Shown: positions 1 through 64,000 of the stretch, one piece after another
How positions within the stretch are numbered: the first letter of the stretch is position 1
Layout of the letters: the number at the start of each line of letters is the position of its first letter
NCBI RefSeq assembly: GCF_055900595.2
Contig: NZ_CM148325.1
Length of the DNA stretch: 64,000 bases
Direction: 5' to 3' (one strand)
Translations under genes and position numbers: made by a program
The notes under the pieces: model-generated
What the model saw: the letters and a program-made list of their open reading frames with translations, nothing else
Told to the model about the DNA's origin: nothing
Database searches by the model: none

Positions 1-122
1 ACATTCCGGTTGCCACCAACGTGGCAACGGCAGACTTCATTATCCAGTCACCGCATTTCAACGACGCGGTCGATATTCTGATCCCCGATTATCAGCGTTA
101 TCTCGCGGACCGTCTGAAGTAA
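1..122 (+). CDS. mgsA: Methylglyoxal synthase, C-terminal fragment (5' end lies outside window)
   Basis: Frame-3 translation ends ...[32 protein letters not shown] followed by TAA at 120-122; matches recalled MgsA C-terminus and expected position convergent with helD. Confidence 0.8.
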
Positions 123-153
123 TATTACACAGGTGGCAAACGCCACCTGTTTC

Positions 154-2208
154 CTACGGTTTTCTCGCCACCGGCACATCCAGATTTTTCAGTATTTCGA
201 CAAAGGGAGAGGGATTCTCTTTGTTAAACAATGCCCATACCCGATGACGTGCCCGGGTCAGCGCCACGTACATTAACCGCCGTTCTTCAGCGTCCGGAAA
301 ATCCTCAACCGGGGGTAGTAGCGCCTCTTCCATAATCGACTCCCGCGCCGCAGCCGGAAAACCATCACTCCCCTCCTGCAAGCCAACGATGATGACGTAA
401 TCCGCCTGTTGCCCTTTGCTGGCATGAATGGTCATAAAGTCGATTTGCAACTTCGGCCAGCGTGTTGCCGCTTTTTCCAGGCTGGCAGGCCTCATGTGAT
501 GGTAACGCGCCAGGATCAGAATGCGCTCTTCCGGTTTGGCATAACCAGAGAGCTTATCCAGCAAAGCGTCAAGATGGCTCTCATCCAATAACGTGACGGC
601 TTTTTTGTCTCCATTGGTTAAGCTGTTTAGCGGCTTTTTCAGCTGGCCTGGGTTCTGCTGAATAAACCGGTTTGCCACCTCACCGATACGACTGTTAAAA
701 CGGTAAGTCGTGTCTAAATCACAGCGATCGCCTTCTCCAAAGTTTTCATGGAAAGCGGTGGTGAGCGACATTTGCGCACCGCTGAAACGGTAAATCGCCT
801 GCCAGTCATCACCAACAGCGAACAACGTCGTTTGACTGTTTTGCTTGCGCAATGCCGCTAACAACGCTGCACGCTGCGGCGAGATATCCTGAAATTCATC
901 AACCAGAATATGCTTCCACGGGCTGATAAAGCGACCTTTCTCCAGAATCACAATCGCCTGGTGAATAAGGCCCGAAAAATCGACAGCGTTTTCTGCCTTC
1001 AGCGCACCTTTCCAGGCTTTTAATAACGGAGCCATCAACTTGATACGTTTACTGAACAGATCGCGAATCTCTTCGGGCGCACTGGCAATCATTTCTGCCT
1101 GTACACCACCGTGCATCCGCATCAGACTTACCCAGCGATCGAGGCGTGAGGCAAGACGACGCTGTAATTTTTCATCATCCCAGAAGTTGCCTTCTGGCAC
1201 TGACCACTGCATTTCTTCCGTCAGCCATTGCCGCCAGCCCTTCGCCTGCGCTTTCTTTTCGCTGCATTGCTTGCGCCACTCAGCAATAAAAAGTTCATGA
1301 CGGGCAGCGGTATCATTTTCCAGTCTGCTGACTATCGGAACTTTTTTGCTGCCCTGCTGAATAATATGCAGCGCCAGCGCATGAAATGTGCGTGCGGTAA
1401 TGTCTTCGGTATGTAGCCGTTCTCGGATACGCTCGTCCATCTCTTCAGCGGCTTTGCGACCAAACGCCAGCAATAAAATTTGCTCAGGGAACGCTTCACC
1501 ACGCGCCAGCAACCAGCCTGCACGGGCCACCAGCACCGACGTTTTTCCGCTTCCTGCACCTGCCAGCACTAACAGAGAATGCTCGCCATTAACGACTGCC
1601 CGGGCCTGCGCCGGATTCAGCGGTGAAGATTCGACCTGGCGGAAAAAATCCACATACTCGGTAAGCATGGCTTCTGTATACGCCTGATTATGCTGCAACC
1701 GTGCGCCTTCAATATCTTTCAACCAGGCCTGACATTTACGCCACGCCTCACGGCAGTTATCGAATTCTTCCAGTCGGTTAACCGGCAACGGCAACGCCGA
1801 CAAAGCCTGGCGGATTTGTTGCTGCACGCCAGAAGTTTGCTCACGCGTCAGCCATTTATTTTCTCCGGTACGCGTGGCAATCAAATCCAGTTGCTGGCGT
1901 AAAACACCAGCCGCAATTTCGCTCATCTCCCCACTCCACCGCCGCCAGTGAGCATCAAGATGATGGTAAAAACGCTGCGTCTCGCCCCATTCGGTGCCGT
2001 GCAGACGCACCACTTTTTCGTCCGGCAGTACAAATTCCAGCTCGCCCCATACCAGACCGCGCTTACAGTGAATTGCCAGTAATTGATTGAAAGGAATAAG
2101 GTATTCGTGGCGATCGCCGGAGACTTTAATCCCGGCATTGAGGATCATCGCCCGATCGTAAGGGTGCTGTGCCAGACGTTTTCCAAGCGTTGTCGCTTTC
2201 AGTTCCAT
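154..2208 (-). CDS. helD: DNA helicase IV (UvrD/Rep superfamily)
   Basis: ORF 154..2301; canonical ATG at 2208 (MELKATTLGKRLAQHPYDRA...) gives 684 aa; Walker A motif GAGSGKTSVL present. Confidence 0.93.
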   Translation of the reverse strand: MELKATTLGKRLAQHPYDRAMILNAGIKVSGDRHEYLIPFNQLLAIHCKRGLVWGELEFVLPDEKVVRLHGTEWGETQRFYHHLDAHWRRWSGEMSEIAAGVLRQQLDLIATRTGENKWLTREQTSGVQQQIRQALSALPLPVNRLEEFDNCREAWRKCQAWLKDIEGARLQHNQAYTEAMLTEYVDFFRQVESSPLNPAQARAVVNGEHSLLVLAGAGSGKTSVLVARAGWLLARGEAFPEQILLLAFGRKAAEEMDERIRERLHTEDITARTFHALALHIIQQGSKKVPIVSRLENDTAARHELFIAEWRKQCSEKKAQAKGWRQWLTEEMQWSVPEGNFWDDEKLQRRLASRLDRWVSLMRMHGGVQAEMIASAPEEIRDLFSKRIKLMAPLLKAWKGALKAENAVDFSGLIHQAIVILEKGRFISPWKHILVDEFQDISPQRAALLAALRKQNSQTTLFAVGDDWQAIYRFSGAQMSLTTAFHENFGEGDRCDLDTTYRFNSRIGEVANRFIQQNPGQLKKPLNSLTNGDKKAVTLLDESHLDALLDKLSGYAKPEERILILARYHHMRPASLEKAATRWPKLQIDFMTIHASKGQQADYVIIVGLQEGSDGFPAAARESIMEEALLPPVEDFPDAEERRLMYVALTRARHRVWALFNKENPSPFVEILKNLDVPVARKP

Positions 2209-2330
2209 GACTCTGTAGATCCACACGAAATGATTTCTTATCAGTGTAACCGTCAGAGAAAACGTGCTCCAGCCCAAAAAAACGTTACAATTGCCGCCCA
2301 TTACTGAAAACCACAGTAAAGCGAGGTTTT

Positions 2331-2777
2331 ATGCGTACCGTTTTGAACATTCTGAACTTTGTGCTTGGCGGATTTGCCACCACTCTGGGCTGGCTGTTGG
2401 CGACTCTGGTCAGTATTGTGCTAATTTTTACCTTACCGCTGACACGATCCTGCTGGGAGATCACTAAACTGTCTCTGGTGCCTTATGGCAATGAAGCTAT
2501 TCATGTCGATGAACTGAACCCGGCTGGCAAAAATGTGCTGCTGAATACTGGCGGTACGGTATTGAATATTTTCTGGCTGATTTTCTTTGGCTGGTGGTTA
2601 TGCCTGATGCACATTGCAACGGGCATCGCACAATGTATTTCCATCATTGGCATTCCTGTCGGCATTGCGAACTTTAAAATTGCCGCTATTGCACTATGGC
2701 CGGTCGGTCGTCGCGTGGTATCGGTAGAAACAGCGCAAGCTGCGCGTGAAGCCAATGCACGTCGTCGTTTTGAATAA
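2331..2777 (+). CDS. yccF: Inner membrane protein YccF
   Basis: 148-aa hydrophobic ORF MRTVLNILNFVLGGFATTLGW..., divergent from helD as in K-12. Confidence 0.9.
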   Translation: MRTVLNILNFVLGGFATTLGWLLATLVSIVLIFTLPLTRSCWEITKLSLVPYGNEAIHVDELNPAGKNVLLNTGGTVLNIFWLIFFGWWLCLMHIATGIAQCISIIGIPVGIANFKIAAIALWPVGRRVVSVETAQAAREANARRRFE

Positions 2778-2795
2778 TCCACTAATATGGCCTTT

Positions 2796-4949
2796 ATGCT
2801 AAGTCCTTTGCTCAAACGCTATACCTGGAACAGCGCCTGGCTGTATTACGCGCGTATTTTTATTGCGCTTTGTGGAACCACAGCGTTTCCGTGGTGGCTG
2901 GGTGATGTAAAACTGACGATTCCGCTGACGCTGGGGATGGTGGCAGCGGCGCTGACCGATCTCGATGACCGGCTGGCGGGACGTTTGCGTAACCTCATCA
3001 TTACGCTGTTCTGCTTTTTTATCGCCTCGGCCTCAGTAGAATTGCTGTTTCCCTGGCCCTGGCTATTTGCAATTGGTTTAACGCTCTCTACCAGCGGCTT
3101 CATTTTGCTCGGCGGTCTGGGTCAACGCTATGCAACAATTGCCTTCGGTGCGTTACTGATCGCCATTTACACTATGTTGGGGACGTCACTGTATGAGCAC
3201 TGGTATCAGCAGCCGATGTATCTGCTGGCCGGTGCCGTCTGGTACAACGTCCTGACACTTATTGGTCATCTACTGTTCCCGGTCCGCCCGTTACAGGACA
3301 ACCTGGCGCGTTGCTATGAACAACTGGCGCGTTATCTTGAGCTAAAGTCGCGCATGTTTGATCCTGATATTGAAGATGAAAGCCAAGCACCGCTGTACGA
3401 TTTGGCTCTCGCCAACGGACAGCTGATGGCGACATTGAATCAGACGAAACTCTCGCTGCTGACCCGTTTACGTGGCGATCGTGGTCAACGGGGAACGCGT
3501 CGCACGCTGCATTATTACTTTGTCGCGCAGGATATTCACGAGCGTGCCAGCTCTTCTCATATTCAGTATCAAACATTGCGTGAACATTTTCGCCACAGCG
3601 ACGTGCTGTTCCGTTTTCAGCGACTGATGTCGATGCAGGGCCAGGCGTGCCAGCAACTGTCACGCTGTATTTTGCTGCGTCAGCCTTATCAACATGATCC
3701 GCATTTTGAGCGCGCTTTTACGCATATTGATGCTGCGCTGGAGCGGATGCGCGATAACGGCGCGCCTGCCGATTTACTCAAAACACTGGGATTTTTGCTG
3801 AACAATTTACGCGCTATTGATGCCCAACTGGCAACAATTGAATCAGAACAGGCCCAGGCACTGCCCCATAATAATGACGAAAATGAGCTCGCTGATGACA
3901 GCCCGCACGGATTGAGTGATATCTGGCTGCGTCTTAGCCGTCACTTCACACCGGAATCCGCCCTCTTCCGTCATGCGGTAAGAATGTCGCTGGTGTTGTG
4001 CTTCGGCTACGCCATCATTCAGATAACCGGAATGCATCACGGGTATTGGATCTTGCTGACAAGTTTGTTTGTCTGCCAGCCAAACTATAACGCCACGCGC
4101 CACCGCCTGAAGTTAAGGATTATTGGTACGCTGGTAGGTATCGCCATTGGCATTCCTGTGCTGTGGTTTGTGCCGTCACTGGAAGGGCAGCTGGTGCTGC
4201 TGGTTATTACCGGCGTGCTCTTTTTTGCCTTCCGTAACGTGCAATATGCCCATGCAACGATGTTCATCACACTTTTGGTGCTACTTTGTTTTAACTTGCT
4301 GGGTGAAGGTTTTGAAGTGGCGTTACCTCGCGTAATCGATACGCTGATTGGTTGTGCCATTGCGTGGGCGGCGGTGAGCTACATCTGGCCTGACTGGAAG
4401 TTTCGCAATCTGCCGCGCATGCTCGAACGTGCCACCGAGGCCAACTGTCGCTATCTCGATGCCATACTGGAGCAATACCATCAGGGGCGTGATAACCGTC
4501 TGGCGTATCGTATTGCCCGCCGCGATGCACACAACCGTGATGCTGAACTGGCGTCGGTGGTATCAAATATGTCCAGCGAGCCGAACGTTACCCCGCAAAT
4601 TCGCGAGGCCGCGTTTCGGTTGCTGTGCCTTAACCATACGTTTACCAGCTATATCTCAGCCCTCGGTGCTCACCGGGAGCAGTTAACTAATCCTGAAATT
4701 CTGGCGTTTCTTGATGACGCAGTTTGCTATGTTGATGACGCGCTACATCATCAACCTGCTGATGAAGAACGCGTCAATCAGGCATTAGCTGACCTGAAAC
4801 AGCGGATGCAGCAACTTGAACCACGGGCAGACAGCAAAGAACCTCTGGTCGTACAACAAGTCGGGTTATTGATTGCATTACTGCCAGAGATTGGTCGTCT
4901 GCAACGCCAGATTACTCAAGTTCCGCAGGAAACTCCTGTTTCGGCGTAA
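2796..4949 (+). CDS. yccS: Putative inner-membrane efflux/transport protein YccS
   Basis: ORF 2787..4949; start set at ATG 2796 (MLSPLLKRYTWNSAWLYYARIF...) for 717 aa; multi-TM hydrophobic segments. Confidence 0.9.
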   Translation: MLSPLLKRYTWNSAWLYYARIFIALCGTTAFPWWLGDVKLTIPLTLGMVAAALTDLDDRLAGRLRNLIITLFCFFIASASVELLFPWPWLFAIGLTLSTSGFILLGGLGQRYATIAFGALLIAIYTMLGTSLYEHWYQQPMYLLAGAVWYNVLTLIGHLLFPVRPLQDNLARCYEQLARYLELKSRMFDPDIEDESQAPLYDLALANGQLMATLNQTKLSLLTRLRGDRGQRGTRRTLHYYFVAQDIHERASSSHIQYQTLREHFRHSDVLFRFQRLMSMQGQACQQLSRCILLRQPYQHDPHFERAFTHIDAALERMRDNGAPADLLKTLGFLLNNLRAIDAQLATIESEQAQALPHNNDENELADDSPHGLSDIWLRLSRHFTPESALFRHAVRMSLVLCFGYAIIQITGMHHGYWILLTSLFVCQPNYNATRHRLKLRIIGTLVGIAIGIPVLWFVPSLEGQLVLLVITGVLFFAFRNVQYAHATMFITLLVLLCFNLLGEGFEVALPRVIDTLIGCAIAWAAVSYIWPDWKFRNLPRMLERATEANCRYLDAILEQYHQGRDNRLAYRIARRDAHNRDAELASVVSNMSSEPNVTPQIREAAFRLLCLNHTFTSYISALGAHREQLTNPEILAFLDDAVCYVDDALHHQPADEERVNQALADLKQRMQQLEPRADSKEPLVVQQVGLLIALLPEIGRLQRQITQVPQETPVSA

Positions 4950-5541
4950 GAGAGTCAGCCCATTCTGCAAGCTCCTGGCGGCGTGCCACCGGGAGCGCAG
5001 CTTCATGAATGCCGATAATGGCCCCTTCAAGCATAAACAGAATCTTTTCTGTCACCAGACTGTTTTGCTGCCGCAGTCGCAACCAACACATTTTTGCCCC
5101 AAGTATACGTAACGCCCGTACATCCTTAATCCCCACCTCCCCGAGTATCGCTTCCAGATGAAAAGACATATTGGGCAAATCTTTCAGTCTTTCCCGGGTA
5201 TTGCGCGTGCTTTTCTCTTTCAGCGCTGCATCGAGAGAATATTTCGACAGACGCACCAGCTTCAGTTGATTTCGCCATAGACTTTCATCAACCCGATAGT
5301 AATTGAGGGTAACGGATCGGCCACACTTTTTATATGTCAGCCAGACAGGCGGATGTTTTACACAGTACTGTGCACTTTGCTCACAAGCCCGAAGATACAA
5401 CTCACCATCAGAAACCATCGCAAACACCGTGTCGTCAACGGTCAGGCTGTAACTACCAAACAATGATCGGTATTCAATTGTGCCCAACGTTGCCAGGTAT
5501 TCTTGTGATTTATAGATCCGCTTATAGGAGAGGCTTTTCAT
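4912..5541 (-). CDS. sxy: Competence regulator Sxy/TfoX
   Basis: 209-aa ORF MKSLSYKRIYKSQEYLATLGTIEYRSLFGSYSLTVDD...; ATG at 5541; 3' end overlaps yccS 3' end by 38 bp. Confidence 0.9.
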   Translation of the reverse strand: MKSLSYKRIYKSQEYLATLGTIEYRSLFGSYSLTVDDTVFAMVSDGELYLRACEQSAQYCVKHPPVWLTYKKCGRSVTLNYYRVDESLWRNQLKLVRLSKYSLDAALKEKSTRNTRERLKDLPNMSFHLEAILGEVGIKDVRALRILGAKMCWLRLRQQNSLVTEKILFMLEGAIIGIHEAALPVARRQELAEWADSLTPKQEFPAELE

Positions 5542-5717
5542 AAAATTCCTTTTAAAATCATAACATAAAAGAATGATTCACATTAACGGATCCGTTAACT
5601 ACGAAAATAGGCAACTTATTCTTAAGGGGCAAGATTAATTTATGTTTTCCCGTCACTAACGACAAAATTTGCGAGGCTCTTTCCGAAAATAGGGTTGATC
5701 TTTGTCGTCACTGGATG

Positions 5718-5737
5718 TACTGTACATCCATACAGTA
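5718..5737. promoter_or_regulatory. LexA operator (SOS box) of sulA
   Basis: TACTGTACATCCATACAGTA, a CTGT-N8-ACAG SOS box 23 bp upstream of the sulA ATG. Confidence 0.85.
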
Positions 5738-5759
5738 ACTCACAGGGGCTGGATTGATT

Positions 5760-6269
5760 ATGTACACTTCAGGCTATGCACATCGTTCTTCGTCGTTCTC
5801 ATCCGCAGCAAGTAAAATTGCGCGTGTCTCTACGGAAAACACTACAGCCGGGCTTATCAGTGAAGTTGTCTATCGCGAAGATCAGCCCATGATGACGCAA
5901 CTTCTACTGTTGCCATTGTTACAGCAACTCGGTCAGCAATCGCGCTGGCAACTCTGGTTAACACCGCAACAAAAACTGAGTCGGGAATGGGTTCAGGCAT
6001 CTGGGCTACCCTTAACGAAAGTGATGCAGATTAGCCAGCTCTCCCCTTGCCACACTGTGGAGTCAATGGTTCGCGCTTTACGCACGGGCAATTACAGTGT
6101 GGTGATCGGTTGGTTGGCAGATGATTTGACTGAAGAAGAGCATGCTGAACTTGTTGATGCGGCAAATGAAGGTAACGCTATGGGGTTTATTATGCGTCCG
6201 GTAAGCGCATCCTCTCACGCAACGAGACAACTTTCCGGGCTAAAAATTCACTCTAATTTGTATCATTAA
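5760..6269 (+). CDS. sulA: SOS-induced cell division inhibitor SulA
   Basis: ATG at 5760 gives [58 protein letters not shown]..., 169 aa (ORF track starts at upstream TTG 5754). Confidence 0.93.
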
Positions 6270-6492
6270 GTAAATTTAGGATTAATCCTGGAACTTTTTT
6301 TGTCGCCCAGCCAATGCTTTCAGTCGTGACTAATTTTCCTTGCAGAGGCTTGTCTGAAGCGGTTTCCGCGGTTTTCTTCTGTAAATTGTCGCTGACAAAA
6401 AAGATTAAACGTACCTTATACAAGACTTTTTTTTCATATGCCTGACGGAGTTCACACTTGTAAGTTTTCAACTACGTTGTAGACTTTACATC

Positions 6493-6625
6493 GCCAGGGG
6501 TGCTCGGCATAAGCCGAAGATATCGGTAGAGTTAATATTGAGCAGATCCCCCGGTGAAGGATTTAACCGTGTTATCTCGTTGGAGATATTCATGGCGTAT
6601 TTTGGATGATAACGAGGCGCAAAAA
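6493..6625 (+). promoter_or_regulatory. ompA long 5' UTR (stabilising leader; Hfq/MicA/RNase E target)
   Basis: GCCAGGGGTGCTCGGCATAAGCCGAAGATATCGGTAGAGTTAATATTGAGCAGATCCCCCGGTGAAGG...GCGCAAAAAATG matches the recalled ~133-nt ompA leader; boundary is from memory of the P2 start. Confidence 0.6.
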
Positions 6626-7678
6626 ATGAAAAAGACAGCTATCGCGATTGCAGTGGCACTGGCTGGTTTCGCTACCGTAGCGCAGGCCGCTCCGAAAGAT
6701 AACACCTGGTACACTGGTGCTAAACTGGGCTGGTCCCAGTACCATGACACTGGTTTCATCAACAACAATGGTCCGACCCACGAAAACCAACTGGGTGCAG
6801 GTGCTTTTGGTGGTTACCAGGTTAACCCGTATGTTGGCTTTGAAATGGGTTACGACTGGTTAGGTCGTATGCCGTACAAAGGCGACAACATCAATGGCGC
6901 ATATAAAGCTCAGGGCGTTCAACTGACCGCCAAACTGGGTTACCCAATCACTGACGATCTGGACATCTACACTCGTCTGGGTGGTATGGTATGGCGTGCA
7001 GACACCAAGGCTAACGTACCTGGTGGCGCATCCTTTAAAGACCACGATACCGGTGTTTCTCCGGTCTTCGCTGGCGGTGTTGAGTACGCGATCACTCCTG
7101 AAATCGCTACCCGTCTGGAATACCAGTGGACCAACAACATCGGTGACGCACACACCATCGGTACTCGTCCGGACAACGGCCTGCTGAGCCTGGGTGTTTC
7201 CTACCGTTTCGGTCAGGGCGAAGCAGCTCCAGTAGTTGCTCCGGCACCAGCTCCGGCACCGGAAGTACAGACCAAGCACTTCACTCTGAAGTCTGACGTT
7301 CTGTTCAACTTCAACAAAGCAACCCTGAAACCGGAAGGTCAGGCTGCTCTGGATCAGCTGTACAGCCAGCTGAGCAACCTGGATCCGAAAGACGGTTCCG
7401 TAGTTGTTCTGGGTTACACTGACCGCATCGGTTCTGACGCTTACAACCAGGGTCTGTCCGAGCGTCGTGCTCAGTCCGTTGTTGATTACCTGATCTCTAA
7501 AGGTATCCCGGCAGACAAAATCTCTGCACGTGGTATGGGTGAATCCAACCCGGTTACTGGCAACACCTGTGACAACGTGAAACAGCGTGCTGCGCTGATC
7601 GACTGCCTGGCTCCGGATCGTCGCGTAGAGATCGAAGTTAAAGGCATCAAAGACGTTGTAACTCAGCCGCAGGCTTAA
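6626..7678 (+). CDS. ompA: Outer membrane protein A (non-K-12 loop allele)
   Basis: ATG 6626 [21 protein letters not shown] signal peptide, beta-barrel domain, APAPAPAP hinge, C-terminal OmpA-like peptidoglycan-binding domain; ORF track start 6554 is an in-frame upstream extension. Confidence 0.95.
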
Positions 7679-7693
7679 GTTATCGTCTGATAG

Positions 7694-7721
7694 AAAAACC
7701 CCGCAGCTGCGGGGTTTTTTT
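7694..7721 (+). terminator. Rho-independent terminator of ompA
   Basis: AAAAACCCCGCAGCTGCGGGGTTTTTTT: GC stem CCCCGCAG/CTGCGGGG followed by T7 run. Confidence 0.7.
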
Positions 7722-7753
7722 CGCCTTGCGTAAATTGAACTGACTCTCGACAG

Positions 7754-8206
7754 TTATTCCTTACCCAGCAATGCCTGCAGATCCTGCTTTAAAGAAGACA
7801 TTTTATTCGCGTATTTCTCTTTGTTTTCCGCATCTTCAATCAGCTGAACAATCGTTTCGGAAAGTGTTTTACCGCGACGCTGCGCAAGACCAGCCAGACG
7901 TTGCCAGACAATAAATTCCAGATCGATCGATTTTTTGCGCGTATGCTGGTGTTCCGCATTAAAATGGCGCTTTCGTCTGGCCCGAATGGTCTGCTTCATG
8001 CGATTGACCAGCTCTGGATTCATATGCTTGTCAATCCAGCCATTTACCAGCACGGGTTCATTTTCCAGCGAGAGCAACACATCGACGGCTTCCTGGGCGG
8101 CACTGGCTTCTATGTAACGGGTGATTAACTCCCCTTCGCGGTGCTTCTTCACCAGATACTTCCATTTCCAACCGCTTTCAAGATTTTCAAGTTGTTGATA
8201 TTTCAT
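7754..8206 (-). CDS. matP: Macrodomain Ter organiser MatP
   Basis: 150-aa [85 protein letters not shown]...; ATG at 8206. Confidence 0.93.
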
Positions 8207-8391
8207 AGCGATCTCAATGTTACCGTGTAACTCTTTACAGAATATCAGCTTTTTAGGCCAGTGAAGAAAAGAATCTCCATCCTGTGAGCTTTAACGCCCA
8301 TGCCAGGAGTATTGTCGGTGCTTTCTACGTGTGCTGCAGTGCCGGTTACGGTATAATCGCGGCTTTGACAACAGACTAAAAAACATCAACT

Positions 8392-10152
8392 TTGACCATT
8401 ACGAAACTTGCATGGCGTGACCTGCTTCCTGATACCGATAGCTATCAGGAAATATTTGCTCAGCCACATTTGATTGACGAAAACGATCCTTTATTCAGTG
8501 ATACTCAACCGCGACTGCAATTTGCGCTGGAGCAGTTGCTGCATACGCGAGCATCCTCCTCTTTCATGCTGGCGAAGGCCCCGGAAGAGTCTGAGTATCT
8601 GAATCTTATTGCCGATGCCGCGCGTGCGCTACAAAGCGATGCAGGCCAACTGGTGGGCGGTCACTATGAGGTTTCCGGCCACACCATCCGCTTACGTAAC
8701 GCAGTGAGTGCAGATGATAATTTTGCGACTTTAACGCAAGTTGTCGCTGCCGACTGGGTAGAAGCGGAACAACTCTTTGGCTGCCTGCGCCAGTTTAATG
8801 GTGACATTACCCTGCAGCCAGGTCTGGTGCATCAGGCAAATGGCGGTATTCTCATCGTCTCTTTGCGTACACTGCTGGCGCAACCTCTGCTGTGGATGCG
8901 GCTGAAAAATATCGTTAACCGCGAGCGTTTTGACTGGGTTGCGTTTGATGAGTCGCGCCCTCTCCCCGTCTCTGTGCCTTCGATGCCATTGAAGCTGAAA
9001 GTCATTCTGGTAGGCGAACGCGAATCATTAGCTGATTTCCAGGAGATGGAGCCAGAGCTTGCTGAGCAGGCTATTTATAGCGAATTTGAAGATACTCTGC
9101 AGATTGTCGATGCGGAGTCAGTAAACCAGTGGTGTCGTTGGGTGACATTTACCGCCAGACATAACCACTTACCTGCACCGGGAGCGGATGCCTGGCCGGT
9201 ACTTATTCGCGAAGCCGCACGCTACACCGGTGAACAAGAAACACTGCCGCTTAGCCCGCAGTGGATCCTCCGCCAGTGTAAAGAGGTCGCCTCACTGTGT
9301 GATGGCGACACCTTCTCCGGCGAGCAGCTAAACTTAATGTTACAGCAGCGTGAATGGCGCGAAGGTTTCCTCGCTGAACGCATGCAGGATGAGATCCTTC
9401 AGGAGCAAATCCTGATTGAAACCGAAGGCGAACGCATCGGGCAAATTAACGCCCTTTCGGTCATTGAATTTCCGGGTCATCCGCGCGCTTTTGGCGAACC
9501 TTCTCGCATTAGCTGCGTTGTACATATTGGCGATGGTGAATTCACTGACATCGAACGCAAAGCGGAGCTTGGCGGCAATATCCATGCGAAAGGGATGATG
9601 ATCATGCAGGCGTTCCTGATGTCGGAACTTCAGCTTGAGCAACAGATCCCCTTCTCAGCATCGCTGACATTTGAGCAGTCATATAGCGAAGTGGATGGCG
9701 ATAGTGCCTCAATGGCTGAACTCTGCGCCCTGATAAGCGCCCTCGCCGATGTGCCGGTGAATCAGAGTATTGCTATCACAGGTTCAGTCGATCAATTCGG
9801 TCGCGCCCAGCCAGTCGGTGGTTTAAATGAGAAAATCGAAGGCTTCTTTGCTATTTGCCAGCAACGTGAGTTAACGGGGAAACAAGGTGTCATTATCCCC
9901 ACTGCTAACGTTCGCCATTTAAGTCTTCACAGTGAACTGGTGAAAGCAGTAGAGGAAGGCAAATTCACCATCTGGGCAGTAGACGATGTGACTGAAGCAC
10001 TGCCGTTATTATTAAATCTGGTGTGGGATGGCGAGGGCCAAACGACGCTGATGCAAACCATCCAGGAACGTATCGCGCAAGCATCGCAACAGGAAGGACG
10101 TCATCGTTTTCCATGGCCATTACGTTGGCTGAACTGGTTTATTCCGAACTGA
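8392..10152 (+). CDS. ycbZ: Lon-like protease YcbZ
   Basis: 586-aa [25 protein letters not shown]... with C-terminal Lon proteolytic-domain-like region (...[17 protein letters not shown]...); annotated start codon is TTG at 8392. Confidence 0.88.
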
Positions 10153-10163
10153 TCGGACTTGTT
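10147..10163. promoter_or_regulatory. FadR activator site of the fabA promoter
   Basis: AACTGATCGGACTTGTT matches FadR consensus AACTGGTCNGACCTGTT; lies ~60 bp upstream of the fabA ATG. Confidence 0.5.
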
Positions 10164-10164
10164 C

Positions 10165-10182
10165 AGCGTACACGTGTTAGCT
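10165..10182. promoter_or_regulatory. Putative FabR repressor site
   Basis: AGCGTACACGTGTTAGCT with central palindrome ACACGTGT immediately downstream of the FadR site; assignment from recalled fabA promoter architecture. Confidence 0.4.
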
Positions 10183-10220
10183 ATCCTGCGTGCTTCAATA
10201 AAATAAGGCTTACAGAGAAC

Positions 10221-10739
10221 ATGGTAGATAAACGCGAATCCTATACAAAAGAAGACCTTCTTGCCTCTGGTCGCGGTGAACTGTTTGGCGCTAAAGGCCC
10301 GCAATTGCCAGCACCGAACATGCTGATGATGGACCGTGTGGTCAAAATGACCGAAACGGGTGGTAACTTCGACAAAGGGTATGTTGAAGCAGAACTGGAT
10401 ATCAATCCGGATCTGTGGTTCTTCGGATGCCACTTCATTGGCGATCCGGTTATGCCGGGATGCCTGGGCCTGGACGCAATGTGGCAGCTGGTAGGGTTCT
10501 ACCTCGGCTGGCTGGGCGGCGAAGGTAAAGGCCGCGCACTGGGTGTTGGCGAAGTGAAATTCACTGGTCAGGTTCTGCCGACAGCAAAAAAAGTGACCTA
10601 CCGTATTCACTTTAAACGCATTGTTAATCGTCGTCTGATTATGGGTCTGGCAGATGGCGAAGTGCTGGTTGATGGTCGTCTGATCTATACCGCCAGCGAC
10701 CTGAAAGTCGGTCTGTTCCAGGATACGTCTGCCTTCTGA
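10221..10739 (+). CDS. fabA: 3-hydroxydecanoyl-ACP dehydratase/isomerase
   Basis: ATG 10221 [48 protein letters not shown]...[21 protein letters not shown]..., 172 aa; ORF track 10023.. is an upstream extension. Confidence 0.95.
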
Positions 10740-10766
10740 TTGAAATCAGACAGAGTATAAATAGGC

Positions 10767-10796
10767 GAAACCTCCGCAATGCGGAGGTTTCTTTTT
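10767..10796. terminator. Bidirectional intrinsic terminator between convergent fabA and rmf
   Basis: GAAACCTCCGCAATGCGGAGGTTTCTTTTT: stem CCTCCGC/GCGGAGG with A-run on one side and T-run on the other. Confidence 0.65.
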
Positions 10797-10808
10797 AAAG
10801 AGACAGAA

Positions 10809-10976
10809 TCAGGCCATTACTACCCTGTCCGCCATGGCTTCTCGCCAGCCTCCCAGCCATTGTGACCTTTGATTCAGCGTCTGATAGGGACACATTTCTT
10901 TTGAGCGTCCGGCGATGCCGGCCTGATAACCACGTTGATGTGCCCGTTCCAGGCGATCTCGTTTTTGTCTCTTCAT
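10809..10976 (-). CDS. rmf: Ribosome modulation factor
   Basis: Reverse-strand translation MKRQKRDRLERAHQRGYQAGIAGRSKEMCPYQTLNQRSQWLGGWREAMADRVVMA (55 aa); missing from the ORF track, which reports a spurious overlapping ORF in another frame. Confidence 0.93.
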   Translation of the reverse strand: MKRQKRDRLERAHQRGYQAGIAGRSKEMCPYQTLNQRSQWLGGWREAMADRVVMA

Positions 10977-11231
10977 GCCTCGTTTCCCTCATACTGGTTT
11001 CTGGTGGAAAAGAAAACAGTGATTACTAAATGTGCAATCACAGTTAAGCAATACCGCGAATCATAACTGCCGTCAATGCGCAAAATTCACGCCACTGTCA
11101 TATTTGTGAGCTACACGGGCATGTCGGTTGTACAAAAAATGTGAAGAGGAACAACTTTTTCCGCACGTTAGAAACAAAAAAACCGCCTCAGGCTACATAC
11201 CGGAGACGGTCATATTTACAAATCTTTATAA

Positions 11232-11795
11232 TTAAGGTAGACGCTTTATCTCTTGCGCAATAGAAGCGGCTTCCTGACTCCAGACACTGGCCAGCACCTT
11301 AACCATCTCATCGTAACCATCCTGAGTTTGCACTCCTTCCAGACGGAACGGACGTTTGATCAGTTGTCCCTGGTGGTTCAACAGCCACTCACCACTGACA
11401 ATGACCTTGCCATCATAGCGACCGTTAAACTCCGTTACGGTAACATTGAGCGTGTCCTGGGCGCTTCCCAGAGGCTGGGAGGCAACCACCCAGCCGGGCA
11501 GTTGCCTGGTCAGGTTGGCAACCAGTGTATTGCGCAACTGTTGATCCAGCGGGCTGGCCCACAAGTTGTTGTTGGCAATCACATACTTCACATCACTGGT
11601 TTGATAAACCACACCATTCCCCGCCAGATAATCGGGAACAGCGACCTGCTCGACCCATAACAGGTGATTACCCTGGCTGGCGGTACTTTGTGTACCGCTC
11701 TGCACCACAGGTAGCTGGTAATAGTTTTTATTGATCTCGCCGGAGCTGCATCCGGCCAGCCACAGTGCCGCAATCGTTACTAGCCACTTTTTCAT
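11232..11795 (-). CDS. pqiC: Paraquat-inducible lipoprotein PqiC (YmbA)
   Basis: 187-aa ORF MKKWLVTIAALWLAGCSSGE... with lipobox LAGC; start overlaps pqiB stop (ATGA). Confidence 0.9.
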   Translation of the reverse strand: MKKWLVTIAALWLAGCSSGEINKNYYQLPVVQSGTQSTASQGNHLLWVEQVAVPDYLAGNGVVYQTSDVKYVIANNNLWASPLDQQLRNTLVANLTRQLPGWVVASQPLGSAQDTLNVTVTEFNGRYDGKVIVSGEWLLNHQGQLIKRPFRLEGVQTQDGYDEMVKVLASVWSQEAASIAQEIKRLP

Positions 11796-13432
11796 TGTTT
11801 CGCCCTCTTCGGCTCTGGATCTTTTTTGTCCTTCGCTTCAAATACCAGCGCGTTACTCTTCTCGTTGAGCGTTTTCAGCACCGGCTGCAGTTCACGCAAC
11901 ACCTGATCAAGGCGCTGCATATCCGCCACCATCTTGTTGTAGGCTGCGGAGCCAGGCTGGAAGCCCTGCATACTGCGATTCAACTCACGTAATGTGGACT
12001 GCATATCGGTCGGCAACTGCTGCATCGACTGGCTGGCGAGGATCTTGTTCATGCTATCCAGCGTCGTTTGCAGGTTTTTCATGGTGCGCTGACTTTCAGA
12101 AAGCGTACTGGTCGCCTGCTCAATCATCGGATTCAATGGCAGTTTGTTGATCTTATCCAACGCTTCCATCAGACGCTGCTGGATTTGCGCCAGGCCACCG
12201 CTAACGGTCGGGATAATCTGATAACCATTAAACTCACGAATACCGGTAATAGCAGGGCTATTTGGATAGAAATCGAGATCAACATACAGTGCGCCAGTGA
12301 CCAGATTTCCGGTCTTCAGCGATCCGCGTAAACCACGTTTCAACAATTCGCCAAGGTGCTCAACAACATCCGCATTTTCACCAAGCTGCATTTTCAGCCG
12401 CTCTGGTTCGATACGAATCAGTACCGGAATTCGGTAATCATCGTTAAATGTCTGCCGCATATTCGGCGCAAAGAACGGTACTTTGCTTACGGTACCCAGG
12501 CGAATACCCCGGAATTCTACCGGAGCTCCCGGTTGCAGACCGCGTACCGAATCTTTAAAGAACATCAGATAATCAATGTGATCGGTGTACAACGAATCCT
12601 GAATGCTCTTCTGATCATCATACAAAACGAAAGCTGTTTTCGGTGCCACCGGCTGCCCTAAATCCAGACCTTCCGGCACATCAAAGCTGACACCGCCACT
12701 AAGCAGCGTTGTCAATGAGCCCATCTCCACACGCATTCCCGCTGACGTCAAATCAACCGCAATGCCACTATCTTTCCAGAAGCGAACATTGCTGGTCACC
12801 AGTCGGTCATAAGGTGCATTGATGAACAGTTGATAGCTGATATTGCGTTTTTGCGTATCAAAAGTGCTGGTTTCAACCGAACCTACCCGATAGCCACGGA
12901 ACAGCACCGGATCTCCTGGCGAGAGCTGCCCGGCTTTTTTACTATCGAGAATCACACGGATACCTTTTGCATCAGGCGGGGCCAACGGTGGAGAATCCAG
13001 CAAATCGTATTTATCCATTTTGCTGCCTTTCGCACCTGGTTGCAGTTCGATATATACCCCAGACAGCAGCGTACCCAGACCGCTAATCCCTTCTCGACCA
13101 ATCTGCGGTTTTACCACCCAAAAGACGGTATCTTTATGCAGCAATTTTTCCATACCGGAATTCAGCCGCGCTTTGATTTCAACGTGCGTCAAATCATCAG
13201 CCAGTGTGGCGCTTTCAACCACGCCGACGTCAACGCTACGGCTTTTAATGGTGGTTTTACCACCTTCTATTCCTTCCGCATTCGCGGTGATCAGGGTCAC
13301 TTCCGGCCCCTGATGGCTGTAATGATAAAAAAGAACCCAGGCCCCAATGAGCGCCGTGACGATAGGAAATATCCACACGGGAGACCAGTTCTTCACTTTC
13401 TGGATTTTGGCTTCCCCATTATTAGATTCCAT
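11792..13432 (-). CDS. pqiB: MCE-domain intermembrane transport protein PqiB
   Basis: ORF 11792..13492; canonical ATG at 13432 (MESNNGEAKIQKVKNWSPVWIFPIVTALIG...) gives 546 aa. Confidence 0.9.
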   Translation of the reverse strand: MESNNGEAKIQKVKNWSPVWIFPIVTALIGAWVLFYHYSHQGPEVTLITANAEGIEGGKTTIKSRSVDVGVVESATLADDLTHVEIKARLNSGMEKLLHKDTVFWVVKPQIGREGISGLGTLLSGVYIELQPGAKGSKMDKYDLLDSPPLAPPDAKGIRVILDSKKAGQLSPGDPVLFRGYRVGSVETSTFDTQKRNISYQLFINAPYDRLVTSNVRFWKDSGIAVDLTSAGMRVEMGSLTTLLSGGVSFDVPEGLDLGQPVAPKTAFVLYDDQKSIQDSLYTDHIDYLMFFKDSVRGLQPGAPVEFRGIRLGTVSKVPFFAPNMRQTFNDDYRIPVLIRIEPERLKMQLGENADVVEHLGELLKRGLRGSLKTGNLVTGALYVDLDFYPNSPAITGIREFNGYQIIPTVSGGLAQIQQRLMEALDKINKLPLNPMIEQATSTLSESQRTMKNLQTTLDSMNKILASQSMQQLPTDMQSTLRELNRSMQGFQPGSAAYNKMVADMQRLDQVLRELQPVLKTLNEKSNALVFEAKDKKDPEPKRAKQ

Positions 13433-13436
13433 ACTG

Positions 13437-14690
13437 TCAGGACTCCTCATGCTCTGATTCAGGTTGACGATCCCACGACAAACGCGGGTCAAACGTCATA
13501 GCAGAAAACATTGTCATTATGACGACTAAAGCAAACATTAATGCACCCATTGCCGGATAAATACTCATTAAACCTCCCATACGCACCAGCGCCGAGAGCA
13601 CCGCGATGACGAAAACGTCAATCATCGACCAGCGGCCTACAAACTCAACAACTTCATAAATCAAATGCATTCTTTCACTGTCGCGCTTGCCATGCCCTTT
13701 GGCATCCCAACACAACCACGCGATGGCGATCATCTTTAACGTTGGCACCATAATACTGGCCAGAAAGATAACCGCAGCGACGGGATAAGAGCCTTCGCTC
13801 CATAACAGAATAACCCCGGCGAGAATCGTCGACGGCATCTTCGAGCCTAATAAATCCGTCACCATGATGGGCAAAATATTAGCCGGCAGATACAACATGA
13901 TGGACGTAACAAGCAGTGCGAGTGTCCACTGCAGGCTGTTTCTACGACGAACATACCCTTTGGTACTACAGCGCGGACACACAGGTTCATCAGCAGGAAG
14001 GATTGCCGTGCAACAGGAGCACGAACGCAGCCCCTGGCGTATCCCCGTGACGCCCGGTTTTAGCGGCTGGCGCAGTTCTGGCATTGGGGCGATATCGTCC
14101 CATAACCAGCGACGATCAACGCACTGAAAGGCGCGCAGTTGCAGGATACAAAATAAACACCAGGGGAGAAAGCTGCTGCCTACACCAATGCTGCCGTAGG
14201 CCATCAGTTTAACGAAACTCACCAGCACACCCGCGAGGAAAATCTCCGCCATTCCCCATGTTTTGAGTTGAAAAAGCACCCGTGCCAGTTGCTCTTTTAA
14301 ACGGACCGGTAATTGTGCGCGATTAACCAGTAACAGAATAGTTATCAGGCAAAACGCGGGAACCAGTTGCACAAACAACAGGAAAAAGGTGCCGAGGCTG
14401 GCGTAGTCCTCAGAAAAAAGCACGCCGGGAATTTCCAGTAATGTAATTTCACTGGTGACTCCCGCAACGTTCATATTCACAAAAGGAAACAAGTTGGACA
14501 GCAACAGCATGAACAATGCAGCCAACGCATAGGCGGTAGGACGCTGCCGAGGGGCATCCCACGCCACGGTTAACGTTGTGCCACACCGGGGACATGCCGC
14601 TTTCTGACCATGCTCAAGGCGCGGTAACGCCACCAGCATGTCACACTGCGAGCACAGGATGTGCTTCGCGGCATGATGATGTTCGCACAT
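13437..14690 (-). CDS. pqiA: Paraquat-inducible inner membrane protein PqiA
   Basis: 417-aa ORF MCEHHHAAKHILCSQCDMLVALPRLEHGQKAACPRCGTTLT... with Cys-rich motifs and multiple TM segments. Confidence 0.9.
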   Translation of the reverse strand: MCEHHHAAKHILCSQCDMLVALPRLEHGQKAACPRCGTTLTVAWDAPRQRPTAYALAALFMLLLSNLFPFVNMNVAGVTSEITLLEIPGVLFSEDYASLGTFFLLFVQLVPAFCLITILLLVNRAQLPVRLKEQLARVLFQLKTWGMAEIFLAGVLVSFVKLMAYGSIGVGSSFLPWCLFCILQLRAFQCVDRRWLWDDIAPMPELRQPLKPGVTGIRQGLRSCSCCTAILPADEPVCPRCSTKGYVRRRNSLQWTLALLVTSIMLYLPANILPIMVTDLLGSKMPSTILAGVILLWSEGSYPVAAVIFLASIMVPTLKMIAIAWLCWDAKGHGKRDSERMHLIYEVVEFVGRWSMIDVFVIAVLSALVRMGGLMSIYPAMGALMFALVVIMTMFSAMTFDPRLSWDRQPESEHEES

Positions 14691-14819
14691 TGGTACTCCT
14701 TAATGATGCGCTATTTTACAGATGACTAACAAAGTGTTGGTTTTCATGCCTGATAAACCCAGTGCATCAGGCAATTTTACCGTTGTCAGCTGTCTCTGTT
14801 TAAATCGACTATTTTGCGA

Positions 14820-16727
14820 TCAGCCACCATTTTTTAACGCTTCAAGATACTCCCAGCGTTCAAAGGCTTGCTCCAGCTCCTGCTCTGCAGCAGCCATATC
14901 GGCGAGCACTTTTTGTGTCTGCTCATGCGGCTGACTGAAGAAGGAAGCATCCGCCACCTGCGTCTGTAGGGCTTCCAGCTTCGCCTCCAGATCTTCGAGC
15001 AATTGCGGTAGCTGCTCCAGTTCGCGCTGCAATTTATAGCTTAGTTTGCTACTGCTGCGTTTTACAGTTTCTGCTTTTGGCACGGCGGTTTCTTCGGTTT
15101 TTTTCACCGCAGGCTGTTTGAGCGCCACATACTGTTCTTGCTGACCACGGGCATCATGATAACCGCCGACATAACGACCAATTTTACCGCCACCTTCGAA
15201 GATCCAGCATTCTGTAACCGTGTTATCGACAAACTGACGATCGTGGCTCACCAGCAATACCGTGCCCTGGTAGCTGTCGATCAGTTCTTCCAGCAATTCC
15301 AGCGTTTCGACATCAAGGTCGTTGGTCGGTTCGTCAAGAATCAATAAGTTGCTTGGTTTGAGGAACAAACGCGCCAGCAGCAAGCGGTTACGCTCACCGC
15401 CAGATAGCGCACGTACCGGCGTCATCGCCCGTTTCGGATGGAACAGGAAGTCCTGCAAATAACCCAGTACATGGCGTGGTTTGCCGTTAACCATCACTTC
15501 TTGTTTGCCTTCGGCCAGGTTATCCATCACCGTTTTATCGGGATCCAGTTCCGCGCGGTGCTGATCGAAATAAGCCACTTCCAGTTTGGTGCCAACGTGA
15601 ATACGCCCGCTGTCCGCCTGAAGCTGACCGAGCATCAGTTTCAGCAGCGTGGTTTTGCCGCATCCATTCGGACCAATCAGGGCAATTTTGTCGCCACGTA
15701 GAACCTGGGCAGAAAAATCTTTCACCAGTTGCTTACCGTCAACCTGGTAGCAAACGTCTTCCATTTCGAAAACGATCTTACCGGAGCGGCTGGCCTCTTC
15801 CACCTGCATCTTTGCGGTACCCATCACTTCGCGACGTTCGCCACGCTCGCGACGCATTGCTTTCAGGGCGCGTACGCGGCCTTCATTACGGGTACGGCGT
15901 GCTTTGATCCCCTGGCGGATCCACACCTCTTCCTGCGCCAGTTTGCGATCGAACTCGGCATTTTGTAGTTCTTCCACGCGCAGGGCTTCTTCTTTTTCCA
16001 GCAGGTACTGGTCGTAATTCCCAGGATAGGTCACCAACTTGCCGCGATCGAGATCAACAATGCGCGTCGCCATGTTGCGAATAAATGAACGGTCGTGGGA
16101 GATGAAAATAATCGTCCCATTGAAAGTTTTGAGGAATCCTTCCAGCCAGTCGATGGTTTCGATATCAAGGTGGTTCGTCGGTTCGTCGAGCAACAACACG
16201 CGCGGATTGCTCACCAGTGCGCGTCCTAATGCCGCTTTACGCAACCAGCCGCCGGAAAGCGACGACAGCGCAACGTTAGGATCTAACCCCAGCTGTGCCA
16301 GCACTTCGTTGATGCGGTTTTCCAGCTGCCACAGGTTGTGGTGATCCAACTGTTCCTGAACCTTCGCCAGTTCGTTGAGATTTTTCTCGCTCGGGTCGTT
16401 CATCACCAGGCGCGAAATATCGTGATAGCGTTTCAGGTATTCCGCTTGTTCTTCAATGCCTTCGGCAACGAAATCATAAACGCTACCCTCAACGTTACGC
16501 GGCGGATCCTGTTGCAGACGAGCGACAATCAAATCTTGCTCGTAAATAATGCGACCGTCATCCAGCCCTTGTTCACGGTTGAGGATTTTCATTAACGTCG
16601 ATTTGCCTGCGCCGTTACGCCCCACCAGACAAACACGTTCGTTATCTTCGATATGCAGTTCTGCGTTATCGAGAAGCGGCGCGTCGCTGAACGACAGCCA
16701 TGCGCCATGCATACTGATTAATGACAT
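14820..16727 (-). CDS. uup: ABC-F family ATPase Uup
   Basis: 635-aa ORF MSLISMHGAWLSFSDAPLLDNAELHIEDNERVCLVGRNGAGKSTLMKIL...; two ABC cassettes (Walker A GRNGAGKST and GPNGCGKTT, signature LSGG). Confidence 0.93.
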   Translation of the reverse strand: MSLISMHGAWLSFSDAPLLDNAELHIEDNERVCLVGRNGAGKSTLMKILNREQGLDDGRIIYEQDLIVARLQQDPPRNVEGSVYDFVAEGIEEQAEYLKRYHDISRLVMNDPSEKNLNELAKVQEQLDHHNLWQLENRINEVLAQLGLDPNVALSSLSGGWLRKAALGRALVSNPRVLLLDEPTNHLDIETIDWLEGFLKTFNGTIIFISHDRSFIRNMATRIVDLDRGKLVTYPGNYDQYLLEKEEALRVEELQNAEFDRKLAQEEVWIRQGIKARRTRNEGRVRALKAMRRERGERREVMGTAKMQVEEASRSGKIVFEMEDVCYQVDGKQLVKDFSAQVLRGDKIALIGPNGCGKTTLLKLMLGQLQADSGRIHVGTKLEVAYFDQHRAELDPDKTVMDNLAEGKQEVMVNGKPRHVLGYLQDFLFHPKRAMTPVRALSGGERNRLLLARLFLKPSNLLILDEPTNDLDVETLELLEELIDSYQGTVLLVSHDRQFVDNTVTECWIFEGGGKIGRYVGGYHDARGQQEQYVALKQPAVKKTEETAVPKAETVKRSSSKLSYKLQRELEQLPQLLEDLEAKLEALQTQVADASFFSQPHEQTQKVLADMAAAEQELEQAFERWEYLEALKNGG

Positions 16728-16738
16728 TACTATTCCTT

Positions 16739-18847
16739 TCAGGCTGCGGTAATCAGCCAGCAGTTGTGGATCTGGCGGTTACGGGCGAAATCCTGGGAGA
16801 GCGTTTTTTGCGTAATTTCTTGTGCTTTCAGCCCCAGTTTTGCCAGTCCGTCAAGATCCATACGGAAGCCACGTTTGTTGTTCGAGAACATGATCGTCCC
16901 ACCAGCACGCAGCAGACGTTTCAAATCTTTCATCAGCGCCAGATGATCGCGCTGAACATCAAACGCATCTTCCATTCGTTTTGAGTTAGAGAAGGTTGGC
17001 GGATCAATAAAGATCAGATCGAACTGTTCATTTGCCTCACGCAGCCATGCCAGGCAATCGGCCTGAATCAGGCGATGCGCACGCCCGGTTAGGCCATTCA
17101 GACGCAGGTTGCGTTCTGCCCACTCCAGATAAGTACGCGACATATCCACGGTGGTAGTGCTGCGTGCACCGCCTAATCCCGCATGCACGGTGGCGCTGCC
17201 GGTATATGAGAACAGGTTGAGGAAATCTTTGCCTTTGCTCATCTGACCGAGCATACGACGGGCGATACGGTGATCGAGGAACAGACCGGTATCGAGGTAA
17301 TCCGTCAGGTTCACCCACAAGTGAGCGTTATATTCGGTGACTTCGAGAAACTCGCCCTTCTCGCCCAGTTTCTGGTACTGATTTTTGCCCTTCTGGCGTT
17401 CACGGGTTTTCAGCACCAGTTTGTTTGGCGCAATCCCCAGTACAGAAATGGTTGCAGCGATAATATCGAACAGACGCTGACGCGCTTTGTGCGCATCAAT
17501 AGTTTTTGGCGGCGCATACTCCTGCACTACCACCCAGTCGGCATAACGGTCAACGGCAACGTTATACTCCGGCAGATCGGCATCATACAGGCGATAACAT
17601 TCAATCCCTTCCTGACGTGCCCACTTCTCGAATTTTTTGAGGTTCTTACGCAGGCGGTTGGCGTAGTCTTCCGCTACCATTGCCGGTTTGCTGTCTGGTG
17701 TGCTTTCGGCAACGTGATAATTTTTCTGTACGCAGTCCAGCGGGCCGTTTTTCGCCTTGTACTGTTTGTCTGCACGCAGCTGCAGGCAGCTTAGCAGATC
17801 CGGCGAGGCACTAAACAAAGAGAGATTCCAGCCACCGAACTGGTTTTTCATGATTCGGCCCAGCAGGCTATGCAGTGCAATCAGCGCCGGTTCGCTGTCC
17901 AGACGTTCACCGTATGGCGGGTTGCTCAACACTGTACCGTACGGCCCTTTCGGCAGCGGATTGGTCAGTTGCGCAACATCTTTCACCTCAAAGGTAATCA
18001 GTTCACCAATCCCCGCAAGACGTGCGTTAGTGCGCGCACGTTGAATCACCCGGGCGTCGCTGTCCGAACCGTAAAAATGAGAGCTATACTCAGCCAGGCC
18101 TTTACGGGCGCGAGTTTGCGCTTCCGCTTTCACTTCCTGCCAGATAGCTTCATCATGCTGCGCCCAGCCGCTAAAGCCCCAACGCCCACGGTGCAAACCT
18201 GGTGCGCGATCGGTCGCCAGCATCGCAGCTTCAATCAGCAACGTACCAGAACCACACATTGGATCAAGCAGCGGTGTTCCCGGCTGCCAGCCGGATCGCA
18301 TCACAATCGCGGCTGCCAGGGTTTCTTTGATCGGCGCAATACCAGCACGATCGCGATAGCCACGCAGATGTAAACCATCACCACTGAGATCAAGGGCGAT
18401 ACTGGCAGTTTCTTTATGCAGCCAGACGTTAACGCGGATATCCGGCGCATCGCGATCAACATTTGGACGCGGCAAATTTTTCCGCGTGAAAGCATCGACG
18501 ATCGCGTCTTTCACTTTCATCGCGCCGTACTGGCTGTTGCGAATGGTGTCATTTAAACCACTGAAATGGACAGCGAAGGTCGCGCCAGGATTAAACATCT
18601 CTGTCCAGTTGATCGCCTGAACGCCGAGATAGAGGTCTAAATCACTATAAACCTTACACTCGCCCAGCGGCAACATAATACGCGAGGCCAGGCGGCTCCA
18701 CATCAGGCTCTGGTAAACAAGCCGTGTGTCGCCCTTAAAATGGACCCCACCCTGAACCACCTGGCATTCAACGGCCCCCAGGTTTTCCAGTTCAGTTTTT
18801 AACAGCTCTTCCAGCCCACGGGCCGTACTGGCAAACAGAGAATTCAT
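16739..18847 (-). CDS. rlmL: 23S rRNA m2G2445/m7G2069 methyltransferase RlmKL
   Basis: 702-aa [28 protein letters not shown]...; 11 bp upstream of uup in the same orientation (operon). Confidence 0.93.
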
Positions 18848-18944
18848 ATCGTCACTTTTACTCTAAGAAAATTGTTGCGCATTATAGCTAATAAGCGCGT
18901 CATGTCATAAAGTTGAGGGCTTATTTTCATTTGAGGACCGCACC

Positions 18945-20054
18945 GTGGCGACATTAACCCGGCTTTTTATTCATCCTGTTAAATCGATGCGCGGCATTGG
19001 TCTTACACATGCTCTGGCAGATGTCAGTGGTCTGGCCTTCGATCGCATCTTTATGATCACGGAACCTGACGGTACGTTTATTACCGCTCGCCAGTTTCCC
19101 CAGATGGTACGGTTTACTCCTTCACCTGTGCATGATGGCTTGCATCTCACCGCACCAGATGGCAGTAGCGCATATGTTCGTTTTGCTGATTTCGCCACAC
19201 AAGACGCACCAACCGAAGTTTGGGGCACACATTTTACCGCGCGAATTGCGCCAGACGCGATCAACAAATGGTTAAGTGGATTTTTCTCCCGCGAAGTGCA
19301 ATTGCGCTGGGTGGGGCCACAAATGACCCGGCGCGTGAAACGCCACAACACTGTACCTCTGTCATTTGCTGATGGCTATCCTTACCTTCTTGCTAACGAA
19401 GCCTCGTTACGTGATCTCCAACAACGTTGTCCGGCCAGTGTAAAAATGGAGCAATTCCGCCCCAATCTGGTGGTTTCCGGCGCGTCAGCCTGGGAAGAAG
19501 ATAGCTGGAAAGTGATTCGTATTGGTGATGTGGTGTTTGATGTGGTTAAGCCTTGCAGCCGCTGTATTTTCACCACCGTCAGTCCGGAAAAAGGACAAAA
19601 GCATCCGGCAGGTGAACCATTAAAAACATTGCAATCTTTCCGAACAGCCCAGGATAACGGCGATGTCGATTTTGGTCAGAATTTAATTGCCCGTAATAGT
19701 GGCGTGATTCGCGTTGGCGACGAGGTGGAAATTCTTGCAACGGCTCCGGCGAAAGTTTACGGCGCAGCTGCCGTGGACGATACCGTCGACGCCGCGCAGC
19801 AACCGGACGCAAATGTAGATATTGACTGGCAAGGGCAGGCATTTCGTGGAAATAACCAACAGGTGCTGCTGGAGCAATTAGAAAATCAGGGAATTCGTAT
19901 CCCTTATTCTTGCCGCGCGGGCATTTGTGGAAGCTGCCGTGTTCAGCTTTTAGAAGGCGAAGTCACACCCCTCAAAAAATCAGCAATCAGCAATGATGGC
20001 ACCATTCTTTGCTGTAGTTGTGTGCCGAAGACTGCGCTTAAACTAGCGCGTTAA
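18945..20054 (+). CDS. ycbX: MOSC-domain protein with C-terminal 2Fe-2S ferredoxin domain, YcbX
   Basis: 369-aa [23 protein letters not shown]... starting at GTG 18945; C-terminal [11 protein letters not shown] ferredoxin motif. Confidence 0.9.
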
Positions 20055-20593
20055 ACTGCCTGTTCGAGGCTGAAACTGTCAACATTAACCTGCGGTTTCA
20101 GCCTGTCATTCATGATTTTGATGGCGTCCCCCAACTGCATCGCGCGACCCGCAATAACAACGCAGGGTTGTGCCAGCAGGCACAGTGCGGCATTTTCGCC
20201 AGATTCAACGACCAGCAAATTGACCTGCTCGTAAGTGTCGCTCAACCAAACGCAGGCCGCATCGCCCGGCATGGGCACCCACATTTCACCATGGGAAACA
20301 AAATGCCAGCTTTTCGGCATTTGTGGTTTGAGATAACGAATTGCTACCAGTGCATTGAGCACCAGTTCGGCTTTTTGTTCTTTGGATAAATTAAAATCGC
20401 GGCACTTTTCTTCAAACGAGAAATAGAGCGCGGCGTCGTCAACGCAAAAGCCTGCGGGAGAAAAGGCATCTGGAGTCAACATTTTGCGCGCAAAACGTGA
20501 GCGAAATAGCATACCATTGGCTAAATCGAGCATCATTCGATCGTGCTCTTCATCGTAATACCAACGCCAGTTATCGTCTGGTTTAATTCGCAT
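20051..20593 (-). CDS. zapC: FtsZ-associated cell division protein ZapC
   Basis: ORF 20051..20629; canonical ATG at 20593 ([27 protein letters not shown]...) gives 180 aa; 4-bp 3' overlap with ycbX. Confidence 0.9.
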
Positions 20594-20697
20594 TTGCCTC
20601 TCCCCTACCCTATAAAACCGCAGCAACACAATCCATTGTCGCTTCGCTTAATAACCTCAACAATAAAAGTACAAAATGTCTAAATAAGCAACAGCGA

Positions 20698-20734
20698 TGA
20701 ATATAAAACAACCAGGGCTTAAAATAAAGCCCTG
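20698..20734 (-). terminator. Probable intrinsic terminator of pyrD
   Basis: Stem CAGGGCTT/AAGCCCTG (20713-20734) followed on the minus strand by a T-rich tract. Confidence 0.5.
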
Positions 20735-20766
20735 ATTATCTTATAAAGAGAAATTCAAAGAAATAA

Positions 20767-21777
20767 TTAGATATGGTTAACGATTTCTTTAATCAGCGGC
20801 GGTCCTTTAAAAATAAAACCAGAATAAATTTGCACCAGTGAGGCCCCCGCAGCAATCTTTTCACGCGCAGCAATAACCGAGTCAATGCCGCCAACACCGA
20901 TGATCGGTAAGCGACCGTTTAATTCCTGTGACAAGCGGCGAATAATTTCTGTGCTTTTTAACTGAAGCGGACGACCACTTAAGCCACCGGTTTGATCACA
21001 ATTTTTCATTCCCTGAACCAGAGAACGATCGAGCGTGGTATTGGTTGCAATAACGCCATCAATATTATGGCGAACTAAACTATCGGCAACCTGGATCAAT
21101 TCTTTTTCAGAAAGATCCGGCGCGATCTTCACTGCGATCGGCACATATTTATGGTGCATCGCTTGCAAATCATTTTGCTTATTTTTAATCGCGGTTAAGA
21201 GATCATCCAGCGCTTCGCCATATTGCAGTGTGCGTAGTCCTGGGGTATTCGGCGATGAAATATTGATGGCGATATATCCCGCATAAGCATAGATTTTTTC
21301 CATACAAATCAGATAGTCATCTTTACCCTGCTCCACCGGCGTATCTTTATTTTTGCCGATGTTAATACCCAGGACGCCATCATAATGGGCTTTTTTTACG
21401 TTCTCTACGAGGTTATCAACGCCAAGATTATTAAAGCCCATACGGTTGATCAAACCTTCGGCATCTACCAGACGAAAGAGACGCGGCTTGTCATTACCTG
21501 GCTGTGGACGTGGCGTGACGGTACCGATCTCGATAGATCCAAACCCCATCGCGCCTAACGCGTCAATGCACTCCCCGTCTTTATCAAGACCGGCTGCCAG
21601 ACCAAGCGGATTTTTAAACGTCAGGCCCATGCAGTTAACAGGTTTCGCAGGCACTTTCTGCCGCACCAGTGCTTCAAACGGCGTTCCGGTAATGCGGCGT
21701 AATTGCTGAAAAGTAAACTCATGAGCGCGCTCTGGATCGAGCTGGAAAAGGGCTTTACGAACGAAGGGGTAGTACAT
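20767..21777 (-). CDS. pyrD: Dihydroorotate dehydrogenase (quinone)
   Basis: ATG at 21777 [38 protein letters not shown]..., 336 aa; ORF track extends 9 codons upstream. Confidence 0.95.
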
Positions 21778-21863
21778 GAACTCTCCTGGATTCCCGGTGT
21801 GCAAACCGGGGGCGTATTATGTGCGAGTTCGGACTAAAAGGGAATTGACCTGTGGCAAAAAAT

Positions 21864-21877
21864 AGCAAACGTTTTCT
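21864..21877. promoter_or_regulatory. PurR box upstream of pyrD
   Basis: AGCAAACGTTTTCT(T) matches the PurR operator core (ACGCAAACGTTTTCTT); 87-100 bp upstream of the pyrD ATG. Confidence 0.6.
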
Positions 21878-22013
21878 TATTGCGCTTTTTTTATGCTTTT
21901 TTTGGCTTTTCTTCCTCAGATAAATCATTTCGACTCGCGGGCCACCTCTGTCAGACTGACCGAATTGTTATCAATGTTAACAAAACAAGAACAATTGGTT
22001 ATAAGGAGAGAGT

Positions 22014-22589
22014 ATGCGTGTCATCACCCTGGCGGGTAGTCCTCGCTTTCCTTCTCGCTCCAGCTCCTTGCTGGAATATGCGCGGGAAAAACTGAATGGC
22101 CTGGATGTAGAGGTTTATCACTGGAATCTGCAAAACTTCGCCCCGGAAGATCTGCTCTATGCCCGTTTCGATAGTCCGGCGCTAAAAACCTTCACCGAAC
22201 AATTGCAACAGGCCGATGGGTTGATTGTCGCCACGCCAGTGTATAAAGCCGCCTATTCCGGAACGCTGAAAACCCTGCTCGACCTGCTGCCTGAACGCGC
22301 TTTGCAAGGCAAAGTGGTGCTGCCGCTGGCAACGGGCGGCACGGTGGCCCATCTGCTGGCAGTCGATTACGCACTTAAACCGGTTTTAAGCGCACTGAAA
22401 GCCCAGGAGATCCTGCACGGCGTATTTGCCGATGACTCGCAGGTGATTGATTACCACCACAAACCCCAGTTCACGCCAAATCTGCAAACCCGTCTTGATA
22501 CCGCGCTAGAAACTTTCTGGCAGGCACTTCACCGCCGTGATGTTCAGGTTCCTGACCTTCTTTCTCTGCGAGGTAATGCCCATGCGTAA
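22014..22589 (+). CDS. ssuE: NADPH-dependent FMN reductase SsuE
   Basis: 191-aa ORF MRVITLAGSPRFPSRSSSLLEYAREKLNGLDVEVYHWNLQNF...; first gene of ssuEADCB. Confidence 0.93.
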   Translation: MRVITLAGSPRFPSRSSSLLEYAREKLNGLDVEVYHWNLQNFAPEDLLYARFDSPALKTFTEQLQQADGLIVATPVYKAAYSGTLKTLLDLLPERALQGKVVLPLATGGTVAHLLAVDYALKPVLSALKAQEILHGVFADDSQVIDYHHKPQFTPNLQTRLDTALETFWQALHRRDVQVPDLLSLRGNAHA

Positions 22590-23541
22590 CATCATTAAAC
22601 TGGCGCTTGCGGGATTGCTTAGCGTCTCTACACTCGCAGTTGCCGCGGAATCTTCGCCAGAAGCGTTAAGGATTGGCTATCAGAAAAGCAATATCAGTTC
22701 GGTACTGGCGAAAAATTACCAAATGCTGGAAAAACGCTATCCGCAAACAAAAATCTCGTGGGTGGAGTTCCCGGCTGGCCCACAGATGCTGGAGGCGTTA
22801 AACGTTGGCAGTATCGATCTCGGCAGTACCGGGGATATTCCGCCAATCTTTGCCCAGGCTGCCGGGGCTGATTTGGTATACGTGGGCGTCGAGCCACCGA
22901 AGCCCAAAGCCGAAGTGATTCTGGTGGCAGAAAACAGCCCGATCAAAACCGTAGCCGATCTTAAAGGTCACAAAGTTGCCTTTCAGAAAGGTTCCAGTTC
23001 GCACAATCTTTTACTGCGAGCCCTTCGCCAGGCCGGGCTTAAATTCACGGATATTCAGCCCACTTACCTGACGCCTGCCGATGCCCGCGCCGCGTTCCAG
23101 CAAGGTAACGTTGACGCCTGGGCTATCTGGGATCCCTACTACTCCGCTGCATTATTACAGGGCGGCGTGCGGGTGCTGAAAGATGGCACCGGTCTCAATC
23201 AAACAGGATCGTTTTATCTGGCTGCCCGTCCGTATGCAGAAAAAAACGGCGCTTTTATTCAGGGCGTGCTGGCAACCTTTAGTGAGGCCGATGCGTTAAC
23301 CCGCAGTCAGCGTAAGCAAAGCATCGCTTTACTGGCAAAAACAATGGGTTTACCGGCACCGGTGATTGCCTCTTACTTAGATCATCGCCCTCCTACCACC
23401 ATCAAACCAGTTAACGCCGACGTTGCCGCCTTACAGCAGCAAACGGCAGATCTGTTTTATGAAAACCGTCTGGTACCGAAAAAAGTCGATATCCGCCAGC
23501 GCATCTGGCAGCCCACTCAACTGGAAGGAAAACAATTATGA
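22582..23541 (+). CDS. ssuA: Aliphatic sulfonate ABC transporter periplasmic binding protein SsuA
   Basis: ATG 22582 [37 protein letters not shown]... (319 aa) with signal peptide; overlaps ssuE end by 8 bp. Confidence 0.93.
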
Positions 23542-24683
23542 GTCTGAATATGTTCTGGTTTTTACCGACCCACGGTGACGGACATTACCTGGGAACGGAA
23601 GAAGGTTCACGCCTGGTTGATCATGATTATCTGCAACAAATTGCGCAAGCGGCGGATCGTCTGGGCTATACCGGTGTGCTAATTCCAACGGGGCGCTCCT
23701 GCGAAGATGCGTGGCTGGTGGCAGCGTCAATGATCCCGGTGACGCAGCGGCTGAAGTTTCTTGTCGCCCTGCGCCCCAGTGTGACATCGCCTACCGTTGC
23801 CGCCCGCCAGGCCGCCACGCTTGACCGTCTCTCTAACGGACGCGCGTTGTTTAACCTGGTCACAGGCAGCGATCCACAAGAGCTGGCAGGCGACGGCGTG
23901 TTCCTTGATCATAGCGAGCGTTACGAAGCCTCGGCAGAATTTACCCAGGTCTGGCGGCGGTTGTTGCTTGGCGAGACAGTGGATTTCAACGGCAAACATA
24001 TTCATGTGCGCGGAGCCAAACTGCTCTTCCCGCCGATTCAACAGCCCTATCCTCCGCTTTACTTTGGCGGCTCGTCAGACGTCGCCCAGGAGCTGGCGGC
24101 AGAACAAGTTGATCTCTACCTCACCTGGGGCGAACCGCCGGAACTGGTTAAAGAGAAAATCGAACACGTGCGGGCGAAAGCTGCCGCGCATGGACGCAAA
24201 ATTCGTTTCGGTATTCGTCTGCATGTGATTGTTCGTGAAACCAACGACGAAGCGTGGCAGGCCGCCGAGCGGTTAATCTCGCATCTTGATGATGAGACCA
24301 TCGCCAAAGCACAAGCCGCGTTTGCCCGCACCGATTCCGTGGGGCAGCAGCGAATGGCGGCGCTACATAACGGCAAGCGCGACAATCTGGAGATCAGCCC
24401 CAATTTATGGGCGGGCGTTGGCTTAGTGCGCGGCGGTGCCGGGACGGCGTTGGTGGGCGATGGTCCGACGGTCGCCGCGCGAATCAACGAATACGCTGCG
24501 CTTGGCATCGACAGCTTTGTGCTTTCTGGTTATCCGCATCTGGAAGAAGCGTATCGGGTCGGCGAGTTGTTGTTCCCACATCTGGATATTGCCATTCCGG
24601 AAATTCCCCAGCCACAACCGCTGAATCCGCAAGGCGAAGCGGTGGCGAATGATTTTATCCCCCGTAAAGTCGCGCAAAGCTAA
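23538..24683 (+). CDS. ssuD: FMNH2-dependent alkanesulfonate monooxygenase SsuD
   Basis: 381-aa [55 protein letters not shown]... Confidence 0.95.
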
Positions 24684-24694
24684 GGAACAAAATG

Positions 24695-25486
24695 ATGGCA
24701 ACGCCAGTGAAAAAGTGGTTATTGCGCGTTGCCCCCTGGTTTTTACCGGTGGGCATCGTGGCGGTGTGGCAACTGGCCTCCTCGGTTGGCTGGTTGTCGA
24801 CGCGTATTTTGCCCTCACCGGAAGGGGTGGTGACGGCGTTCTGGTCGCTCTCAGCCAGCGGCGAATTGTGGCAACATCTGGCGATCAGCTCCTGGCGGGC
24901 GCTGATTGGTTTTTCAGTTGGCGGATCGCTGGGCTTGATTCTGGGACTGATTAGCGGGCTGTCGCGCTGGGGAGAACGGCTGCTGGATACCTCAATTCAA
25001 ATGTTGCGCAACGTGCCGCATCTGGCGCTGATCCCACTGGTGATTTTGTGGTTTGGCATTGATGAATCCGCGAAAATCTTTCTGGTGGCGCTCGGCACAC
25101 TATTCCCCATTTATATCAACACCTGGCACGGCATCCGTAATATCGATCGCGGTCTGGTGGAGATGGCGCGTAGCTATGGATTATCCGGCATTCCGCTGTT
25201 TATCCATGTGATCCTGCCTGGTGCCCTGCCCTCAATTATGGTCGGCGTACGTTTTGCGTTGGGCCTGATGTGGCTGACGCTGATTGTTGCCGAAACTATT
25301 TCTGCCAATTCCGGCATTGGTTATCTGGCGATGAATGCACGGGAGTTTTTGCAAACGGATGTGGTGGTAGTCGCCATTATTCTCTACGCCCTGCTCGGCA
25401 AACTTGCTGACGTCAGCGCGCAGCTGTTAGAGCGCCTCTGGCTGCGCTGGAATCCGGCTTATCATTTGAAGGAGGCCACGGTATGA
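24695..25486 (+). CDS. ssuC: Aliphatic sulfonate ABC transporter permease SsuC
   Basis: [27 protein letters not shown]... (263 aa from second ATG; ORF track starts one codon earlier at 24692). Confidence 0.9.
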
Positions 25487-26250
25487 ATACTGCTCGTCTG
25501 AACCAGGGCACACCCTTGTTACTCAATGCAGTAAGCAAACATTACGCGGAAAATATCGTCCTGAACCAACTGGATTTACATATTCCCGCAGGTCAGTTTG
25601 TGGCGGTGGTGGGCCGCAGCGGTGGTGGCAAAAGTACCCTGCTGCGCCTGCTGGCAGGTCTGGAAACGCCAACCGCAGGCGATGTGTTAGCGGGGACCAC
25701 ACCGCTAGCTGAGATTCAGGAAGACACGCGAATGATGTTTCAGGATGCGCGTCTGCTACCGTGGAAATCGGTGATTGATAACGTTGGGCTGGGCCTTAAA
25801 GGCCAGTGGCGCGATGCCGCGCGTCGGGCGCTGGCTGCGGTAGGGCTGGAGAATCGCGCGCGGGAATGGCCTGCTGCACTTTCTGGCGGGCAGAAACAGC
25901 GTGTGGCGCTGGCAAGAGCGTTGATTCATCGACCGGGTTTATTATTGCTTGATGAACCGCTCGGGGCGCTGGACGCCCTGACTCGGCTCGAGATGCAGGA
26001 TTTGATTGTGTCACTTTGGCAGGAGCACGGCTTTACCGTACTGTTGGTGACGCATGATGTGAGCGAAGCGGTAGCAATGGCGGACCGGGTGTTGTTAATT
26101 GAAGAGGGAAAAATTGGTCTGGATTTGACGGTGGATATCCCCCGTCCGCGCCGGTTAGGGTCGGTGAGATTAGCGGAGCTGGAAGCGGAAGTGTTGCAAC
26201 GGGTGATGCAGCGTGGGCACTCTGAACAACCGATTCGGCGTCATGGTTAA
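25483..26250 (+). CDS. ssuB: Aliphatic sulfonate ABC transporter ATP-binding protein SsuB
   Basis: 255-aa ORF with Walker [10 protein letters not shown] and signature LSGGQKQR; start overlaps ssuC stop. Confidence 0.93.
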
Positions 26251-26252
26251 TA

Positions 26253-26452
26253 TGCCGGATGTGGCGCACAAAACCAGCGGTTTCAACGGATTGTAGGCCT
26301 GATAAGACGCGTCAAGCGTCGCATCAGGCATTTGGGCACGGCTGCCGGATGCGGCGTGAACGCCTTATCCAGCCTACAAAACCAGCATTTTCAACGGACT
26401 TGTAGGCCTGATAAGACGCGTCAAGCGTCGCATCCGGCATTTGGGCTCAAAA
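26253..26452. repeat. REP/BIME cluster (several REP units) between ssuB and pepN
   Basis: Near-identical 50-bp units GGA(T/C)TTGTAGGCCTGATAAGACGCGTCAAGCGTCGCATC(A/C)GGCATTTGGGC at 26299-26348 and 26395-26445 plus GCCGGATGCGGCGTGAACGCCTTATCCAGCCTAC; classic REP palindromes. Confidence 0.75.
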
Positions 26453-26455
26453 GTA

Positions 26456-29068
26456 TCAAGCCAGTGCTTTAGTTATCTTCTCGTACAGATCGCCAGAGAG
26501 ATTTTCCAGCCCTTTCAACTGCTCCAGCGCCGCGCGCATTTTCTCCTGACGTTTGGCATCGTAACGCTTCAGGCGAATCAGCGGTTCAATCAGACGTGAA
26601 GCCACCTGCGGGTTACGGCTGTTGAGGTCGGTAAGCATTTCCACCAGGAACTGGTAACCGCTACCATCTTCGGCATGGAACGCTGCCGGGTTGCTGCCCG
26701 CAAACGCGCCAATCAACGAACGAATGCGGTTCGGGTTGCTCATGGTAAATGAGCGATGCTGCAACAGACCACGCACCGTCTCCAGCACATTCGCCGCCGG
26801 GCTGGTGGCTTGCAGGATAAACCATTTATCCATCACCAGACCATCCTGATGCCACTTGTCGTCGTACTCCTGCATCAGCGCGTCACGGCATGGCAGCTGT
26901 GCAGCAACCGCCGCAGAAAGCGCGGCCAGCGCATCGGTCATATTGTTTGCTGCATGGTACTGCTTGCTCACCAGCACGTCAGCCAGATGCGTTTCACCAA
27001 AAGCGAGGAAGCGCAGGCAGGCATTACGCAGAGTGCGTTTTGCAATATCTTCATGCTCAACGCGGTACTCGCTCTGATAATTTGCGTTATAAATAGCCAG
27101 CAGCTCATCCGCCAGTTCAGTCGCCAGAGTACGGGTAAGTGCTTCGCGTACTTCGGCAATAGCAATCGGATCGATGATATCGAACAGCTCCGCCATTTCA
27201 TTGACGGATGGCAGCGTCAGAATTTCTGCCGCCAGTGCCGGGTCAATCTTCTCATCCAGCAGCACCGCGCGGAAAGCATCGGCAACGTGTGCGGGTAAAG
27301 ACAATGGTTGACCTTGCTGATGACGGGCGACGTTCAGTTTGATGTAGGTTGCCAGCAAACTTTGTGCCGCATCCCAGCGGGAGAAATCATTACGCGCATG
27401 GCGCATCAGGAAGGTCAGTTGCTGATCGCTCCACTTATATTCCAGTTTCACTGGCGCAGAGAATTCGCACAGCAGTGCGGGCACCGGCTGGAAGTAGACA
27501 TTATCAAAGACAAAGGTCTGTTCCGCCTGGGTGACGTTCAGCACCGAATTGACCGGATGACCGCCTTTCTGCAACGGGATCACTTTGCCTTCGTTATCAT
27601 ACAGTTCGATGGCAAACGGAATATGCAGCGGCTGTTTTTCTGCCTGATCCGGCGTAGCTGGCGTGCGCTGGCTGATGGTCAGGGTGTACTGCTCAGTTTC
27701 TGGATTGTAGTCGTCTTTGACGGTCACAATCGGCGTACCGGACTGGCTGTACCAACGGCGGAAATGGGAGAGATCGACATTTGACGCATCTTCCATCGCC
27801 TGAACAAAGTCGTCGCAGGTTGCCGCACTGCCATCATGGCGCTCGAAATAGAGCTGCATCCCTTTCTGGAAGTTTTCTTCGCCCAGCAGAGTGTGGATCA
27901 TGCGAATCACTTCCGCGCCCTTCTCATAAACGGTCAGGGTGTAGAAGTTGTTCATTTCAATAACCATATCCGGGCGGATCGGGTGCGCCATCGGGCTGGC
28001 GTCTTCCGCAAACTGCAATCCGCGCATGGTGCGCACGTTGTTGATACGGTTTACCGCGCGGGAACCAAGGTCAGAGCTGAATTCCTGATCGCGGAAGACG
28101 GTTAAACCTTCTTTCAGGCTGAGCTGGAACCAGTCGCGACAGGTCACACGGTTACCGGTCCAGTTGTGGAAATATTCGTGACCAATAACGCGCTCAATAT
28201 CGAGATAATCTTTATCGGTCGCGGTATCGGTGCGCGCCAGTACATACTTAGAGTTAAAGATGTTAAGACCTTTATTCTCCATTGCGCCCATATTGAAGAA
28301 ATCCACCGCGACTATCATATAGATGTCGAGGTCATACTCCAGACCGAAGCGTTCTTCATCCCACTTCATGGAATTTTTCAGCGAGGTCATCGCCCACGGT
28401 GCACGGTCGAGATTACCACGATCAACATACAGCTCCAGCGCCACTTCGCGACCAGAACGCGTGGTGAAGGTGTCGCGCAGTACATCAAAGTCACCTGCCA
28501 CCAGCGCAAACAGGTAGCACGGTTTCGGGAACGGGTCCTGCCATTGTACCCAGTGGCGTCCATTTTCCAGTTCGCCTTGCGCAACGCGGTTACCGTTGGA
28601 AAGCAGGAACGGGTATTTGGTTTTATCGGCAATAATTTTGGTGGTAAAACGCGCCAGCACGTCCGGGCGGTCGAGATAATACGTAATATGGCGGAAACCT
28701 TCGGCTTCACACTGGGTGCAAAGCGCATCGCCTGACTGATAAAGCCCTTCCAGCGCAGTATTCGCCGCTGGGCTAATTTCATTAACGATCTTGAGCGTAA
28801 AACGCTCCGGCAAATTACTGATGACCAGTGCGCCCTCTTCTTCTTTCCAGGCGGTCCACGGCTCATCATTAATATGAACAGAAACCAGTTTAAGATCTTC
28901 GCCATCAAGACGAAGCGGAGCATCTGATGCACCATGACGGACAGCCTGGCTGACCGCGGTAACGACCGTCTTTTGCGCGTCCAGGTCAAAGGTCAAGTCA
29001 ATATCAGTAATCTGGTAATCCGGCGCACGATAATCGTGACGGTATTTGGCTTGTGGCTGTTGAGTCAT
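26456..29068 (-). CDS. pepN: Aminopeptidase N
   Basis: 870-aa ORF MTQQPQAKYRHDYRAPDYQITDIDLTFDLDAQKT...; M1 zinc motif HEYFHNWTG and GAMEN motif present. Confidence 0.95.
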   Translation of the reverse strand: MTQQPQAKYRHDYRAPDYQITDIDLTFDLDAQKTVVTAVSQAVRHGASDAPLRLDGEDLKLVSVHINDEPWTAWKEEEGALVISNLPERFTLKIVNEISPAANTALEGLYQSGDALCTQCEAEGFRHITYYLDRPDVLARFTTKIIADKTKYPFLLSNGNRVAQGELENGRHWVQWQDPFPKPCYLFALVAGDFDVLRDTFTTRSGREVALELYVDRGNLDRAPWAMTSLKNSMKWDEERFGLEYDLDIYMIVAVDFFNMGAMENKGLNIFNSKYVLARTDTATDKDYLDIERVIGHEYFHNWTGNRVTCRDWFQLSLKEGLTVFRDQEFSSDLGSRAVNRINNVRTMRGLQFAEDASPMAHPIRPDMVIEMNNFYTLTVYEKGAEVIRMIHTLLGEENFQKGMQLYFERHDGSAATCDDFVQAMEDASNVDLSHFRRWYSQSGTPIVTVKDDYNPETEQYTLTISQRTPATPDQAEKQPLHIPFAIELYDNEGKVIPLQKGGHPVNSVLNVTQAEQTFVFDNVYFQPVPALLCEFSAPVKLEYKWSDQQLTFLMRHARNDFSRWDAAQSLLATYIKLNVARHQQGQPLSLPAHVADAFRAVLLDEKIDPALAAEILTLPSVNEMAELFDIIDPIAIAEVREALTRTLATELADELLAIYNANYQSEYRVEHEDIAKRTLRNACLRFLAFGETHLADVLVSKQYHAANNMTDALAALSAAVAAQLPCRDALMQEYDDKWHQDGLVMDKWFILQATSPAANVLETVRGLLQHRSFTMSNPNRIRSLIGAFAGSNPAAFHAEDGSGYQFLVEMLTDLNSRNPQVASRLIEPLIRLKRYDAKRQEKMRAALEQLKGLENLSGDLYEKITKALA

Positions 29069-29286
29069 AAATAACCTTTAGCATCTTTTATAGAGTCTGG
29101 TGTTCAGTCTATTCCTGTTGCGTAAATCGCGCTATGCAGAATCTTCATCTTTTCAGGTACAAACGCCTTTATTGCTACATTTTTATAACATACGCAGCGC
29201 AATACCATCGACCAGAAAGGTGACATATGGTGTGATCGGGGTTCAATAAATTACGAAACAAGGTATACTCCAGCAGTTCCTGAAGA

Positions 29287-29304
29287 TGTTTATTGTACTA
29301 AACG
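29287..29304. promoter_or_regulatory. Putative NadR operator upstream of pncB
   Basis: TGTTTA-ttgtac-TAAACg matches the NadR box consensus TGTTTA-N6-TAAACA; 30 bp upstream of the pncB ATG. Confidence 0.5.
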
Positions 29305-29333
29305 CTCCTGTACGAGGACGCTACTGCGCACCT

Positions 29334-30536
29334 ATGACACAATTCGCTTCTCCTGTTCTGCACTCGTTGCTGGATACAGATGCTTATAAGTTGCATATGC
29401 AGCAAGCCGTGTTTCATCACTATTACGATGTGCATGTCGCGGCGGAGTTTCGTTGCCGAGGTGACGATCTGCTGGGTATTTATGCCGATGCTATTCGTGA
29501 ACAGGTTCAGGCGATGCAGCACCTGCGCCTGCAGGATGATGAATATCAGTGGCTCTCTGCCCTGCCTTTCTTTAAGGCCGACTATCTTAACTGGCTACGC
29601 GAATTCCGCTTTAACCCGGAACAAGTCACCGTGTCCAATGATAATGGCAAGCTGGATATTCGTTTAAGCGGCCCGTGGCGCGAAGTTATCCTCTGGGAAG
29701 TTCCTTTGCTGGCGGTTATCAGTGAAATGGTGCATCGCTATCGCTCACCGCAGGCTGACGTCGCGCAAGCCCTCGACACGCTGGAAAGCAAATTAGTCGA
29801 CTTCTCGGCATTAACCGCCGATCTTGATATGTCGCGCTTCCATCTGATGGATTTTGGCACCCGCCGACGTTTTTCTCGCGAAGTACAAGAAACCATCGTG
29901 AAACGTCTGCAACAGGAATCCTGGTTCGTAGGCACCAGCAACTACGATCTGGCGCGTCGGCTTTCCCTCACGCCAATGGGAACACAAGCACACGAATGGT
30001 TCCAGGCGCATCAGCAAATCAGTCCGGATCTTGCCAACAGCCAGCGAGCTGCACTTGCTGCCTGGCTGGAAGAGTATCCTGACCAACTTGGCATTGCGTT
30101 AACCGACTGTATTACCATGGATGCTTTCCTGCGAGATTTCGGCGTAGAATTTGCCAGCCGCTATCAGGGCTTGCGTCATGACTCCGGCGACCCGGTTGAA
30201 TGGGGTGAAAAAGCCATTGCACATTATGAGAAGCTGGGAATTGATCCACAGAGTAAAACGCTGGTTTTCTCTGACAATCTGGATTTACGCAAAGCGGTTG
30301 AGCTATACCGCCATTTCTCTTCCCGCGTGCAATTAAGTTTTGGTATTGGGACTCGCCTGACCTGCGATATCCCCCAGGTAAAACCCCTGAATATTGTCAT
30401 TAAGTTGGTTGAGTGTAACGGTAAACCGGTGGCGAAACTTTCTGACAGCCCTGGCAAAACTATCTGCCACGATAAAGCGTTTGTTCGGGCGCTGCGCAAA
30501 GCGTTCGACCTTCCGCATATTAAAAAAGCCAGTTAA
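29334..30536 (+). CDS. pncB: Nicotinate phosphoribosyltransferase
   Basis: ATG 29334 [48 protein letters not shown]... (400 aa); ORF track starts 16 codons upstream. Confidence 0.93.
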
Positions 30537-30544
30537 TATCATCA

Positions 30545-30569
30545 GGGAGCTAATCGGCTCCCTTTTTTT
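30545..30569 (+). terminator. Intrinsic terminator of pncB
   Basis: GGGAGCTAATCGGCTCCC stem-loop followed by T7 run. Confidence 0.65.
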
Positions 30570-30704
30570 ACCTTTAATTCCGAAATCTTTCGCTGCATTT
30601 GCGAATTCTGCTTGTCTGATTGCAGATGCCAGGTAACATAGGTATCCCCCCATTTACGGGTGGACAAGTGTTTATTTTTTCCGACTATTAACAGAGAGAA
30701 TATT

Positions 30705-32105
30705 ATGAGCGTTGTGCCTGTAGCCGACGTACTCCAGGGCCGCGTAGCCGTTGACAGCGAAGTCACCGTGCGCGGATGGGTACGTACCCGCCGAGATTCA
30801 AAAGCTGGCATCTCCTTCCTCGCCGTTTATGACGGTTCCTGCTTTGATCCTGTACAGGCTGTCATCAATAATTCTCTGCCCAATTACAATGAAGACGTCT
30901 TGCGTCTGACCACCGGCTGCTCGGTCATTGTGACGGGTAAAGTCGTGGCGTCGCCGGGCCAGGGGCAACAATTTGAAATTCAGGCCAGCAAGGTTGAAGT
31001 TGCTGGTTGGGTTGAAGATCCAGACACTTACCCGATGGCGGCAAAACGCCACAGCATTGAGTATCTGCGTGAAGTCGCTCACCTGCGTCCGCGCACAAAC
31101 CTGATTGGTGCCGTCGCGCGCGTTCGCCATACGCTGGCGCAGGCGCTGCATCGCTTCTTTAACGAGCAGGGATTCTTCTGGGTTTCAACGCCACTGATTA
31201 CTGCGTCTGATACCGAAGGGGCTGGCGAAATGTTCCGCGTTTCTACGCTGGATCTGGAAAACCTGCCGCGTAACGATCAGGGCAAAGTGGATTTCGACAA
31301 AGACTTCTTTGGTAAAGAGTCTTTCCTGACCGTATCTGGCCAGTTGAACGGCGAAACCTACGCTTGCGCATTGTCCAAAATTTATACCTTCGGCCCGACT
31401 TTCCGTGCTGAAAACTCCAACACCAGCCGTCACCTGGCGGAATTCTGGATGCTGGAGCCGGAAGTGGCGTTTGCTAACCTGAACGATATCGCGGGTCTGG
31501 CTGAAGCCATGCTGAAATATGTCTTCAAAGCGGTTCTCGAAGAACGCGCTGACGACATGAAATTCTTCGCTGAACGCGTAGATAAAGATGCCGTTTCACG
31601 TCTGGAACGTTTTATTGAGGCCGACTTCGCTCAGGTGGATTACACCGACGCAGTGACCATTCTCGAAAACTGCGGCAAGAAGTTTGAAAACCCGGTTTAC
31701 TGGGGCGTTGATCTCTCTTCTGAGCATGAACGTTATCTGGCGGAAGAACACTTTAAAGCACCGGTGGTGGTTAAAAACTATCCGAAAGACATTAAAGCGT
31801 TCTATATGCGCCTTAACGAAGACGGTAAAACTGTTGCGGCTATGGATGTTCTGGCTCCGGGCATCGGTGAAATCATTGGTGGTTCTCAGCGTGAAGAGCG
31901 TCTGGACGTGCTGGACGAGCGTATGTTGGAAATGGGCCTGAATAAAGAAGATTACTGGTGGTATCGCGATCTGCGTCGCTACGGTACTGTTCCGCATTCC
32001 GGTTTCGGTCTTGGTTTTGAACGCCTGATTGCTTACGTAACTGGCGTGCAAAACGTGCGTGATGTGATTCCGTTCCCACGTACTCCGCGTAACGCCAGCT
32101 TCTAA
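30705..32105 (+). CDS. asnS: Asparaginyl-tRNA synthetase
   Basis: ATG 30705 [53 protein letters not shown]... (466 aa), class II aaRS. Confidence 0.95.
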
Positions 32106-32120
32106 TTTAGCGTCTTCAAG

Positions 32121-32147
32121 AGCCAGCGCCCGCTGGCTCTTTTTTTA
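32121..32147 (+). terminator. Intrinsic terminator of asnS
   Basis: AGCCAGCGCCCGCTGGCT stem followed by CTTTTTTTAT. Confidence 0.7.
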
Positions 32148-32496
32148 TCCTTTCTGTCAAGTTATCTGTTTGTTAAGTCAAGCAATCTATTTGCAACCCC
32201 GCCATAACGATCATCCTGTTACGGAATATTACACTGCAACATTTGCGCACAAAAAATAATCCGCATTCTTATTGCGGATTAGTTTTTTCTTAGCTGATAG
32301 CACAATTTTCATACTATTTTTTGGCGTTCTGGATGTCTGAACGAGGATTTATTGCCAGGTCGATAAAGTTTCCATCAGAAACAAAATTTCCTTTTAGTTA
32401 ATTTAAATATAAGGAAATCATATAAATAGATAAAAATTGCTGTAAATATCATCATGATTCAATGGAAATATGACGGCGTTCACAAAGTTCCTTAAA

Positions 32497-32560
32497 TTTT
32501 ACTTTTAGTTACATATTTTTTCTTTTTGAAACTAAATCTTTATCTTTGTAGCACTTTCAC
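32497..32560. promoter_or_regulatory. OmpR-binding region (F1-F3 boxes) of the ompF promoter
   Basis: TTTTACTTTTAGTTACATATTTTTTCTTTTTGAAACTAAATCTTTATCTTTGTAGCACTTTCAC, tandem TTTAC/GAAAC-type repeats matching the recalled ompF upstream activator sites; ~150-210 bp upstream of the ompF ATG. Confidence 0.55.
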
Positions 32561-32741
32561 GGTAGCGAAACGTTAGTTTGAATGGAAAGATGCCTGCAGA
32601 CACATAAAGACACCAAACTCTCATCAATAGTTCCGTAAATTTTTATTGACAGAACTTATTGACGGCAGTGGCAGGTGTCATAAAAAAACCATGAGGGTAA
32701 TAAATAATGATGAAGCGCAATATTCTGGCAGTGATCGTCCC

Positions 32742-32750
32742 TGCTCTGTT
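32742..32750. repeat. IS10 target-site duplication, left copy (TGCTCTGTT)
   Basis: 9-bp direct repeat identical to 34080-34088 and immediately flanking the IS10 termini; 9 bp is the IS10/Tn10 TSD length. Confidence 0.85.
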
Positions 32751-32796
32751 CTGATGAATCCCCTAATGATTTTGGTAAAAATCATTAAGTTAAGGT

Positions 32797-32865
32797 GGAT
32801 ACACATCTTGTCATATGATCAAATGGTTTCGCCAAAAATCAATAATCAGACAACAAAATGTGCGA
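32797..32865 (-). ncRNA. IS10 antisense RNA-OUT (pOUT transcript), predicted position
   Basis: Position inferred from established IS10 organisation (RNA-OUT ~69 nt, from about bp 115 outward to bp 47, overlapping the transposase start at bp 108, which here is 32858); not independently verified by folding. Confidence 0.45.
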
Positions 32866-34066
32866 ACTCGATATTTTACACGACTCTCTTTACCAATTCT
32901 GCCCCGAATTACACTTAAAACGACTCAACAGCTTAACGTTGGCTTGCCACGCCTTACTTGACTGTAAAACTCTCACTCTTACCGAACTTGGCCGTAACCT
33001 GCCAACCAAAGCGAGAACAAAACATAACATCAAACGAATCGACCGATTGTTAGGTAATCGTCACCTCCACAAAGAGCGACTCGCTGTATACCGTTGGCAT
33101 GCTAGCTTTATCTGTTCGGGCAATACGATGCCCATTGTACTTGTTGACTGGTCTGATATCCGTGAGCAAAAACGGCTTATGGTATTGCGAGCTTCAGTCG
33201 CACTACACGGTCGTTCTGTTACTCTTTATGAGAAAGCGTTCCCGCTTTCAGAGCAATGTTCAAAGAAAGCTCATGACCAATTTCTAGCCGACCTTGCGAG
33301 CATTCTACCGAGTAACACCACACCGCTCATTGTCAGTGATGCTGGCTTTAAAGTGCCATGGTATAAATCCGTTGAGAAGCTGGGTTGGTACTGGTTAAGT
33401 CGAGTAAGAGGAAAAGTACAATATGCAGACCTAGGAGCGGAAAACTGGAAACCTATCAGCAACTTACATGATATGTCATCTAGTCACTCAAAGACTTTAG
33501 GCTATAAGAGGCTGACTAAAAGCAATCCAATCTCATGCCAAATTCTATTGTATAAATCTCGCTCTAAAGGCCGAAAAAATCAGCGCTCGACACGGACTCA
33601 TTGTCACCACCCGTCACCTAAAATCTACTCAGCGTCGGCAAAGGAGCCATGGATTCTAGCAACTAACTTACCTGTTGAAATTCGAACACCCAAACAACTT
33701 GTTAATATCTATTCGAAGCGAATGCAGATTGAAGAAACCTTCCGAGACTTGAAAAGTCCTGCCTACGGACTAGGCCTACGCCATAGCCGAACGAGCAGCT
33801 CAGAGCGTTTTGATATCATGCTGCTAATCGCCCTGATGCTTCAACTAACATGTTGGCTTGCGGGCGTTCATGCTCAGAAACAAGGTTGGGACAAGCACTT
33901 CCAGGCTAACACAGTCAGAAATCGAAACGTACTCTCAACAGTTCGCTTAGGCATGGAAGTTTTGCGGCATTCTGGCTACACAATAACAAGGGAAGACTCA
34001 CTCGTGGCTGCAACCCTGCTTACTCAAAATCTATTCACACATGGTTACGTTTTGGGGAAATTATGA
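32858..34066 (+). CDS. IS10 transposase
   Basis: 402-aa [84 protein letters not shown]...; ATG at IS10 bp 108 as in canonical IS10. Confidence 0.95.
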
Positions 34067-34079
34067 GGGGATCTCTCAG

Positions 34080-34088
34080 TGCTCTGTT
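34080..34088. repeat. IS10 target-site duplication, right copy (TGCTCTGTT)
   Basis: Identical to 32742-32750; continues in frame into ompF codons [10 protein letters not shown]. Confidence 0.85.
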
Positions 34089-35160
34089 AGTAGCAGGTAC
34101 TGCAAACGCTGCAGAAATTTATAACAAAGATGGCAACAAAGTAGATCTGTACGGTAAAGCTGTCGGTCTGCATTATTTCTCCAAGGGTAACGGTGAAAAC
34201 AGTTACGGTGGCAATGGCGACATGACCTATGCCCGTCTTGGTTTTAAAGGGGAAACTCAAATCAATTCCGATCTGACCGGTTATGGTCAGTGGGAATATA
34301 ACTTCCAGGGTAACAACTCTGAAGGCGCTGACGCTCAAACTGGTAACAAAACCCGTCTGGCATTCGCGGGTCTTAAATACGCTGACGTTGGTTCTTTCGA
34401 TTACGGCCGTAACTACGGTGTGGTTTATGATGCACTGGGTTACACCGATATGCTGCCAGAATTTGGTGGTGACACGGCATACAGCGATGACTTCTTCGTT
34501 GGTCGTGTTGGCGGCGTTGCTACCTATCGTAACTCCAACTTCTTTGGTCTGGTTGATGGCCTGAACTTCGCTGTTCAGTACCTGGGTAAAAACGAGCGTG
34601 ACACTGCACGCCGCTCTAACGGCGACGGTGTTGGCGGTTCTATCAGCTACGAATACGAAGGCTTTGGTATCGTTGGTGCTTATGGCGCCGCTGACCGTAC
34701 CAACCTGCAAGAAGCTCAACCTCTTGGCAACGGTAAAAAAGCTGAACAGTGGGCTACTGGTCTGAAGTATGACGCGAACAACATCTACCTGGCAGCGAAC
34801 TACGGTGAAACCCGTAACGCTACGCCGATCACTAATAAATTTACAAACATCAGCGGCTTCGCCAACAAAACGCAAGATGTTCTGTTAGTTGCGCAATACC
34901 AGTTCGATTTCGGTCTGCGTCCGTCCATCGCTTACACCAAATCTAAAGCGAAAGACGTAGAAGGTATCGGTGATGTTGATCTGGTGAACTACTTTGAAGT
35001 GGGCGCAACCTACTACTTCAACAAAAACATGTCCACCTATGTTGACTACATCATCAACCAGATCGATTCTGACAACAAACTGGGCGTAGGTTCAGACGAC
35101 ACCGTTGCTGTGGGTATCGTTTACCAGTTCTAATAGCACACCTCTTTGTTAAATGCCGAA

Positions 35161-35188
35161 AAAACAGGACTTTGGTCCTGTTTTTTTT
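35161..35188 (+). terminator. Intrinsic terminator of ompF
   Basis: AAAACAGGACTTTGGTCCTGTTTTTTTT: stem CAGGAC/GTCCTG with T8 run. Confidence 0.7.
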
Positions 35189-35317
35189 ATGCCTTCCAGA
35201 GCAATCTCACGTCTTGCAAAAACAGCCTGCGTTTTCATCAGTAATAGTTGGAATTTTGTAAATCTCCCGTTACCCTGATAGCGGACTTCCCTTCTGTAAC
35301 CATAATGGAACCTCGTC

Positions 35318-36508
35318 ATGTTTGAGAACATTACCGCCGCTCCTGCCGACCCGATTCTGGGCCTGGCCGATCTGTTTCGTGCCGATGAACGTCCCGGCAA
35401 AATTAACCTCGGGATTGGTGTCTATAAAGATGAGACGGGCAAAACCCCGGTACTGACCAGCGTGAAAAAGGCTGAACAGTATCTGCTCGAAAATGAAACC
35501 ACCAAAAATTACCTCGGCATTGACGGCATCCCTGAATTTGGTCGCTGCACTCAGGAACTGCTGTTTGGTAAAGGTAGCGCCCTGATCAATGACAAACGTG
35601 CTCGCACGGCACAGACTCCGGGTGGCACTGGCGCACTACGCGTGGCTGCCGATTTCCTGGCAAAAAATACCAGCGTTAAGCGTGTGTGGGTGAGCAACCC
35701 AAGCTGGCCGAACCATAAGAGCGTCTTTAACTCTGCAGGTCTGGAAGTTCGTGAATACGCTTATTATGATGCGGAAAATCACACCCTTGACTTCGATGCA
35801 CTGATTAACAGCCTGAACGAAGCTCAGGCTGGCGACGTAGTGCTGTTCCATGGCTGCTGCCATAACCCAACCGGTATCGACCCTACGCTGGAACAATGGC
35901 AGACACTGGCACAACTTTCCGTTGAGAAAGGCTGGTTACCGCTGTTTGACTTCGCGTACCAGGGGTTTGCCCGTGGTCTGGAAGAAGATGCTGAAGGACT
36001 GCGCGCTTTCGCGGCTATGCATAAAGAGCTGATTGTTGCCAGTTCCTACTCTAAAAACTTTGGCCTGTACAACGAGCGTGTTGGCGCTTGTACTCTGGTT
36101 GCTGCTGACAGTGAGACCGTTGATCGCGCATTCAGCCAAATGAAAGCGGCGATTCGCGCTAACTACTCTAACCCACCAGCACACGGCGCTTCTGTTGTTG
36201 CCACCATCCTGAGCAACGATGCGTTACGTGCGATTTGGGAACAAGAGCTGACTGATATGCGCCAGCGTATTCAGCGTATGCGTCAGTTGTTCGTCAATAC
36301 GCTGCAGGAAAAAGGCGCAAACCGCGACTTCAGCTTTATCATCAAACAGAACGGCATGTTCTCCTTCAGTGGCCTGACAAAAGAACAAGTGCTGCGTCTG
36401 CGCGAAGAGTTTGGCGTGTATGCTGTTGCTTCTGGTCGCGTAAACGTGGCCGGGATGACACCAGATAATATGGCTCCGCTGTGCGAAGCGATTGTGGCAG
36501 TGCTGTAA
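35318..36508 (+). CDS. aspC: Aspartate aminotransferase
   Basis: 396-aa [57 protein letters not shown]...; PLP-lysine context [14 protein letters not shown]. Confidence 0.95.
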
Positions 36509-36523
36509 GCGTTAAAAACAATG

Positions 36524-36550
36524 AAGCCCGCTGAAAAGCGGGCTTTTTTA
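36524..36550. terminator. Bidirectional intrinsic terminator between aspC and ycbL
   Basis: AAGCCCGCTGAAAAGCGGGCTTTTTTA: stem GCCCGC/GCGGGC flanked by A and T runs. Confidence 0.7.
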
Positions 36551-36557
36551 TGCGCCT

Positions 36558-37205
36558 TTACCAGACGGGCATTTCGTCTTGCAGGAAGGGATTATGCAGG
36601 CGCTCATAACCAAGTGTGGATAATGGTCCGTGACCCGGAATAAATGTCACATCATCCCCCAGTGGCAGCAATTTATCTTTGATTGAAGAAATCAGTTGAT
36701 TATGATCGCCACGCGGGAAGTCACTGCGCCCTACTCCACCTTTGAAAATAACGTCGCCAGAAATCAGCAGCCTTGCCCGCTCATCAAAAAACACGACATG
36801 ACCCGGCGTATGCCCAGGGCAATGTAACACCTGTAAAGTCACATTCCCTATGCTGATGGTATCGCCTTCGTTCAGCCAACGATCTGGCGTCAGCGGCTGA
36901 CACTCTTCCAGACCAAACATACGACTTTGCGCAGGCAAGCCTTGCAGCCAGAACTCATCTTCTTTTTCCGGGCCAAAAACCGGCACGCCGTAATGTTGCG
37001 CCAGTTCCGCCGCTGCGCCAACGTGGTCCAGATGACCATGAGTCAGCAGGATCTGCATCAGTGTCAGGCCGCTGGCATCAACTTCCTGTTTGATTTTTTC
37101 CGCATCGCCGCCAGGATCGACCAGTGCGGCCAGACGGGTTTGTTCACACCAGATCAATGAACAGTTCTGGGAGAATGCGGTGACCGGAATAATACGATAG
37201 TTCAT
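36558..37205 (-). CDS. ycbL: Metallo-beta-lactamase-fold hydrolase YcbL (glyoxalase II-like)
   Basis: 215-aa [68 protein letters not shown]...; THxHxDH zinc motif. Confidence 0.9.
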
Positions 37206-37231
37206 ACTGCCCCTGTTTCGTTAAGCGATTA

Positions 37232-37780
37232 CTACCAGTGCCGTGCTGGCCCGGTATCAATATGCACAAAGTTACTACGTGGGTAATATCCTACACCACC
37301 TGCGCGCATAGATAACGCGGCTTTGCGAATATTGCTTAACGCGATACCTTCAATGTGGAAATCCATCGCCTGGCCTTTAGTGTGATAGCTTTTCTTCGCT
37401 ACTCCACGGCTGCGGGCGCGTAGTTCATTGTTGGTATCAATGGAACGATAACCGGAAATGAGTTGCACCGGTTTGCGGGTGCCTAACAACCCTTGCAGGC
37501 GATACAACTGGTCGAATAATCCTGGGTCGATGGACTTTATTTTGTTCGCGCGGTAATCGCGGAAAAAATGGTTAAGTTTTGCCAATTCTTCCTGAATATA
37601 GCCTCTGCCATCGAAAAACTCCGCTTTGATTGACTCTCCGGTATGAAGATTATTGAGTGTCAAAATGCGCGGGCGTGGGGTAGAGAGTGTTGCAAATGCC
37701 GGGGTCGGCAGGATGGCGGCACCGAGTGCAACGCCACCAAGCGCCAGCAGTTTGCGGCGATTAGCGTCGAATTTGTCCAT
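37232..37780 (-). CDS. mepK: Peptidoglycan L,D-endopeptidase MepK (YcbK), Tat-exported
   Basis: ATG 37780 MDKFDANRRKLLALGGVALGAAILPTPAFA... (Tat-like RRKLL signal), 182 aa. Confidence 0.9.
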   Translation of the reverse strand: MDKFDANRRKLLALGGVALGAAILPTPAFATLSTPRPRILTLNNLHTGESIKAEFFDGRGYIQEELAKLNHFFRDYRANKIKSIDPGLFDQLYRLQGLLGTRKPVQLISGYRSIDTNNELRARSRGVAKKSYHTKGQAMDFHIEGIALSNIRKAALSMRAGGVGYYPRSNFVHIDTGPARHW

Positions 37781-37960
37781 GATAATCAAGTCTACAGGTC
37801 AATGTTATCGTTTATATGCACTTCTGGCGCACAAGAGGCACCTTAACCGCCCGTAAAGCAGACGTCAAGATGACTCAACCCCAGCAGTGACGGGGGCTGC
37901 AGAGAAGCGCCCCCGATCATGCTAATTATTACGACAACTGATTTCCCCGAACTGCTTCAT

Positions 37961-39808
37961 TTACCTGATTAATTGTTCCGCTTTCGATACAATTTGCGAG
38001 CTGGATCGCGCAGGCAGATCATAATTGTAAATATCTGTACGATACTGGGTACGACCATCTGCACCAACAAAGGCCGTCAGATAGTAGAGATTCACCGGAA
38101 TCGACTGCCGAATATTGACGTAACGCGTATCGCCCTGCTTCAGCGCATCAGAAATACGTTTGTCATTCCAGCCTGCATCCTGCAACAGCATATTCGCCAG
38201 ATCGGAAGCTTTATTCACTCGTACACAGCCTGAGCTCAATGCGCGTGTATCACGCTTGAACAGATTGTGGTTCGGCGTGTCATGCAAATAAATGGCCTCT
38301 GAACTCGGCATATTGAATTTATAGCGCCCCAGCGAGTTCCGTGGGCCTGGAGCCTGCTGGAAGCGAAACGGTAAATTCGAGGCCGTGATTGTAGACCAGT
38401 CAACCTGCCATGGGTCAATCGCTTCTCTGCTGTTCCAGCCGCGCATCACCGTATAGCCATGGCTTTCGAGATATCCCGGATCGTTGCGCACTTTCGGCAG
38501 AATATCTTTGCGTGCCAGAGTTGGTGGTACGTTCCACGGCGGGTTTACCACTACGTTGTTAAGTGCACTGCTCATCATCGGCGTTTTGCGATCGGGGCGA
38601 CCGACAATGACTCGCGAATCCAGCACCTGATTGCCGTTCTGATAGTAGACCAGCGAATAGGCCGGAATGTTAACCATGATCCCGGTAGAAAGCTCTGTTG
38701 GCAGCAAGCGCAATCGCTGGATGTTGAGTGCCAACACGCCAGCACGCTGGGCGGGCGTTACGTTTAACCAGTCACGCGTTGCCGGGCCAATAGCGCCATC
38801 TGCTCCCAATCCTTGCCATGCCTGAAAACGTTTAACGGCTTCCACCAGTTCATTATCGTAGGCGGCACGAACGACAGGCGCAGGTTTACTACGAGACGTA
38901 GTTTGCTTGTCCATCGGCTTAGTTTCTGCTGTTTCAACAGTAACAGCGGATGGGCTGACTACCGCGTCAGTTGGCGTGTCATCGCCAGGTAGCGTAATTT
39001 TCGGCCCCCCATCCAACATGCCTGTGCGTTGCAATATTTCGCGCAACGCCGGTACGTCGTTACTCCACTGTCCTGGGCGCAACGTTGCTTTGCCGGTCAG
39101 TTGGGGCCACGGTTTGGTGTCACTGAGTAAGGCCAGTAAAGATTCATGCATCGCCGCATATTGCGGATGCTGCGGTGCCAGTCCTGCAACAAACGTCGGC
39201 AATTGACCTTTATCCAGCGCCAGCTGCCATTGGTTAATCACCGAGAGCGGCGGCGTGGAAAGCGCATAAGGTTTACTGCTGTATAGCCAGCGAGTGCCTT
39301 TGACTGGAATATTTGCGATGAAATGGAGATAGCCCATCATCGCATCAGAGAGCACCACATCGCGTGCCATCCCGTTAATACCAGGATCGGTCAGCAACTC
39401 TACCCATTTATTAAACTGCGGCTGGAAACCGGCAATCGCCACCTCTGCCAGCTGTTGCTGGAAGGCTTTAACAGCATCACGGTTTTCCCACATGGGTTGC
39501 ATATCGCGTGCGGCATACAACAATTGAAGCTGGTTAAGATAAACCGGCTTATAACCTGCGGGTAATTGAGATTCGATTTGCGTGCGGGCTTTTTCAGCCG
39601 CACCTTCAGGCAATGGCTGGATCCCCGCCATTATTGCCGTGGCTTGCGCCTGCGGCAGTGCCTCGCCCTGTTCACTGACAGCCACCGGGCTGTCGCCAGG
39701 GATTACTTCAGGCTCATCGGCCTGCGCATTGAACAGTGGAGCGAATGTTACGGCCAGGCACAAACTGATTGCCGACAGCCGACGACCACACATCATATTA
39801 AGCAACAT
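37961..39808 (-). CDS. ldtD: L,D-transpeptidase LdtD (YcbB)
   Basis: 615-aa [33 protein letters not shown]...; C-terminal YkuD domain with catalytic ...SSGCVRV... motif. Confidence 0.92.
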
Positions 39809-40019
39809 CCCTTGCCCCCTGTTTTTATCATACTTTGAATAGCCAGGCTGTTATTTTACGACTTGCCTGTACAACGCCAATACTCACGAAAGTATGACGA
39901 GCAAGCCTGTTACTCATCAGGCTTATCTTCAGTATATAAACGCCGATACGTTTTTACATAACCTAATGTAAAGAAGTTTAAAGAAAAGCGCGCCAGAATG
40001 TGGCACTTTTTTAGTGCAG

Positions 40020-40062
40020 AAACGGAGTTTTCAGAAACAGGAAAGGCGGCATCGCTGCCGCC
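40020..40062 (-). terminator. Probable intrinsic terminator of mukB / smtA-mukFEB operon
   Basis: Stem GGCGGC-atcgct-GCCGCC (40045-40062) followed on the minus strand by a T-rich tract. Confidence 0.5.
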
Positions 40063-40068
40063 TCAATC

Positions 40069-43000
40069 TTAACTCGCCTGGGAAGGCGCTTCGTCAGTTC
40101 CTGGAAGCGTTTCAGGGAGTTGCGGTGCAAAACCACGCAGACCGACTACGTGAACGTGTTCGGTATTCTGGAAGACTTTACGCACCAGTTTATAGGTGGT
40201 GCCTTTTTCCGGGCTGATATTTTCCGGCGCTGCGATGATGAGCTGCATTTGCAAACGCTCACACAATTCAAACAGCGTGGCGATGGAACGGGCGTCCAGT
40301 CGCGCTGCTTCATCGAGGAACAGCAGGCGGCAAGGAGAGATATCTTTACCGCGCAGGCGGCGAGATTCATCTTCCCAGCTTTGTACCACCATCACCAGAA
40401 TCGACATACCGGTACCAATCGCCTCACCGGTCGACAGTGCGCCAGACTCCGCGCGCAACCAACCATCGGAACCACGGTTAACCTCAACTTCCATTTCCAG
40501 ATAGTTGCGGTAATCCAGCAGTTCTTCACCGATAGTCTGCGGCGTGCGCTGCCCCATATCAATCTGCGGGTTAAGACGTTGATACAGTTTCGCCAGCGCT
40601 TCCGAGAAGGTCAGACGGTTGCTGTTAAACAGATCCTGATGTTGTTCGTGCTGTTCAGAGAGCACATCCAGCAGCATGGCGTGCGTTTCACGCACGTTCA
40701 CGTTGAGGCGCACGCTGTTCACCTGACCGAACGATACGTTCTGCAAGCCCTGGTTGAGCATACGGATACGGTTCTGCTCGCGCTGAATGGTTTTACGGAT
40801 GATGTTCGCCACGCTGCGGGAACTGATCGCCAGTTTCTGTTCGCGGGACGTTAACTCTTCAGTCAGACGGCTAAGTTCGATCTCCATCTGCTCGATAGCT
40901 TCAACCGGATCATCGGTACGAATAATATCCTGACGAATACGCTCGCGCAGATGCTGATAAACCGCCACGAAGAACTGAATTTTACGTTCCGGACGTTTTG
41001 GATCTTCCGACATACGCAGCACGTCGCGCAGATGTTCGTTATCCGCTACCGCGAGACGCAACGCACCCAACGCCTTATCCGACATGGAACGCAAATCATC
41101 AGCGGAGAGATAAGCCAGCTCACGACGGTGTAAGCGGCGCTCAACACCGTTATCTTTCACCATGCGCATCACTGCACACCAGCCCGCTTTCGCGGTCACT
41201 ACCTGCTCGCGCATCTCAAAGTAATCACGCTCCAGCTTGCGCAGTTTGCGGGTCAGGTTGTCCATCTCCGCTTCGCAGAAGGTAAGCGCTTTTTCCAGTT
41301 GGTTGCGGCGTGAACGGTTATTGCTCAGTTGCGCGTGCAACTCGTCACGGCGAATACGCGCCCGCTCTTCTGCCCCGCTATCAGCACGCACGCCGATATC
41401 CTGCAATTCACGTTGCAGATCGTTGAGTAGCTCTTTTTTGGTGTCGTAAGAACTTTTCAGCGAAGCCAGCACCTGGTTGTACTGACTCAACTGCGCTGCG
41501 TGTCCGCGCAACGCTTCACGAGCGCGGGTACGCTCCGCTTCCGCCTGTTCCAGACGTTCACGCAGTTTTTCGTTGAGATCGCTGTTACCGCTAAGCATTT
41601 CTGCCGAGTCAGAGTAGCTAAAGTGCGCACGACGCTGCACCACTTCCGTCAGGGCAAACGCCTGCTGACGGGCATCGCGCTGCATCTGCTGAGAGTACGC
41701 GTAATCTTCTTTTAACTGTTCGAACTGTTCCGGGTCGCTCTGCAATACCGAAACGATCGGTTCCAGTTTCGCCAGTTGATTGCCAAACTGCTGAACAAAA
41801 CGCGCGGCTTCCTGGGCTTCATCCAGACGTTCGCGGATTTCATCGACGCGATCCGCCAGGCTGTCATCAGCCAACAGGTTGAGACGCGGCAGAATGCGGT
41901 TCAGCGCCGTAACGCCCTCTTTCGCCTGCTCAAACTGAATACGCTGCTGCTGGTTATCATTTTCATGATTACTCAACGCCCGCTCCAGTTCGACGCGACG
42001 GCTGTTCAGTTGACGGATTTCTGCTTCCGGATCAGACTCAAACGCTACCGCCAGATGGCTACCAATAAAGCGGCTGAACGCCTGATGCAGACGCTGGGTT
42101 TTCTGTACATCAAAGGAGAGCGTGGCGAAGCGTTCGGAAAGCACTTCACGTTCCGCATGGAGGCTTTCAATACGGCTTTCACGCGCAGCACGACCAAACA
42201 GCGGCACTTCCGGGAAACGTGAATAACGCCACTGACGATCGGCGATTTTCACCACTACCGCTTTTTCCAGCTCATCAACGCTGAACACGCTATCATCGAA
42301 TGACTGCGGATCCCCTTCGATCAGATAGAGATCTTCCGGGCAATCGGTCAAGCCTTCCAGATGCTCGGTTACCTGTGACAGGTCCGGCACCACGATAGCG
42401 TGGCGTGACGGGCCGTACAACGCCGAGAAGTACGGCGCATCTTCCAGGCTAACGTCGTCATAAATTTCTGACAGCAGCACGCCGCCAAAACGCTCCGCCA
42501 GCGCATTCAGACGCTGATCTTCAGAGCCGCCAGGCTGGCTTAAACGTTCGATCTCTTCATCGACGGCGTTTTTGCGTGCGCCAACTTCGTCACGTTCAAC
42601 AATCGCTTCGCGCTCACGCTCAAGCAACTGTTGCAGATATTCGGTGACATCCTGGCTGGAGGTGAACTCTTCGCCGCACTGTTCGCTCAACTGGTTGAGA
42701 CTGTTTTGCGCTGCCAGCCAAACCGGCGCACGCTGCATCAAACTCTGAATGCGAGACTGCAGCTGTTCCTGCTCCTGGCGCAGTGCCATCCGCTCTTCTC
42801 GGGCGTTAGAGACGCTATCGGAAAGAGAGGCAATGCGTGCTTCCAGCTCCTGATGCAGAGCTTCCAGTTCATCAATATCAAAATTCTTGCCCTGACGTTT
42901 GCAGAAATCTGCCAGCAGACGCTCAGCTTCTTGCTGTTCACGCAGACGCTGTTCCAGTTCGCTTAAGCGCATCCGCAACGGCTGAACCTGCTCTGCCAGG

Positions 43001-44529
43001 TGACGCTGATCGACCCCTTCGCGCAATAGTTCGCGAGCGACATCCCACGCCTCGTTACGCGCCAGCGGGCCGTTGATTGCCACCACCAGCTGATAAGCCT
43101 GCTCAAACTGGCTGTGCGCGGTTTGCGCCATGCTCATTTTCTGCTCAAGAGAGAGCATTTTTTCGGTCGCTTCCAGCTCTTTCGCCTGGAAGGTTTCCAG
43201 CCATTCGGCAGCGCTGTCGGCGGTTAAGTCCGGCAGATGGCACAGTTCTTTGGCACGATTAAGCGCAGCAATCGCCTGGTTATACTGGATCGCGCGCGTT
43301 TGCTGGACGTCCAGCGCCTGCTGGTAGTCAGCAAGCTGGCTTTTCAGCTCGTCCACTTCCAGTTCGGCAGCTTCCGCACGAGCCTCGTTCTCTTCCTGGC
43401 GTTCGATGGCTTCTGCCACCACTTCGTTTTGCTCTTCCAGACGGATCTGCAGCTCATCGAGATCCGCTTCGTAGCGTTCGATCTTCTCCTGCTGACGTAG
43501 TGCGGTTTGCACCAGGTTCAGGTGATCGCTGGCCGCCTGATAATCCGCTTCCAGATCGCCTTCGGCACCGTTGTGCTCAGCCAGCTCTCGCGCCATGTCG
43601 ACGTGTTTGTACTGCTCAGCCGCCAGTTGCTGACGCGAAGTATGTAGCTCGCGACGAAACTCCAGGGCCTTATCGAGATGAACACGGCGCTCGTTGGCGT
43701 GACGCATGTAGTCCGCCGCCACGTAGTTAGTCGCTTCGCTGATCAGATGCTTGAACAAGTCACGGTCAGACTGGGTAACACGAATCGCTTCCAGCGTCAT
43801 ACGGTTTTCACGCAGCGCCGCTTCCATGTCCTGAAACGCTTTACGCACGCCGCTATTTTCTGGCAACAGGTAGTCGCGCAGAGAACGGGTGATGGCGCTG
43901 GAAATCCCGCCGTACAGCGAAGCTTCAATCAGACGATAGAATTTACTACGATCAGACGCTGAGCGCAGACGACGTGCGATGATGCCCAGATCGAACATCA
44001 GCGAGTGGTAATCGGTAATAGAGTTGAACTGCTTAAACTGCACGCCTTCCATCGCTTCGAGCTTGTCTTTCAGCTCGTTAAGCGGCAGTACACGCGCCTG
44101 ACGTTCATTCAGAGTTTCGGTCACCAGTTGTGTCGGCTGCACCGACATCGGCAAGCCCTGAATGGCAAATGGTTTGATATCAACTTTACGATCGCGCCCG
44201 GCAACCTGTTGCAGACGCACGCCGACCACCACGCGCTGATGGCGCGAGTTAATGGTGTCGAGCATCGAATAGCAGACACCCGCTTTCAGCTTACCGTGCA
44301 GACCTTTATCGCGCGAACCGCTGGTGGCCCCGGCTTCCGTGGTGTTACGGAAATGCAGCAGGGTCAGGTCGGGGATCAGCGCCGTAACGAACGCCGCCAT
44401 GGTAGTAGATTTACCCGCACCGTTACCACCGGAGAGCGTCGTAACCAGCTCATCGAGGTCAAAAGTTCGTGCAAAAAAGCCGTTCCAGTTAATCAGCGTC
44501 AGTGAGCGAAATTTACCGCGTTCAATCAT
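40069..44529 (-). CDS. mukB: Chromosome partition SMC-like protein MukB
   Basis: 1486-aa [50 protein letters not shown]...; long coiled coils; C-terminal ABC-type head. Confidence 0.95.
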
Positions 44530-45233
44530 TATTCTTCCTCTCCGCTATCTGGCTGATTCTCTTCGGTTTCATCGTTGAGTTGCAGATGATTTTCAATCGG
44601 CATTGCTTCGCCATCACGAATCAGGCGACGCTGTGCTTCACGGGGATCGTCGCCAGCACGCACATCGGCCCCGAAGCGGAACACCGATTCGGTAATGCGG
44701 AACTTACTGCTGTCATGGCCCATAAACCACACCATGCCTAAGCGACGCAGACGGTTGAGCGAAGAGCGTACTTTTTCCTGCAACTTCTGCCGGTCAACGT
44801 CTGAACCAGTAGAACGATTGTTCACCAGTTTCAGCAATTTTGCTTCATCGGCCAGGGTGAGCAGTTCGTCGTACAATTCCTGCTGGGTGAAAATCCCCTC
44901 ATTCGCCAGCCGTTCCGGACTGAGATAGAGATAACAGAGGATTTTCCCGACCATCATATCCAGTTCTGACAAGACGGAACGTGGGATCAGCGTGGTGGAA
45001 CGTGGGCGTAAATAGAAGAACCCCTCCGGTGCGCGAATAAGCTCAACGTTATAACGCGCGTAAAACTCTTCCAGATATTCCTGAAAATCCATCAGGAATG
45101 CATGATTATCCAGTTCGTCAAGGCCAATATGACGGCCTGAACGTAAGGCGCTATCCAGCGCCGGAAATAACGGATTCGCCAGTGCCTGCGCCAGCTTAAC
45201 CGGCATCACTTGTTCAATATTTGTCGATGACAT
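44529..45233 (-). CDS. mukE: Chromosome partition protein MukE
   Basis: ATG 45233 [37 protein letters not shown]... (234 aa; ORF track starts 9 codons upstream at 45260); stop overlaps mukB start. Confidence 0.9.
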
Positions 45234-46536
45234 GCGCCTGTACCTTGGCTCCGTAATCATTAATCGGCTGCCATTTCGCTGGCAGTCCGGTGAAATCTGC
45301 TTGCGCTACGCCGAGGCGTACCGCCTGATCAATAACAATACGCGCAACGTCAAAGTGACGCGCACGCGGATACTGCGCCAGATATTCGCGTACCACCAGA
45401 CCAAGATCCAGCGGCACTTGTCTGGTTTTGTACACGGCAAGTTGTTCTTCGATGATCGCCGCCAGCTGTTCGCGGATCTCATTAAACTCTTCGTACTCCA
45501 GATCCTCAGGAAGTTCCCCAGTCACTTCTTCATCGCGCAATGCCATCTCTTCGTCACGCATATCCAGCAGACGATCGGCATTGGCATAAGTTAGCGCCCA
45601 CGGCTCATCAAAATAGGTTTGAACCGACTGACGTAACCGCTGAGCAAAGACGCGATTTTTATCCATATCGATAGCGGTACGAATAAATTTGTGTACGTGG
45701 CGGTCGTAGCCAATCCATAAGTCGATGGATTGCTGGCCCCAGCTGATAATACGGTCGAGCTTGCTTTGCAGATCGAACACCAGACGATCGACGAAATGCA
45801 GATCATCATGAGTCATCGTCGCATCCTGAATGCGTAACAGATTAGCCTGCAATTTATCACCTGCCGCTTCCAGCGTATCCTGCAATTCACGCAGCGTTCC
45901 GGAAGTTTCTGAAAGCAACAATTCGCAGCTGGAAATCGCCGCCCGCCAGTCTTTGTTCAACAACTGGGCGATATCATCCTTCACCTGCTGCTGCTGTTCA
46001 TCCATCAGACGTTGCGTCAGGTCGATACTGTCGAAAATTTCTGCTACCGAATATTTCAGTGGCGCATAAACATTACGGTGCCAGTGAAATTCATCACCGC
46101 CCTCTTCGGCGGCATCTGCTGCGCGTTTGAGCTCACCCGCCACAATCGACAACTGCATTGAAAGGCGCAGCGTAGAAAACTCGCGCTGACGAATGTAATA
46201 GTCAGTGATGCCGATGCCGAGCGGCGTCAGACGGTAAATTGCGTTCCCTTCCGCCTGCTCGCTGGTAAAGCGGTTCAGCAGACGTTGACGCACCATGTCG
46301 TTGATCGCGTTGTTGGCGCGCACGCCGATGGTTTCGCTGGTTTGCTCAAACGCATCACTCACATGGCGGAATGCATCCACCAGCTCGCCTTCACTCATCT
46401 CACCATCCAGACGCTCGCCGTTCAGCGTGGCAACCGCCAGCAGAAAAGAGAGTCGGTCTACCGGCAGCGAGATGGAGAAGTCATTTTTTCTGGCCCAGGC
46501 AACCAGTTCGGGGACTGTCTGGGAAAATTCACTCAT
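45214..46536 (-). CDS. mukF: Chromosome partition kleisin MukF
   Basis: 440-aa [59 protein letters not shown]...; 20-bp overlap with mukE. Confidence 0.93.
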
Positions 46537-47318
46537 ACTTTATCCTTGCTCTGCGGTTTGCGCGCGGTGACATGAATATAACGCCCCAGGGTAATATACG
46601 GTTCCTGACGGCAATAACGCGTTTCTAATTCAAGTAATGCTTCATAGCAGTCGCGCTGCTGGTGCTTCTCGCGCAGATAATCATGAAACACGCGAACGCC
46701 TGTCTTACCCAGAATTTGCCAACCAGCTTCTTCCAGCCACAGATAAACCTGCGCCGGGTCGCGTGGATAATCTGGCGAAAGCGTCCGTTTTTTCTTTTTC
46801 GGCATTCCCGCCTGCACGTAATCAAAATTCCCGGCGACCATGTTATGCATCAACAAACCGTGCGCATTGTAGAACATTAACGACAACACACCGCCTGGAC
46901 ATAACACTGACCACAGGGTCTGCAATACGCTGCGGGGATCGGCCACCCACTCGAGCACCGCATGGAACAATATCAGATCAACGGGCGTTTCCAAATGCGA
47001 AGCAACATCCTGAGCGGCGCAATGTATAAATTGCATGTTGTCGCTCACACCTTTTGCTTCTGCCGCCTGTTTTGCGCGGTCGATCATCTGCGCTGAAAGA
47101 TCGCATAAAATGACCTGATGCCCACGCTCGGCCATTTTGATTGCGGTCTGCCCTTCTCCACCGCCAGCATCCAGCACACGCAGTTTTTGCGAGCCCATTT
47201 CCGCCAGCACGCGATCGAGATCCTGCCACAGAATAGCCTGTCGAAGCTGCCCTTTGGTGGTGCCGTAAATGTTACGGGAAAACTTTTCCGCAATATCATC
47301 AAAATTGCGATCCTGCAT
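46533..47318 (-). CDS. smtA: SAM-dependent methyltransferase SmtA (CmoM)
   Basis: ATG 47318 [42 protein letters not shown]...LDAGGGEG... (261 aa); first gene of the smtA-mukFEB operon. Confidence 0.9.
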
Positions 47319-47453
47319 TGCTTTCTCCACCGGTTGGCTAAGACGTTTTCTGATAAAGACGCTATTTTGTCACAGCCACGGCGAGAATGAACCCGTCTGG
47401 TGTAATATCGCTGGCGATCCCTTGCTATATGGTCAAAAAAGGAACCAGAAAGG

Positions 47454-48233
47454 ATGCTTTTTACACTGAAAAAAGTGATTGGCAATATGTTGCTGCCACT
47501 TCCGCTGATGTTGCTGATTATTGGCGCTGGCCTGGCGCTGCTGTGGTTTAGCCGTTTTCAAAAAACCGGGAAGATTTTTATTAGCATTGGGTGGCTGGCG
47601 CTCTTGTTATTGAGTTTGCAACCGATAGCCGACCGCCTGCTGCGTCCCATCGAAAGCACCTATCCGACATGGAATAATTCGCAAAAAGTGGACTATATCG
47701 TGGTGCTCGGAGGTGGTTATACCTGGAACCCGCAGTGGGCACCGAGCTCTAATTTAATCAATAACAGTCTGCCACGCCTGAATGAAGGTATCCGCTTATG
47801 GCGCGAAAATCCGGGATCAAAACTGATCTTCACGGGAGGCGTAGCAAAAACCAATACGGTGAGTACAGCCGAAGTAGGTGCCCGAGTTGCGCAATCGCTG
47901 GGCGTGCCGCGCGAGCAAATTATCACTCTGGATTTGCCAAAAGATACCGAAGAAGAAGCTGCGGCAGTGAAACAGGCAATTGGTGACGCACCTTTCCTGC
48001 TGGTGACCTCCGCATCACATCTGCCGCGGGCGATGATCTTTTTTCAGCAGGAAGGGTTAAATCCGCTACCAGCCCCGGCGAATCAGTTGGCCATCGACTC
48101 GCCGCTTAATCCGTGGGAACGGGCAATCCCTTCTCCGGTTTGGTTGATGCATAGCGACCGCGTTGGCTATGAAACGCTTGGCCGGATCTGGCAGTGGCTG
48201 AAAGGTTCGTCAGGCGAGCCACGGCAAGAGTGA
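47454..48233 (+). CDS. elyC: Envelope biogenesis factor ElyC (YcbC, DUF218)
   Basis: 259-aa ORF MLFTLKKVIGNMLLPLPLMLLIIGAGLALLWFSRFQKTGKIF... Confidence 0.9.
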   Translation: MLFTLKKVIGNMLLPLPLMLLIIGAGLALLWFSRFQKTGKIFISIGWLALLLLSLQPIADRLLRPIESTYPTWNNSQKVDYIVVLGGGYTWNPQWAPSSNLINNSLPRLNEGIRLWRENPGSKLIFTGGVAKTNTVSTAEVGARVAQSLGVPREQIITLDLPKDTEEEAAAVKQAIGDAPFLLVTSASHLPRAMIFFQQEGLNPLPAPANQLAIDSPLNPWERAIPSPVWLMHSDRVGYETLGRIWQWLKGSSGEPRQE

Positions 48234-49103
48234 TTTTGATGCCAGATCGAAGTTACGCCGACTAAATCGTCCGGTGTTGACCAGTTGCGCAACTTCATCC
48301 CATAACACATACAACCAACGCCGCCAGATGAACGACTCCGCCACTGGCGCGCGTTGCAGATAACTCCAGAGCAAATCTTCCGCCAGAGAATTATCCATTA
48401 GTCGGAACAGTTCGTATTCTCGCGGTGCCCAAAGCATTAGTCCCGGTCCGACCATCGCCAGTAACTGATCGCTGCGCGAATCTTTCAGCATGCTGCGTAA
48501 ACAGAAGTTACCGTGAATCAGCACACAATTGTCGTTAAAGCCTTCGAATAATGCCGGGAGACATTCGCGAGTGCGAAACAGGATCCGCTTATCCTGCATC
48601 GTTAGACCGGTGTTATTGAACTGATTGAGCGTAGTCCATAGCACTTCAACATGTTGCCGGTACCATGAGGGCCAGAAATTTTCCTGAGTATTGTCGACCG
48701 CGCCGACGCAACCACGACTGTCCTGACGGTGCCAGGCCAGTAAGGCTTCAACGATTTGGTCTTTGAGTTGTTCCCAGCGTTCTGGTGTTCGGGCTGGAGC
48801 CTCCACCGAAACACCACGCATCCGCTCCAGTAGCAGGACATCGGGGCCGGGGTGTTCTTCATGCGTCATCACACCATAAATAGTCGGCATACGGACAGTC
48901 CCACTTCTTGCCAGCATGGTGGTTTTCCATGCCAGCTGTCGGGCTTTTCCGGGCGTACTAAAGCTTCTTGCCATTAACGGCATTGGGTTTCCCTGGCTGT
49001 CATACAAAGCCCACAACGCCGTATCCGCTTTTTCATTGACGCACTCAATACGACTGAGTTTTTCGCCCAGTAAATGGCTTAATTCGGCACGCAGCTGTTC
49101 CAT
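48210..49103 (-). CDS. ycbJ: Putative phosphotransferase/kinase-like protein YcbJ
   Basis: 297-aa ORF MEQLRAELSHLLGEKLSRIECVNEKADTALWALYDSQGNPMPLMARSF...; 24-bp convergent overlap with elyC. Confidence 0.88.
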   Translation of the reverse strand: MEQLRAELSHLLGEKLSRIECVNEKADTALWALYDSQGNPMPLMARSFSTPGKARQLAWKTTMLARSGTVRMPTIYGVMTHEEHPGPDVLLLERMRGVSVEAPARTPERWEQLKDQIVEALLAWHRQDSRGCVGAVDNTQENFWPSWYRQHVEVLWTTLNQFNNTGLTMQDKRILFRTRECLPALFEGFNDNCVLIHGNFCLRSMLKDSRSDQLLAMVGPGLMLWAPREYELFRLMDNSLAEDLLWSYLQRAPVAESFIWRRWLYVLWDEVAQLVNTGRFSRRNFDLASKSLLPWLA

Positions 49104-49256
49104 TCAGATTACCCTCATAAAAGCTACTGCTTTCATAATGAGCGCCAATATAAAAGATGTCACCTGAATGAGATCAATTGTTGAAAAGAAAAATTGAGGA
49201 AAATCGTAACGGTACGACACTCCTCCCAAAATTGGCTGGAGTGTCGTGAAGTGAAA

Positions 49257-50182
<926 letters not shown>

Positions 50183-50233
50183 AGTTCCTCCAGATGGATC
50201 GGGTTATGAATGCATAAATCTTATCATAATCAT

Positions 50234-51466
50234 TTATGCGACGGGGTCTATTTCCCAGCCGGCGCGGCAATCAGTAAAGAGGCCTTGCGGGCAGCGTCCT
50301 AATGTCACCCGCGTTGCCTGCTGCCAGTTAGCGAAATCAGTAATCGCCTGACGTAACCCTTTTTGCAGCGTTGTCGTTGGTTTAATGCCTTCCTGTAACC
50401 ACAGAGAGATAACTTCAAGGATGCCTGTCTGGCGATGCATTTTGGCATCCATTCGCCCAACTAATTGCCCACGATGTAATAACGGCAGAACAAAATAGCC
50501 ATACTGGCGTTTCGGCGCTGGGGTATAGCACTCCAGCCGGTAGCTAAAATCAAAAAGCTGCTCCGCGCGTTTGCGATCCCAGACAACAGGATCAAAAGGC
50601 GAAAGTACCGCGCTGTGCGTTGCAGTGAGCTTTCCGGCGAGCGCGCGTTCGAGTAGCGGCAGCAAATCAGCATGCAGCCAAAGATTGCCCAATTTTTCAA
50701 CATGCACAGCAATGATTTGCTGCTGTTCAGCCCTCGCTTCGCGCCAAGCCGCCAGTGCCGGACGTTTCAGCCGATAGTAATCTGCCAGCCACTGTTCGCG
50801 GAATATGCCCAGTCTACGCGCACTGTTATCCAGCATGATGATTTCTGCTTCTGTTTGCGAAACGAGATCGCGCTCATCATCCCAGTCAGGCATGACACGG
50901 TGGGTTAAATCATAAACGCGCTGGAAGTTGCGCCGTTCAATCACCATCACCTTTCCGGCAGTAAATAAACCTTCCAGATGCCGTTTATGCGGCTTCCATT
51001 CCCACCAGCCGCTTGCACCTTTACGAGAATGCTCGAAATCGGCTGAACGTACCGGCCCCTTATCATGAATATGTTGAATTAACTGTGCAATTTCTGCCGC
51101 ATGTTCCTGCATCCAGGCGTCTTTGTATTTCCAGCCCATTTTTTCAGGTGCCAGCATGCGGTGGCGAATAAGACGAAAATCGCTACGTGGCATAAAGCAG
51201 GCTTCATGCGCCCAGTATTCCATTAATTCGCCACGCGCCAGAGACTCATCCAACCAATGCGCAGGATAATTTCCCAGACGACTGAAAAGCACTAGATATG
51301 GGCTACGGGCAACAATATTGATGGTATCAATTTGCAGCAAGGACATGCGGGAAATCGTTGCCAGAATATCTTCCAACGACGCTCGACGGCGGGGTTTGTT
51401 TAACAGGCCTTGCGCAGCAAGGTGAAGATTACGCGCATCAGCAAGGGAGAGGTGCGGCAGCGACAT
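50234..51466 (-). CDS. ycaQ: Winged-helix DNA glycosylase-like protein YcaQ
   Basis: 410-aa ORF MSLPHLSLADARNLHLAAQGLLNKPRRRASLEDILATISRMSLLQIDTINIVARSPYLVLFSRLG... Confidence 0.9.
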   Translation of the reverse strand: MSLPHLSLADARNLHLAAQGLLNKPRRRASLEDILATISRMSLLQIDTINIVARSPYLVLFSRLGNYPAHWLDESLARGELMEYWAHEACFMPRSDFRLIRHRMLAPEKMGWKYKDAWMQEHAAEIAQLIQHIHDKGPVRSADFEHSRKGASGWWEWKPHKRHLEGLFTAGKVMVIERRNFQRVYDLTHRVMPDWDDERDLVSQTEAEIIMLDNSARRLGIFREQWLADYYRLKRPALAAWREARAEQQQIIAVHVEKLGNLWLHADLLPLLERALAGKLTATHSAVLSPFDPVVWDRKRAEQLFDFSYRLECYTPAPKRQYGYFVLPLLHRGQLVGRMDAKMHRQTGILEVISLWLQEGIKPTTTLQKGLRQAITDFANWQQATRVTLGRCPQGLFTDCRAGWEIDPVA

Positions 51467-51502
51467 TCATGACTCCATCAATCGAACGCTGCCGCGGCGT
51501 AA

Positions 51503-52489
51503 CTAGTTGCCAGAAGCCAGCGAGGTTAGTTGCGCAAGCAGTTTCGCTGGTTCATCGCCTGAAAGCTGTGCGTCAACAGGCAAATACCACCAATTTTCAT
51601 CTGCAAAGGCCCGGCATTTCACCGCATCTTTTTCAGTCATTACTAGCGTTTGCCCGTCGCTTACCAACGCGCTGACATCCTTATAATTCAAAGACTGATG
51701 ATCGGCCAGTGGTACACATTTTTCCGGTTGTACGCCCCACATCTTCAGCGTGGCAAAAAAGCGCGGCGGATGCCCAATCCCCGCCATCGCCACCACATGT
51801 TCAAGTTGAGCAACGTCACAACGCGTACCGGTACGTAAATTCACCGCCTGCCCCGGCAGCAGATGCATGGGGATTTCACCGCTGCGGGGGACACCGCCGT
51901 TGACGATTACCGCATCAACCGACTTTAAGCGCCCCGCTCGCTCACGCATTGGCCCCGCCGGCAACCACCAGCCATTGCCAAAGCGACGCACGCCATCAAT
52001 AACGACGATTTCCACATCACGCGCCAGATGATAATGCTGTAAACCGTCGTCGGTTACGATGATCTGCACATCAGGGTGTTGCGCCAGAATGGCTTTTACC
52101 GCATCAGAACGCACGGGAGAAACCGCAACAGGCGCGCCAGTGCGTTGATAAATCAACACAGGTTCATCACCCGCCTGTGCTGTGGTGGTATCTACCGACA
52201 ATAGCAGCGGATAAGATTCAGCCTTACCGCCATATCCCCGGGACACGACTCCCACGCGAATACCGCGCTGTTGCAACTGTTCCACCAGCCAGACAACGAC
52301 CGGAGTTTTTCCGTTGCCGCCAGCGGTGAGATTACCAACCACGACAACCGGTACGGGGGCACGCCAGGCGCGCTTCAGTTTTAGTTTATAGCAAAGACGG
52401 ATCGCGCCACTCACCAGACCATACAACCAGGAGAGTGGCAGCAATAGCCGCCACAAAGGGGATTCACCAGACCAGATTTTTTCGATCAT
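51503..52489 (-). CDS. lpxK: Tetraacyldisaccharide 4'-kinase
   Basis: 328-aa [71 protein letters not shown]...; start overlaps msbA stop. Confidence 0.93.
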
Positions 52490-54234
52490 TGGCCAAACTG
52501 CATTTTGTGAAGTTGCGCGTAAACGCCACGGTGCTCAAGCAAATCGTTATGCGTACCGCGTTCCACAATGACACCATCCTCGACGACCACGATTTCGTCT
52601 GCCTTTTCAATGGTAGACAAGCGGTGGGCAATCACCAGAGAGGTACGGTTTTTCTGCAACTCATCAAGTGCCGCCTGAATCGCACGTTCAGATTCGGTAT
52701 CCAGCGCCGAGGTAGCTTCGTCCAGAATCAGAATCGGGCTATCACGCAACAAGGCTCGAGCGATGGCAATACGCTGACGCTGACCGCCAGAGAGCAGCAC
52801 GCCGTTTTCACCAATCACTGTATCGAGACCGTTATCCATCTTATTGATGAAGTCCATGGCGTAGGCCATACGCGCCGCTTCTTCAATTTGCTCACGGCTG
52901 TACTGTTCTGTCCGTGCGTAAGCAATGTTGTTGGCAACCGTATCGTTAAACAGATGGACATTCTGCGACACCAGAGCAACCTGGTTACGTAAAGACGCCA
53001 GGGTATACTCGCGCAGATCGTGACCATCCATCAGGATTTCGCCTTCATCAATATCGTAAAAACGTGTGATTAGGCTGGCGATGGTTGATTTACCTGAACC
53101 AGAGCGTCCAACCAGAGCGACCGTTTTTCCTGCCGGAATTTTCAGGTTGATGTTACGCAATGCGGGCACGTCACGTCCTGGATAAGTAAAGGTGACATTG
53201 CGGAATTCCACGTCGCCAGTCGCACGCTCGATCACGCGCTTACCTTCGTCTTTCTCCTGCTCACTGTCCAGAATGGTAAACAGCGTCTGACAAGCCGCCA
53301 TACCGCGCTGGAACTGGGCGTTAACGTTGGTCAGCGATTTCAGCGGACGCATCAGTGCAATCATTGAAGAGAAAACAACGGTAATCGTACCGGCAGTCAG
53401 GTTATCCATAACACTTGGGAAGCTCGCCGCATACAGAACAAACGCCAGCGCCAAAGAGGCGATCAGCTGAATGATCGGATCAGAGATAGAAGAGGCTGAA
53501 ACCATTTTCATCCCCTGAAGACGCATTCGGTTACTGACTTTATCGAAGCGTTTCGTTTCCACTTCCTGACCACCGAAAATCAATACTTCTTTGTGGCCCT
53601 TCAGCATTTGTTCTGCGCTGGTGGTCACCTGACCCATGGTGTTCTGCATGTTTTTACTGATGTTGCGAAAACGCTTCGATACGACACGAATCGCAATCGA
53701 AACAATCGGTGCCAGCACAATTAAAATGATCGACAGTTGCCAGCTGTAATAGAACATCATGATGAACAGGCCGATGATCGACGCACCTTCACGCACAACA
53801 GTAATCAATGCGCCGGAAGAAGAAGAAGCAACCTGTTCGGAATCGTAGGTGATACGCGACAACAGCGTACCCGTTGACTGTTTGTCAAAAAATGAAACGG
53901 GCATTCCCATCATGTGACCAAACAGGCGGCGACGCATAGTCATTACCACCTTTCCTGATACCCAGGAGATACAGTAGCTGGAAACATAGCTGGTGATACC
54001 ACGTAAAATCATCAGCCCGATCACCACCAGCGGCATCCACACCAGCACGGAGCGATCTGTTTTACCAAAGCCATCATCAAGAAGTGGCTTAAGGAGCGAT
54101 AACATGAAGGTATCGCTGGCTGCGTTGAGGATTAACGCTACGCCCGCCACGATCAGACCCGCTTTAAAAGGCGCAATGGTTGGCCACAGTCGGCGGAACG
54201 TCTGCCACGTAGAGAGATCTTTGTCGTTATGCAT
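52486..54234 (-). CDS. msbA: Lipid A/LPS flippase ABC transporter MsbA
   Basis: 582-aa [60 protein letters not shown]...; Walker [10 protein letters not shown], signature LSGGQRQR. Confidence 0.95.
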
Positions 54235-54270
54235 TCAAAAAACCAGCATTTGTTGAAATAGCCGCATATT

Positions 54271-56535
54271 CTACCCGTTATCCACTGGCACGCCAAACCA
54301 CTGATGATACCAACGAGGTAAAATTTGCTCTCTGAGGCTGCTAATCCGCCAGCCTTGCGCTGAAAAATTGACCGTTATTTGACCCTGATGTGGAGTATCG
54401 AGCCACTTATAACCCTGTTGTTGATAGCGATGTTTAACTTTGCTTGAGGGCAGTCGCCATGCGTTATAGCGCGATGCCGATGCGAGTGCCACTTTTCCAT
54501 TCACTCGCTGAATTAATGGCAACGATGATGAGGTATTACTGCCATGGTGAGGTACCTGAAGTAATGTTGCTTGTACTTGCTGCCAGTAACGGCTTAGCAT
54601 CTTTTGTTCAGCGGGGGCTTCAATATCACCGGTTAGGAGAATGCTATTCGTCCCGTCATCAACCTTAACCACACAGGAATGGTTATTTCCTTTATCGTTG
54701 CTACCTTGTAAAGGCCAGTGCACGCTGAAACGCAATCCTTGCCATTGCCACGCTTCGCCACGCACACAGGGCTGATGATGTTCCCAGCTTAAAGGGCTTC
54801 TGACCCATAACGTCGGCCAGGCTCGTAATATCGAGTCCAGCCCTCCCCGATGATCCAGATGTTCATGACTCAAAATGACGCCTTCTGGTTCAAGATTATG
54901 CCAGCGTAGCCAGGGGATAATCAGTTGTTGCCCACTATCCCCCTCCGGCCAGGCCAGTCCGGTGTCATAGAGAATCGCTTTACCGTTTCTGGCTATCACC
55001 ATTGCCAGCCCTTGCCCGACATCAAGCATGTACACCTGCCACGCGTCAGGTCGAGTTTTTTGCCACAGCGGCCAGCACATCAGCAAGCCTCCAGCCACAC
55101 ACATTGCCGGCAACGCTCGCCAGGCGTTTAATCGCCATACCACCAGTAAGAACCATGGGGAAAATGATAGCCATTGCCAACGTTCAGCAATGTTGATCCA
55201 CCCTTCCGGCAAACTCTTTAACCCCCAGAAAAGTAAAGCCAAAGACCGGTCGGCAAGAAACCATACTCCTTGCTCCACGATTAACGGCCCGCTTAAATGC
55301 ATAACCATCGCTGCGAGGATCAACGGAACCGTGATAAATGTCACCAGGGGAATTGCAAATAGGTTTGCAATAAACGAGGTCAGACTAATGCCATGAAATA
55401 TGACGATTTGCACAGGCATTAGCAGGAGCGTGATTCCCAGTTGTAGATGGATGAGGGCAACAACCGCGCGCAATACTGGCGGCAGTTGCCACTCCGGACA
55501 GGGAAACCACTGATACCAAAAAATCAGCGCCGCTACCGCAGCGGCAGAGAGCCATAAACTTTGCGAAAGAATGGCAACAGGATCCATCAGCAAAATTGCC
55601 GCCAGACAACATATCCATACATCCCAGCCACTCCATTGTCGTCCACTTAACTTAAGCATTCCCCAAATGGCAAGCGCCACCACGGTACGCAATGCAGGAG
55701 GTTGCATTCCCGTTAGCCAGGCATAAAAAGCAGCACAGCAGATTCCGCCAATTAATGGCATTTGCCAGTGGATCCAGCACCCAGGCAGAAAAACTTGCCC
55801 ACCGCGAATGAGTCCTGCAGCCAGCAACGCCGCAAAAGCGATGTGCAATCCTGATATCGCCATTAAATGCGCCGTTCCAGTATCACGCATGATATTTTTG
55901 ATTTCTTTGGGGACGGATAACCGTTCCCCCATACCTAATCCAAGAATAACCGCGTTCCACATATAGGGTTGCAGCGTTGTTTGTAGTGACGCCAGATACT
56001 GTGCACGCAGGCTACAATTCGGTTCAATGACACTTGCCTGCAGAAAACGGCCGGTGAGCGGTTGATGCTGGGCAATGGCATAACGCTGGCTATCAAAGCC
56101 GCCATCATTAAGTTGACCATGAACTGCACGAACTTTGAGTTTCATTGACCATACTTGTCCGGCACAAACCGCTTGCGGAAGATATTCGCCATACAGTACG
56201 AGGCCTGGCGCAGGGAATATACGTCGACCTTGTAGATGAGTAATTTGACCGTAATGAGTGGTCATGCCGTCAGTAGCAATGATCTCAACAATTGCATCCT
56301 GCGTCGAGCCAGTTAAGGTTTCTCCTGCCCACAAAATTTGCTTTGCTGCTAATATGCCCCAAACGAAAAACAGCAACGTCAGCGCGATATAACGGACGGT
56401 TTTAACAGGGATAAATGCCAGTACACAGGCGAAGATAGTCAGAAGCGCAAGGGTTACTGTCCCTGGCAATTGGGGCAAAATCAGCAACGGAAAAATTCCG
56501 CAAATTATGCATACTCCGACTGTCGTTATTTTCAT
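54271..56535 (-). CDS. ycaI: ComEC/Rec2-family inner membrane protein YcaI
   Basis: ATG 56535 MKITTVGVCIICGIFPLLILPQLPG... (754 aa); polytopic membrane domain plus C-terminal metallo-beta-lactamase-like region (...LSHEHLDHRGG...). Confidence 0.88.
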   Translation of the reverse strand: MKITTVGVCIICGIFPLLILPQLPGTVTLALLTIFACVLAFIPVKTVRYIALTLLFFVWGILAAKQILWAGETLTGSTQDAIVEIIATDGMTTHYGQITHLQGRRIFPAPGLVLYGEYLPQAVCAGQVWSMKLKVRAVHGQLNDGGFDSQRYAIAQHQPLTGRFLQASVIEPNCSLRAQYLASLQTTLQPYMWNAVILGLGMGERLSVPKEIKNIMRDTGTAHLMAISGLHIAFAALLAAGLIRGGQVFLPGCWIHWQMPLIGGICCAAFYAWLTGMQPPALRTVVALAIWGMLKLSGRQWSGWDVWICCLAAILLMDPVAILSQSLWLSAAAVAALIFWYQWFPCPEWQLPPVLRAVVALIHLQLGITLLLMPVQIVIFHGISLTSFIANLFAIPLVTFITVPLILAAMVMHLSGPLIVEQGVWFLADRSLALLFWGLKSLPEGWINIAERWQWLSFSPWFLLVVWRLNAWRALPAMCVAGGLLMCWPLWQKTRPDAWQVYMLDVGQGLAMVIARNGKAILYDTGLAWPEGDSGQQLIIPWLRWHNLEPEGVILSHEHLDHRGGLDSILRAWPTLWVRSPLSWEHHQPCVRGEAWQWQGLRFSVHWPLQGSNDKGNNHSCVVKVDDGTNSILLTGDIEAPAEQKMLSRYWQQVQATLLQVPHHGSNTSSSLPLIQRVNGKVALASASRYNAWRLPSSKVKHRYQQQGYKWLDTPHQGQITVNFSAQGWRISSLREQILPRWYHQWFGVPVDNG

Positions 56536-56684
56536 GCACCCTCCCTGTTTATAGAAAGTGTGCAACTTTGTTGAATGGTTGTCTGGTGGGAGTTTTGCGT
56601 TCCCCGAGGCACGTTCAGAAGAATTTAACGACAGGGTGAAAACTGCTCAAAACTCTGCGAGGCAGCTTCCAGTTCCAGATTAGA

Positions 56685-56713
56685 GAAATGAAAAAAGCAC
56701 CCGACAGGTGCTT
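56685..56713 (-). terminator. Probable intrinsic terminator of ihfB
   Basis: Stem AGCACC-cgac-GGTGCT with A-run upstream on the plus strand (T-run on the minus strand). Confidence 0.5.
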
Positions 56714-56740
56714 TTCTCGCGTTCAAGTTTGAGTAAAAAC

Positions 56741-57025
56741 TTAACCGTAAATATTGGCGCGATCGCGCAGTTCTTTACCTGGTTTAAAGTGAGGAACGTA
56801 TTTTCCTTCCAGTTCTACTTTATCGCCAGTCTTCGGATTACGTCCGGTACGTGGTGCGCGGTAGTGCAAAGAGAAACTGCCGAAACCGCGGATTTCAATA
56901 CGCTCGCCCTGCGCAAGAGTCGAGGCCATATGCTCCAGCATCTCTTTTACTGCATCTTCAACCGTCTTGGCGGGAATGTGCGATTGCTGGGTGGCAAGTC
57001 TTTCTATCAATTCTGACTTGGTCAT
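56741..57025 (-). CDS. ihfB: Integration host factor beta subunit
   Basis: 94-aa [97 protein letters not shown]. Confidence 0.95.
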
Positions 57026-57184
57026 GATTCCTCCGGTTCCTTAAAGGCAAATTTAGCGGCTGCTGTTGCTGCATTGATTAAGGGCGGCCGTAGCCGCCCT
57101 TAGTGCTTGATTACAGGACGAAACCTGCAATCTGTCAAGTAAACTCAACAAACTTCGGAATAAAAATCCCGAAGAGTCAGAGAA

Positions 57185-58858
57185 TTACTCGCCTTTAGCT
57201 GCTTTGAAAGCTTCAGCCATTGCGTTGTTGGAGAAGTTTGCATCTTCCTGTTTGTTAACAGTTGCGATTGCATCTTTCTCATCAGCTTCGTCTTTCGCAC
57301 GAACAGACAGGCTGATTGCGCGGTTCTTACGATCAACGCCGGTGAATTTAGCTTCAACTTCGTCGCCAACGCTCAGAACCAGGGTAGCGTCTTCAACGCG
57401 GTCACGGGATGCTTCAGAAGCACGCAGGTAACCTTCAACGCCGTCAGCCAGTTCTACGGTTGCGCCTTTAGCGTCAACTGCAGTTACTTTACCGGTTACG
57501 ATAGCGCCTTTCTTGTTCAGAGCAACCCAGTTGTTGAACGGATCTTCTGCGAGCTGTTTAACGCCCAGGGAGATACGTTCACGTTCTGCGTCAACCTGCA
57601 GAACAACTGCAGCGATTTCGTCGCCTTTTTTGTATTCACGAACTGCTTCTTCGCCTGCAACGTTCCAGGAGATGTCAGACAGGTGAACCAGGCCGTCGAT
57701 GCCGCCGTCCAGGCCGATGAAGATACCGAAGTCAGTGATAGACTTGATTTTACCTTCAACACGGTCACCCTTGTTGTGGGTTTCCGCGAACTGCTGCCAC
57801 GGGTTAGCTTTACACTGTTTCAGACCCAGGGAGATACGACGACGTTCTTCGTCGATATCCAGAACCATAACTTCCACTACATCGCCAACGTTAACAACTT
57901 TGGACGGGTGGATGTTTTTGTTGGTCCAATCCATTTCGGAAACGTGTACCAGGCCTTCAACGCCTTCTTCGATTTCAACGAAGCAGCCGTAGTCGGTCAG
58001 GTTGGTCACGCGACCAGTCAGTTTGGTACCTTCCGGATAACGTTTAGCAATAGCTACCCACGGATCTTCGCCCAGCTGTTTCAGGCCCAGGGATACACGG
58101 GTACGTTCGCGGTCGAACTTCAGCACTTTAACAGTGATTTCGTCGCCCACGTTGACGATTTCGCTCGGATGCTTAACGCGTTTCCAGGCCATATCAGTGA
58201 TGTGCAGCAGGCCGTCAACGCCGCCCAGATCAACGAATGCACCGTAGTCAGTGAGGTTCTTAACGATACCTTTAACTTCCATGCCTTCCTGCAGGTTTTC
58301 CAGCAGCTGATCGCGCTCTGCGCTGTTTTCGGATTCGATAACGGCACGACGAGAAACAACAACGTTGTTGCGCTTCTGATCCAGCTTGATTACTTTGAAT
58401 TCAAGCTCTTTGCCTTCCAGGTGCAGAGTGTCACGCACCGGACGAACGTCTACCAGAGAACCTGGCAGGAACGCACGAATACCGTTCAGCTCAACAGTGA
58501 AGCCGCCCTTAACTTTGCCGTTGATAACACCGGTAACAGTTTCAGCATCTTCGTAAGCTTTTTCCAGCGTGATCCAGGCTTCGTGACGTTTAGCTTTCTC
58601 ACGGGACAGCAGAGTTTCACCGAAGCCGTCTTCTACTGCGTCCAGAGCAACGTCAACTTCGTCACCTACCTGGATTTCCAGCTCGCCCTGGGCGTTTTTG
58701 AACTGCTCAGCCGGGATGGCGGACTCAGATTTCAGACCAGCGTCAACCAGTACTACGTCTTTGTCGATAGCAACAACAACGCCACGAACGATAGAACCCG
58801 GGCGGGTTTCGATTTCTTTTAAGGACTCTTCAAAGAGTTGAGCAAAAGATTCAGTCAT
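57185..58858 (-). CDS. rpsA: 30S ribosomal protein S1
   Basis: 557-aa [56 protein letters not shown]...; six S1 repeats. Confidence 0.96.
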
Positions 58859-58968
58859 GTTTAATCTTCAGGTTTATATTTAACGTCCACCTGGCTCCAT
58901 GCCGGATGGGGTTGTTTAACATACCCGCTGTCATTCCATTGCAACGGGGGTACTGCAAATTCGGTCGC

Positions 58969-59652
58969 TTATGCGAGAGCCAATTTCTGGCGCGCGTATT
59001 GTAGCGCTTTTTCAATCACTTGCTCAATGCTTAAGGTGGTGGAATCCAACACTAAAGCATCGGCTGCCGGAACCAGTGGCGCTACCGCTCGGTTACGATC
59101 GCGGTCGTCGCGTTCTTTGATCTCGGCCAAAAGGCGCTCAAAGTTAACACTAAAGCCCTTCTCCTGCAACTGTAGCATGCGGCGATGCGCACGTTCTTCC
59201 GAGGAGGCGTCAAGGAAAATTTTCACTGGCGCATCAGGGAATACCACCGTTCCCATATCGCGGCCATCGGCAATCAAGCCTGGTAATTCGCGAAACGCGC
59301 GTTGGCGACGCAATAATGCTTCACGAACGCGTGGGAATGCCGCGACTTGTGAAGCAGCATTCGCCACTTCCTGAGTACGAATTTCGCCGCTGACATCTTC
59401 CCCTTCGAGGATCACTTCCAGATTGCCATTGGTCGACACAAAACGTACATCCAGATGGGATGCCAGCGGCACGAGCGCATCTTCCGATGCAACATCAACA
59501 TGGTGATGTAATGCCGCCAGTGCCAGTACGCGATAAATTGCACCCGAGTCCAGCAGATGCCATTGCAACGCTTCCGCCATAGCCTTACACAAGGTGCCTT
59601 TCCCTGCACCGCTTGGGCCATCAATGGTAATAACCGGGGCAATTGCCGTCAT
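58969..59652 (-). CDS. cmk: Cytidylate kinase
   Basis: 227-aa [54 protein letters not shown]... Confidence 0.95.
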
Positions 59653-59824
59653 CTTTATCTCCTTAAAACAGGCGTACCGTTAACATAACCGCGCGCATTA
59701 TACGCGCCGACGCCACAAATCGTTAACGTTGTGTGCAAAAACCAGTTTTGTCTGTATTCAGATGGGGATTTATTGCGCAATTATAGCGGGCTGGCAGAAG
59801 ACCAGCCCGAAAGATGACAATGAT

Positions 59825-60589
59825 TTACTTACCAGAGGCGATACGATCACGGATGTGTTGCGCACGCTCTGTTGATGGTGGGTGAGAGTCAAACATGGAC
59901 TGGGTCCGGCCGCCATCCAGGCTGGCCAATTTTTCAAAGCTGCCAACCAGCCCCTGGGTGCTGATGCCACGTTTCTTCAACAGATCAAAGGAGAAATCAT
60001 CTGCTTCGGACTCTTTATCGCGGGAGTATTTAGCATTGATCGCGCCTTCTGCGATATCACCTAATTGTGAGCGAGAAAGCTGGGAAGCCACACCGCTGGT
60101 AGCGGAAATCGCATCACGTGCGGCAACGATCGCATAAGAAGCTTTCATTTCAGCCAGCGAGTGACCCAACGCGACGTGGCCCAGTTCATGACCCAGAACG
60201 CCTTCAATTTCGTTGTCGTTCATCATGTCCATCAGGCCACTGTAGACACGAACACAGCCGTTCGCCATCGCCCATGCGTTGACGTCGCTGGTCATATAAA
60301 CCTTATAGTTGACCGGCGTGCCATTAATATTGTTACCCAATGCTTTGGCGATTTTTGCCAGACGTTTACCGTACTTGCTGGATTTACTTGCGACTTGATT
60401 GCCGCTGTCCATTTCGGCACAGCCCTGATTGGCAATCGCTTTTGCATCAGCATCGCTTAACGTTGCTGCTTTATAGGCATTTAAACCTGAGCTGATAGCC
60501 ATATTGGTATCAATACCGTGGGTATTCTGACACCCTGTCAGTAAAGCTGCAGAGGCCGCAATCGCCAGCAGTAATTTAGTATTCTTCAT
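59825..60589 (-). CDS. ycaL: Periplasmic M48-family metalloprotease lipoprotein YcaL (LoiP)
   Basis: ATG 60589 MKNTKLLLAIAASAALLTGCQN... (lipobox LTGC), HELGH zinc motif; ORF track starts 8 codons upstream. Confidence 0.9.
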   Translation of the reverse strand: MKNTKLLLAIAASAALLTGCQNTHGIDTNMAISSGLNAYKAATLSDADAKAIANQGCAEMDSGNQVASKSSKYGKRLAKIAKALGNNINGTPVNYKVYMTSDVNAWAMANGCVRVYSGLMDMMNDNEIEGVLGHELGHVALGHSLAEMKASYAIVAARDAISATSGVASQLSRSQLGDIAEGAINAKYSRDKESEADDFSFDLLKKRGISTQGLVGSFEKLASLDGGRTQSMFDSHPPSTERAQHIRDRIASGK

Positions 60590-60757
60590 GTGAATCATCC
60601 GTTGATTAATCATATATAAATATTATGTATCAATAACTTACATCGACAAACGACGCTATCATTAATCAAAATGACTCACAAGGTCCGAAAAAAAACGCCG
60701 GCAATGTGCCGACGTTTTGATAAAGAAAGATTTGGCTATTTATTGCACGTTGTTCAT

Positions 60758-62041
60758 TCAGGCTGCCTGGCTAATCCGCGCCAGTTGCTCGAAATAATCC
60801 GGAAATGTTTTGGCCGTGCATTTGGGATCAAGAATCGTCACTGGTGTATCTGACAACGCCACCAGCGAGAAACACATCGCCATCCGGTGATCATTGTATG
60901 TTGCGATCTCGGCAAAGTTCAGTTTTTCCGGTGGAGTGATACGAATGTAATCGTGCCCCTCTTCTACTTCCGCACCAACTTTACGCAGTTCTGTTGCCAT
61001 CGCAAACAGGCGATCGGTCTCTTTAACACGCCAGTTATAGATATTGCGCAGCGTGGTGGTGCCTTTTGCAAATAACGCCGCCGTGGCAATGGTCATCGCC
61101 GCATCAGGAATATGGTTCATATCCATATCAATAGCGTTCAGTTCACCCCGCGTGCAGGAAATATAATCATCGCCCCAGCAAATGGTCGCGCCCATTTTTT
61201 CCAGCACATCAGCAAAGCGAATATCACCCTGCATACTGTTGCGTCCAATGCCGGTCACTTTTACAGTGCCGCCTTTGATTGCTGCTGCTGCCAGGAAGTA
61301 AGAAGCCGAAGATGCATCGCCTTCGACCAAATAAGTACCCGGAGACTGATAAGACTGCCCGCCTTTTACGACAAATTGTTGATAGTGCTGATTTTCAATT
61401 TCAACACCAAACGTCTTCATCAGATTGAGTGTGATGTCGATATAAGGTTTAGAGACCAGATCGCCTTTAATACGAATCACCGTATCTTCCGGTGCAAGAG
61501 GCGCAGTCATTAACAGTGCGGTGAGAAACTGACTGGAAACGGAGCCATCAACGTCAACGTTGCCGCCAGTAAAGCCGCCCTGTAAACGCAATGGTGGATA
61601 ATTTTCTTGTTCCAGGTAAGTGATCTTCGCCCCACCCAGGCGCAGCGCATCCACCAGATGACCAATGGGGCGTTCTTTCATACGCGGTTCACCGGTCAGC
61701 ACAATATCATTGCTACCCAGACAAAGAGCTGCCGCCAGCGGACGCATTGCCGTTCCGGCGTTACCGAGGAACAACTCCAGGGCACTTTTTGCGTGTAATG
61801 GACCGCCGTTACCGATGATTTCGCAACGCGTACGATCGGCTGAAAGCGTGTAACTTACCCCTAACGCGGTTAATGCATTCAGCATATGGCGCACGTCATC
61901 GCTATCCAGCAGATTGGTTAATACTGTTTTGCCATGTGCTAATGCCGCCAGCAATAAAGCGCGGTTAGAAACGCTCTTGGAACCGGGCAGATTAATGGTG
62001 CCATCGACACGAGCGATGGGTTGTAACGTCAGGGATTCCAT
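60758..62041 (-). CDS. aroA: 3-phosphoshikimate 1-carboxyvinyltransferase (EPSP synthase)
   Basis: 427-aa [60 protein letters not shown]... Confidence 0.95.
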
Positions 62042-62111
62042 GAACTCAACTCTCTACAACAGAAATAAAAACCCCACAGGCTGGCTGTGGGGATTAAGCA
62101 AAATTTCGGCA

Positions 62112-63200
62112 TTAGCCGTGACGGCGTTCGAACTCAATCATGAAGTCTGTCAGCGCTTTAACGCCTTCCAGAGGCATTGCGTTATAAATTGACGCACGCA
62201 TACCGCCGACCACACGATGCCCTTTCAGGGCATGCAGCCCCGCAGCAAAAGACTCTTCAAGGAACAATTTGTCAAGCGCACTGTCCGCCAACTGGAACGG
62301 CACGTTCATCCGCGAACGGTTAGCTTTCGCCACGTCATTGCGGTAGAAATCGCTGTTATCAATCACCCCATACAGCAGTTCTGCTTTTTGCTGATTGATT
62401 TTATCCATTGCAGCCACGCCGCCGTTCGCTTTCAGCCATTTGAATACCAGACCGGACAGGTACCAGGCAAATGTCGGCGGCGTGTTAAACATTGAGTCGT
62501 TATCGTTAAGGATGGAATAATCCAGAATCGACGGACAAGCGATATTCGCTTTACCCAGTAAGTCTTCACGAACGATGACGATTGTCAGGCCCGCCGGGCC
62601 GATATTTTTCTGTGCGCCAGCATAAATCACACCGTAACGACTGACGTCAATTGGACGGGAAAGAATCGTTGAAGAGAAGTCGGCTGCAACCACCACTTCT
62701 TTACCAAAGTCTGGCGTTTCGTCGATGGCGATACCATCGATGGTCTCATTTGGGCAGTAATGCATATAAGCGGCATTATCAGAGAGCTGCCATTCACGCA
62801 TTGGCTTAACCGCACGAAGACCATCAACAGTCACTTTGGCGTCAAAGACATTTGGCTTGCAGTATTTTTTCGCTTCTTTAATGGCACTTGCCGCCCAGTA
62901 ACCGGCATCAACATAATCTGCAGTGGTTTTATCACCAAGAATATTCAACGGTACTGCAGCAAATTGACCGCGACCACCGCCGTGGCAGAACAATACTTTA
63001 TAGTTGGAGGGGATATTAAGAAGATCGCGAAAATCCTTCTCGGCTTCCTCTGCAACCTGAATGAACTCTTTACCACGGTGGCTCACTTCCATCACCGACG
63101 TACCAAGACCGTTCCAGTCGCGCAGTTCCTGTTGAGCCTGTTTAAGCACCTCTGCCGGTAGCATTGCCGGACCAGAACTAAAATTGAAGATTTGAGCCAT
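62112..63200 (-). CDS. serC: Phosphoserine aminotransferase
   Basis: 362-aa [64 protein letters not shown]... Confidence 0.95.
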
Positions 63201-63398
63201 TTCCCCTCACCACGTTGCGTTGCTATTAACCCGCGGTCAATCGATTGCGACCACAGGTAATACATTATTCCTGTGGCTATCGGTTTTATCATTCAGTGAC
63301 ACACATCGCAATGAGTAAAACCGTTGAGGGCAAAAATGTGGCTTGCATCACACAAAAGAATCTCTCGGATTATTAGCAAAAAGCCGATGTTTTTACTG

Positions 63399-64000
63399 TC
63401 AGGTCACCCGTTTTGCCCGACTTGCCTTCGTCCATTCTGGATTTGCACAGCGCGGACATAATTGTTTTTCCCCCGCGTTCATATGAATGATTTCACTGCA
63501 ACGGATGCAGGCATAGTCCGCCGACTCGGGTACCACTTTGTAACGCTGAGTACAGTCACTGGGTAAAATAAGTAAACCCGGTTTAACCTTGTCATCTTCA
63601 AAGAAATAGACACTGATTTGCCCGTTGGTTTCGAGTATCGCCAGACGTACCTGCCCCAGCTGCTCTACACCGCGCAATCGTAGCTCCATAAAGAACTCAA
63701 ATTCCGTCATGTTGGAGTTATTGAGTTTCGACCAGGCCAGCTCACCATCCTCAATAATGACAACCGGCTTGCCTTCCAGAAGATCCTCCAGTTTTTCACT
63801 GTGCGCCATCAACCACATTACCAGACGGTATAACAACGCCAGAGTAATAAAGACGATAAGCACCGGAACCATCGGCACATCATCATAAAACGCCACATCT
63901 CCCGCCGCTGACCCCAGCGTCAGAATGATTAACACTTCAAACAGCGACATCTGCCGCACACCGCGTCTGCCGGTCATTTTGAGGAACAAAAAAACCAGTA
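63399..64000 (-). CDS. ycaP: DUF421-family inner membrane protein YcaP, N-terminally truncated by the window edge
   Basis: ORF ...FLKMTGRRGVRQMSLFEVLIILTLGSAAGDVAFYDDVPMVPVLIVFITLALLYRLV...CPRCANPEWTKASRAKRVT; stop at 63399; true start lies beyond 64000. Confidence 0.8.
   Translation of the reverse strand, partial: LVFLFLKMTGRRGVRQMSLFEVLIILTLGSAAGDVAFYDDVPMVPVLIVFITLALLYRLVMWLMAHSEKLEDLLEGKPVVIIEDGELAWSKLNNSNMTEFEFFMELRLRGVEQLGQVRLAILETNGQISVYFFEDDKVKPGLLILPSDCTQRYKVVPESADYACIRCSEIIHMNAGEKQLCPRCANPEWTKASRAKRVT

Follow-up and report, generated by a model that had tools for sequence, protein, structure and literature searches.

The overlapping 3′ ends of sxy and yccS in Escherichia coli: a catalogued junction with a candidate yccFS 3′-end hairpin inside sxy

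The genes sxy and yccS of Escherichia coli face each other tail to tail and end inside one another—an arrangement which raises the question of whether transcription of yccS might help to keep Sxy low. Log-phase cells contain very little Sxy, the protein activates its own promoter, and no natural inducing signal is known for sxy in E. coli. Hence, any extra brake on sxy would be of interest. Such a brake had been proposed in a first-pass annotation of the window—the whole stretch of 64,000 nt from contig NZ_CM148325.1 (RefSeq assembly GCF_055900595.2) that was analyzed here—along with the claim that the overlap leaves no room for a terminator. We hold it to be likely that the junction is an ordinary, catalogued one, with the yccFS 3′-end hairpin lying in sxy, with trimming of the Rho type, and with a small effect on Sxy. 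The features on which this reading draws are collected in Table 1.

Table 1. Features at the sxy/yccS junction and further convergent overlaps, in window coordinates
Feature	Position	Strand	Basis and remarks
yccF CDS	2331..2777	+	Gene 1 of operon yccF–yccS; ORF and annotation
yccS CDS	2787..4949	+	FUSC-family putative transporter; stop TAA 4947–4949; ORF, K-12 and PGAP annotation
Second p19-captured dsRNA site in yccS	3471..3491		Huang et al. 2020 Table S3, position checked; about 1.4 kb past the sxy stop
p19-captured, RNase III-cut 22-bp dsRNA in yccS	4363..4383		Huang et al. 2020 Table S3, position checked; about 0.5 kb past the sxy stop
Tail-to-tail CDS overlap, 38 bp	4912..4949	both	ORF listing, sequence, K-12 annotation, Pfam
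sxy (tfoX) CDS	4912..5541	−	209 aa, CRP-S co-activator; stop 4912–4914; ORF and annotation
GC-rich hairpin	4965..5000	+ (yccFS-sense)	Inside sxy codons 181–192; candidate 3′-end-forming/protective stem-loop of yccFS mRNA
Published 3′ end of full-length yccF–yccS transcripts	4999	+	NC_000913.3 1021680, reverse strand; Yan et al. 2018, PMC6131387, Supplementary Data 1
C-rich, G-poor rut-like stretch	5000..5200	+ (yccFS-sense)	GC skew −0.28 to −0.42; directly 3′ of the hairpin
ycbX/zapC tail-to-tail overlap, 4 bp	20051..20054	ycbX +, zapC −	Listed excludon zapC–ycbX
elyC/ycbJ tail-to-tail overlap, 24 bp	48210..48233	elyC +, ycbJ −	elyC 47454..48233, ycbJ 48210..49103; listed excludon ycbJ–elyC

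The 38-bp overlap is borne out by the open reading frame listing and by the sequence, and it is identical in the annotation of K-12 MG1655 (sxy 1021138..1021767, + strand; yccS 1021730..1023883, − strand). PGAP annotates the same overlap in a strain that is 100% identical across 4300–5800, a segment matched in 5425 of 5426 complete genomes (E. coli). YccS comprises 720 aa as called by PGAP, with the start of the K-12 annotation lying 9 nt later, and the last of its Pfam matches (FUSC-like, FUSC_2, and FUSC) ends at residue 685; Sxy matches TfoX_N with residues 14–106 and TfoX_C with residues 116–194. The overlap covers about Sxy residues 198–209 and YccS residues 709–720—both outside the Pfam domains and variable among species. 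With Pfam domains in both genes and orthologues in more than 20 taxa, this is a bona fide convergent pair of overlapping coding sequences. Published transcription start sites lie at K-12 1024379 for the yccF–yccS operon (b0961|b0960, SMRT-Cappable-seq; window about 2300) and at 1021082 for sxy (window about 5597) (Yan et al. 2018, PMC6131387).

The overlap is not new, having been both annotated and published before. In Conway 2014, the sxy and yccFS operons are reported to converge, and of 370 pairs of convergent operons, 75% had transcripts extending into each other. ExcludonFinder (Sanmartin et al., NAR 2025, PMC12288877) counts 165 convergent excludons in E. coli MG1655—sxy–yccS and ycbJ–elyC included—and its Table 1 gives sxy–yccS, ycbJ–elyC, and zapC–ycbX each in half or more of 58 transcriptomes. 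The transcripts of classical convergent overlapping units such as ilvA–ilvY (cited in Conway 2014) run into each other likewise, and the sole difference is the negative intergenic distance at sxy/yccS. The 24-bp elyC/ycbJ overlap, which the first-pass annotation had also pointed out, was found as described. Across the roughly 65 kb of K-12 matching the window, coding sequences overlap in three of about eight convergent pairs (ycbJ/elyC by 24, zapC/ycbX by 4, and sxy/yccS by 38 bp) and the remaining compared pairs are separated by 31 to 221 bp—a regional rather than a genome-wide count, which leaves out the eighth pair, rmf/fabA. Overlap of coding sequences at a convergent junction is, thus, unexceptional in this region, and the sxy/yccS junction is an ordinary, catalogued, compact tail-to-tail arrangement of a kind common in E. 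coli genome packing.

The gene order ycbZ-matP-ompA-sulA-sxy-yccS-yccF-helD is retained from Escherichia to Tatumella and Chimaeribacter, with ESL0689—where sulA and yccF are absent from the gene calls—as the sole exception. The junction itself ranges from a 44-bp gap in Chimaeribacter over a 2-bp gap (locus L031) to an overlap of 47 bp. Overlaps of 4 bp (Yokenella and ESL0689), 11 bp (two Citrobacter loci), and 14 bp (Salmonella) lie in between, as do sizes of 23, 26, 32, 35, 38, 41, and 44 bp among further taxa. Within the Enterobacteriaceae, sxy and the yccF–yccS operon would have lost the spacer that separated them, and both stop codons might have drifted into the unconstrained C-terminal tail of the partner gene, which would give the 38 bp of Escherichia.

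Where does the yccFS transcript end under these circumstances? The claim that there is no room for a terminator is right in that there is no intergenic space, but the 3′-end element of yccFS sits inside sxy. Placed on the K-12 sequence, the published 3′ end of full-length yccF–yccS transcripts—which comes from one dataset, one condition, and 13 reads—lies 50 nt beyond the yccS stop and 88 nt within the sxy coding sequence. This is the foot of the GC-rich hairpin, 3 nt after the core stem and within the outer stem. The hairpin starts 16 nt past the yccS stop, pairs 4971–4978 with 4989–4996 in its core stem and CUGC with GCAG in its outer stem, and has a folding energy of −22.0 kcal/mol, which makes it the strongest hairpin of up to 40 nt on the yccFS-sense strand across 2300–5600 (about 3.3 kb). 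Among 88 reads from the yccFS start site, 13 end at 1021680, 6 extend past it, and a single read stops within 50 bp; read-through amounts to about 30% of the yccFS reads that reach the site and has a median of 298 nt (PMC6131387). Term-seq tables (Adams 2021, searched by gene name and coordinate, and the TERMITe supplements) yielded no 3′ end of sxy or yccS.

A label as intrinsic (Rho-independent) terminator was rejected for this hairpin: a GC-rich stem-loop is present, but the stem is followed by the tail CUUCAUGAAUGC in place of a U-rich tract, and a consensus terminator scan of 4900–5100 returned none. All core taxa carry the tail UCAUG..., because it encodes His179–Glu180. The read-through transcripts end beyond the C-rich stretch that follows the hairpin; C-richness is common on the antisense strand of genes, which makes this skew weak evidence for a rut site. 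No bicyclomycin-sensitive site for sxy or yccS was found in the searchable bicyclomycin/Term-seq tables, Adams 2021 included. The yccFS 3′ end appears to fit the class of protective stem-loops at Rho-dependent 3′ ends described by Dar & Sorek (NAR 2018, PMC6061677), with which it shares a stable stem-loop without U-tract, a steady-state 3′ end just after it, and a C-rich rut-like region beyond. It differs from this class in that the whole element lies within the convergent coding sequence and not in a 3′ UTR or spacer, and in that the roles of Rho and exonuclease are putative. Transcription of yccFS would terminate diffusely downstream in a Rho-dependent manner, and an exonuclease would then trim the transcripts back to the protective stem-loop. 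Most mapped yccFS transcripts would in this way come to end at its foot, with about 30% of the reads extending this far running on antisense to sxy.

As the yccFS 3′ end lies within sxy, every yccFS mRNA can pair with the final 88 nt or more of the sxy coding region, and sense/antisense pairs form by virtue of this complementarity. That the transcripts overlap antisense to each other in vivo—another claim of the first-pass annotation—holds up on the literature: the pair is a published excludon (ExcludonFinder, in line with Conway 2014), antisense reads cover both genes, and to these the position of the 3′ end and the read-through past it can be added. In wild-type cells, Huang et al. 2020 report sense/antisense RPM of 32.7/9.7 (sxy), 63.0/20.9 (yccS), and 17.0/0.5 (yccF). 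Their p19-captured dsRNA reads amount to 9.5–54 RPM on sxy and 79–124 RPM on yccS. Among the discrete 22-bp duplexes listed, those found lie deep in yccS and not within the 38-bp overlap (Table 1), and the one nearer to the junction attests to RNA antisense to yccS in vivo.

Do these duplexes amount to regulation? Convergent yccFS transcription might be a selected negative control, which holds Sxy under its auto-activation threshold via polymerase collisions, RNase III cleavage of duplexes, or both. The excludons of ExcludonFinder, a concept from Listeria, resemble the junction in their adjacent opposite-strand genes with 3′-overlapping transcripts, and sxy–yccS is listed among them, with a membership that is defined by RNA-seq coverage and not by mutually exclusive expression or a phenotype. 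At this pair, the overlap is already present at the level of the coding sequences and, hence, overlap of the transcripts is unavoidable; pairs of this kind are almost automatically called excludons once both genes are expressed. A regulatory role would agree with transcript overlap in most transcriptomes, with antisense reads over sxy at about 30% of sense, with dsRNA captured from both genes, and with a tight tail-to-tail arrangement that is kept across Enterobacterales; Sxy is, moreover, low in log phase, and its positive autoregulation should leave the circuit responsive to minor repressive inputs. However, RNase III mutants show no rise in sxy sense RNA—21.6 RPM in rnc-14 and 16.0 RPM in rnc-38 against 32.7 RPM in the wild type (Huang et al. 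2020). Of the yccFS transcripts that get as far as the site, about 70% end there, 88 nt into sxy, and both promoters are weak, so that co-occupancy of the 90–400-nt segment should be rare at standard elongation rates. The length of the overlap is not conserved, reaching from the 44-bp gap to the 47-bp overlap, and the embedded hairpin is absent in outgroups. A literature search for yccS against sxy/yccR/tfoX returned two list or figure mentions and no paper tying yccS to Sxy levels. We therefore regard a selected control of this kind as unlikely. The proposal that yccS transcription helps to keep Sxy low is unsupported by the data found, which do not refute it either, and we infer that the effect of the junction on Sxy protein is small.

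On the opposite strand, sxy is without a conserved 3′ element comparable to the yccFS hairpin. Synonymous sites in the last 260 yccS codons show no constraint that would mark a 3′ element for sxy, and downstream of the sxy stop, no conserved element was found, just weak and non-conserved long-range hairpins. In E. coli, one such weak hairpin lies inside yccS at about 4841–4891 on the − strand, with −14.9 kcal/mol and the tail GUUCUUUGCUGU. RNA antisense to yccS could also stem from internal promoters instead of sxy.

Another reading follows the overlapping bidirectional terminators (Ju et al. 2019, SEnd-seq; Wang et al. 2022, bioRxiv 10.1101/2022.10.23.513370), in whose manner the palindromic hairpin would pause polymerases from both sides, with head-on and trailing collisions setting both 3′ ends. 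The likeness lies in a hairpin without canonical U-tract at a convergent junction and in the sharp 3′ end of yccFS, and the region is palindromic to the extent that it folds with −23.2 kcal/mol on each strand. On the other hand, the known terminators sit between the genes and end both transcripts, whereas the hairpin here lies within the sxy coding sequence and the yccFS end is the one documented; the arrangement of Ju et al. 2019, in which both 3′ ends flank one intergenic hairpin, is not found at sxy/yccS. Since the hairpin is 50–90 nt upstream of the sxy stop, an sxy 3′ end at this place would yield non-stop mRNA, and the data of Yan et al. 2018 (PMC6131387) report no sxy 3′ end. The model also suits highly expressed pairs best, and sxy and yccS are weakly expressed, so that we consider collision-type termination at this locus rather improbable. 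A bolder variant, to which we give very little credence, has paused polymerases or trimmed transcripts held at the hairpin collide or pair with sxy transcription shortly before the sxy stop codon, thereby truncating or cleaving sxy mRNA to non-stop messages for tmRNA to clear, with the yccFS promoter setting the threshold of the Sxy feedback. If true, yccFS would be a hidden input to the unexplained competence switch of E. coli.

The preferred reading of the hairpin as the 3′-end element of yccFS also draws on its conservation. Hairpins homologous to it occur in all core taxa, with energies from −19 to −28 kcal/mol and a start 5–22 nt past the yccS stop. Among 18 taxa, the codons of the stem are invariant or nearly so at synonymous sites—L183 is CTC, P184 is CCG, and E190 is GAG in 18 of 18, and R188 is CGC in 17 of 18—and all other conserved Leu columns of sxy use three to six codons. 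In total, five constrained sxy columns cluster in a stretch of 9 codons. The background is about 3%, with equal synonymous constraint seen in just 4 of 124 comparable columns of yccS. Outgroups whose yccS stop is 33–87 nt farther off retain these residues but spell them differently, which breaks the stem; Chimaeribacter and Yokenella show such changes, namely TTA for L183, CCA for P184, and GAA for E190. Pairing of the stem extends to 88.5% of the alignment cells, compared with 36–51% when it is slid along the alignment, and RNAalifold gives a consensus structure for it. Compensatory pairs occur at alignment columns 39–50 and 42–47, and inner pairs switch from G-C to A-U. Covariation support for the stem is thin, because most stem pairs never vary, and covariation in the outer stem was not relied on, as columns 27–60 fail to pair in every second taxon. 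The hairpin energy is no better than that of dinucleotide-shuffled versions of this GC-rich 63-nt segment (z of −0.76 and −0.42); hence, folding energy alone does not single the hairpin out and was not used as evidence.

The stem coincides with the conserved protein motif HEAALP..RR.EL, and other constraint at the nucleotide level could likewise freeze codons. That the frozen codons reflect a protein-binding palindrome in the DNA, a need of codon choice or translation speed at the end of TfoX_C, or chance—with the nearby 3′ end being coincidental—would suit this motif, the weak covariation among mostly invariant pairs, and the non-significant energy z-score, but seems the least credible of all, as outgroups change the codons and keep the amino acids exactly where the yccS stop has moved away, the frozen half-sites are mutually complementary with the said switches of inner pairs, the 3′ end is 3 nt from the core stem, and the five columns cluster far above background.

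The small addition made here is, thus, a yccFS 3′-end hairpin that is probably written into the reading frame of sxy and constrains its synonymous codons; it illustrates that the termination signal of one gene can shape the codon usage of its neighbor. Synonymous mutations that break the stem occur naturally in the outgroups and lend themselves to a clean test of the excludon idea. An Rfam scan of 4300–5800 gave nothing relevant, with snoZ168 as one sub-threshold chance match (E 0.17). In Chimaeribacter, the same genes in the same orientation also have a GC-rich hairpin near both stops (locus L030, 4631–4657). This hairpin is shared and sits in the 44-bp spacer, with an 11-bp stem in the fold and a z of about −3, whereas the non-homologous hairpin of E. 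coli lies inside sxy at a junction that has no spacer.

The 38-bp overlap of the convergent yccS and sxy genes at their 3' ends is borne out by the ORF list, the sequence itself and two annotations: K-12 MG1655 carries the identical overlap (sxy 1021138..1021767 +, yccS 1021730..1023883 −), and PGAP keeps it unchanged in a strain 100% identical across 4300–5800. The window is E. coli chromosome, 5425 of 5426 complete genomes having a match to this region, several strains at 100%. The yccS start depends on the annotation—720 aa from 2787 in PGAP, 717 aa with a start 9 nt later (~2796) in K-12—and helD shows an upstream-extended ORF of 715 aa next to the annotated 684 aa.

Such an overlap is not unusual, since three of the ~8 convergent pairs in the K-12 region matching the window (seven with measured junctions, plus rmf/fabA) overlap at the CDS level. 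Among these is elyC/ycbJ, whose 24-bp overlap the first-pass annotation had correctly offered as a second example. The third overlapping pair is ycbX (+, end 20054) and zapC (−, end 20051), whose CDSs have 4 bp in common, window 20051–20054. Conway et al. 2014, who also noted that the sxy and yccFS operons converge, described transcript overlap in 276 of 370 convergent operons (mean 286 nt), and ExcludonFinder (NAR 2025, PMC12288877) lists ycbJ-elyC, zapC-ycbX and sxy-yccS consecutively among 165 convergent excludons—neighbouring opposite-strand genes with overlapping transcripts—present in at least 50% of 58 MG1655 transcriptomes. Overlapping CDSs inevitably qualify by coverage once both are expressed; hence, the listing speaks for transcription of both genes, not for regulation. 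The sxy/yccS overlap is already annotated and published.

Features of the yccS/sxy junction, its counterparts in related genomes and convergent pairs of the matching K-12 region (window coordinates)
Feature	Position	Strand	Remark
yccS	2787..4949	+	ORF list and sequence; stop TAA 4947–4949
sxy	4912..5541	−	ORF list and sequence
yccS/sxy shared segment	4912..4949		38 bp
Discrete 22-bp duplex in yccS	4363–4383		0.5 kb past sxy stop
Discrete 22-bp duplex in yccS	3471–3491		1.4 kb past sxy stop
sxy codons 6–14 (6, 9, 10 and 14 invariant)	~5485–5541	−	
elyC	47454..48233	+	
ycbJ	48210..49103	−	24 bp in common with elyC
ycbJ/elyC, K-12			24-bp overlap
gloC/aspC, K-12			221-bp gap
pepN/ssuB, K-12			42-bp gap
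zapC/ycbX, K-12			4-bp overlap
matP/ompA, K-12			75-bp gap
sxy/yccS, K-12			38-bp overlap
helD/mgsA, K-12			31-bp gap
sxy/yccS, Chimaeribacter			44-bp gap
sxy/yccS, metagenomic relative (L031)			2-bp gap
sxy/yccS, Yokenella, Enterobacteriaceae ESL0689			4-bp overlap
sxy/yccS, two Citrobacter spp.			11-bp overlap
sxy/yccS, Salmonella			14-bp overlap
sxy/yccS, C. freundii group			23-bp overlap
sxy/yccS, Tatumella			26-bp overlap
sxy/yccS, C. koseri			32-bp overlap
sxy/yccS, Intestinirhabdus			35-bp overlap
sxy/yccS, E. coli, E. fergusonii, cryptic Escherichia clades			38-bp overlap
sxy/yccS, E. albertii			41-bp overlap
sxy/yccS, Enterobacter, Lelliottia			44-bp overlap
sxy/yccS, C. amalonaticus			47-bp overlap

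The statement that the junction leaves no room for a terminator holds for the intergenic space alone, as the hairpin at the 3' end of the yccF-yccS (yccFS) transcript is embedded in sxy; a scan for consensus terminators found none near the junction. SMRT-Cappable-seq (Yan et al. 2018, PMC6131387, Supplementary Data 1) contains a full-length yccF-yccS transcript from TSS 1024379 to a 3' end at 1021680, labelled "novelTTS", whose place in the file suggests that the data stem from the rich-medium sheet. Out of 88 reads from this TSS, 13 end at 1021680, one at most 50 bp downstream, and six run past it (median extension, 298 bp), so that ~30% of the reads reaching the site extend ~300 nt more. In the K-12 sequence, position 1021680 falls on the A of GCAG in the outer stem, 3 nt past the core stem, and equals window 4999; hence, the yccFS mRNA ends 50 nt beyond its own stop and 88 nt into the sxy CDS. 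The hairpin (4965–5000, yccFS-sense strand, −22.0 kcal/mol) begins 16 nt past the yccS stop and, on that strand, is the strongest among hairpins of up to 40 nt in 2300–5600. Its tail CUUCAUGAAUGC is without a U-tract, and the 200 nt beyond are C-rich and G-poor on the yccFS-sense strand (GC skew −0.28 to −0.42). The same combination of stem-loop, missing U-tract and C-rich stretch beyond is found in the Rho-dependent transcripts of Dar & Sorek 2018 (PMC6061677), whose precise steady-state 3' ends lie right past stable stem-loops lacking U-tracts, with rut sites immediately past these. By analogy, we infer a probable Rho dependence of the yccFS 3' end; the bicyclomycin and Term-seq tables searched hold no entry for sxy or yccS.

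The hairpin lies within sxy codons 181–192 (A-A-L-P-V-A-R-R-Q-E-L-A). Among 18 sequences from Escherichia, Salmonella, Citrobacter, Intestinirhabdus, Enterobacter and Lelliottia, its stem codons are frozen for Leu183 (CTC), Pro184 (CCG) and Glu190 (GAG) in 18/18, Arg188 (CGC) in 17/18 and Ala182 (GCG) in 16/18—with the caveat that the stem overlaps a conserved protein motif. The remaining conserved sxy columns use 3–6 codons for every Leu, 4 for the other Pro and 3–6 for Arg; across the last 260 codons of yccS, equal constraint is reached in 4 of 124 comparable columns, which are scattered. Five outgroups, whose yccS stop lies 33–87 nt farther from the motif, keep the amino acids with changed codons (e.g., CTG CCT ... 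AAG GAA or TTA CCG ... AAG GAA) and a broken stem, and show no comparable hairpin past the yccS stop. In the 18-sequence alignment (A1), 88.5% of cells are paired versus 36–51% with the partners slid, RNAalifold recovers the core stem, and two inner pairs switch from G-C to A-U, most stem pairs being invariant. By folding energy, the hairpin does not surpass shuffled versions of its GC-rich sequence (z −0.76 and −0.42). All that is new here is a CDS-embedded, synonymously constrained hairpin at a published 3' end—a modest addition, and of a type already known.

In Chimaeribacter (L030 4631–4657), the sxy/yccS spacer holds a GC hairpin, GGGGTAGCCGG/CCGGCTACCCC, with an 11-bp stem (tool fold) and z ~−3 for both strands. 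This canonical shared spacer hairpin is absent in E. coli and non-homologous to the embedded one.

At the other end of sxy, codons Tyr6 TAT, Ile9 ATC, Tyr10 TAT and Glu14 GAA are synonymously invariant in 18/18 Enterobacteriaceae sequences, unlike their neighbour columns. A fold in the 5' part of the mRNA or a constraint on translation initiation may lie behind this, as known from sxy of H. influenzae.

For the evolution of the junction, both stop codons were placed in each locus obtained by genome scan and exact-protein look-ups. The order ycbZ-matP-ompA-sulA-sxy-yccS-yccF-helD is kept in Escherichia, Salmonella, Citrobacter, Enterobacter, Lelliottia, Yokenella, Tatumella (Erwiniaceae) and Chimaeribacter (Yersiniaceae), with ESL0689 as the single exception, where sulA and yccF are absent from the gene calls. 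Tight sxy/yccS packing is an old trait, and the 38 bp are a genus-level accident. The overlapped residues (~Sxy 198–209, ~YccS 709–720) lie past the last Pfam boundaries (TfoX_C 194, FUSC 685) and are variable even inside Escherichia; the overlap would have arisen from stop-codon drift within two unconstrained C-terminal tails.

The antisense overlap of the two transcripts is real, given the yccFS 3' end inside sxy and antisense reads on both genes. Table S1c of Huang et al. 2020 (PMC7373196; total RNA-seq) gives wild-type sense and antisense RPM of 32.7 and 9.7 for sxy (yccR), 63.0 and 20.9 for yccS—antisense being ~1/3 of sense—and 17.0 and 0.5 for yccF. The strand column of this table (rows ~b0956–b0964) is offset by one row against Table S1b and the true gene strands; the sense/antisense values are self-consistent and look correctly assigned (e.g., ompA 7807/30). 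From the same study, p19-captured, RNase III-cut dsRNAs are present in both sxy and yccS. Together, dsRNA and antisense reads in yccS indicate that RNA antisense to yccS exists and halts before yccF; it may stem from sxy read-through or from internal antisense promoters. The list of Yan et al. 2018 holds sxy TSS 1021082 only and no sxy 3' end, and past the sxy stop neither conserved structure nor synonymous-site constraint was found.

That yccS transcription acts as an extra control on Sxy, as the first-pass annotation proposed, is unlikely. With a weak promoter on either side, and with most yccFS polymerases stopping no more than 88 nt from the 3' end of sxy, head-on collisions should be rare at ordinary elongation rates. 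E. coli Sxy is controlled through a very low basal level and CRP-S positive autoregulation, and reportedly through Lon proteolysis. The title of Jaskolska & Gerdes 2015 names "proteolytic degradation". In two RNase III mutants, sxy sense RNA is lower than in wild type (21.6 and 16.0 vs 32.7 RPM; Huang et al. 2020), weak evidence from one experiment with RPM normalisation. In the literature searched, yccS is not tied to sxy, yccR or tfoX beyond the mentions in Conway 2014 and ExcludonFinder.

Next to the junction, Conway 2014 describes an antisense transcription unit over sulA (window ~5760–6269) that is switched on in stationary phase; sulA also shows high p19-dsRNA counts (110–894 RPM). At the elyC/ycbJ overlap, the bicyclomycin table of Adams 2021 holds a significant Rho-dependent site within ycbJ, K-12 972120 + (window ~48700), which lies upstream of the overlap.

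Follow-up and report, generated by a model that had tools for sequence, protein, structure and literature searches.

The sxy-sulA spacer and its palindrome

We analyzed a stretch of 64,000 nucleotides (hereafter the window), in which the E. coli chromosome carries yccS, sulA and ompA on the plus strand and sxy on the minus strand. The preliminary description of this DNA had pointed to a perfect palindrome upstream of sxy and had proposed two mechanisms for it, namely an operator for a dimeric regulator or a leader hairpin restricting translation. The features that frame the palindrome are as follows.

2787-4949, plus strand: yccS
4912..5541, minus strand: sxy (tfoX) coding sequence, 209 aa, with its ATG at 5541; annotated as CRP-S regulon transcriptional coactivator Sxy
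5583-5598, symmetric and without strand: perfect 16-bp palindrome TTAACGGATCCGTTAA, 8+8 bases, both arms pairing fully
5718-5737: sulA LexA box TACTGTACATCCATACAGTA, within the sxy-sulA spacer
From 5760 (ATG), plus strand: sulA

The coordinates bear out the preliminary description, according to which the palindrome lies 42-57 nt upstream of the sxy ATG in a 218-bp divergent region (5542-5759) that also holds the sulA LexA box. The symmetry is exact and ends at 16 bp, with positions 5582 and 5599 unpaired, and a BamHI site (GGATCC) and a Dam site (GATC) are found inside the palindrome.

We compared the occurrence of such palindromes in the window with that in first-order Markov simulations. The 16-mer occurs a single time in the window, even with two mismatches tolerated. 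Perfect unspaced palindromes of at least 16 bp number two in the window, the second being the 26-bp ompA terminator (7694-7719); the simulations gave an expectation of 1.3 ± 1.1 per window, and 70% of the simulated windows contained at least one. A bare 16-bp palindrome is within chance, whereas the conservation and the position of this one are what goes beyond chance; therefore, the functional case rests on these two properties.

Among complete E. coli genomes, the 321-bp region was matched in 5425 of 5426, and the 60-nt stretch centred on the dyad was 100% identical in 5060 of 5426, K-12 included, while the remaining 364 genomes differed by about one base somewhere within this stretch. The dyad is unchanged in K-12-like, O157, Nissle and APEC strains. 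In K-12 it occupies 1,021,081-1,021,096, with its GATC at 1,021,087-1,021,090. The flanks had been described as native despite the BamHI site, and this reading holds: the palindrome genuinely belongs to the E. coli sxy promoter, being both native and conserved there.

sxy is transcribed from a start 55 nt upstream of its ATG

The E. coli sxy CRP-S promoter, which occupies the same locus as the dyad, is a known system (Jaskolska & Gerdes 2015; PMC6728893; RegulonDB), and it has been reported to be positively autoregulated and of the class I-type CRP-S kind (Jaskolska & Gerdes 2015; PMC6728893). Promoter, CRP-S site, class I behaviour and start are already published, while the dyad itself is without description in the sxy literature examined; a full-text literature search for the 16-mer gave no match, and for the sequence upstream of E. 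coli sxy, Sinha & Redfield 2012 mention only 'regions of strong base pairing'. The elements of the promoter and of the leader, as placed in the window, are listed below.

5596, minus strand: sxy P1 start, the first A in TTAACGG and third base of the dyad; it lies 55 nt upstream of the ATG
5604..5609, minus strand: P1 -10, TATTTT (TATGTT in some genera), ending 8 nt before the start, with invariant spacing
5610..5618, minus strand: conserved block TAAGTTGCC in the P1 spacer, identity 0.7-1.0 versus 0.1-0.6 for the other spacer half
5627..5632, minus strand: P1 -35, TTGCCC (elsewhere TTGCCG or TTGCTC), with a 17-bp spacer; CTTGC is invariant in the alignments
5667..5688, minus strand: CRP-S site, sense strand TTTCGGAAAGAGCCTCGCAAAT, with half-sites TTCCG and TGCGA (Sondberg 2019, PMC6728893)
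5550, minus strand: sxy second start P2, 9 nt upstream of the ATG (EDL933 Cappable-seq position 1237932, in listed conditions)
5557..5562, minus strand: P2 -10, TATGAT; TATGATTT is nearly invariant across genera
5581..5586, minus strand: P2 candidate -35, TTAATG, overlapping the right arm of the dyad (TTAA), with an 18-bp spacer
5547..5551, minus strand: sxy Shine-Dalgarno sequence AAGGA, read from the sequence and aligning across species

For comparison, we collected sxy upstream sequences from the cryptic Escherichia clades, E. albertii, E. fergusonii and Salmonella, from ten Citrobacter, Intestinirhabdus, Enterobacter, Lelliottia, Leclercia and Yokenella, and from Pseudenterobacter, Phytobacter, Kosakonia and Pseudescherichia. 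The identity profile against E. coli covers 27 taxa, the symmetry of the arms was scored over 28 sequences, and the tests of spacing, promoter and RNA structure were carried out over 24 species.

In all 24 species, the blocks sulA -35, CRP-S, TCGCA, CTTGC and CTAT(T/G)TT follow one another at distances of 14, 13, 41 and 23 bp. These distances are fixed despite the diverged sequence between the blocks, the 41-bp stretch being highly diverged. We also scanned the regions with our own approximate and uncalibrated sigma-70 matrix, in which TTGCnn-17-TAT(T/G)TT was the best or second-best match in 24/24 species; a consensus promoter scan at a threshold of 9 of 12 reported no promoter, P1 scoring 8 of 12. 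The block spacing and the sigma-70 scan together predicted a start at the AA of TTAACGG, and this prediction was confirmed by published start data. In the EDL933 Cappable-seq data (PMC10469882 supplement), sxy starts are given at 1237886 and 1237932, with distances to the start codon of 55 and 9, respectively, and the P1 start was detected in 8 of 8 conditions (PMC10469882). We mapped these positions onto the EDL933 sequence and found that 1237886 is the first A of TTAACGG and that the ATG is at 1237941. The distance of the K-12 sxy start is likewise 55 (RegulonDB v10.5, per PMC10469882 supplementary file 6), while a sxy start was absent from the supplements of the Ettwiller 2016 Cappable-seq, Rend-seq annotation, Shigella M90T start-site and ROSE papers. 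These results show that the main sxy start is at -55 relative to the ATG, in a conserved sigma-70 promoter, P1.

Relative to this start, the dyad spans -2 to +14 and is centred at +6.5, with its GATC at +5..+8. The preliminary description had assigned the palindrome to a 'leader/promoter region'; this assignment can be made more precise, since the start is the third base of the dyad, and the palindrome is better said to lie on the transcription start than in the leader.

The centre of the CRP-S site falls at -81.5 from the P1 start, which is a class I position. Activation of Psxy requires AR1 of CRP and not AR2, the pattern of class I (Sondberg 2019, PMC6728893), and the position of the site agrees with these genetics. 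A reporter with a consensus CRP site was highly active without Sxy (Sondberg 2019, PMC6728893). An upstream candidate promoter, P_A (TTGTCG-17-TAAATT), had good scores only in Escherichia and a handful of further genera, and it was rejected also on the grounds that CRP-S would fall near -47 and that start-site support is lacking. As for P2, the hexamer TTAATG belonged to the third-best promoter match in Escherichia with the approximate matrix, and it is poorly conserved outside Escherichia.

Conservation of the dyad and structure of the leader RNA

The arrangement sulA-sxy-yccS was common to all the collected sxy loci. Outside the E. coli/E. albertii group the Sxy proteins are 58-76% identical, and the spacer blocks are nearly invariant all the same. 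The preliminary description had proposed a comparison with K-12 and other Enterobacteriaceae for both conservation and covariation. Conservation was found: K-12 is identical, and over the 27 taxa the identity to E. coli averages about 0.91 in the left arm and about 0.75 in the right arm, compared with 0.1-0.6 in true spacers. The per-base matches to E. coli in the 27 taxa are 0.7, 0.9, 1, 0.8, 0.9, 1, 1 and 1 along the left arm and 0.9, 0.9, 0.7, 0.9, 0.5, 0.8, 0.9 and 0.4 along the right arm. At least 12 further genera carry the dyad at the corresponding place in the promoter, and the idea that it is a candidate regulatory element gains from this conservation well beyond E. coli.

The symmetry itself is retained to different degrees. 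At least 7 of the 8 symmetric positions match in 15 of 28 sequences, 5-6 match in 11, and 4 or fewer match in 2. A perfect 14-bp core, TAACGGATCCGTTA, is present in Escherichia, Salmonella, one Enterobacter, Leclercia, Yokenella and Phytobacter, and the same Enterobacter carries a perfect 16-mer, CTAACGGATCCGTTAG, in which both outer bases are changed. A degenerate right arm is found in the C. freundii group as well as in Lelliottia, Pseudenterobacter and Kosakonia (K. cowanii), and Pseudescherichia (TCAACGGATGGCTAAA) has lost this arm while retaining AACGGAT. This AACGGAT, formed by the left arm and the centre, occurs in 27/28 sequences, GGA in 28/28 and GATC in 25/28. The distance from the -10 to the dyad is 15-17 bp and that from the dyad to the ATG is 52-56 bp in the 24 species. 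Symmetric changes in the dyad were not above shuffled controls in the same 24 species.

We further analyzed the possibility that the dyad acts as an RNA hairpin. The P1 transcript begins with 5'-AACGGAUCCGUUAA and includes 14 of the 16 dyad bases; because the start is inside the dyad, the dyad is not fully transcribed from P1. In this mRNA the dyad can form a stem of 4 bp (A1-U12 to G4-C9; -1.6 kcal/mol, z = 0.07), which starts exactly at +1 and lies about 40 nt from the Shine-Dalgarno sequence. The leader folded no better than shuffled sequences, whether taken as 55 nt (z = 0.31), as leader plus early coding sequence (z = 0.17) or as a 167-nt RNA with a 115-nt leader (z = -0.09), and in the minimum-energy folds the dyad was paired with the coding region and not with itself. 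Considered alone, the full hairpin had z = -1.2, and its strength was -2.2 kcal/mol or weaker in 10/28 species.

The covariation that the preliminary description had proposed to look for did not rise above shuffles: RNAalifold on the 24 species returned 0 consensus pairs, and counting over the pairs of the 7-pair hairpin in these species gave a covariation of 0.139 versus a shuffled mean of 0.147. In that hairpin 81% of the cells were paired across the 24 species, and the central pair equivalent to A2-U11, the second pair of the 4-bp stem, was broken in 10 of them. The sole match in an Rfam search was a spurious snoRNA of 21.6 bits, below the gathering score of 36. A long-range pairing of GGAUCCGUU with codons 8-10 was not treated as structure, because GATC is self-complementary and the Arg-Ile-Tyr codons are conserved.

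Of the two proposed mechanisms, the leader hairpin restricting translation is not supported, the stem being of 4 bp with z = 0.07, and the candidate operator fits better. An earlier study of E. coli sxy is said to state in its abstract that there was no evidence for translational control of this gene.

In H. influenzae, the leader of sxy forms a stem that limits translation (Cameron et al. 2008, PMC2248739), and the V. cholerae tfoX 5'UTR, which is opened by the small RNA TfoR, is a comparable case. The dyad resembles them in that an inverted repeat lies upstream of the start codon of an orthologous gene of tightly limited expression. Unlike these stems, the E. coli repeat straddles the start, yields a 4-bp stem, leaves the Shine-Dalgarno sequence untouched and shows no covariation. 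We tested the three defining features of this sxy/tfoX leader-stem class, and the dyad is outside the class because it is not fully transcribed, is not stable or sequestering, and is without compensatory changes. The leader-hairpin models of H. influenzae and V. cholerae do not carry over to E. coli. There is also a likeness to 5'-terminal stabilisers of the ompA type, whose hairpin begins no more than 0-2 nt from the 5' end, in that the stem begins at +1 and leaves no unpaired 5' nucleotides; however, the sxy stem is far too short and weak for that type and is broken in many species.

A candidate operator on the sxy start

The dyad is more likely to be a DNA-level element of the sxy promoter than an RNA hairpin. 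We assign a rough probability of 0.4 to the reading that it is a putative operator for a dimeric protein that would block P1 and would also overlap the -35 of P2. We favour this reading because a perfect dyad is centred at +6.5 on a weak, activator-dependent promoter, conservation reaches into both arms, though unequally, and the distance to the -10 holds to within one base. The dyad has a symmetry of the size of a dimer (8+8 bp) and overlaps both the start and the candidate -35 of P2. According to the proposed mechanism, a putative homodimeric DNA-binding protein would bind the dyad and obstruct RNA polymerase both at P1 and at the P2 -35. The positive feedback loop of CRP-cAMP and Sxy would thereby receive a negative or signal-dependent input, which might help to keep sxy low until some signal arrives.

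A centre near +6 is a position typical of steric-block operators, for example lac O1 and many LexA boxes; lac O1 is centred at +11, and the sulA LexA box is 120 bp from the sxy dyad. The dyad is like these operators in that a perfect 16-bp symmetry covers +1, is conserved among orthologous promoters and belongs to a gene of very low expression, and it is unlike them in that its two arms differ in conservation and that P1 activity is detected under every condition tested. To our knowledge, the dyad has no convincing match to the sites of CRP, FNR, LexA, PurR, Cra, LacI-family proteins, DeoR or GlpR, or to those of MqsA, RcsB, NarL/NarP, ArcA, PhoP, Fur or IHF, and we know of no cognate protein for it.

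Several results argue against an operator. Conservation is clearly lower in the right arm than in the left, which fits a one-sided constraint from the start site. Symmetric covariation is not above shuffles, and about one such palindrome is expected per window. In addition, P1 was on in all 8 conditions and the reporter with the consensus CRP site was highly active without Sxy; therefore, any repressor would have to be weak, scarce or titrated in the laboratory.

E. coli has a working DNA-uptake regulon under Sxy, and no natural condition that induces sxy has been described in the literature. A putative repressor on the sxy start could gate the Sxy loop, and its release by a signal could be the missing trigger of the competence regulon in Escherichia, Salmonella and their relatives, although we consider this extension of the operator reading doubtful. 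A conserved symmetric site on the sxy start offers a short bait for the missing regulator and a precise target for mutagenesis. As a candidate operator, the dyad appears to be a modest but concrete lead on the control of sxy in E. coli.

It is also conceivable, though somewhat unlikely in our judgement, that the palindrome is incidental, with the left arm representing the P1 start and the first transcribed bases and the right arm being kept by the -35 of P2 or by promoter escape. This account fits the retention of AACGGAT in 27 of 28 sequences, the drift of the right arm and its loss in Pseudescherichia, as well as the score of TTAATG over the right arm as the -35 of the mapped start at -9. 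The chance expectation of about 1.3 palindromes per window and the level of symmetric covariation, not above shuffled controls, point the same way. However, the right arm, at 0.75, is still well above the true spacers at 0.1-0.6, and outside Escherichia the -35 of P2 reads TTACTG or CTACTG, yet CCGnTA is retained. It is also unlikely that a chance palindrome would land exactly on the start and that its 14-bp core would stay perfect in several genera despite the divergence of their spacers. In general, the first transcribed bases of a gene are less conserved than this.

We regard as unlikely the proposal that the conserved sequence functions in RNA at the 5' end of the P1 mRNA, where it might form a CsrA site, a weak anti-Shine-Dalgarno sequence (AUCC) or a 5' hairpin that slows decay. 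The GGA at +4..+6 occurs in 28 of 28 sequences, and no other triplet is fully invariant; GATC is found in 25 of 28. We take ACGGA at +2..+6 to fit the CsrA motif A(N)GGA. Of the 28 sequences, 24 have a second GGA at the Shine-Dalgarno sequence, 44 nt away in E. coli, and the spacing rule for paired CsrA GGAs is 10-63 nt. The 4-bp stem begins exactly at +1, and the minimum-energy fold for C. youngae has GGAUCC base-paired to the Shine-Dalgarno sequence (z = -1.5). Against a stem at this end, its energy is -1.6 kcal/mol (z = 0.07), the equivalent of A2-U11 is broken in 10 of 24 species, the leader folds are not above shuffles and RNAalifold is empty; translational control has reportedly not been seen. 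Moreover, the spacing between dyad and -10 (15-17 bp) is held more tightly than that between dyad and ATG (52-56 bp). Weak support for CsrA comes from the presence of b0959 (sxy) in the 1526-gene union list of genes found in CsrA CLIP-seq or affected in expression (Potts 2017), although a literature search found no paper tying CsrA to E. coli sxy.

A full UUAACGGAUCCGUUAA hairpin limiting translation could be formed in a transcript that starts about 115 nt upstream of the ATG, and we consider this very unlikely. Sinha & Redfield 2012 put the start at a G 115 bp upstream (data not shown) and obtained with Mfold a stem-loop resembling the ones known from H. influenzae and V. cholerae; the isolated full hairpin has an energy of -5.0 kcal/mol. 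Nevertheless, two independent sources give -55, and with a start at -115 the CRP-S site would sit at -12..-33, a position that cannot be reconciled with the class I genetics. With the approximate matrix, nothing like a sigma-70 promoter scores for such a start. As to the hairpin, the 167-nt leader RNA (z = -0.09) has the dyad paired with the coding region, the hairpin alone (z = -1.2) is no stronger than -2.2 kcal/mol in 10 of 28 species, no covariation is present, and the Shine-Dalgarno sequence is 40 nt away. The start at -115 (Sinha & Redfield 2012) is unconfirmed, and the sxy start to use is -55.

More improbable still is that the GATC at +5..+8 would make P1 sensitive to Dam/SeqA and might tie sxy to replication or to the methylation state. 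The GATC is kept in 25 of 28 sequences, two more conserved GATCs flank it, in the sulA -35 and in sxy codons 9-10, and Citrobacter Awk4 and NCU1 lose both the GATC of the dyad and that of the coding region. However, the conservation of GGA and of the outer TA..TA equals or exceeds that of GATC, which points to a longer recognition sequence, the GATC of the coding region is accounted for by the conserved Arg-Ile-Tyr codons, and a literature search gave no paper joining Dam or GATC with sxy.

Finally, a cloning linker or assembly artefact, suggested by a superficial resemblance of the BamHI site to a linker, can be set aside, as 5424-5425 of 5426 complete E. coli genomes carry the dyad and the other genera have it at the equivalent place in the promoter. 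In cloning, Psxy fragments can be cut at the BamHI site that the dyad natively contains.

Transcription starts of sxy

Cappable-seq of strain EDL933 revealed a further sxy start (P2) at window position 5550, 9 nt upstream of the ATG, in addition to the main promoter P1, whose start lies at 5596. The elements assigned to P2, all on the minus strand, are as follows:

5550, transcription start of P2
5557-5562, –10 element TATGAT
5581-5586, candidate –35 element TTAATG

A transcript from P2 would have a leader of only 9 nt, cutting into the Shine-Dalgarno sequence. In the alignment of sxy upstream regions, TATGATTT was near-invariant across 28 Enterobacteriaceae. The P1 spacer also carries a conserved block, TAAGTTGCC (5610-5618, minus strand), which is not accounted for by the –35 and –10 hexamers and could be a further regulator site. 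Its GTTGC resembles the CytR octamer, GTTGCATT.

Another start, a G 115 bp upstream of the ATG, was reported by Sinha & Redfield (2012; data not shown), and corresponds to a window position of about 5656. This assignment is at odds with both RegulonDB and Cappable-seq, which place the start at –55, and also with the CRP-S site's class I geometry (published site, 5667-5688).

Possible leader pairing and upstream reading frame

Within the sxy leader, the segment AUUCUUUU (5566-5577) is able to pair with the Shine-Dalgarno region AAAAGGAA (5546-5556), and a further pairing can form between GAAUCAU and AUGAUUU. Both pairings were present in the minimum-energy folds, and the stability of neither exceeded that of shuffled sequences. 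A 7-codon upstream ORF, ATGATTTTAAAAGGAATTTTATGA, whose end overlaps the sxy ATG, was found in Escherichia only.

BamHI and GATC sites

The dyad, a perfect palindrome spanning the P1 start, contains a native BamHI site, GGATCC (5588-5593, +4 to +9 of P1). The Psxy-yfp reporter pES91 was constructed from a PCR product cut with EcoRI and BamHI (Sondberg 2019, PMC6728893). Since this digestion would also cut the native site, the pES91 insert may end at about +5, which is a practical warning for cloning of the sxy promoter. Three conserved GATC sequences were located:

5695-5700, within the sulA –35 element TTGATC
5589-5592, within the dyad
5515-5518, sxy codons 9-10

The dyad and coding-region GATCs are both missing in Citrobacter Awk4 and NCU1.

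Genome matches and neighbouring genes

In the complete genome of strain NH-21 (NZ_CP148034.1), the match to the 321-bp sxy-sulA query was restricted to bases 119-321 and occurred at two places. Because the match breaks inside the CRP-S site, the sequence suggests an insertion or rearrangement there. Within the collection of E. coli genomes, four of the hits obtained with the sxy-sulA spacer were on plasmid-labelled records.

The convergent genes sxy and yccS share 38 bp at their 3΄ ends (4912-4949), an arrangement common to all related loci retrieved. Directly past the ompA stop (7678) lies a perfect 26-bp palindrome, AAAAACCCCGCAGCTGCGGGGTTTTT (7694-7719), which looks like a bidirectional intrinsic terminator.

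Follow-up and report, generated by a model that had tools for sequence, protein, structure and literature searches.

An intact Escherichia coli ompA gene that very probably belongs to the common long-loop-3 class

The DNA analyzed here (the window) is a stretch of 64,000 nucleotides from contig NZ_CM148325.1 of assembly GCF_055900595.2. Its genes run in the order helD-yccS-sxy-sulA-ompA-matP-ycbZ-fabA and onwards, in the reverse of the orientation found in MG1655. The order sxy-sulA-ompA-matP-ycbZ is the same in the window, in MG1655 and in strain 100117, which puts ompA at its orthologous chromosomal position. The gene encodes a 21-residue signal peptide, an 8-stranded barrel, a Pro/Ala hinge and a C-terminal peptidoglycan-binding OmpA domain (coordinates in Table 1). 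The Pfam family PF01389 (OmpA_membrane barrel) matched residues 23-199 of the product over its full profile (1-180, E = 1.2e-79), PF00691 matched residues 226-321 (E = 3.6e-24), and PF13505 was matched as well. A search of the PDB returned the full-length OmpA structure 3nb3 (E = 9e-228), the barrel structures 1qjp, 1bxw and 9fzd (E <= 1e-106) and the C-terminal domain structure 2mqe (E = 2.7e-92). The product is annotated as 'porin OmpA', WP_000750415.1, in the genomes that are identical to the window, and its hinge and C-terminal domain are 100% identical to those of K-12 in the protein alignment.

Table 1 Features of the ompA gene and of the IS10 insertion, in window coordinates
Feature	Position	Strand	Remarks
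sulA-ompA intergenic region	6270-6625	+	ompA promoter and long 5' UTR; pairwise alignment
ompA CDS	6626-7678	+	ORF list; ATG at 6626, 350 codons plus stop
Loop 1 codon N25 (AAC)	6761-6763	+	K-12-like; common long alleles P25 (CCT), some D25
Loop 2, DNIN (K-12 SVEN)	6884-6895	+	S66D, V67N, E68I at 6884-6892; N69 kept
Loop 3 (K-12 SNVYGKNH)	7010-7045	+	S108A, Y111P, four-residue insertion, N114D
M161L, CTG vs ATG	7181-7183	+	loop 4 / strand 8 boundary; motif GLLSLG
ompA intrinsic terminator hairpin	7699-7721	+	CCCCGCAGCTGCGGGG followed by a T run; pairwise alignment
IS10, 1329 bp	32751-34079		transposase ORF of 402 aa at 32858-34066, +
IS10 9-bp target duplication	32742-32750 and 34080-34088		TGCTCTGTT

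The regulatory sequences on both sides of the gene were compared with those of K-12 by pairwise alignment. The 215 bases 5' of the ompA ATG are identical in the two, with 4 substitutions lying farther upstream, and the terminator is intact, with a single base change relative to K-12 at the hairpin apex. Judged from the sequence, the expression signals of ompA are intact.

Eight complete genomes match the window at about 100% identity across 20 kb, and all others at 99% or less. These eight near-identical genomes include human stool isolates, strain 100117 (Gambia) among them, a Korean dog isolate and AST85. Identity to MG1655 over the 7 kb around ompA is 97.7%, indicating that the strain belongs to a natural, non-K-12 lineage. 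The sequence-only reading had reached the same view from the ompA loops, despite the IS10 that the strain carries; with 97.7% identity to K-12 and about 100% to natural isolates, that view holds, and the presence of IS10 is uninformative either way about K-12 ancestry. A K-12 derivative with an edited ompA was considered and rejected on the same 97.7% identity and on the 26 synonymous differences found within the gene itself.

The whole 64-kb window is collinear with strain 100117 at 99.97% identity, bar one 1329-bp insertion, the IS10. The element sits in ompF, 44 bp downstream of the ompF start codon as annotated in strain 100117, the nearest genome, which lacks the insertion. As IS10 lies within the coding sequence, the insertion disrupts ompF in the strain of the window. 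Of 5426 complete genomes, only one other shares the IS10-ompF junction: ET12567 (NZ_CP045457.1), a laboratory K-12 derivative, in which IS10 occupies the same ompF base as in the window (compared over 32691-32810), with orientation and target duplication also identical. There are 10 differences between the two IS copies, and the ET12567 locus as a whole is 98.5% identical to the window, which argues for independent insertions at an IS10 hotspot in ompF. Elsewhere in the window, local blastn against strain 100117 found two copies of about 70 nt with 94% identity in the ssuB-pepN intergenic region (26268-26337 and 26376-26446), which are probably REP/BIME-type repeats. For ycaI, a ComEC homologue at about 54270-56540 of the window, the annotation of strain 100117 gives a pseudogene containing an internal stop.

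Protein and codon alignments of the window gene with MG1655 ompA (b0957, NC_000913.3), which served as the K-12 reference, place every amino acid change in loop 2, in loop 3 or at position 161. In loop 2, 8 of the 9 bases of the three replaced codons are changed. Loop 3 is 12 bases longer than in K-12, in frame, and the counterpart of SNVYGKN spans 7010-7042. The sequence-only reading had described this gene as a non-K-12 allele with a loop 3 four residues longer, and the alignment bears it out in coordinates, residues and length. The K-12 loops that it gave are indeed those of MG1655, which differ from the window's. The same goes for its GLLSLG motif in place of GMLSLG, which is the M161L change at a position catalogued as polymorphic for M and L (PMC5413513), and for its statement that the amino acid variation is confined to the exposed loops, which holds for loops 2 and 3 with M161L in addition.

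At the DNA level, 40 of the 1041 aligned nucleotides differ from MG1655, and 26 codons spread along the whole gene differ synonymously. This indicates that the window and K-12 alleles are old lineages, and not a K-12 gene in which two loops have been edited. Six of the seven replaced codons fall among the 15 aligned codons of loops 2 and 3 and one among the other 331 (Fisher p = 1.5e-8), so that the clustering is not due to chance. Against K-12, the Nei-Gojobori dN reaches 0.37 in loops 2 and 3, compared with 0.003 for the remaining barrel and 0 for the C-terminal domain, on a background dS of about 0.1 (roughly 0.09-0.12); the loop values are crude, as they cover 15-19 codons, and the dS of the loops is saturated or unreliable. 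The pattern would fit diversifying or balancing selection as a putative cause, and the diversifying selection that had been put forward as a consistent reading of the loops agrees with it. An AlphaFold2 model built from a 10-sequence alignment of near-identical alleles had a mean pLDDT of 38, with the barrel below 50, and was unusable; the loops were therefore assigned from solved structures and published loop definitions.

We conclude, at a probability of roughly 95%, that the window carries an intact, normally regulated E. coli ompA of the long-loop-3 class, which is one of two main forms that the surface-exposed barrel loops take in nature. The observation and cautious interpretation made from the sequence alone were correct; what they missed is that this is a named and very common allele class with a solved structure, a polymorphism already described, abundant and structurally characterized. 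The long-loop form has been called ompA2 (Power 2006, as relayed in PMC5413513 and PMC9560509) and outer-loop patterns II/III and relatives (Liao 2017, 2022), and more recently 'OmpA-long' (2025, PDB 9FZD, PMC12259851) and 'loop 3b' (2026, PMC13108393). The window gene has a loop 3 of the long type at 7010-7042, the trait by which the ompA2/OmpA-long/loop 3b class is defined, and DNI in place of SVE at 6884-6892, again as in that class, and its loop 3 is identical to the loop in 9fzd and to the loop 3b peptide (PMC13108393). At position 25, where Liao patterns II and III have P, it has N (AAC, 6761-6763), which files the allele under an unnamed minor pattern and not under II or III.

The class is abundant. 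A 55-nt query across loop 3, which is unable to seed on the short allele, found the long loop 3 DNA in 38% of complete E. coli genomes (2058 of 5426). The whole gene was matched in all 5425 ompA-bearing complete genomes; in an even sample across the ranked list, about 40% of the rows had the long form (1052 nt) and the others the short one (1040 nt). According to the accounts of Power 2006 given in PMC5413513 and PMC9560509, the ompA2 class made up 43% of 524 isolates and was associated with reduced phage sensitivity. The exact OmpA protein, RefSeq WP_000750415.1, is found on at least 1000 contigs in a collection of 15 billion proteins. The nucleotide haplotype is rare, with 14 of the 5426 genomes at >= 99% identity over the gene. 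A 45-nt megablast query found the loop 2 neighbourhood in 31 of these genomes, a figure that is no count of DNI alleles because the rare synonymous variants beside loop 2 (AAT GGC ... TAT) leave no exact 28-nt word shared with other DNI alleles. These synonymous variants, at 6895-6904, are rare among E. coli long alleles, and AAT GGC is the Salmonella state.

Within the long-loop class, the window combines N25, DNI, the long loop 3, H149 in loop 4 and L161 with an alpha-type C-terminal domain (N203, G251). In the protein and codon alignments, the representative long alleles that were fetched have P25, or D25 in one case, and the window N25. The table of variable sites shows the same patchwork along the gene: the window agrees with K-12 at 6757-6763; at 6781-6798 and throughout loops 2 and 3 it agrees with the long alleles; private or rare synonymous states occur at 6895, 6898 and 6904; and the alleles that match it in the C-terminal part vary from site to site. 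Among 78 environmental isolates, N25 with DNI, the long loop 3 and H149 was reported in 2 (isolates 110 and 307), as an unnamed pattern (PMC5413513, Table 3A). The common long patterns in the same isolates were II (P25, N149; 20.5%) and III (with H149 instead; 14.1%), and N25 together with DNI was significantly under-represented (rho -0.75) (PMC5413513). We propose that two old allele classes have been kept within E. coli and reshuffled by intragenic recombination.

Because the strands, the hinge, the C-terminal domain, the 215 upstream bases and the terminator are unaltered, the allele changes the exposed surface only. The sequence-only reading had taken the loops to be receptor determinants for OmpA-specific phages and colicins with a part in host contact, and the literature agrees, for phages and colicins and for immune epitopes (PMC9560509, PMC12032242, PMC12259851, PMC13108393). 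Mutations in ompA that confer resistance to phages and colicins lie in loops 2 and 3 (PMC9560509, introduction). When eight ECOR ompA variants were put into MG1655 delta-ompA, the allele swaps changed the host range of Gp38 phages: narrow-host-range phages infected some loop combinations only, and broad-range phages infected all (PMC12032242). The nanobodies Nb01 and Nb39 are strictly specific for one OmpA isoform; in the crystal structures 9FZC and 9FZD the nanobodies contact all four OmpA loops, loop 3 especially, and Nb39 touches all four loops of OmpA-long (PMC12259851). Separate peptides for loop 3a (KSNVYGKN) and loop 3b were used in a 2026 study to measure anti-OmpA IgG (PMC13108393), and ompA allele swaps shift surface charge, hydrophobicity and attachment (PMC5413513, PMC9560509).

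By analogy, the window allele would alter which OmpA-dependent phages with Gp38-type adhesins and which colicins can dock, as well as which antibodies or nanobodies bind, and it may modestly affect surface charge and attachment. These receptor and epitope consequences are carried over from published experiments on the same loop sequences in related P25 alleles, for which effects of isogenic swaps on phage plating or antibody binding have already been reported. In practice, the allele would predict which phages, colicins, nanobody diagnostics (Nb39 rather than Nb01) and loop-peptide antibodies recognize the strain. Beyond strain typing its importance is small, since all of this follows from existing literature and the window makes no open question testable.

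We also considered whether the loop differences are a neutral lineage marker that travels with its chromosomal background and has no phage, colicin or immune effect. Nielsen 2020 (PMC6995065) attributes most of the distribution of ompA alleles to chromosomal history, which counts against our preferred explanation, and the whole 20-kb neighbourhood is that of a rare lineage, with only 8 genomes at >= 99% identity. A neutral marker is nevertheless rather unlikely, as the replacement changes are about 100-fold concentrated in the loops, identical loop states turn up, mosaic-fashion, on more than one nucleotide background, and in published swaps within a single background, phage infection, nanobody binding, surface charge and attachment were all affected. 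A more novel claim could be made, namely that N25 with DNI, the long loop 3 and L161 is a recombinant of both major classes with a receptor and epitope specificity of its own, evading for instance the narrow-host-range Gp38 phages that depend on the loop 2 of K-12, as well as Nb39 and other binders of the long form with P25; combined with the ompF knockout by IS10, it might then record phage, colicin or antibiotic selection on outer-membrane proteins. We regard this as a long shot.

The origin of the long form was examined with three Salmonella sequences as outgroups. In the 90% protein cluster to which the window product belongs, the Salmonella enterica sequences carry DNIN and L161 and have 12-15 residues in loop 3; Yokenella, a more distant relative, has a short loop 3. 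Since Salmonella shares DNIN, the long loop 3 and L161, the long form would be the ancestral-like one, and the K-12 form (SVEN, with a loop 3 four residues shorter) is probably derived, a polarity that the sequence-only reading had missed. The same likeness could be taken to mean that the segment from loop 2 to loop 3 was recently imported from another enterobacterial species such as Salmonella, making the ompA of this strain an interspecies hybrid; the DNIN codons, including AAT GGC, are indeed identical to those of Salmonella ompA, which also has the long loop 3 and L161. We rejected a recent import as very unlikely: the Salmonella loop 3 (SNTLGGESTKN) differs from that of the window, with a dN of 0.21 across the loops, the synonymous divergence from one Salmonella ompA DNA outside the loops (dS 0.32-0.46) is a typical between-species distance, and the same long loop 3 DNA is present in 38% of E. 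coli genomes, so that any transfer would be ancient and species-wide and not a feature of this strain. That the variant loops arose through errors in sequencing or assembly, or that the gene is disrupted, has next to no probability and is refuted by the reading frame of ompA, which is open and of full length, by the in-frame 12-base difference, which is exact in independent complete genomes from the Gambia, Korea, the USA and Japan, and by the crystallized protein, which has the same loops 2 and 3.

The long-loop-3 reading of the gene can finally be set against the systems that have been named. As ompA2 is described in PMC5413513 and PMC9560509 (after Power et al. 2006, Appl Environ Microbiol 72:7930), the likeness lies in the loop 3 motif ANVPGGASF and the loop 2 motif DNI. 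The PCR assay of Power, primed on the ANVPGGA codons, would, as it is outlined there, score the window gene as ompA2. The type ompA2, in these accounts bird isolate B194 and equal to Liao pattern II, has P25 and N149, whereas the window has N25 and H149. Liao pattern III differs from the window at loop 1 only (P against N), and the unnamed Liao pattern of isolates 110 and 307 is an exact match, the window's N203 and G251 being alpha-type. OmpA-long in PDB 9FZD, the Nb39 complex (PMC12259851), is identical to the window product over residues 21-195 except at two positions, having P25 and M161 where the window has N25 and L161; loops 2, 3 and 4 are identical. K-12 OmpA (P0A910; PDB 1BXW, 1QJP, 3NB3), which corresponds to ompA1, pattern I and OmpA-short, shares with the window the gene, the locus, the signal peptide, the strands, the hinge, the C-terminal domain and N25, and differs in SVE against DNI, in SNVYGKN against a loop 3 with four more residues, and in M against L at 161. 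The OmpA of Salmonella enterica resembles the window protein in DNIN, for which the codons GAC AAC ATC AAT GGC are the same as in the window, in a 12-15-residue loop 3 built on a GG..S.K(D/N)H frame and in L161, and differs from it in the residues of loop 3, in about 5-6% of residues overall and in a dS of 0.3-0.46.

Follow-up and report, generated by a model that had tools for sequence, protein, structure and literature searches.

What kind of protein does ycbZ encode, how is its translation started, and how is the gene joined to fabA, whose control DNA begins before ycbZ has ended? The literature of 2020, 2022 and 2026 calls the function of YcbZ uncharacterized or putative, and the label of orphan protease given in a preliminary description of this DNA is thus appropriate. 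That description regarded its own content as mostly established, and rightly; the overlap it drew attention to is real, and databases or papers already recorded the gene with its boundaries, both operators (FadR and FabR) and the assignment to an operon. We consider it likely that ycbZ encodes a LonC-class protein from a TTG start, forms with fabA a unit without an internal terminator, and carries embedded fabA control DNA. Added to the earlier account are the LonC class, further fabA control elements within ycbZ (the start S3 and a CpxR box), a published arrest site, and deep conservation. The anatomy, motif loss, fold, conservation and terminator absence are results of this analysis; the stall, the CpxR/S3 promoter and the grouping into an operon come from published work.

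Within the window, the entire stretch of 64,000 nucleotides that was analyzed, the open reading frame list and sequence comparison identify positions 8392..10152 on the plus strand as E. coli ycbZ (lonH), encoding 586 amino acids. The same extent is annotated for K-12 b0955 and for the closest genome, and the start region is identical. Features at the 5' end, with the coding sequence itself, are as follows.

8352..8357, plus strand: TATAAT hexamer, a tentative candidate for the -10 element of a ycbZ promoter, read from the sequence.
8377..8379, plus strand: in-frame TAA that closes the ycbZ frame 5' of the start, read from the sequence.
8392..10152, plus strand: ycbZ (lonH) coding sequence, for a probable LonC-class Lon-like serine protease, from the open reading frame and from domain and structure matches.
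8392..8394, plus strand: TTG start codon, the sole canonical start before codon 27, in agreement with the K-12 annotation.
8426..8451, plus strand: 9-bp perfect inverted repeat (RNA hairpin) in codons 12-20, with dG -11.6 kcal/mol and z -4.3.

The next canonical in-frame starts are a TTG at codon 27 and an ATG at codon 59. Both lie downstream of conserved residues (L11, which is invariant, and P13, found in at least 90% of orthologues). The homologous start codon is also TTG in 28 Enterobacterales-type loci and GTG in Providencia, while 11 Vibrionaceae loci have an ATG two codons downstream of the TTG position. The codon scan and the orthologue starts thus agree with the earlier claim that TTG at 8392 is the only start consistent with full length. 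No Shine-Dalgarno-like sequence is seen in the A-rich leader before the TTG. A TTG start of this kind, kept across Enterobacterales, implies that low or regulated initiation may have been selected, and we infer that initiation here is weak. One N-terminomics data set has no entry for ycbZ. The hairpin in codons 12-20 retains seven to nine of its nine pairs in Escherichia, Citrobacter, Superficieibacter, Cedecea and Enterobacter-type loci, and is lost in remoter taxa. A scan of 8150-10900 for a full sigma-70 consensus match found none, a result too strict to inform, as the scan misses the three fabA starts and the ycbZ promoters that have been published.

The comparison of orthologue loci shows how constant the position of the gene is. 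In all 53 orthologue loci with downstream DNA, fabA lies directly 3' of ycbZ; this holds for none of 26 paralogue loci. The ycbZ stop falls at the same offset within the FadR box in 27 of the 53 (22 Enterobacterales and five Vibrionaceae), a range that runs from Escherichia to Photobacterium and Aliivibrio, and the ycbZ-fabA spacer is 68-69 nt in most Enterobacterales loci. Photorhabdus ycbZ ends in TAA, separated from the box by 8 nt. By these sequence comparisons, the pairing of ycbZ with fabA is very ancient and has been conserved. What the 53-locus comparison newly contributes is the linkage, the stop offset, the conservation of TTG, a second palindrome, and the stall codons found in its place.

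The overlap of ycbZ with the control region of fabA comprises these elements.

9949..9963, plus strand: CpxR box GTAGAGGAAGGCAAA of fabA, in ycbZ codons 520-524, a pattern match at -272..-258 from the fabA ATG.
10018, plus strand: acid-induced fabA start S3, inside ycbZ and 203 bp 5' of the fabA ATG; the position is approximate, transferred by arithmetic.
10132..10148, unstranded: AACTGGTTTATTCCGAA, what remains of a distal palindrome that other genera have in perfect form, TGGTNNNACCA; E. coli keeps the left half only.
10147..10163, unstranded: FadR operator of fabA, AACTGATCGGACTTGTT, including the ycbZ stop and identical to the published probe.
10150..10152, plus strand: ycbZ stop TGA, positions 4-6 of the FadR box, from the open reading frame and the pattern match.
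10165..10182, unstranded: FabR operator palindrome AGCGTACACGTGTTAGCT, within the published fabA probe.
10182..10187, plus strand: TATCCT, putative -10 element of the FadR-dependent fabA promoter, placed by its spacing to the FadR site.
10221..10739, plus strand: fabA coding sequence, from the open reading frame and annotation.

FadR binds at about -40. Positions 10138-10193 are identical to the published gel-shift probe for FadR at fabA, and the operator at 10147-10163 scores 19.4 bits with a position weight matrix (PWM) built from seven published sites, this site being one of the seven. The preliminary description placed the ycbZ stop inside the FadR box, and so it lies; the operator in fact supplies both the last sense codon and the stop of ycbZ. 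A FabR box at fabA is described in the literature, and Xu et al. 2020 reported both a CpxR footprint at -272..-258 from the fabA ATG and the S3 start, the latter by RACE. The last ~270 bp of ycbZ double as a fabA control region, in the order CpxR box, S3 promoter, relic distal palindrome and FadR operator with the stop, and the FabR operator, the putative -10 element and a short leader follow within the 68 nt after the stop. The fabB promoter module has near-identical tandem operators, GGCTGATCGGACTTGTT then CGGCGTACAAGTGTACGCT, and we take it, judging from the probe sequence TCTATTAAATGG 5' of its box, to have no overlapping upstream coding sequence. One idea was that the A of CTGATC (compared with CTGGTC in fad operators) is retained because ycbZ has to end there; it was rejected, since CTGATCGGACTTGTT occurs in the fabB operator too, apparently with no coding sequence over it.

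In many species a second palindrome, TGGTNNNACCA, occupies the last ycbZ codons, and in E. coli it has decayed to a relic with three mismatches. In 11 other loci the copy is perfect and agrees with the fadBA operator in core and spacing. As a FadR site, the distal palindrome reaches PWM scores of only 7-11 bits, compared with at least 14.9 for known sites, and with scores this weak no claim of FadR binding is made for it. The codon for Asn581 is AAC in 26 of 28 orthologues. Sequences of the distal palindrome include AACTGGTTTAACCAGGG, the E. coli relic and, in Pectobacterium, a non-coding copy. The codons that replace the palindrome in E. coli (Ile-Pro-Asn) are those of a published and very strong ribosome-stall site.

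10060..10149, plus strand: ribosome-arrest motif of Fujita et al. 2022, the last 30 codons (I557-N586) of ycbZ; the peptide encoded in the window is identical.

The stalled ribosome holds Pro585 (10144-10146) at its P site, with Asn586 (10147-10149) at the A site. Fujita et al. 2022 found the ycbZ stall in K-12 to be stronger than that of SecM, and reproduced it in vitro, by cryo-EM and by tRNA-seq. Could the C-terminal arrest peptide then be a cis-regulatory device of the SecM or MifM kind? The stall, 71 nt 5' of the fabA ATG, would tune fabA through read-through or the S3 transcript, or would set YcbZ output by translation status, for example through queuosine-modified tRNA-Asn. Besides the strength of the stall, several facts favor this: it shares a transcript with fabA, it coincides precisely with the operator and the stop codon, and the adjacency of the two genes is universal; according to the literature, a tgt (queuosine-less) mutant has about 2-fold more YcbZ protein and also more fabA mRNA. 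As in SecM-secA and other arrest-peptide operons, a stall dependent on the nascent chain occurs at the end of an upstream ORF, with the downstream gene on the same transcript. Unlike SecM-type leaders, the stalling ORF is a 586-residue enzyme rather than a short leader, and unlike SecM, the motif is restricted to a narrow clade and no structure switch is predicted. The pair Pro585-Asn586 is confined to the group of Escherichia, Citrobacter and Salmonella, plus two further loci, Phytobacter L018 and Enterobacter sp. L046; other genera end YcbZ in NHN, NQG, SAN and similar, and it is W579 and L580 that are more widely conserved. Conservation of the arrest-critical residues among orthologues, of the type known for SecM, was therefore not found, and Fujita et al. 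also remarked on the poor conservation of the motif.

RNA structure likewise lends such a device no support. With the ribosome footprint forced open, predicted accessibility of the fabA ribosome-binding site went from 0.46 to 0.48 in one context and from 0.61 to 0.44 in another, small shifts of opposite sign, on which a SecM-like unmasking of that site by the stalled ribosome was set aside. A 49-nt RNA hairpin at 10124-10172, around the stall, has dG -17.7 and z -3.6; RNAalifold returned no consensus structure for 27 junctions, covariation at the E. coli pairs, over 27 species, does not rise above that of shuffles, and a fold of 151 nt does not exceed shuffled sequences in stability (z -0.4). 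We rejected the hairpin as a conserved structure and regard it as a by-product of operator plus coding sequence. The FadR-dependent promoter, 3' of the stall site, is moreover where most fabA mRNA is expected to begin. We judge a regulatory arrest device improbable. A broader reading makes the last six ycbZ codons and the stop dual-coded DNA derived from two tandem FadR-type operators. The right half of the distal one (AAC CAx) would have become ATT CCG in Escherichia, Salmonella and Citrobacter, and created the Ile-Pro-Asn arrest, with A-site codon and stop set by the proximal operator. A stall sensitive to the supply of tRNA-Asn (queuosine), together with read-through transcription, would link YcbZ output and the expression of fabA, for unsaturated fatty acids, to translation status, and the linkage of the genes would reflect a functional tie of the protease to membrane lipid homeostasis. 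Taken whole, this reading is speculative, and we hold it to be doubtful.

The preferred explanation, a ycbZ-fabA unit with embedded control DNA, depends on transcription continuing across the junction, as the preliminary description had supposed. No terminator-like structure with a T-run lies between ycbZ and fabA, and the first one 3' of ycbZ is found after fabA.

10767..10791, unstranded: bidirectional intrinsic terminator of fabA and the convergent rmf, with an 11-bp stem, T-runs on both strands and Term-seq 3' ends on both strands.

The Term-seq table lists no 3' end between ycbZ and fabA, its only entry on the same strand being the terminator after fabA; a ycbZ terminator upstream of the FadR site, which would count against the overlap as described, does not appear there. 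Conway et al. 2014, using single-nucleotide RNA-seq, called ycbZ-fabA an operon with primary, internal and secondary promoters. In the arrangement we favor, ycbZ would be the promoter-proximal gene of a unit lacking an internal terminator, and fabA would be expressed by two routes, its own promoters under FadR, FabR and CpxR control and read-through of ycbZ transcripts, the latter a contribution that we infer. The two genes might instead be independent units, with polymerase stopped at or before the operators, by a FadR/FabR roadblock or by Rho, and with an overlap that is inherited compaction. The compact spacer, with an operator in the path of polymerase, could plausibly act as a roadblock, fabA has mapped promoters of its own, and in Pasteurellaceae a terminator-like hairpin stands between the genes, so that co-transcription is not universal. 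Against independence stand the RNA-seq operon call, the intergenic region free of Term-seq 3' ends and of T-run terminator structures, and an adjacency and orientation kept in 53 of 53 loci, more than passive inheritance would be expected to preserve across several orders. Independent transcription of the two genes is, in our estimate, decidedly unlikely.

The protein itself was said earlier to be of the Lon family without a Walker A motif, and each search agrees. Pfam finds only a partial AAA_32 and Lon_C (E 1.8e-10, above the cut-off), the latter with the catalytic Ser-Lys dyad of the Lon protease family (MEROPS S16). NCBIfam scores fall far short of their cut-offs (TIGR00764, LonB, 86.8 vs 516.6 bits; TIGR00763, 31.5 vs 608). 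Regular-expression searches of the translation for G..G.GK[ST], GK[ST] and hhhhD[ED] found none of the three.

8578..8601, plus strand: APEESEYL, codons 63-70, at the Walker A P-loop position, by alignment with long LonC-type relatives.
8842..8865, plus strand: GGILIVSL, codons 151-158, at the Walker B position, with no Asp-Glu; aligns with MtaLonC GGYLILDA.
9703..9705, plus strand: codon of the catalytic serine, Ser438, aligned with MtaLonC S582.
9832..9834, plus strand: codon of the catalytic lysine, Lys481, aligned with MtaLonC K625.

The GxxGxG[KR][HT] motifs of the long LonC-type relatives align at APEESEYL, where glutamates hold the P-loop glycine and lysine positions; the model has a beta-strand at 58-62, a loop, and a helix at 67-80. 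The MtaLonC sequence GGYLILDA has been termed Walker B-like in the literature. Ser438 and Lys481 are invariant in sets of 26 and of 123 sequences. As for the intact AAA+ module named earlier as evidence against the claim, the fold is indeed intact and AAA-like, but its nucleotide-binding motifs are gone, and the claim stands.

By both sequence and fold, the best match to YcbZ is the ATP-independent LonC protein MtaLonC/TTC1975 (PDB 4FW9, 4FWD, 8K8V), its closest solved relative (E 9e-57, dyad aligned). The AlphaFold2 model (pLDDT 94.4) matches MtaLonC over its full length with TM 0.81-0.83; normalized by the target, TM is 0.58-0.64 against full cryo-EM chains and 0.79-0.83 against crystal chains (581-603 modeled residues). 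The two proteins share the Ser-Lys dyad, degenerate AAA+ motifs, and both LonC-specific insertions in the protease domain, C489QQRELTG496 and L516VKAV520 in YcbZ, which align with C633-G640 and V660-V664 of MtaLonC; the family consensus of the first is CxxRGLTG, and E. coli YcbZ has Glu in place of its Gly. YcbZ has 586 residues to the 732 of MtaLonC. Of the features that define LonC, it shows the lack of canonical Walker A and B motifs but not the large insertion domain in the AAA-like module, being about 145 residues shorter. LonC proteases are characterized further by a ring-shaped oligomer and by digestion of unfolded substrates without ATP. The sequence match begins at LonC residue 296, the N-terminal 139 residues of YcbZ having no recognizable sequence similarity to MtaLonC, and the P-loop is more degenerate in YcbZ (APEESEYL) than in MtaLonC (GPPSLGKHE). 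YcbZ forms a clade separate from MtaLonC and always linked to fabA. LonB of Thermococcus onnurineus (PDB 3K1J) is the second-best fold match (TM ~0.7), shares the domain order, and provides the best NCBIfam model, but LonB is membrane-anchored and its Walker motifs are functional, whereas YcbZ lacks both features and scores far below the family cut-off; by Walker motifs and equivalog cut-off alike it falls outside canonical AAA+ Lon (LonA/LonB).

MtaLonC lacks ATPase activity, and this, with the loss of Walker A and B from the AAA-like module, argues that YcbZ most probably acts without ATP hydrolysis. That YcbZ should be an AAA+ Lon protease of the ordinary, ATP-dependent kind, as the product names (RefSeq "AAA family ATPase"; K-12 "putative ATP-dependent protease"), the Pfam AAA_32 match and the confidently predicted AAA-like fold would suggest, is hardly credible with both Walker motifs absent, glutamates at the P-loop glycine and lysine positions, a LonB score of 86.8 bits against a 516.6 cut-off, and a closest solved relative devoid of ATPase activity. 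Those names are probably wrong, and YcbZ is probably better treated as a protease of the LonC class, independent of ATP.

These results bear on how ycbZ mutants are read. Since ycbZ contains at least 270 bp of the DNA that controls fabA, and its transcripts extend into that essential gene, the phenotypes seen when ycbZ is deleted or carries an insertion may in part be effects on fabA. In the Keio design, the ycbZ deletion would take out both the CpxR box and S3, and would put a cassette promoter before the FadR box. Phenotypes described for ycbZ mutants include resistance to multiple drugs, erythromycin and EDTA, and stop-codon read-through. A transcription-factor operator fixes the codons at which one of the strongest stalls published for E. 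coli occurs, a constraint at the DNA level that shapes a translational arrest. The adjacency to fabA, invariant across five orders, is the strongest clue to the function of this orphan protease, and it points to lipid metabolism.

The window is E. coli chromosomal DNA, and its ycbZ region (8200-10300) has a match in 5425 of 5426 complete genomes. The closest strain, Z0117EC0005, is 99.9% identical there, and most other genomes are about 97.8% identical; the lineage of the sequenced strain is uncommon in the species at this region, with identity of at least 99% in only 15 of the 5425 genomes. Gene order, from the window annotation, and the stop codon that bounds the ycbZ frame are as follows.

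Gene order around ycbZ
ompA, plus strand
matP, minus strand
8377-8379, plus strand, in-frame TAA that closes the ycbZ frame upstream of the start
8392-10152, plus strand, ycbZ (lonH)
10221-10739, plus strand, fabA
rmf, minus strand
pqiC, minus strand

The first ATG, GTG, or TTG in the ycbZ frame is the TTG at 8392, and no other occurs before codon 27. Initiation at codon 27 or 59 is impossible because conserved N-terminal residues (L11, invariant among orthologues, and P13, kept in at least 90%) lie upstream. K-12 b0955 has the same extent as the window gene, its start region differing at 2 of 274 positions, none near the start codon. At the homologous codon, 28 Enterobacterales-type loci from about 20 genera have TTG and Providencia has GTG, while 11 Vibrionaceae loci have an ATG two codons downstream of it; in many loci TTG is the sole start candidate, since the frame opens just 3-5 codons upstream. 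Frame scan, orthologue conservation, and K-12 annotation therefore all uphold the preliminary description, in which this TTG was the only full-length start. The 22 nt before it are A-rich and contain no Shine-Dalgarno-like run. A perfect 9-bp inverted repeat at 8426-8451 occupies codons 12-20, 34 nt past the TTG. The corresponding RNA hairpin (dG -11.6, z -4.3) could affect initiation at the weak TTG start; 7-9 of its 9 pairs are retained only in Escherichia, Citrobacter, Superficieibacter, Cedecea, and Enterobacter-type loci.

Pfam matches in YcbZ are limited to Lon_C and, at residues 140-225, the C-terminal two-thirds of AAA_32, and scores against the NCBIfam LonB and Lon models are far under the cut-offs. 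The nearest solved relative is MtaLonC (TTC1975), an ATP-independent Lon-like protease without ATPase activity, with YcbZ 140-547 aligned to LonC 296-691 at an E-value of 9e-57. Opposite the catalytic residues S582 and K625 of MtaLonC stand Ser438 and Lys481 of YcbZ, which are invariant in both alignments of relatives (26 and 123 sequences). No sequence similarity to LonC is detectable in the N-terminal 139 residues, which are nevertheless predicted to complete an AAA-like fold, despite this divergence, in an AlphaFold2 model built from the 123-sequence alignment (pLDDT 94.4, pTM 0.89). The model superposes at full length on the MtaLonC crystal chains (TM 0.81-0.83) and fits the complete LonC cryo-EM chains more poorly (TM normalised to the target, 0.58-0.64); LonB is the next-best fold match after MtaLonC. 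The LonC insertion domain is present in MtaLonC and absent from YcbZ; both LonC-specific insertions, as defined by Liao et al. 2012, are found in YcbZ.

A pattern search of the protein found neither a Walker A nor a Walker B motif. Long LonC-type relatives carry GxxGxG[KR][HT] motifs that the large alignment matches to APEESEYL, YcbZ residues 63-70, and acidic residues thus stand where the P-loop glycine and lysine belong. At the Walker B position YcbZ has GGILIVSL, compared with GYLILDA in MtaLonC, and its nucleotide site is thus still more degenerate than the one in MtaLonC. The reported lack of Walker A holds; an AAA+ module, whose presence was to count against that claim, is intact as a predicted fold but lacks the nucleotide motifs. 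Alignment, fold, and motif loss together identify a short LonC-class protein, which by analogy with MtaLonC is probably an ATP-independent protease. In thousands of genomes the RefSeq/PGAP name of the protein is "AAA family ATPase", and the K-12 name is "putative ATP-dependent protease"; sequence and model argue that both names are misleading.

At the other end of the gene, the FadR operator of fabA supplies the last codon and the stop of ycbZ.

Features at the ycbZ-fabA junction
10144-10146, plus strand, Pro585 codon, P site of a published ribosome stall
10147-10149, plus strand, Asn586 codon AAC, A site of the stall and bases 1-3 of the FadR box, with the box TGA next
10147-10163, FadR operator of fabA, AACTGATCGGACTTGTT, containing the ycbZ TGA
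10150-10152, plus strand, ycbZ stop codon TGA
10165-10182, FabR operator, AGCGTACACGTGTTAGCT

The segment 10138-10193 is identical to the fabA probe of FadR gel shifts, and coordinates and probe identity both confirm that the stop lies within the FadR box. The overlap of coding and control DNA exceeds what the preliminary description gave. Xu et al. 2020 reported three fabA starts, S1 activated by FadR, S2 repressed by FabR, and S3 induced by acid, 203 bp upstream of the ATG, with a CpxR box footprinted at -272 to -258. S3 (about 10018) and the CpxR box (9949-9963) both fall inside ycbZ, whose distal 270 bp are also fabA control region.

Scanning across species, with one genome for each, gave 80 loci. 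Of these, 53 hold a YcbZ-type orthologue with downstream DNA (from Enterobacterales, Orbaceae, Vibrionaceae, Pasteurellaceae, Aeromonas, Idiomarinaceae, and Zobellella), and in every one fabA comes immediately after ycbZ on the same strand; it was found within 2.5 kb of a LonC-like paralogue in 0 of 26 loci. The motif nnCTGATC[CG]GAnTTGnn supplies the stop through its TGA, at identical offset, in 22 Enterobacterales and 5 Vibrionaceae loci, with spacers to fabA of 68-69 nt in most of the former and 64-65 nt in the latter. The final residue in these loci (Asn, Gly, Ser, Tyr, Arg, or His) always has an nnC codon, which a fixed box position 3 would predict. Elsewhere (several Vibrio, Providencia, Pectobacterium, Aeromonas, Idiomarinaceae, Zobellella, Photorhabdus) the stop precedes the box by 0-33 nt. 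Three Pasteurellaceae loci (L034, L035, L041) have a 180-204 nt spacer holding a terminator-like hairpin, GCGAACAnnTGTTCGC, then a T-run, and still retain adjacency and orientation. By this distribution, the stop-in-operator arrangement is older than the Enterobacterales/Vibrionales split.

In the window, no terminator-like structure separates ycbZ from fabA; the first is a bidirectional hairpin at 10767-10791, common to rmf. It has 11 GC-rich base pairs and T-runs on both strands, as a bidirectional terminator of convergent fabA and rmf. A Term-seq table has 3' ends on both strands there and, on the ycbZ-fabA strand, lists this terminator and no end at the junction, which supports the earlier proposal of ycbZ transcription running across the fabA control region. 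By the RNA-seq of Conway et al. 2014 the two genes form one operon, with promoters of primary, internal, and secondary class, and ycbZ is at its head. The table also holds an antisense 3' end at about 10135 on the minus strand (K-12 1016556, + strand), immediately beyond the FadR box. This end is bicyclomycin-sensitive (Rho-dependent) and most probably reflects rmf read-through over fabA and its operators, which fits the statement of Conway 2014 that rmf transcripts can terminate inside the ycbZ-fabA operon.

In a stretch 15 nt upstream of the classical FadR box, codons for N-W-F-N-Q/H read AACTGGTT[TC]AACCA[GTC], a perfect TGGTNNNACCA with the core and spacing of the fadBA operator ATCTGGTACGACCAGAT. 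The 499 kb of loci contain 20 copies of the pattern, against 7.6 expected, and 11 of the 20 are at the homologous position (Cedecea, three "Enterobacter", Shimwellia, two Yersinia, Hafnia, Erwinia psidii, Aliivibrio, Pectobacterium, Brenneria). The distal TGGTNNNACCA stands at -86..-83 from the fabA ATG in orthologous loci L016 and L017 (Yersinia), L019, L008, L012, L044, L045, L021, and L023. The ycbZ genes of Pectobacterium and Brenneria have an earlier stop; the proximal box there lacks CTGATC and the palindrome is non-coding, which implies that the palindrome is kept at the DNA level. Consistent with such retention, 26 of 28 orthologues use AAC for Asn581, although AAC makes up just 13-72% of Asn codons in the same genes; the Phe codon that comes next varies freely between TTT and TTC. 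Distal copies score just 7-11 bits against a weight matrix from seven published E. coli sites; that FadR may bind them is hypothetical. E. coli has the left half only, AACTGGTTTATTCCGAA, at 10132-10148, the right half being replaced by ATT CCG, which encodes Ile584-Pro585 of the arrest motif.

Fujita et al. 2022 described that arrest, in which Pro585 occupies the P site and Asn586 the A site, as stronger than SecM Pro166, and confirmed it by reporters, cryo-EM, and tRNA-seq; Pro585, Asn586, and W579/L580 mattered for it, the 3' UTR did not, and their paper mentions neither fabA nor FadR. A SecM-like regulation of fabA by the stall seems quite improbable. A 49-nt hairpin over stall site, stop, and box is more stable than shuffles (z -3.6), but among the orthologue junctions compared its structure is not conserved and shows no covariation. 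Forcing the ribosome footprint open had no consistent effect on how accessible the fabA ribosome-binding site is predicted to be, and the arrest residues are restricted to a narrow clade of orthologues. Structure, accessibility, and conservation thus give a SecM-like function no support, although it is possible. The A-site tRNA, tRNA-Asn, normally bears queuosine. A tgt mutant, which lacks queuosine, has YcbZ as one of its four most strongly increased proteins (log2 +1.06) and shows a rise of log2 0.69 in fabA mRNA (PMC9508795); the rise in YcbZ is not linked to the stall in that study, and such a link is suggestive only.

YcbZ was called uncharacterised in papers of 2020 and 2022, and a 2026 paper names it only as a putative ATP-dependent protease. 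Papers citing Gagarinova 2016 state that stop-codon read-through is raised in a ycbZ mutant, and ycbZ inactivation gives resistance to erythromycin, EDTA, and many further compounds. The last 22 residues (565-586, window 10084-10149) came out of a two-hybrid screen published in 2026 (PMC13232886) as an interactor of RNase E. That fragment is the same C-terminal tail that stalls the ribosome. A Keio-type deletion of ycbZ would lose the fabA CpxR box and S3 promoter (region 9949-10163) and would set a cassette promoter before the FadR box; of the gene itself, the standard deletion reportedly leaves just the final 21 nt. Changed fabA expression could therefore be part of the published ycbZ phenotypes.

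The original observation is real and its interpretation sound, and it was rightly called mostly established, most of its content being already in databases and the cited papers. The best account is a LonC-class, probably ATP-independent protease with a conserved and presumably weak TTG start, encoded at the head of the ycbZ-fabA operon by a gene that overlaps the fabA control region. New here are the invariant ycbZ-fabA linkage, the finding that both the TTG start and the stop-in-operator arrangement are deeply conserved, the distal palindrome that the arrest motif replaces in E. coli, and the caution that phenotypes of ycbZ mutants may contain cis effects on fabA.

Follow-up and report, generated by a model that had tools for sequence, protein, structure and literature searches.

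A compact pyrD-ssuE spacer in Escherichia cryptic clade I probably retains the ancestral form of the elf fimbrial insertion site

The 64-kb stretch of DNA analyzed here (contig NZ_CM148325.1; hereafter the window) carries pyrD and ssuE side by side with only 236 bp between them, at the site where Escherichia coli K-12 holds the elfADCG-ycbUVF fimbrial operon. We conclude, with a probability of roughly 0.88, that this 236-bp spacer is the ancestral, never-occupied form of the locus and that K-12-type strains carry an elf insertion. The original prediction had described a clean presence/absence polymorphism in which the operon was absent relative to K-12; the clean polymorphism stands, as we found neither a scar nor a relocation, but the polarity is corrected, since the empty site is ancestral and the difference lies in an insertion in K-12 with nothing lost in the window strain.

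The pyrD coding sequence (20767..21777, minus strand, with its ATG at 21777) specifies a quinone-dependent dihydroorotate dehydrogenase of 336 aa, and ssuE (22014..22589, plus strand) specifies an NADPH-dependent FMN reductase of 191 aa; both were taken from the ORF list, and each product is 99% identical in amino acid sequence to its K-12 counterpart. The two genes diverge from the intergenic DNA at 21778-22013. RefSeq annotation of NZ_CP098223.1, which is 100% identical over this region, gives the same pyrD, ssuE and spacing followed by ssuA, ssuD, ssuC, ssuB and pepN, confirming the direct adjacency that had been proposed. ssuE is the first gene of ssuEADCB (22014-26250), and the products of ssuA, ssuD, ssuC and ssuB, which follow it, share 96-99% aa identity with K-12. 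The MG1655 gene order is ssuE, elfA, elfD, elfC, elfG, ycbU, ycbV, ycbF, pyrD, exactly as the original prediction gave it for K-12.

Comparison with K-12 by blastn matched window positions 18863-21876 to K-12 1007682-1004668 and window positions 21946-26226 to K-12 997580-993301. This leaves 69 bp in the window (21877-21945) opposite 7,087 bp in K-12; the net 7,018 bp agree with the gap of about 7 kb that had been anticipated. When the seven K-12 proteins ElfA, ElfD, ElfC, ElfG, YcbU, YcbV and YcbF were searched against the 64-kb window by tblastn (E<=1e-3), zero matches were returned, and the interval between ssuE and pyrD thus holds 236 bp and no ELF/Ycb chaperone-usher operon. Elsewhere the window is colinear with K-12 except for an IS10 in ompF and three small intergenic length differences, which may reflect REP-type elements: the ssuB-pepN gap (window 26227-26453) is about 228 bp in the window vs 65 bp in K-12, and K-12 is longer by about 140 bp in the rlmL-ycbX gap (window 18863-18868) and by about 163 bp in the aspC-gloC gap (window about 36540).

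The spacer can be divided into four parts. Nearest to pyrD lies a PyrD leader, a cis-regulatory 5' leader at 21772..21845 on the minus strand (Rfam RF02373, 98.1 bits against a gathering score of 47, E=1.7e-17), which spans model positions 1-74 of 74 and so belongs to the family. A hairpin, CCCGGUUUGCACACCGGG, is predicted within it just upstream of the pyrD Shine-Dalgarno, and the leader is near-invariant between genera in our alignment. The assignment rests on the Rfam covariance model because the RNA fold by itself scored no better than shuffles (z=-1.1). Beyond the leader is a PurR-box-like operator, AGCAAACGTTTTCTTA, at 21864..21879 (no strand assigned), whose exact core, GCAAACGTTTTC, at 21865-21876 is the single exact copy in the 64-kb window. 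The motif GAAAACG(T/A)TTGC is kept in nearly all aligned empty-site spacers, where the only departures affect the first positions (a single G, a single T and a single GG substitution), and is present in 4/4 elf-bearing alleles; the full operator varies between AGCAAACGTTTTCTTA and ACGCAAACGTTTTCCG. Wilson and Turnbough are said to have placed pyrD under PurR repression in 1990. A PurR box and an ssuE ribosome-binding site had both been predicted in the spacer, and both sequences are there, with PurR itself expected to bind at 21864-21879 on the strength of the core motif and established knowledge.

The distal edge of the PurR box coincides with the right-hand elf insertion junction in K-12-type genomes, and homology with K-12 on the pyrD side ends at 21876. 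The central segment that follows (21877..21945, 69 bp, no strand assigned), which in K-12-type genomes is replaced by the 7,087-bp elf cassette, holds two moderately conserved blocks, AAATGATTTA and AAAAAGCATAAAAA. Homology with K-12 restarts at 21946 and continues through the 68-bp ssuE-proximal control region (21946..22013, plus strand), in which the blocks TTGTTATCAATGTTAA and GGTTATAAGGAG are strongly conserved between genera and the ssuE Shine-Dalgarno, AAGGAG, occupies 22003-22008. A simple scan of the spacer found no consensus sigma-70 promoter, which would fit an activator-dependent ssuE promoter. The ssuE promoter responds to sulfate starvation in a Cbl/CysB-dependent manner, and Cbl/CysB sites have been mapped in the upstream region of the K-12 ssu promoter. 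The regulatory roles we attach to the spacer blocks are putative and derive from their sequence. Measured against the elfADCG-ycbUVF locus of K-12 and O157 (ycbQRST; E. coli laminin-binding fimbriae), the window therefore shares the flanking genes and their order, the pyrD leader, the PurR-box core and the ssuE-proximal 68 bp, whereas K-12 lacks the ancestral 69 bp and has 7,087 bp (46.5% GC) in their place.

To place this difference in a wider frame, pyrD loci were collected from 80 species representatives, among which E. fergusonii and the E. coli type strain are not included, and K-12 proteins were mapped on them. Most of the 80 show ssuE and pyrD adjacent and divergent across a spacer of 236-255 bp. 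This arrangement is present in three other Escherichia representatives (E. whittamii, MOD1-EC7003 and SCPM-O-B-8794) and in Citrobacter, Enterobacter, Kosakonia, Klebsiella, Kluyvera, Leclercia, Lelliottia, Cedecea, Serratia and others. In a MAFFT alignment the window spacer aligned end to end with 15 outgroup spacers, the central 69 bp included, as an ancestral empty allele should. The spacers of Citrobacter, Enterobacter, Klebsiella, Kluyvera and other Enterobacteriaceae, 242-255 bp long, share with the window the PyrD leader, the PurR core, AAATGATTTA and the ssuE-proximal blocks; they differ in the central segment, where 35-45 of the 69 positions are identical, and in some genera by 8-11 bp of extra sequence after the PurR box.

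The central 69 bp carry most of the argument. We scored their similarity by local alignment against shuffles and obtained z=4-24 overall (p<=0.005): E. whittamii and the two other Escherichia empty sites match at 60-62 of 69 positions (z=23-24), and Citrobacter, Enterobacter, Klebsiella, Kluyvera, Leclercia and Cedecea at the 35-45 noted above (z=4-11). The same segment gave no blastn match to K-12, no significant local similarity to the elf-flanking DNA of K-12 (p=0.20), and no significant similarity by local alignment against shuffles to the ssuE-elfA intergenic DNA of K-12, Escherichia sp. E1V33 or Pseudocitrobacter (p=0.17-0.48). Since deletion from an occupied allele cannot remake these 69 bp, the empty site is the ancestral type and the elf cassette an insertion that replaced them. 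Comparison of the junction with other lineages, which had been recommended as a route to the ancestral state, thus returned an answer through the Enterobacteriaceae spacers and the 69-bp homology. It also follows from the missing 69 bp in K-12 that, farther than about 68 bp upstream of the ssuE ATG, the two alleles have unrelated DNA. At 46.5% GC against 48-55% for its flanks, the elf cassette gives a weak hint of foreign origin.

The opposite polarity, a clean loss of elf from a K-12-like occupied allele through illegitimate or IS-mediated recombination, has in its favor only the extra 7 kb that K-12 carries at this site. It is hardly credible given the 69 bp, which are homologous to outgroup empty sites and missing from occupied alleles, and given that the window bears the empty-allele signatures described below on both sides (GTCTGACAGAGG and GCTATTTTTTG) and not the occupied ones. 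Nor does the junction contain an IS, scar or pseudogene. The spacer at 21778-22013 yielded no IS remnant, truncated fimbrial gene, pseudogene or scar, in agreement with the original prediction; its full length aligns with empty sites from other species, and tblastn was negative. We accordingly rejected the junction as a candidate deletion scar, as it has no remnants and holds 69 bp of ancestral spacer, whose homology refutes deletion. Also rejected was a pure insertion in which nothing was replaced, which would need leftover homology to the 69 bp beside elf (p=0.17-0.48).

Occupied alleles beyond K-12 provide a view of how the cassette may have spread. Escherichia sp. E1V33 has an elf operon at the ssuE-pyrD site with 73-86% aa identity to K-12, and three Pseudocitrobacter loci (L028, L029 and L034) have a seven-gene elf-like operon at the same site with 55-76% aa identity. 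In these three loci ssuE is present, and ssuA, ssuD, ssuC and ssuB were not detected in the 10 kb fetched. The right junction reads as the ycbF stop, 10 nt and then GAAAACGTTTGC, the PurR-box core, in K-12, VTB97585v, E1V33 and the two Pseudocitrobacter species read there, and all elf-positive E. coli genomes sampled down the ranking lose homology at window position 21876. Just beyond the PurR box, 4/4 occupied alleles (K-12, VTB97585v, E1V33 and P. faecalis) carry the signature GCG(T/C)TTTTTTTG, whereas 8/8 empty alleles (the window, the B2-type W224N, SCPM, E. albertii, MOD1, E. whittamii, C. amalonaticus and S. enterica arizonae) carry GCTATTTNTTG; the G(T/C)T form is thus found in all four of the former and the TAT form in all eight of the latter. 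The window has GCTATTTTTTG, the flank signature of an empty allele. On the left side, within Escherichia, occupied alleles have GTCTGTCGGAGAG vs GTCTGACAGAGG in empty alleles. Because the right junction and flank signature are common to all elf-bearing alleles examined, these comparisons point to a single insertion that would have been passed on by recombination in the flanks. The presence of an elf-like operon in Pseudocitrobacter and in E1V33, itself a close relative of the empty E. whittamii, indicates that the locus has also undergone lateral transfer or repeated replacement, running in both directions.

The ssu side of the locus shows variation of its own. In E. albertii NBRC 107761 (L008 6975-11008) and S. 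enterica subsp. arizonae (L016 7182-11008), ssuEADCB is wholly absent, and immediately upstream of pyrD there is an 870-aa ORF, pepN-sized by length only; of the spacer, the half next to pyrD is retained with its empty-allele signature. The absence of the operon in these two taxa means that a second large indel varies at this locus in the genus and family. In Phytobacter, Kluyvera, some Klebsiella and one Kosakonia (L038, L039, L042, L047-L049, L051, L053, L054, L056, L060, L061, L063 and L068), ssuE lies beside pyrD, and ssuA/ssuD or all of ssuADCB went undetected within 10 kb, so that ssu composition varies while the ssuE-pyrD junction is kept.

Over 7.3 kb (7,306 bp), only eight complete genomes match the window without a difference, including 100117, E200086, E400634, E500002 and E600003, and these five have been typed as cryptic (clade I) ST485, OND:H45 (PMC13064198). 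The next-best empty-site matches include 2013C-4282 (97.3%) and EC42405 (96.7%), both clade I strains (PMC10100065). We assign the window to Escherichia cryptic clade I, ST485 type, on identity at one locus as distinct from whole-genome placement. Membership in clade I accounts for the 94-97.5% identity of the window to K-12 across the region. The ELF-negative locus of phylogroup B2 has the same 236-bp spacer and architecture without elf genes; its empty site differs from that of the window by 6 substitutions (97.5% identity), with the central 69 bp identical. In contrast, the flanking genes of the window represent a deep haplotype of their own, with 93-97.5% identity to B2 and K-12, as the window belongs to cryptic clade I and not to E. 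coli sensu stricto.

At least three clade I sublineages have the empty site, namely the ST485 type, 2013C-4282 and EC42405, and we infer that clade I never carried elf. For this clade, a site that was never occupied and one that was occupied and then replaced by an empty allele are indistinguishable, and a secondary loss of the latter kind, in which a clade I ancestor had elf and was later overwritten by the empty allele of another Escherichia lineage, merits consideration. Recombination is evident at the locus: in VTB97585v (NZ_CP178711.1, an elf-positive E. coli; L005 9283-11009) the pyrD/zapC segment reaches only 91-92% identity with other E. coli and 86-87% with other Escherichia species, and looks like an import from an unsampled donor. 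The ssu genes are also unusually diverse, with nucleotide identity across ssuEADCB of 93-96% in the window/K-12, window/B2-type and K-12/B2-type comparisons against 97-98% for most of the window, which suggests old haplotypes or frequent imports beside the elf site. A third point in favor of replacement is the patchiness of elf among close relatives, E1V33 being occupied and E. whittamii empty. However, the three distinct sublineages are all empty at 96.7-100% identity, the window spacer is, relative to its flanks, not unusually close to the spacer of any other lineage, and one more event is required. We therefore judge replacement unlikely and retain the reading of the window spacer as a never-occupied ancestral site.

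The empty site is common. A contiguous pyrD-spacer-ssuE empty junction was found in 1,354 of 5,426 complete E. coli genomes and elf DNA in 4,073 of them. The two counts sum to 5,427, a near-exact complement of the total, and hence at most a couple of empty-site genomes hold elf DNA elsewhere. Each elf-bearing genome has a median of one elf place, and 4,090 of 4,094 places are chromosomal. Relocation, with an intact elf operon elsewhere in this genome, is very improbable in light of this complementarity, the single chromosomal place per genome and the lack of any elf match by tblastn in the 64-kb window. A divergent elf-like operon such as Auf may be present elsewhere in the strain's genome, the elf search here having covered the 64-kb window. 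Published surveys agree with the counts: ELF was present in 0/195 B2 genomes, often missing in D, and found in >97% of A, B1, C, E and F (PMC8281228), and Ycb has been linked to phylogroups A, B1, D and E, whereas B2 has the related Auf operon in its place (Wurpel et al., PMC3559732). The absence of elf at ssuE-pyrD is thus real, ordinary and already published for E. coli phylogroups, to which cryptic clade I and the details of the junction are added here as minor points.

With the same 236-bp junction in a quarter of complete genomes and published absence in B2 and many D strains, the absence of elf is not the distinctive surface trait that had been proposed. The difference at ompF, which had been grouped with the absence of elf, is an unrelated IS10 insertion. 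This element measures 1,329 bp at 32751-34079 (whole feature 32742-34088), encodes a transposase ORF of 402 aa at 32858-34066 and is labeled 'IS4-like ISVsa5 family' by RefSeq. It is flanked by a 9-bp target duplication, TGCTCTGTT, and because it interrupts ompF about 43 bp into the CDS, OmpF is probably not made. Of the eight otherwise identical clade I complete genomes, none appeared among the best 12 matches to the ompF::IS10 region, where an identical single-piece match would rank first; the lab strain ET12567 has IS10 at the same ompF position.

These observations suggest a model in which the spacer would serve as a compact divergent control region, with the pyrD promoter, PurR operator and PyrD leader on one side and the Cbl/CysB-dependent ssuE promoter on the other. 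The 7.1-kb elfADCG-ycbUVF chaperone-usher cassette would have entered once, beside the distal edge of the PurR box, displacing 69 bp, and the occupied allele may then have spread through homologous recombination in the conserved flanks. The cryptic clade I ST485-type lineage would retain the empty allele, like phylogroup B2 and several other Escherichia species. More speculatively, after its single entry the cassette may have moved among Escherichia species, and between Escherichia and Pseudocitrobacter, together with a few flank bases by recombination in ssuE and pyrD; the upstream region of ssu in K-12 would then be non-ancestral, and control of ssuEADCB in lineages with an empty site, clade I and B2 among them, may depend on other upstream sites. 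We offer this extension tentatively, as a possibility we would not yet favor.

The absence of elf has little weight in itself, as ELF fimbriae are already recognized as an accessory trait that varies with phylogroup, and absence is the default ancestral state. The identification of the window as cryptic clade I accounts for its general level of identity to K-12. About a quarter of E. coli genomes, like most enterobacteria, have DNA upstream of ssuE that beyond about 68 bp is non-orthologous to that of K-12. The elf insertion may have changed the control of ssuE, and caution is warranted when K-12 ssu promoter maps are carried over to other strains.

Follow-up and report, generated by a model that had tools for sequence, protein, structure and literature searches.

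REP/BIME clusters are among the best-catalogued repeats of E. coli. REPs carry a conserved GTAG 5′ of the hairpin foot (PMC3333891), and a BIME-2, as defined by Ton-Hoang et al. (PMC3333891), combines y and z2 REPs through a short linker in tandem copies, the number of which varies between strains. The closest described systems to the locus reported here are REP325, between yjdM and yjdN, and the BIME-2 between yjjV and yjjW of K-12. REP325 acts as a partly Rho-dependent terminator and as a stabiliser of the upstream message (bioRxiv 10.64898/2026.03.23.713779). According to the same preprint, where a REP lies between two convergent genes, both tend to be more highly expressed, and ~40% of such REPs overlap predicted bidirectional terminators; it also describes REP effects as context-dependent and terminal REPs as not generally tied to longer mRNA half-lives.

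We analysed a 64-kb stretch of DNA, referred to below as the window, in which ssuB and pepN converge on a gap that carries a BIME-2-type cluster. Like REP325 and the yjjV–yjjW element, this cluster consists of alternating Y and Z2 REPs arranged in tandem at an extragenic 3′ site, and it shares with both a 12-nt head-to-head linker and a copy number that varies between strains. REP325 comprises 6 units, whereas the ssuB–pepN BIME comprises ~1.8 units, the first Y being half-deleted. The tail-to-tail linker measures 16 nt in yjjV–yjjW but 24 nt in ssuB–pepN; the sequence of the latter is not shared with yjjV–yjjW and is absent elsewhere in the genome, a locus-specific trait by which the cluster could be classed as an atypical BIME. 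REPINs, hairpin-forming REP doublets mobilised by RAYT/TnpA-REP, are similar in that the cluster, too, has two inverted REPs with outward GTAG/CTAC ends, Y and the second Z2 being predicted to pair as a long hairpin; compared with a REPIN insertion, however, the ssuB–pepN cluster looks like a local tandem amplification and not like a fresh insertion. No tnpA-REP (RAYT) gene was found in the 64-kb window; the RAYT locus is single-copy in E. coli and lies elsewhere in the genome (PMC3333891). The element is of an already known kind, a standard Y/Z2 BIME-2-type cluster, and the original prediction was right to call it ordinary for E. coli.

Composition and identity of the cluster

The locus is framed by three genes, of which ssuC (24692–25486, plus strand) was assigned by an NCBIfam equivalog model, ssuB, the final gene of the ssuEADCB operon (25483–26250, plus strand), by NCBIfam NF008420 with 497 bits, and pepN, encoding aminopeptidase N and convergent with ssuB (26456–29068, minus strand), by NCBIfam TIGR02414 with 1257 bits. 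The stop codons of ssuB and pepN face each other across a gap of 205 bp (26251–26455), so that the ORF coordinates and the NCBIfam models agree with the convergent 205-bp gap that had been proposed. Every REP unit lies within this interval between the two stop codons and is therefore extragenic. Small ORFs that run over the REPs (26259–26405 and 26332–26472 on the plus strand, 26170–26331 on the minus strand) were taken as repeat artefacts.

Along the gap the elements follow one another in the order half Y, Z2, Y and Z2, with alternating strands. The half Y REP (26253–26267) begins 3 nt past the ssuB stop and retains the head arm TGCCGGATGTGGCGC, while the loop and the 3′ arm are lost (19 nt relative to a full Y); it shows 1 mismatch to the REP head pattern, aligns with the head of the full Y up to a 19-nt gap, and is found in all variants of the BIME form that we examined. 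It is followed by a first copy of the tail-to-tail linker, ACAAAACCAGCGGTTTCAACGGATT (26268–26292, 25 nt), which a repeat finder identified as a direct repeat of 26376–26401 (family D4, 91%). Z2 copy 1 (26293–26330, plus strand read GTAG-first) has a perfect outer stem and lies within the Rfam naRNA4 alignment. The head-to-head short linker of the S type, TTTGGGCACGGC (26331–26342), comprises 12 nt, a length and position that match those of the K-12 yjjV–yjjW BIME and of the Rfam consensus. The full Y REP (26343–26377, minus strand read GTAG-first) is inverted relative to the Z2 copies and carries a single change from the consensus, GGCTGG for GGCCGG, which gives rise to a G–U pair. Linker copy 2, AAAACCAGCATTTTCAACGGACTT (26378–26401, 24 nt), leads into Z2 copy 2 (26402–26439, plus strand) with the loop GTCAA at 26420–26424; compared with copy 1, an A to C change at 26435 introduces a stem mismatch. 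The remaining 16 nt up to the pepN stop, TTTGGGCTCAAAAGTA (26440–26455), repeat the start of the S linker in their first 7 nt and in this way close the second tandem unit. The two tandem units, 90 nt (26253–26342) and 109 nt (26343–26451) in length, align end to end, interrupted only by a 1-nt indel and by the 19 nt that the first Y has lost.

Three complete palindromes (Z2, Y and Z2) together with the half Y are thus present in the gap, in line with the coordinates and the at least three REP palindromes that had been predicted. Over the stretches 26291–26337 and 26400–26446, the Z2 copies agree at 46 of 47 positions; on extension, the best 49-mers show 2 differences and the best 50-mers 3. 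The near-identity of two 50-mers claimed in the original prediction holds, but the two differences given there do not, as the best 50-mers differ at three positions.

Membership of the REP family was examined with Rfam model RF02564 (naRNA4), which was built from the 77-nt Y–linker–Z2 units of REP325. The Y–S–Z2 unit at 26296–26374 on the minus strand matches this model with 82.2 bits, the gathering score being 59.5, and the match spans the full model (positions 1–77) with both hairpins intact; its E-value is 2e-15 in the local search and 4e-13 when the whole window is scanned. On the plus strand the score of 52.0 bits remains under the threshold of 59.5. The RF02564 match is one of only three gathering-level Rfam matches across the 64-kb window. 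The whole-window scan also showed a PyrD leader, RF02373 (98.1 bits, 21772–21845, minus strand). The REP head pattern GCCKGATGCGRCGY occurs with at most 2 mismatches 13 times in the window, compared with 4.75 ± 2.0 times in shuffled sequences, none of which reached 13; the window holds three exact matches, all of them inside the ssuB–pepN gap. Probes for Y and Z2 REPs align with 0–2 errors to the K-12 yjjV–yjjW BIME and with 1–3 errors to the units described here. GTAG feet are found at 26293 and 26402 on the plus strand, and CTAC at 26374–26377 corresponds to GTAG on the minus strand. A 2×2 internal loop (AA/GC) is present in every predicted hairpin of the three complete units. The original prediction was open to failure if the units did not align with the REP consensus; they do align, with the 82.2 bits given above.

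Alternation of y and z2, a 12-nt S linker and tandem copies that vary by strain are all found at this locus, and we assign the cluster to the BIME-2 type because this combination of y and z2 REPs, short linker and variable tandem copies fits the definition of Ton-Hoang et al. By comparison with REP probes, a Z1 REP is absent from the gap. A 40-nt probe across linker copy 2 was matched in 2,249 of 5,426 genomes, at a median of 2 places in each and at this locus only. Since the probe matches only the two copies at this locus, the tail-to-tail linker is, as judged from sequence comparison, a unique local sequence that was duplicated together with the REPs and not a dispersed motif.

Two forms of the ssuB–pepN junction

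We surveyed 5,426 complete E. coli genomes and distinguished two forms of the locus. The BIME form, recognised by its specific linker, occurs in 2,249 genomes (41%) and is essentially full-length in 2,060 of them, and the K-12-type form occurs in 3,166 (58%), including K-12 and O157:H7. In K-12 MG1655 the gap measures 42 bp (NC_000913.3, 993235–993276), and the other K-12-type gaps that we inspected (L007–L011) are likewise bidirectional terminator hairpins of 41–42 bp. The MG1655 gap contains a non-REP hairpin, CCGAATGGCGGC-GCTA-TTGCCGCCATTCGG, of −25 kcal/mol, with a 13-bp stem followed by TTATTTA, and a second small terminator in the other direction; owing to the T-rich tails of the hairpin, a pattern scan calls terminators in both directions. 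The two forms resemble each other in that a stable GC-rich hairpin occupies the same gap between convergent genes. The K-12-type terminator differs from the BIME in that it has no GTAG and no internal mismatch, carries T-rich tails and measures 42 bp instead of 205 bp, and it is tied to a different C-terminus of SsuB. In K-12, SsuB ends in ...QRGESETRLRKQG* (GESETRLRKQG), whereas the last ten codons of the BIME form are different and end in EQPIRRHG. A K-12-type SsuB of 276 aa (P0022) was also observed that has lost its stop, reads through the terminator hairpin and ends in ...RKQGVNSPNGGAIAAIRLFIKPVLW.

The last 10 codons of ssuB (26218–26247) and its stop fall within the polymorphic block. 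Alignments by blastn to K-12-type alleles end after 26226 (query position 276 of 300), and by eye the sequences diverge from ~26217; the variable block consequently extends from ~26217–26227 to 26455, and the flanks on both sides are not specific for either form. Neither form follows the ssuB backbone: through ssuB, strain 98228 shares 98% identity with the window and yet carries the terminator form, and strains of just 92–93% identity carry the BIME form. One could regard the junction as an old two-state polymorphism at intermediate frequency (~41% versus 58%), uncoupled from the ssuB haplotype and perhaps kept by selection on expression of the ssu operon and/or pepN, a proposal that we consider improbable. 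If it were true, the natural series of forms (0, 1, 2 and ~2.4 units, with and without IS1397) would provide a test of REPs at convergent 3′ ends. That one and the same gap is filled by a REP cluster in some strains and by a textbook bidirectional terminator in others likewise offers a possible natural experiment for the terminator/stabiliser model. REP catalogues based on K-12 miss the ssuB–pepN BIME because the K-12 reference does not carry it, and curated REP/RIP features are absent from the RefSeq annotation of K-12 NC_000913.3 that we checked.

Outgroup loci were obtained by protein search and contig look-ups. A contig scan with SsuB returned one close relative, from Citrobacter werkmanii, the rest being generic ABC-transporter motifs. 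The SsuB tails of Citrobacter, Lelliottia, Enterobacter, Trabulsiella and Leclercia mostly read ...R(R/K/L)HG, the Citrobacter tail EQPIRRHG being exactly that of the BIME form, and a K-12-like tail was found in none of the outgroup tails examined. Two Citrobacter loci have a Y-type REP at the equivalent spot in the same orientation, and the flank after this REP shows a modest resemblance to the E. coli linker (shuffle p ~0.007–0.1). In Trabulsiella and in an Enterobacter/Lelliottia locus we found plain terminators instead of REPs. Because the outgroups share the tail of the BIME form and Citrobacter has a Y REP at this position, the BIME haplotype looks like the older E. coli state, from which the K-12 terminator form would be derived, judging from a few outgroup loci.

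Within the BIME form, gap sizes of 96, 194, 205/206 and 249 bp were observed. A gap of 205/206 bp corresponds to two units and one of 96 bp, in strain VE-T9, to one unit, and the 194-bp gap has lost the 3′ arm of its last Z2. The 249-bp gap (~2.4 units), found in strain E700025 (L013), is the size after removal of IS1397 and contains an extra degenerate Y-like unit of ~44 bp, GCCGGATGCGCGTAAACGCCTTATCAGG, which follows the first Z2 and precedes the full Y. The comparison of REP copy number across strains that had been recommended alongside the original prediction was informative, revealing gaps between 96 and 249 bp and, in addition, a form that is not a BIME. Strain variation in BIME copy number as such is already published.

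IS1397 inserts specifically into REPs (PMC1525189; PMC3333891). At the ssuB–pepN locus this element of 1,432 bp interrupts the loop of the last Z2; both orientations occur, the target duplications are GTCA and TCA, and its junctions are found in 156 and 53 genomes (roughly 200 in total). The opposite orientations and the different target duplications show that these are two independent insertions. The suggestion that REP clusters are IS insertion targets is thereby borne out directly at the last Z2 of this BIME in ~200 genomes. What is added to existing knowledge is that the locus has two forms, that its copy number forms a series and that IS1397 recurs in it; these findings are useful context and not surprising. 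Separately, in DH5alpha (NZ_CP045741.1, 1308203–1308290) and at similar places in other strains (H176–H180), we noticed an unannotated stretch of ~88 bp with 90–92% identity to a Z2 arm joined to ~65 nt from the start of an IS1397 end. These strains have no IS1397 annotated there, and the stretch may be a remnant of an IS1397 end or a small derivative within a REP.

Folding and possible roles at the shared 3′ end

Predicted as RNA, Z2 copy 1 folds with −21.8 kcal/mol, the Y REP with −18.7 kcal/mol on the minus and −15.1 kcal/mol on the plus strand, and Z2 copy 2 with −17.1 kcal/mol. The three complete units of 35–38 nt therefore span −15 to −22 kcal/mol, their z-scores lying between −3.2 and −6.8, and the half Y REP is unstructured (fold z +0.39). 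The gap as a whole is far more stable than its shuffled sequences, at −107.9 kcal/mol for the plus strand (z −6.7) and −101.7 kcal/mol for the minus strand (z −7.8), and a single long hairpin of Y with the second Z2 is predicted. Between 26000 and 26700 of the BIME form, a pattern search for intrinsic terminators, consisting of a GC-rich hairpin and a U-run, returned 0 sites, and a sigma-70 promoter pattern was likewise found nowhere in 26000–26700. Among the few stem substitutions seen across strains, changes such as those in L004 break pairs, and compensatory changes that would give covariation support were not found.

Very likely, the cluster is a BIME-2-type element in the shared 3′ region of ssuEADCB and pepN that would act as a dispensable 3′-end hairpin block and weak terminator and that would have originated by duplication. 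A gap that already held a Y REP, as in Citrobacter, would have acquired a Z2 REP; tandem duplication of a 109-bp unit, composed of Y, linker, Z2 and short linker, would have followed, and the first Y would afterwards have lost 19 nt. Transcription of either gene would give rise to separate REP RNA hairpins, with −15 to −22 kcal/mol for every one of them, or to one long hairpin of Y and Z2, which would obstruct 3′-to-5′ exonucleases and serve as weak, partly Rho-dependent terminators for both the ssuB and the pepN transcript. In the BIME form the REP hairpins would in this way replace the canonical bidirectional intrinsic terminator that K-12-type strains have in the same gap. The element is dispensable, variable within the species and a preferred landing site of IS1397. 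Because no intrinsic-terminator pattern was found for either gene, the REP hairpins are the only candidate 3′-end structures; since they also fold strongly and REP325 provides a precedent, we favour a modest bidirectional 3′-end block or weak terminator. Among the functions that the original prediction had listed, we infer mRNA stabilisation to be the most plausible, and a role as gyrase site would fit the BIME-2 type.

Any function of the BIME is weak or redundant, because 58% of genomes are without the element, REPs are tolerated in half-deleted form and IS1397 disrupts the last REP in ~200 genomes. The same three observations, together with the gain and loss of units between 96 and 249 bp and a literature proposal of TnpA-REP-mediated spread followed by local amplification (PMC3333891), would be expected of selfish or neutral repeat DNA, which leaves the expression of ssu and pepN unchanged and persists by REP/RAYT-type propagation, local duplication and drift. 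We consider this account possible although somewhat doubtful: for neither gene is any terminator other than the REP hairpins detectable, which leaves these as the only candidate 3′-end structures, and REPs at convergent pairs go along with higher expression genome-wide; moreover, it overlaps with the hairpin-block explanation, from which it differs in effect size only. A translational role appears very unlikely. Liang, Rudd and Deutscher reportedly described in 2015 that a REP hairpin within ~15 nt of a stop codon leads to ribosome stalling and tmRNA action, and control of this kind could be envisaged here as the half Y starts 3 nt past the ssuB stop and the stem of the last Z2 lies 16–17 nt from the pepN stop. 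However, with no fold in the half Y (z +0.39), a stable hairpin is first encountered ~46 nt past the ssuB stop, and the 16–17 nt separating the pepN stop from its nearest stem are just beyond the 15-nt limit.

Local DNA organisation through IHF has to be weighed as well, as an IHF site was part of the original prediction: the cluster would then be a BIME-1/RIP-type element with a linker that binds IHF. Linker copy 1 does contain TTCAACGGATTG, one mismatch away from the IHF core consensus WATCAANNNNTTR, but a match of this quality to such a short consensus is expected by chance. Both partners are Z2 and no Z1 REP is present, the 24–25-nt linker is unique to the locus and does not represent the conserved L motif as defined in PMC3333891, and the 1-nt insertion in linker copy 2 breaks the spacing. 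With neither a Z1 REP nor a demonstrable BIME-1 L motif, and with a linker confined to this locus, the claim of an IHF site is unsupported and this reading is highly improbable. The minus-strand match to RF02564 beyond its gathering score raises the further option of a nucleoid-associated sRNA resembling naRNA4, which would bind HU, bridge REP cruciforms and condense the chromosome, a role that has been proposed for the REP325 units by Qian et al. 2015 (PMC4550694). The resemblance to naRNA4 (CssrE) consists in the covariance-model match; RF02564 is a plain Y–S–Z2 BIME-2 unit, and any Y–S–Z2 unit matches it because the model itself is one such unit. As, in addition, no sigma-70 promoter pattern was found in 26000–26700 and the nucleoid-condensing role of the founding member has been disputed by Harris et al. 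(bioRxiv 10.64898/2026.03.23.713779), and with the locus missing from 58% of strains, we regard an sRNA of this type as extremely unlikely.

Other repeats and an IS10 insertion in the window

The original prediction had named the REP cluster as the only multi-copy repeat in the window besides the target duplication of IS10. This is nearly correct, except that there is one other notable direct-repeat family at 57554–58147. It consists of three direct repeats with a period of 261 nt and 71–72% identity and is the only other sizeable direct-repeat family of the window; from gene order, we take these to be the repeats that encode the S1 domains of rpsA.

IS10 itself (~32751–34078) is located inside the signal-peptide coding region of ompF (32708–35133). 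Its transposase ORF extends from 32858 to 34066, RNA-OUT is matched by Rfam at 32796–32865, and the 9-bp target duplication TGCTCTGTT is found at 32742–32750 and 34079–34087. The ORF downstream of IS10 corresponds to OmpF residues 12–362 (764 bits), and the strain probably lacks a functional OmpF porin.
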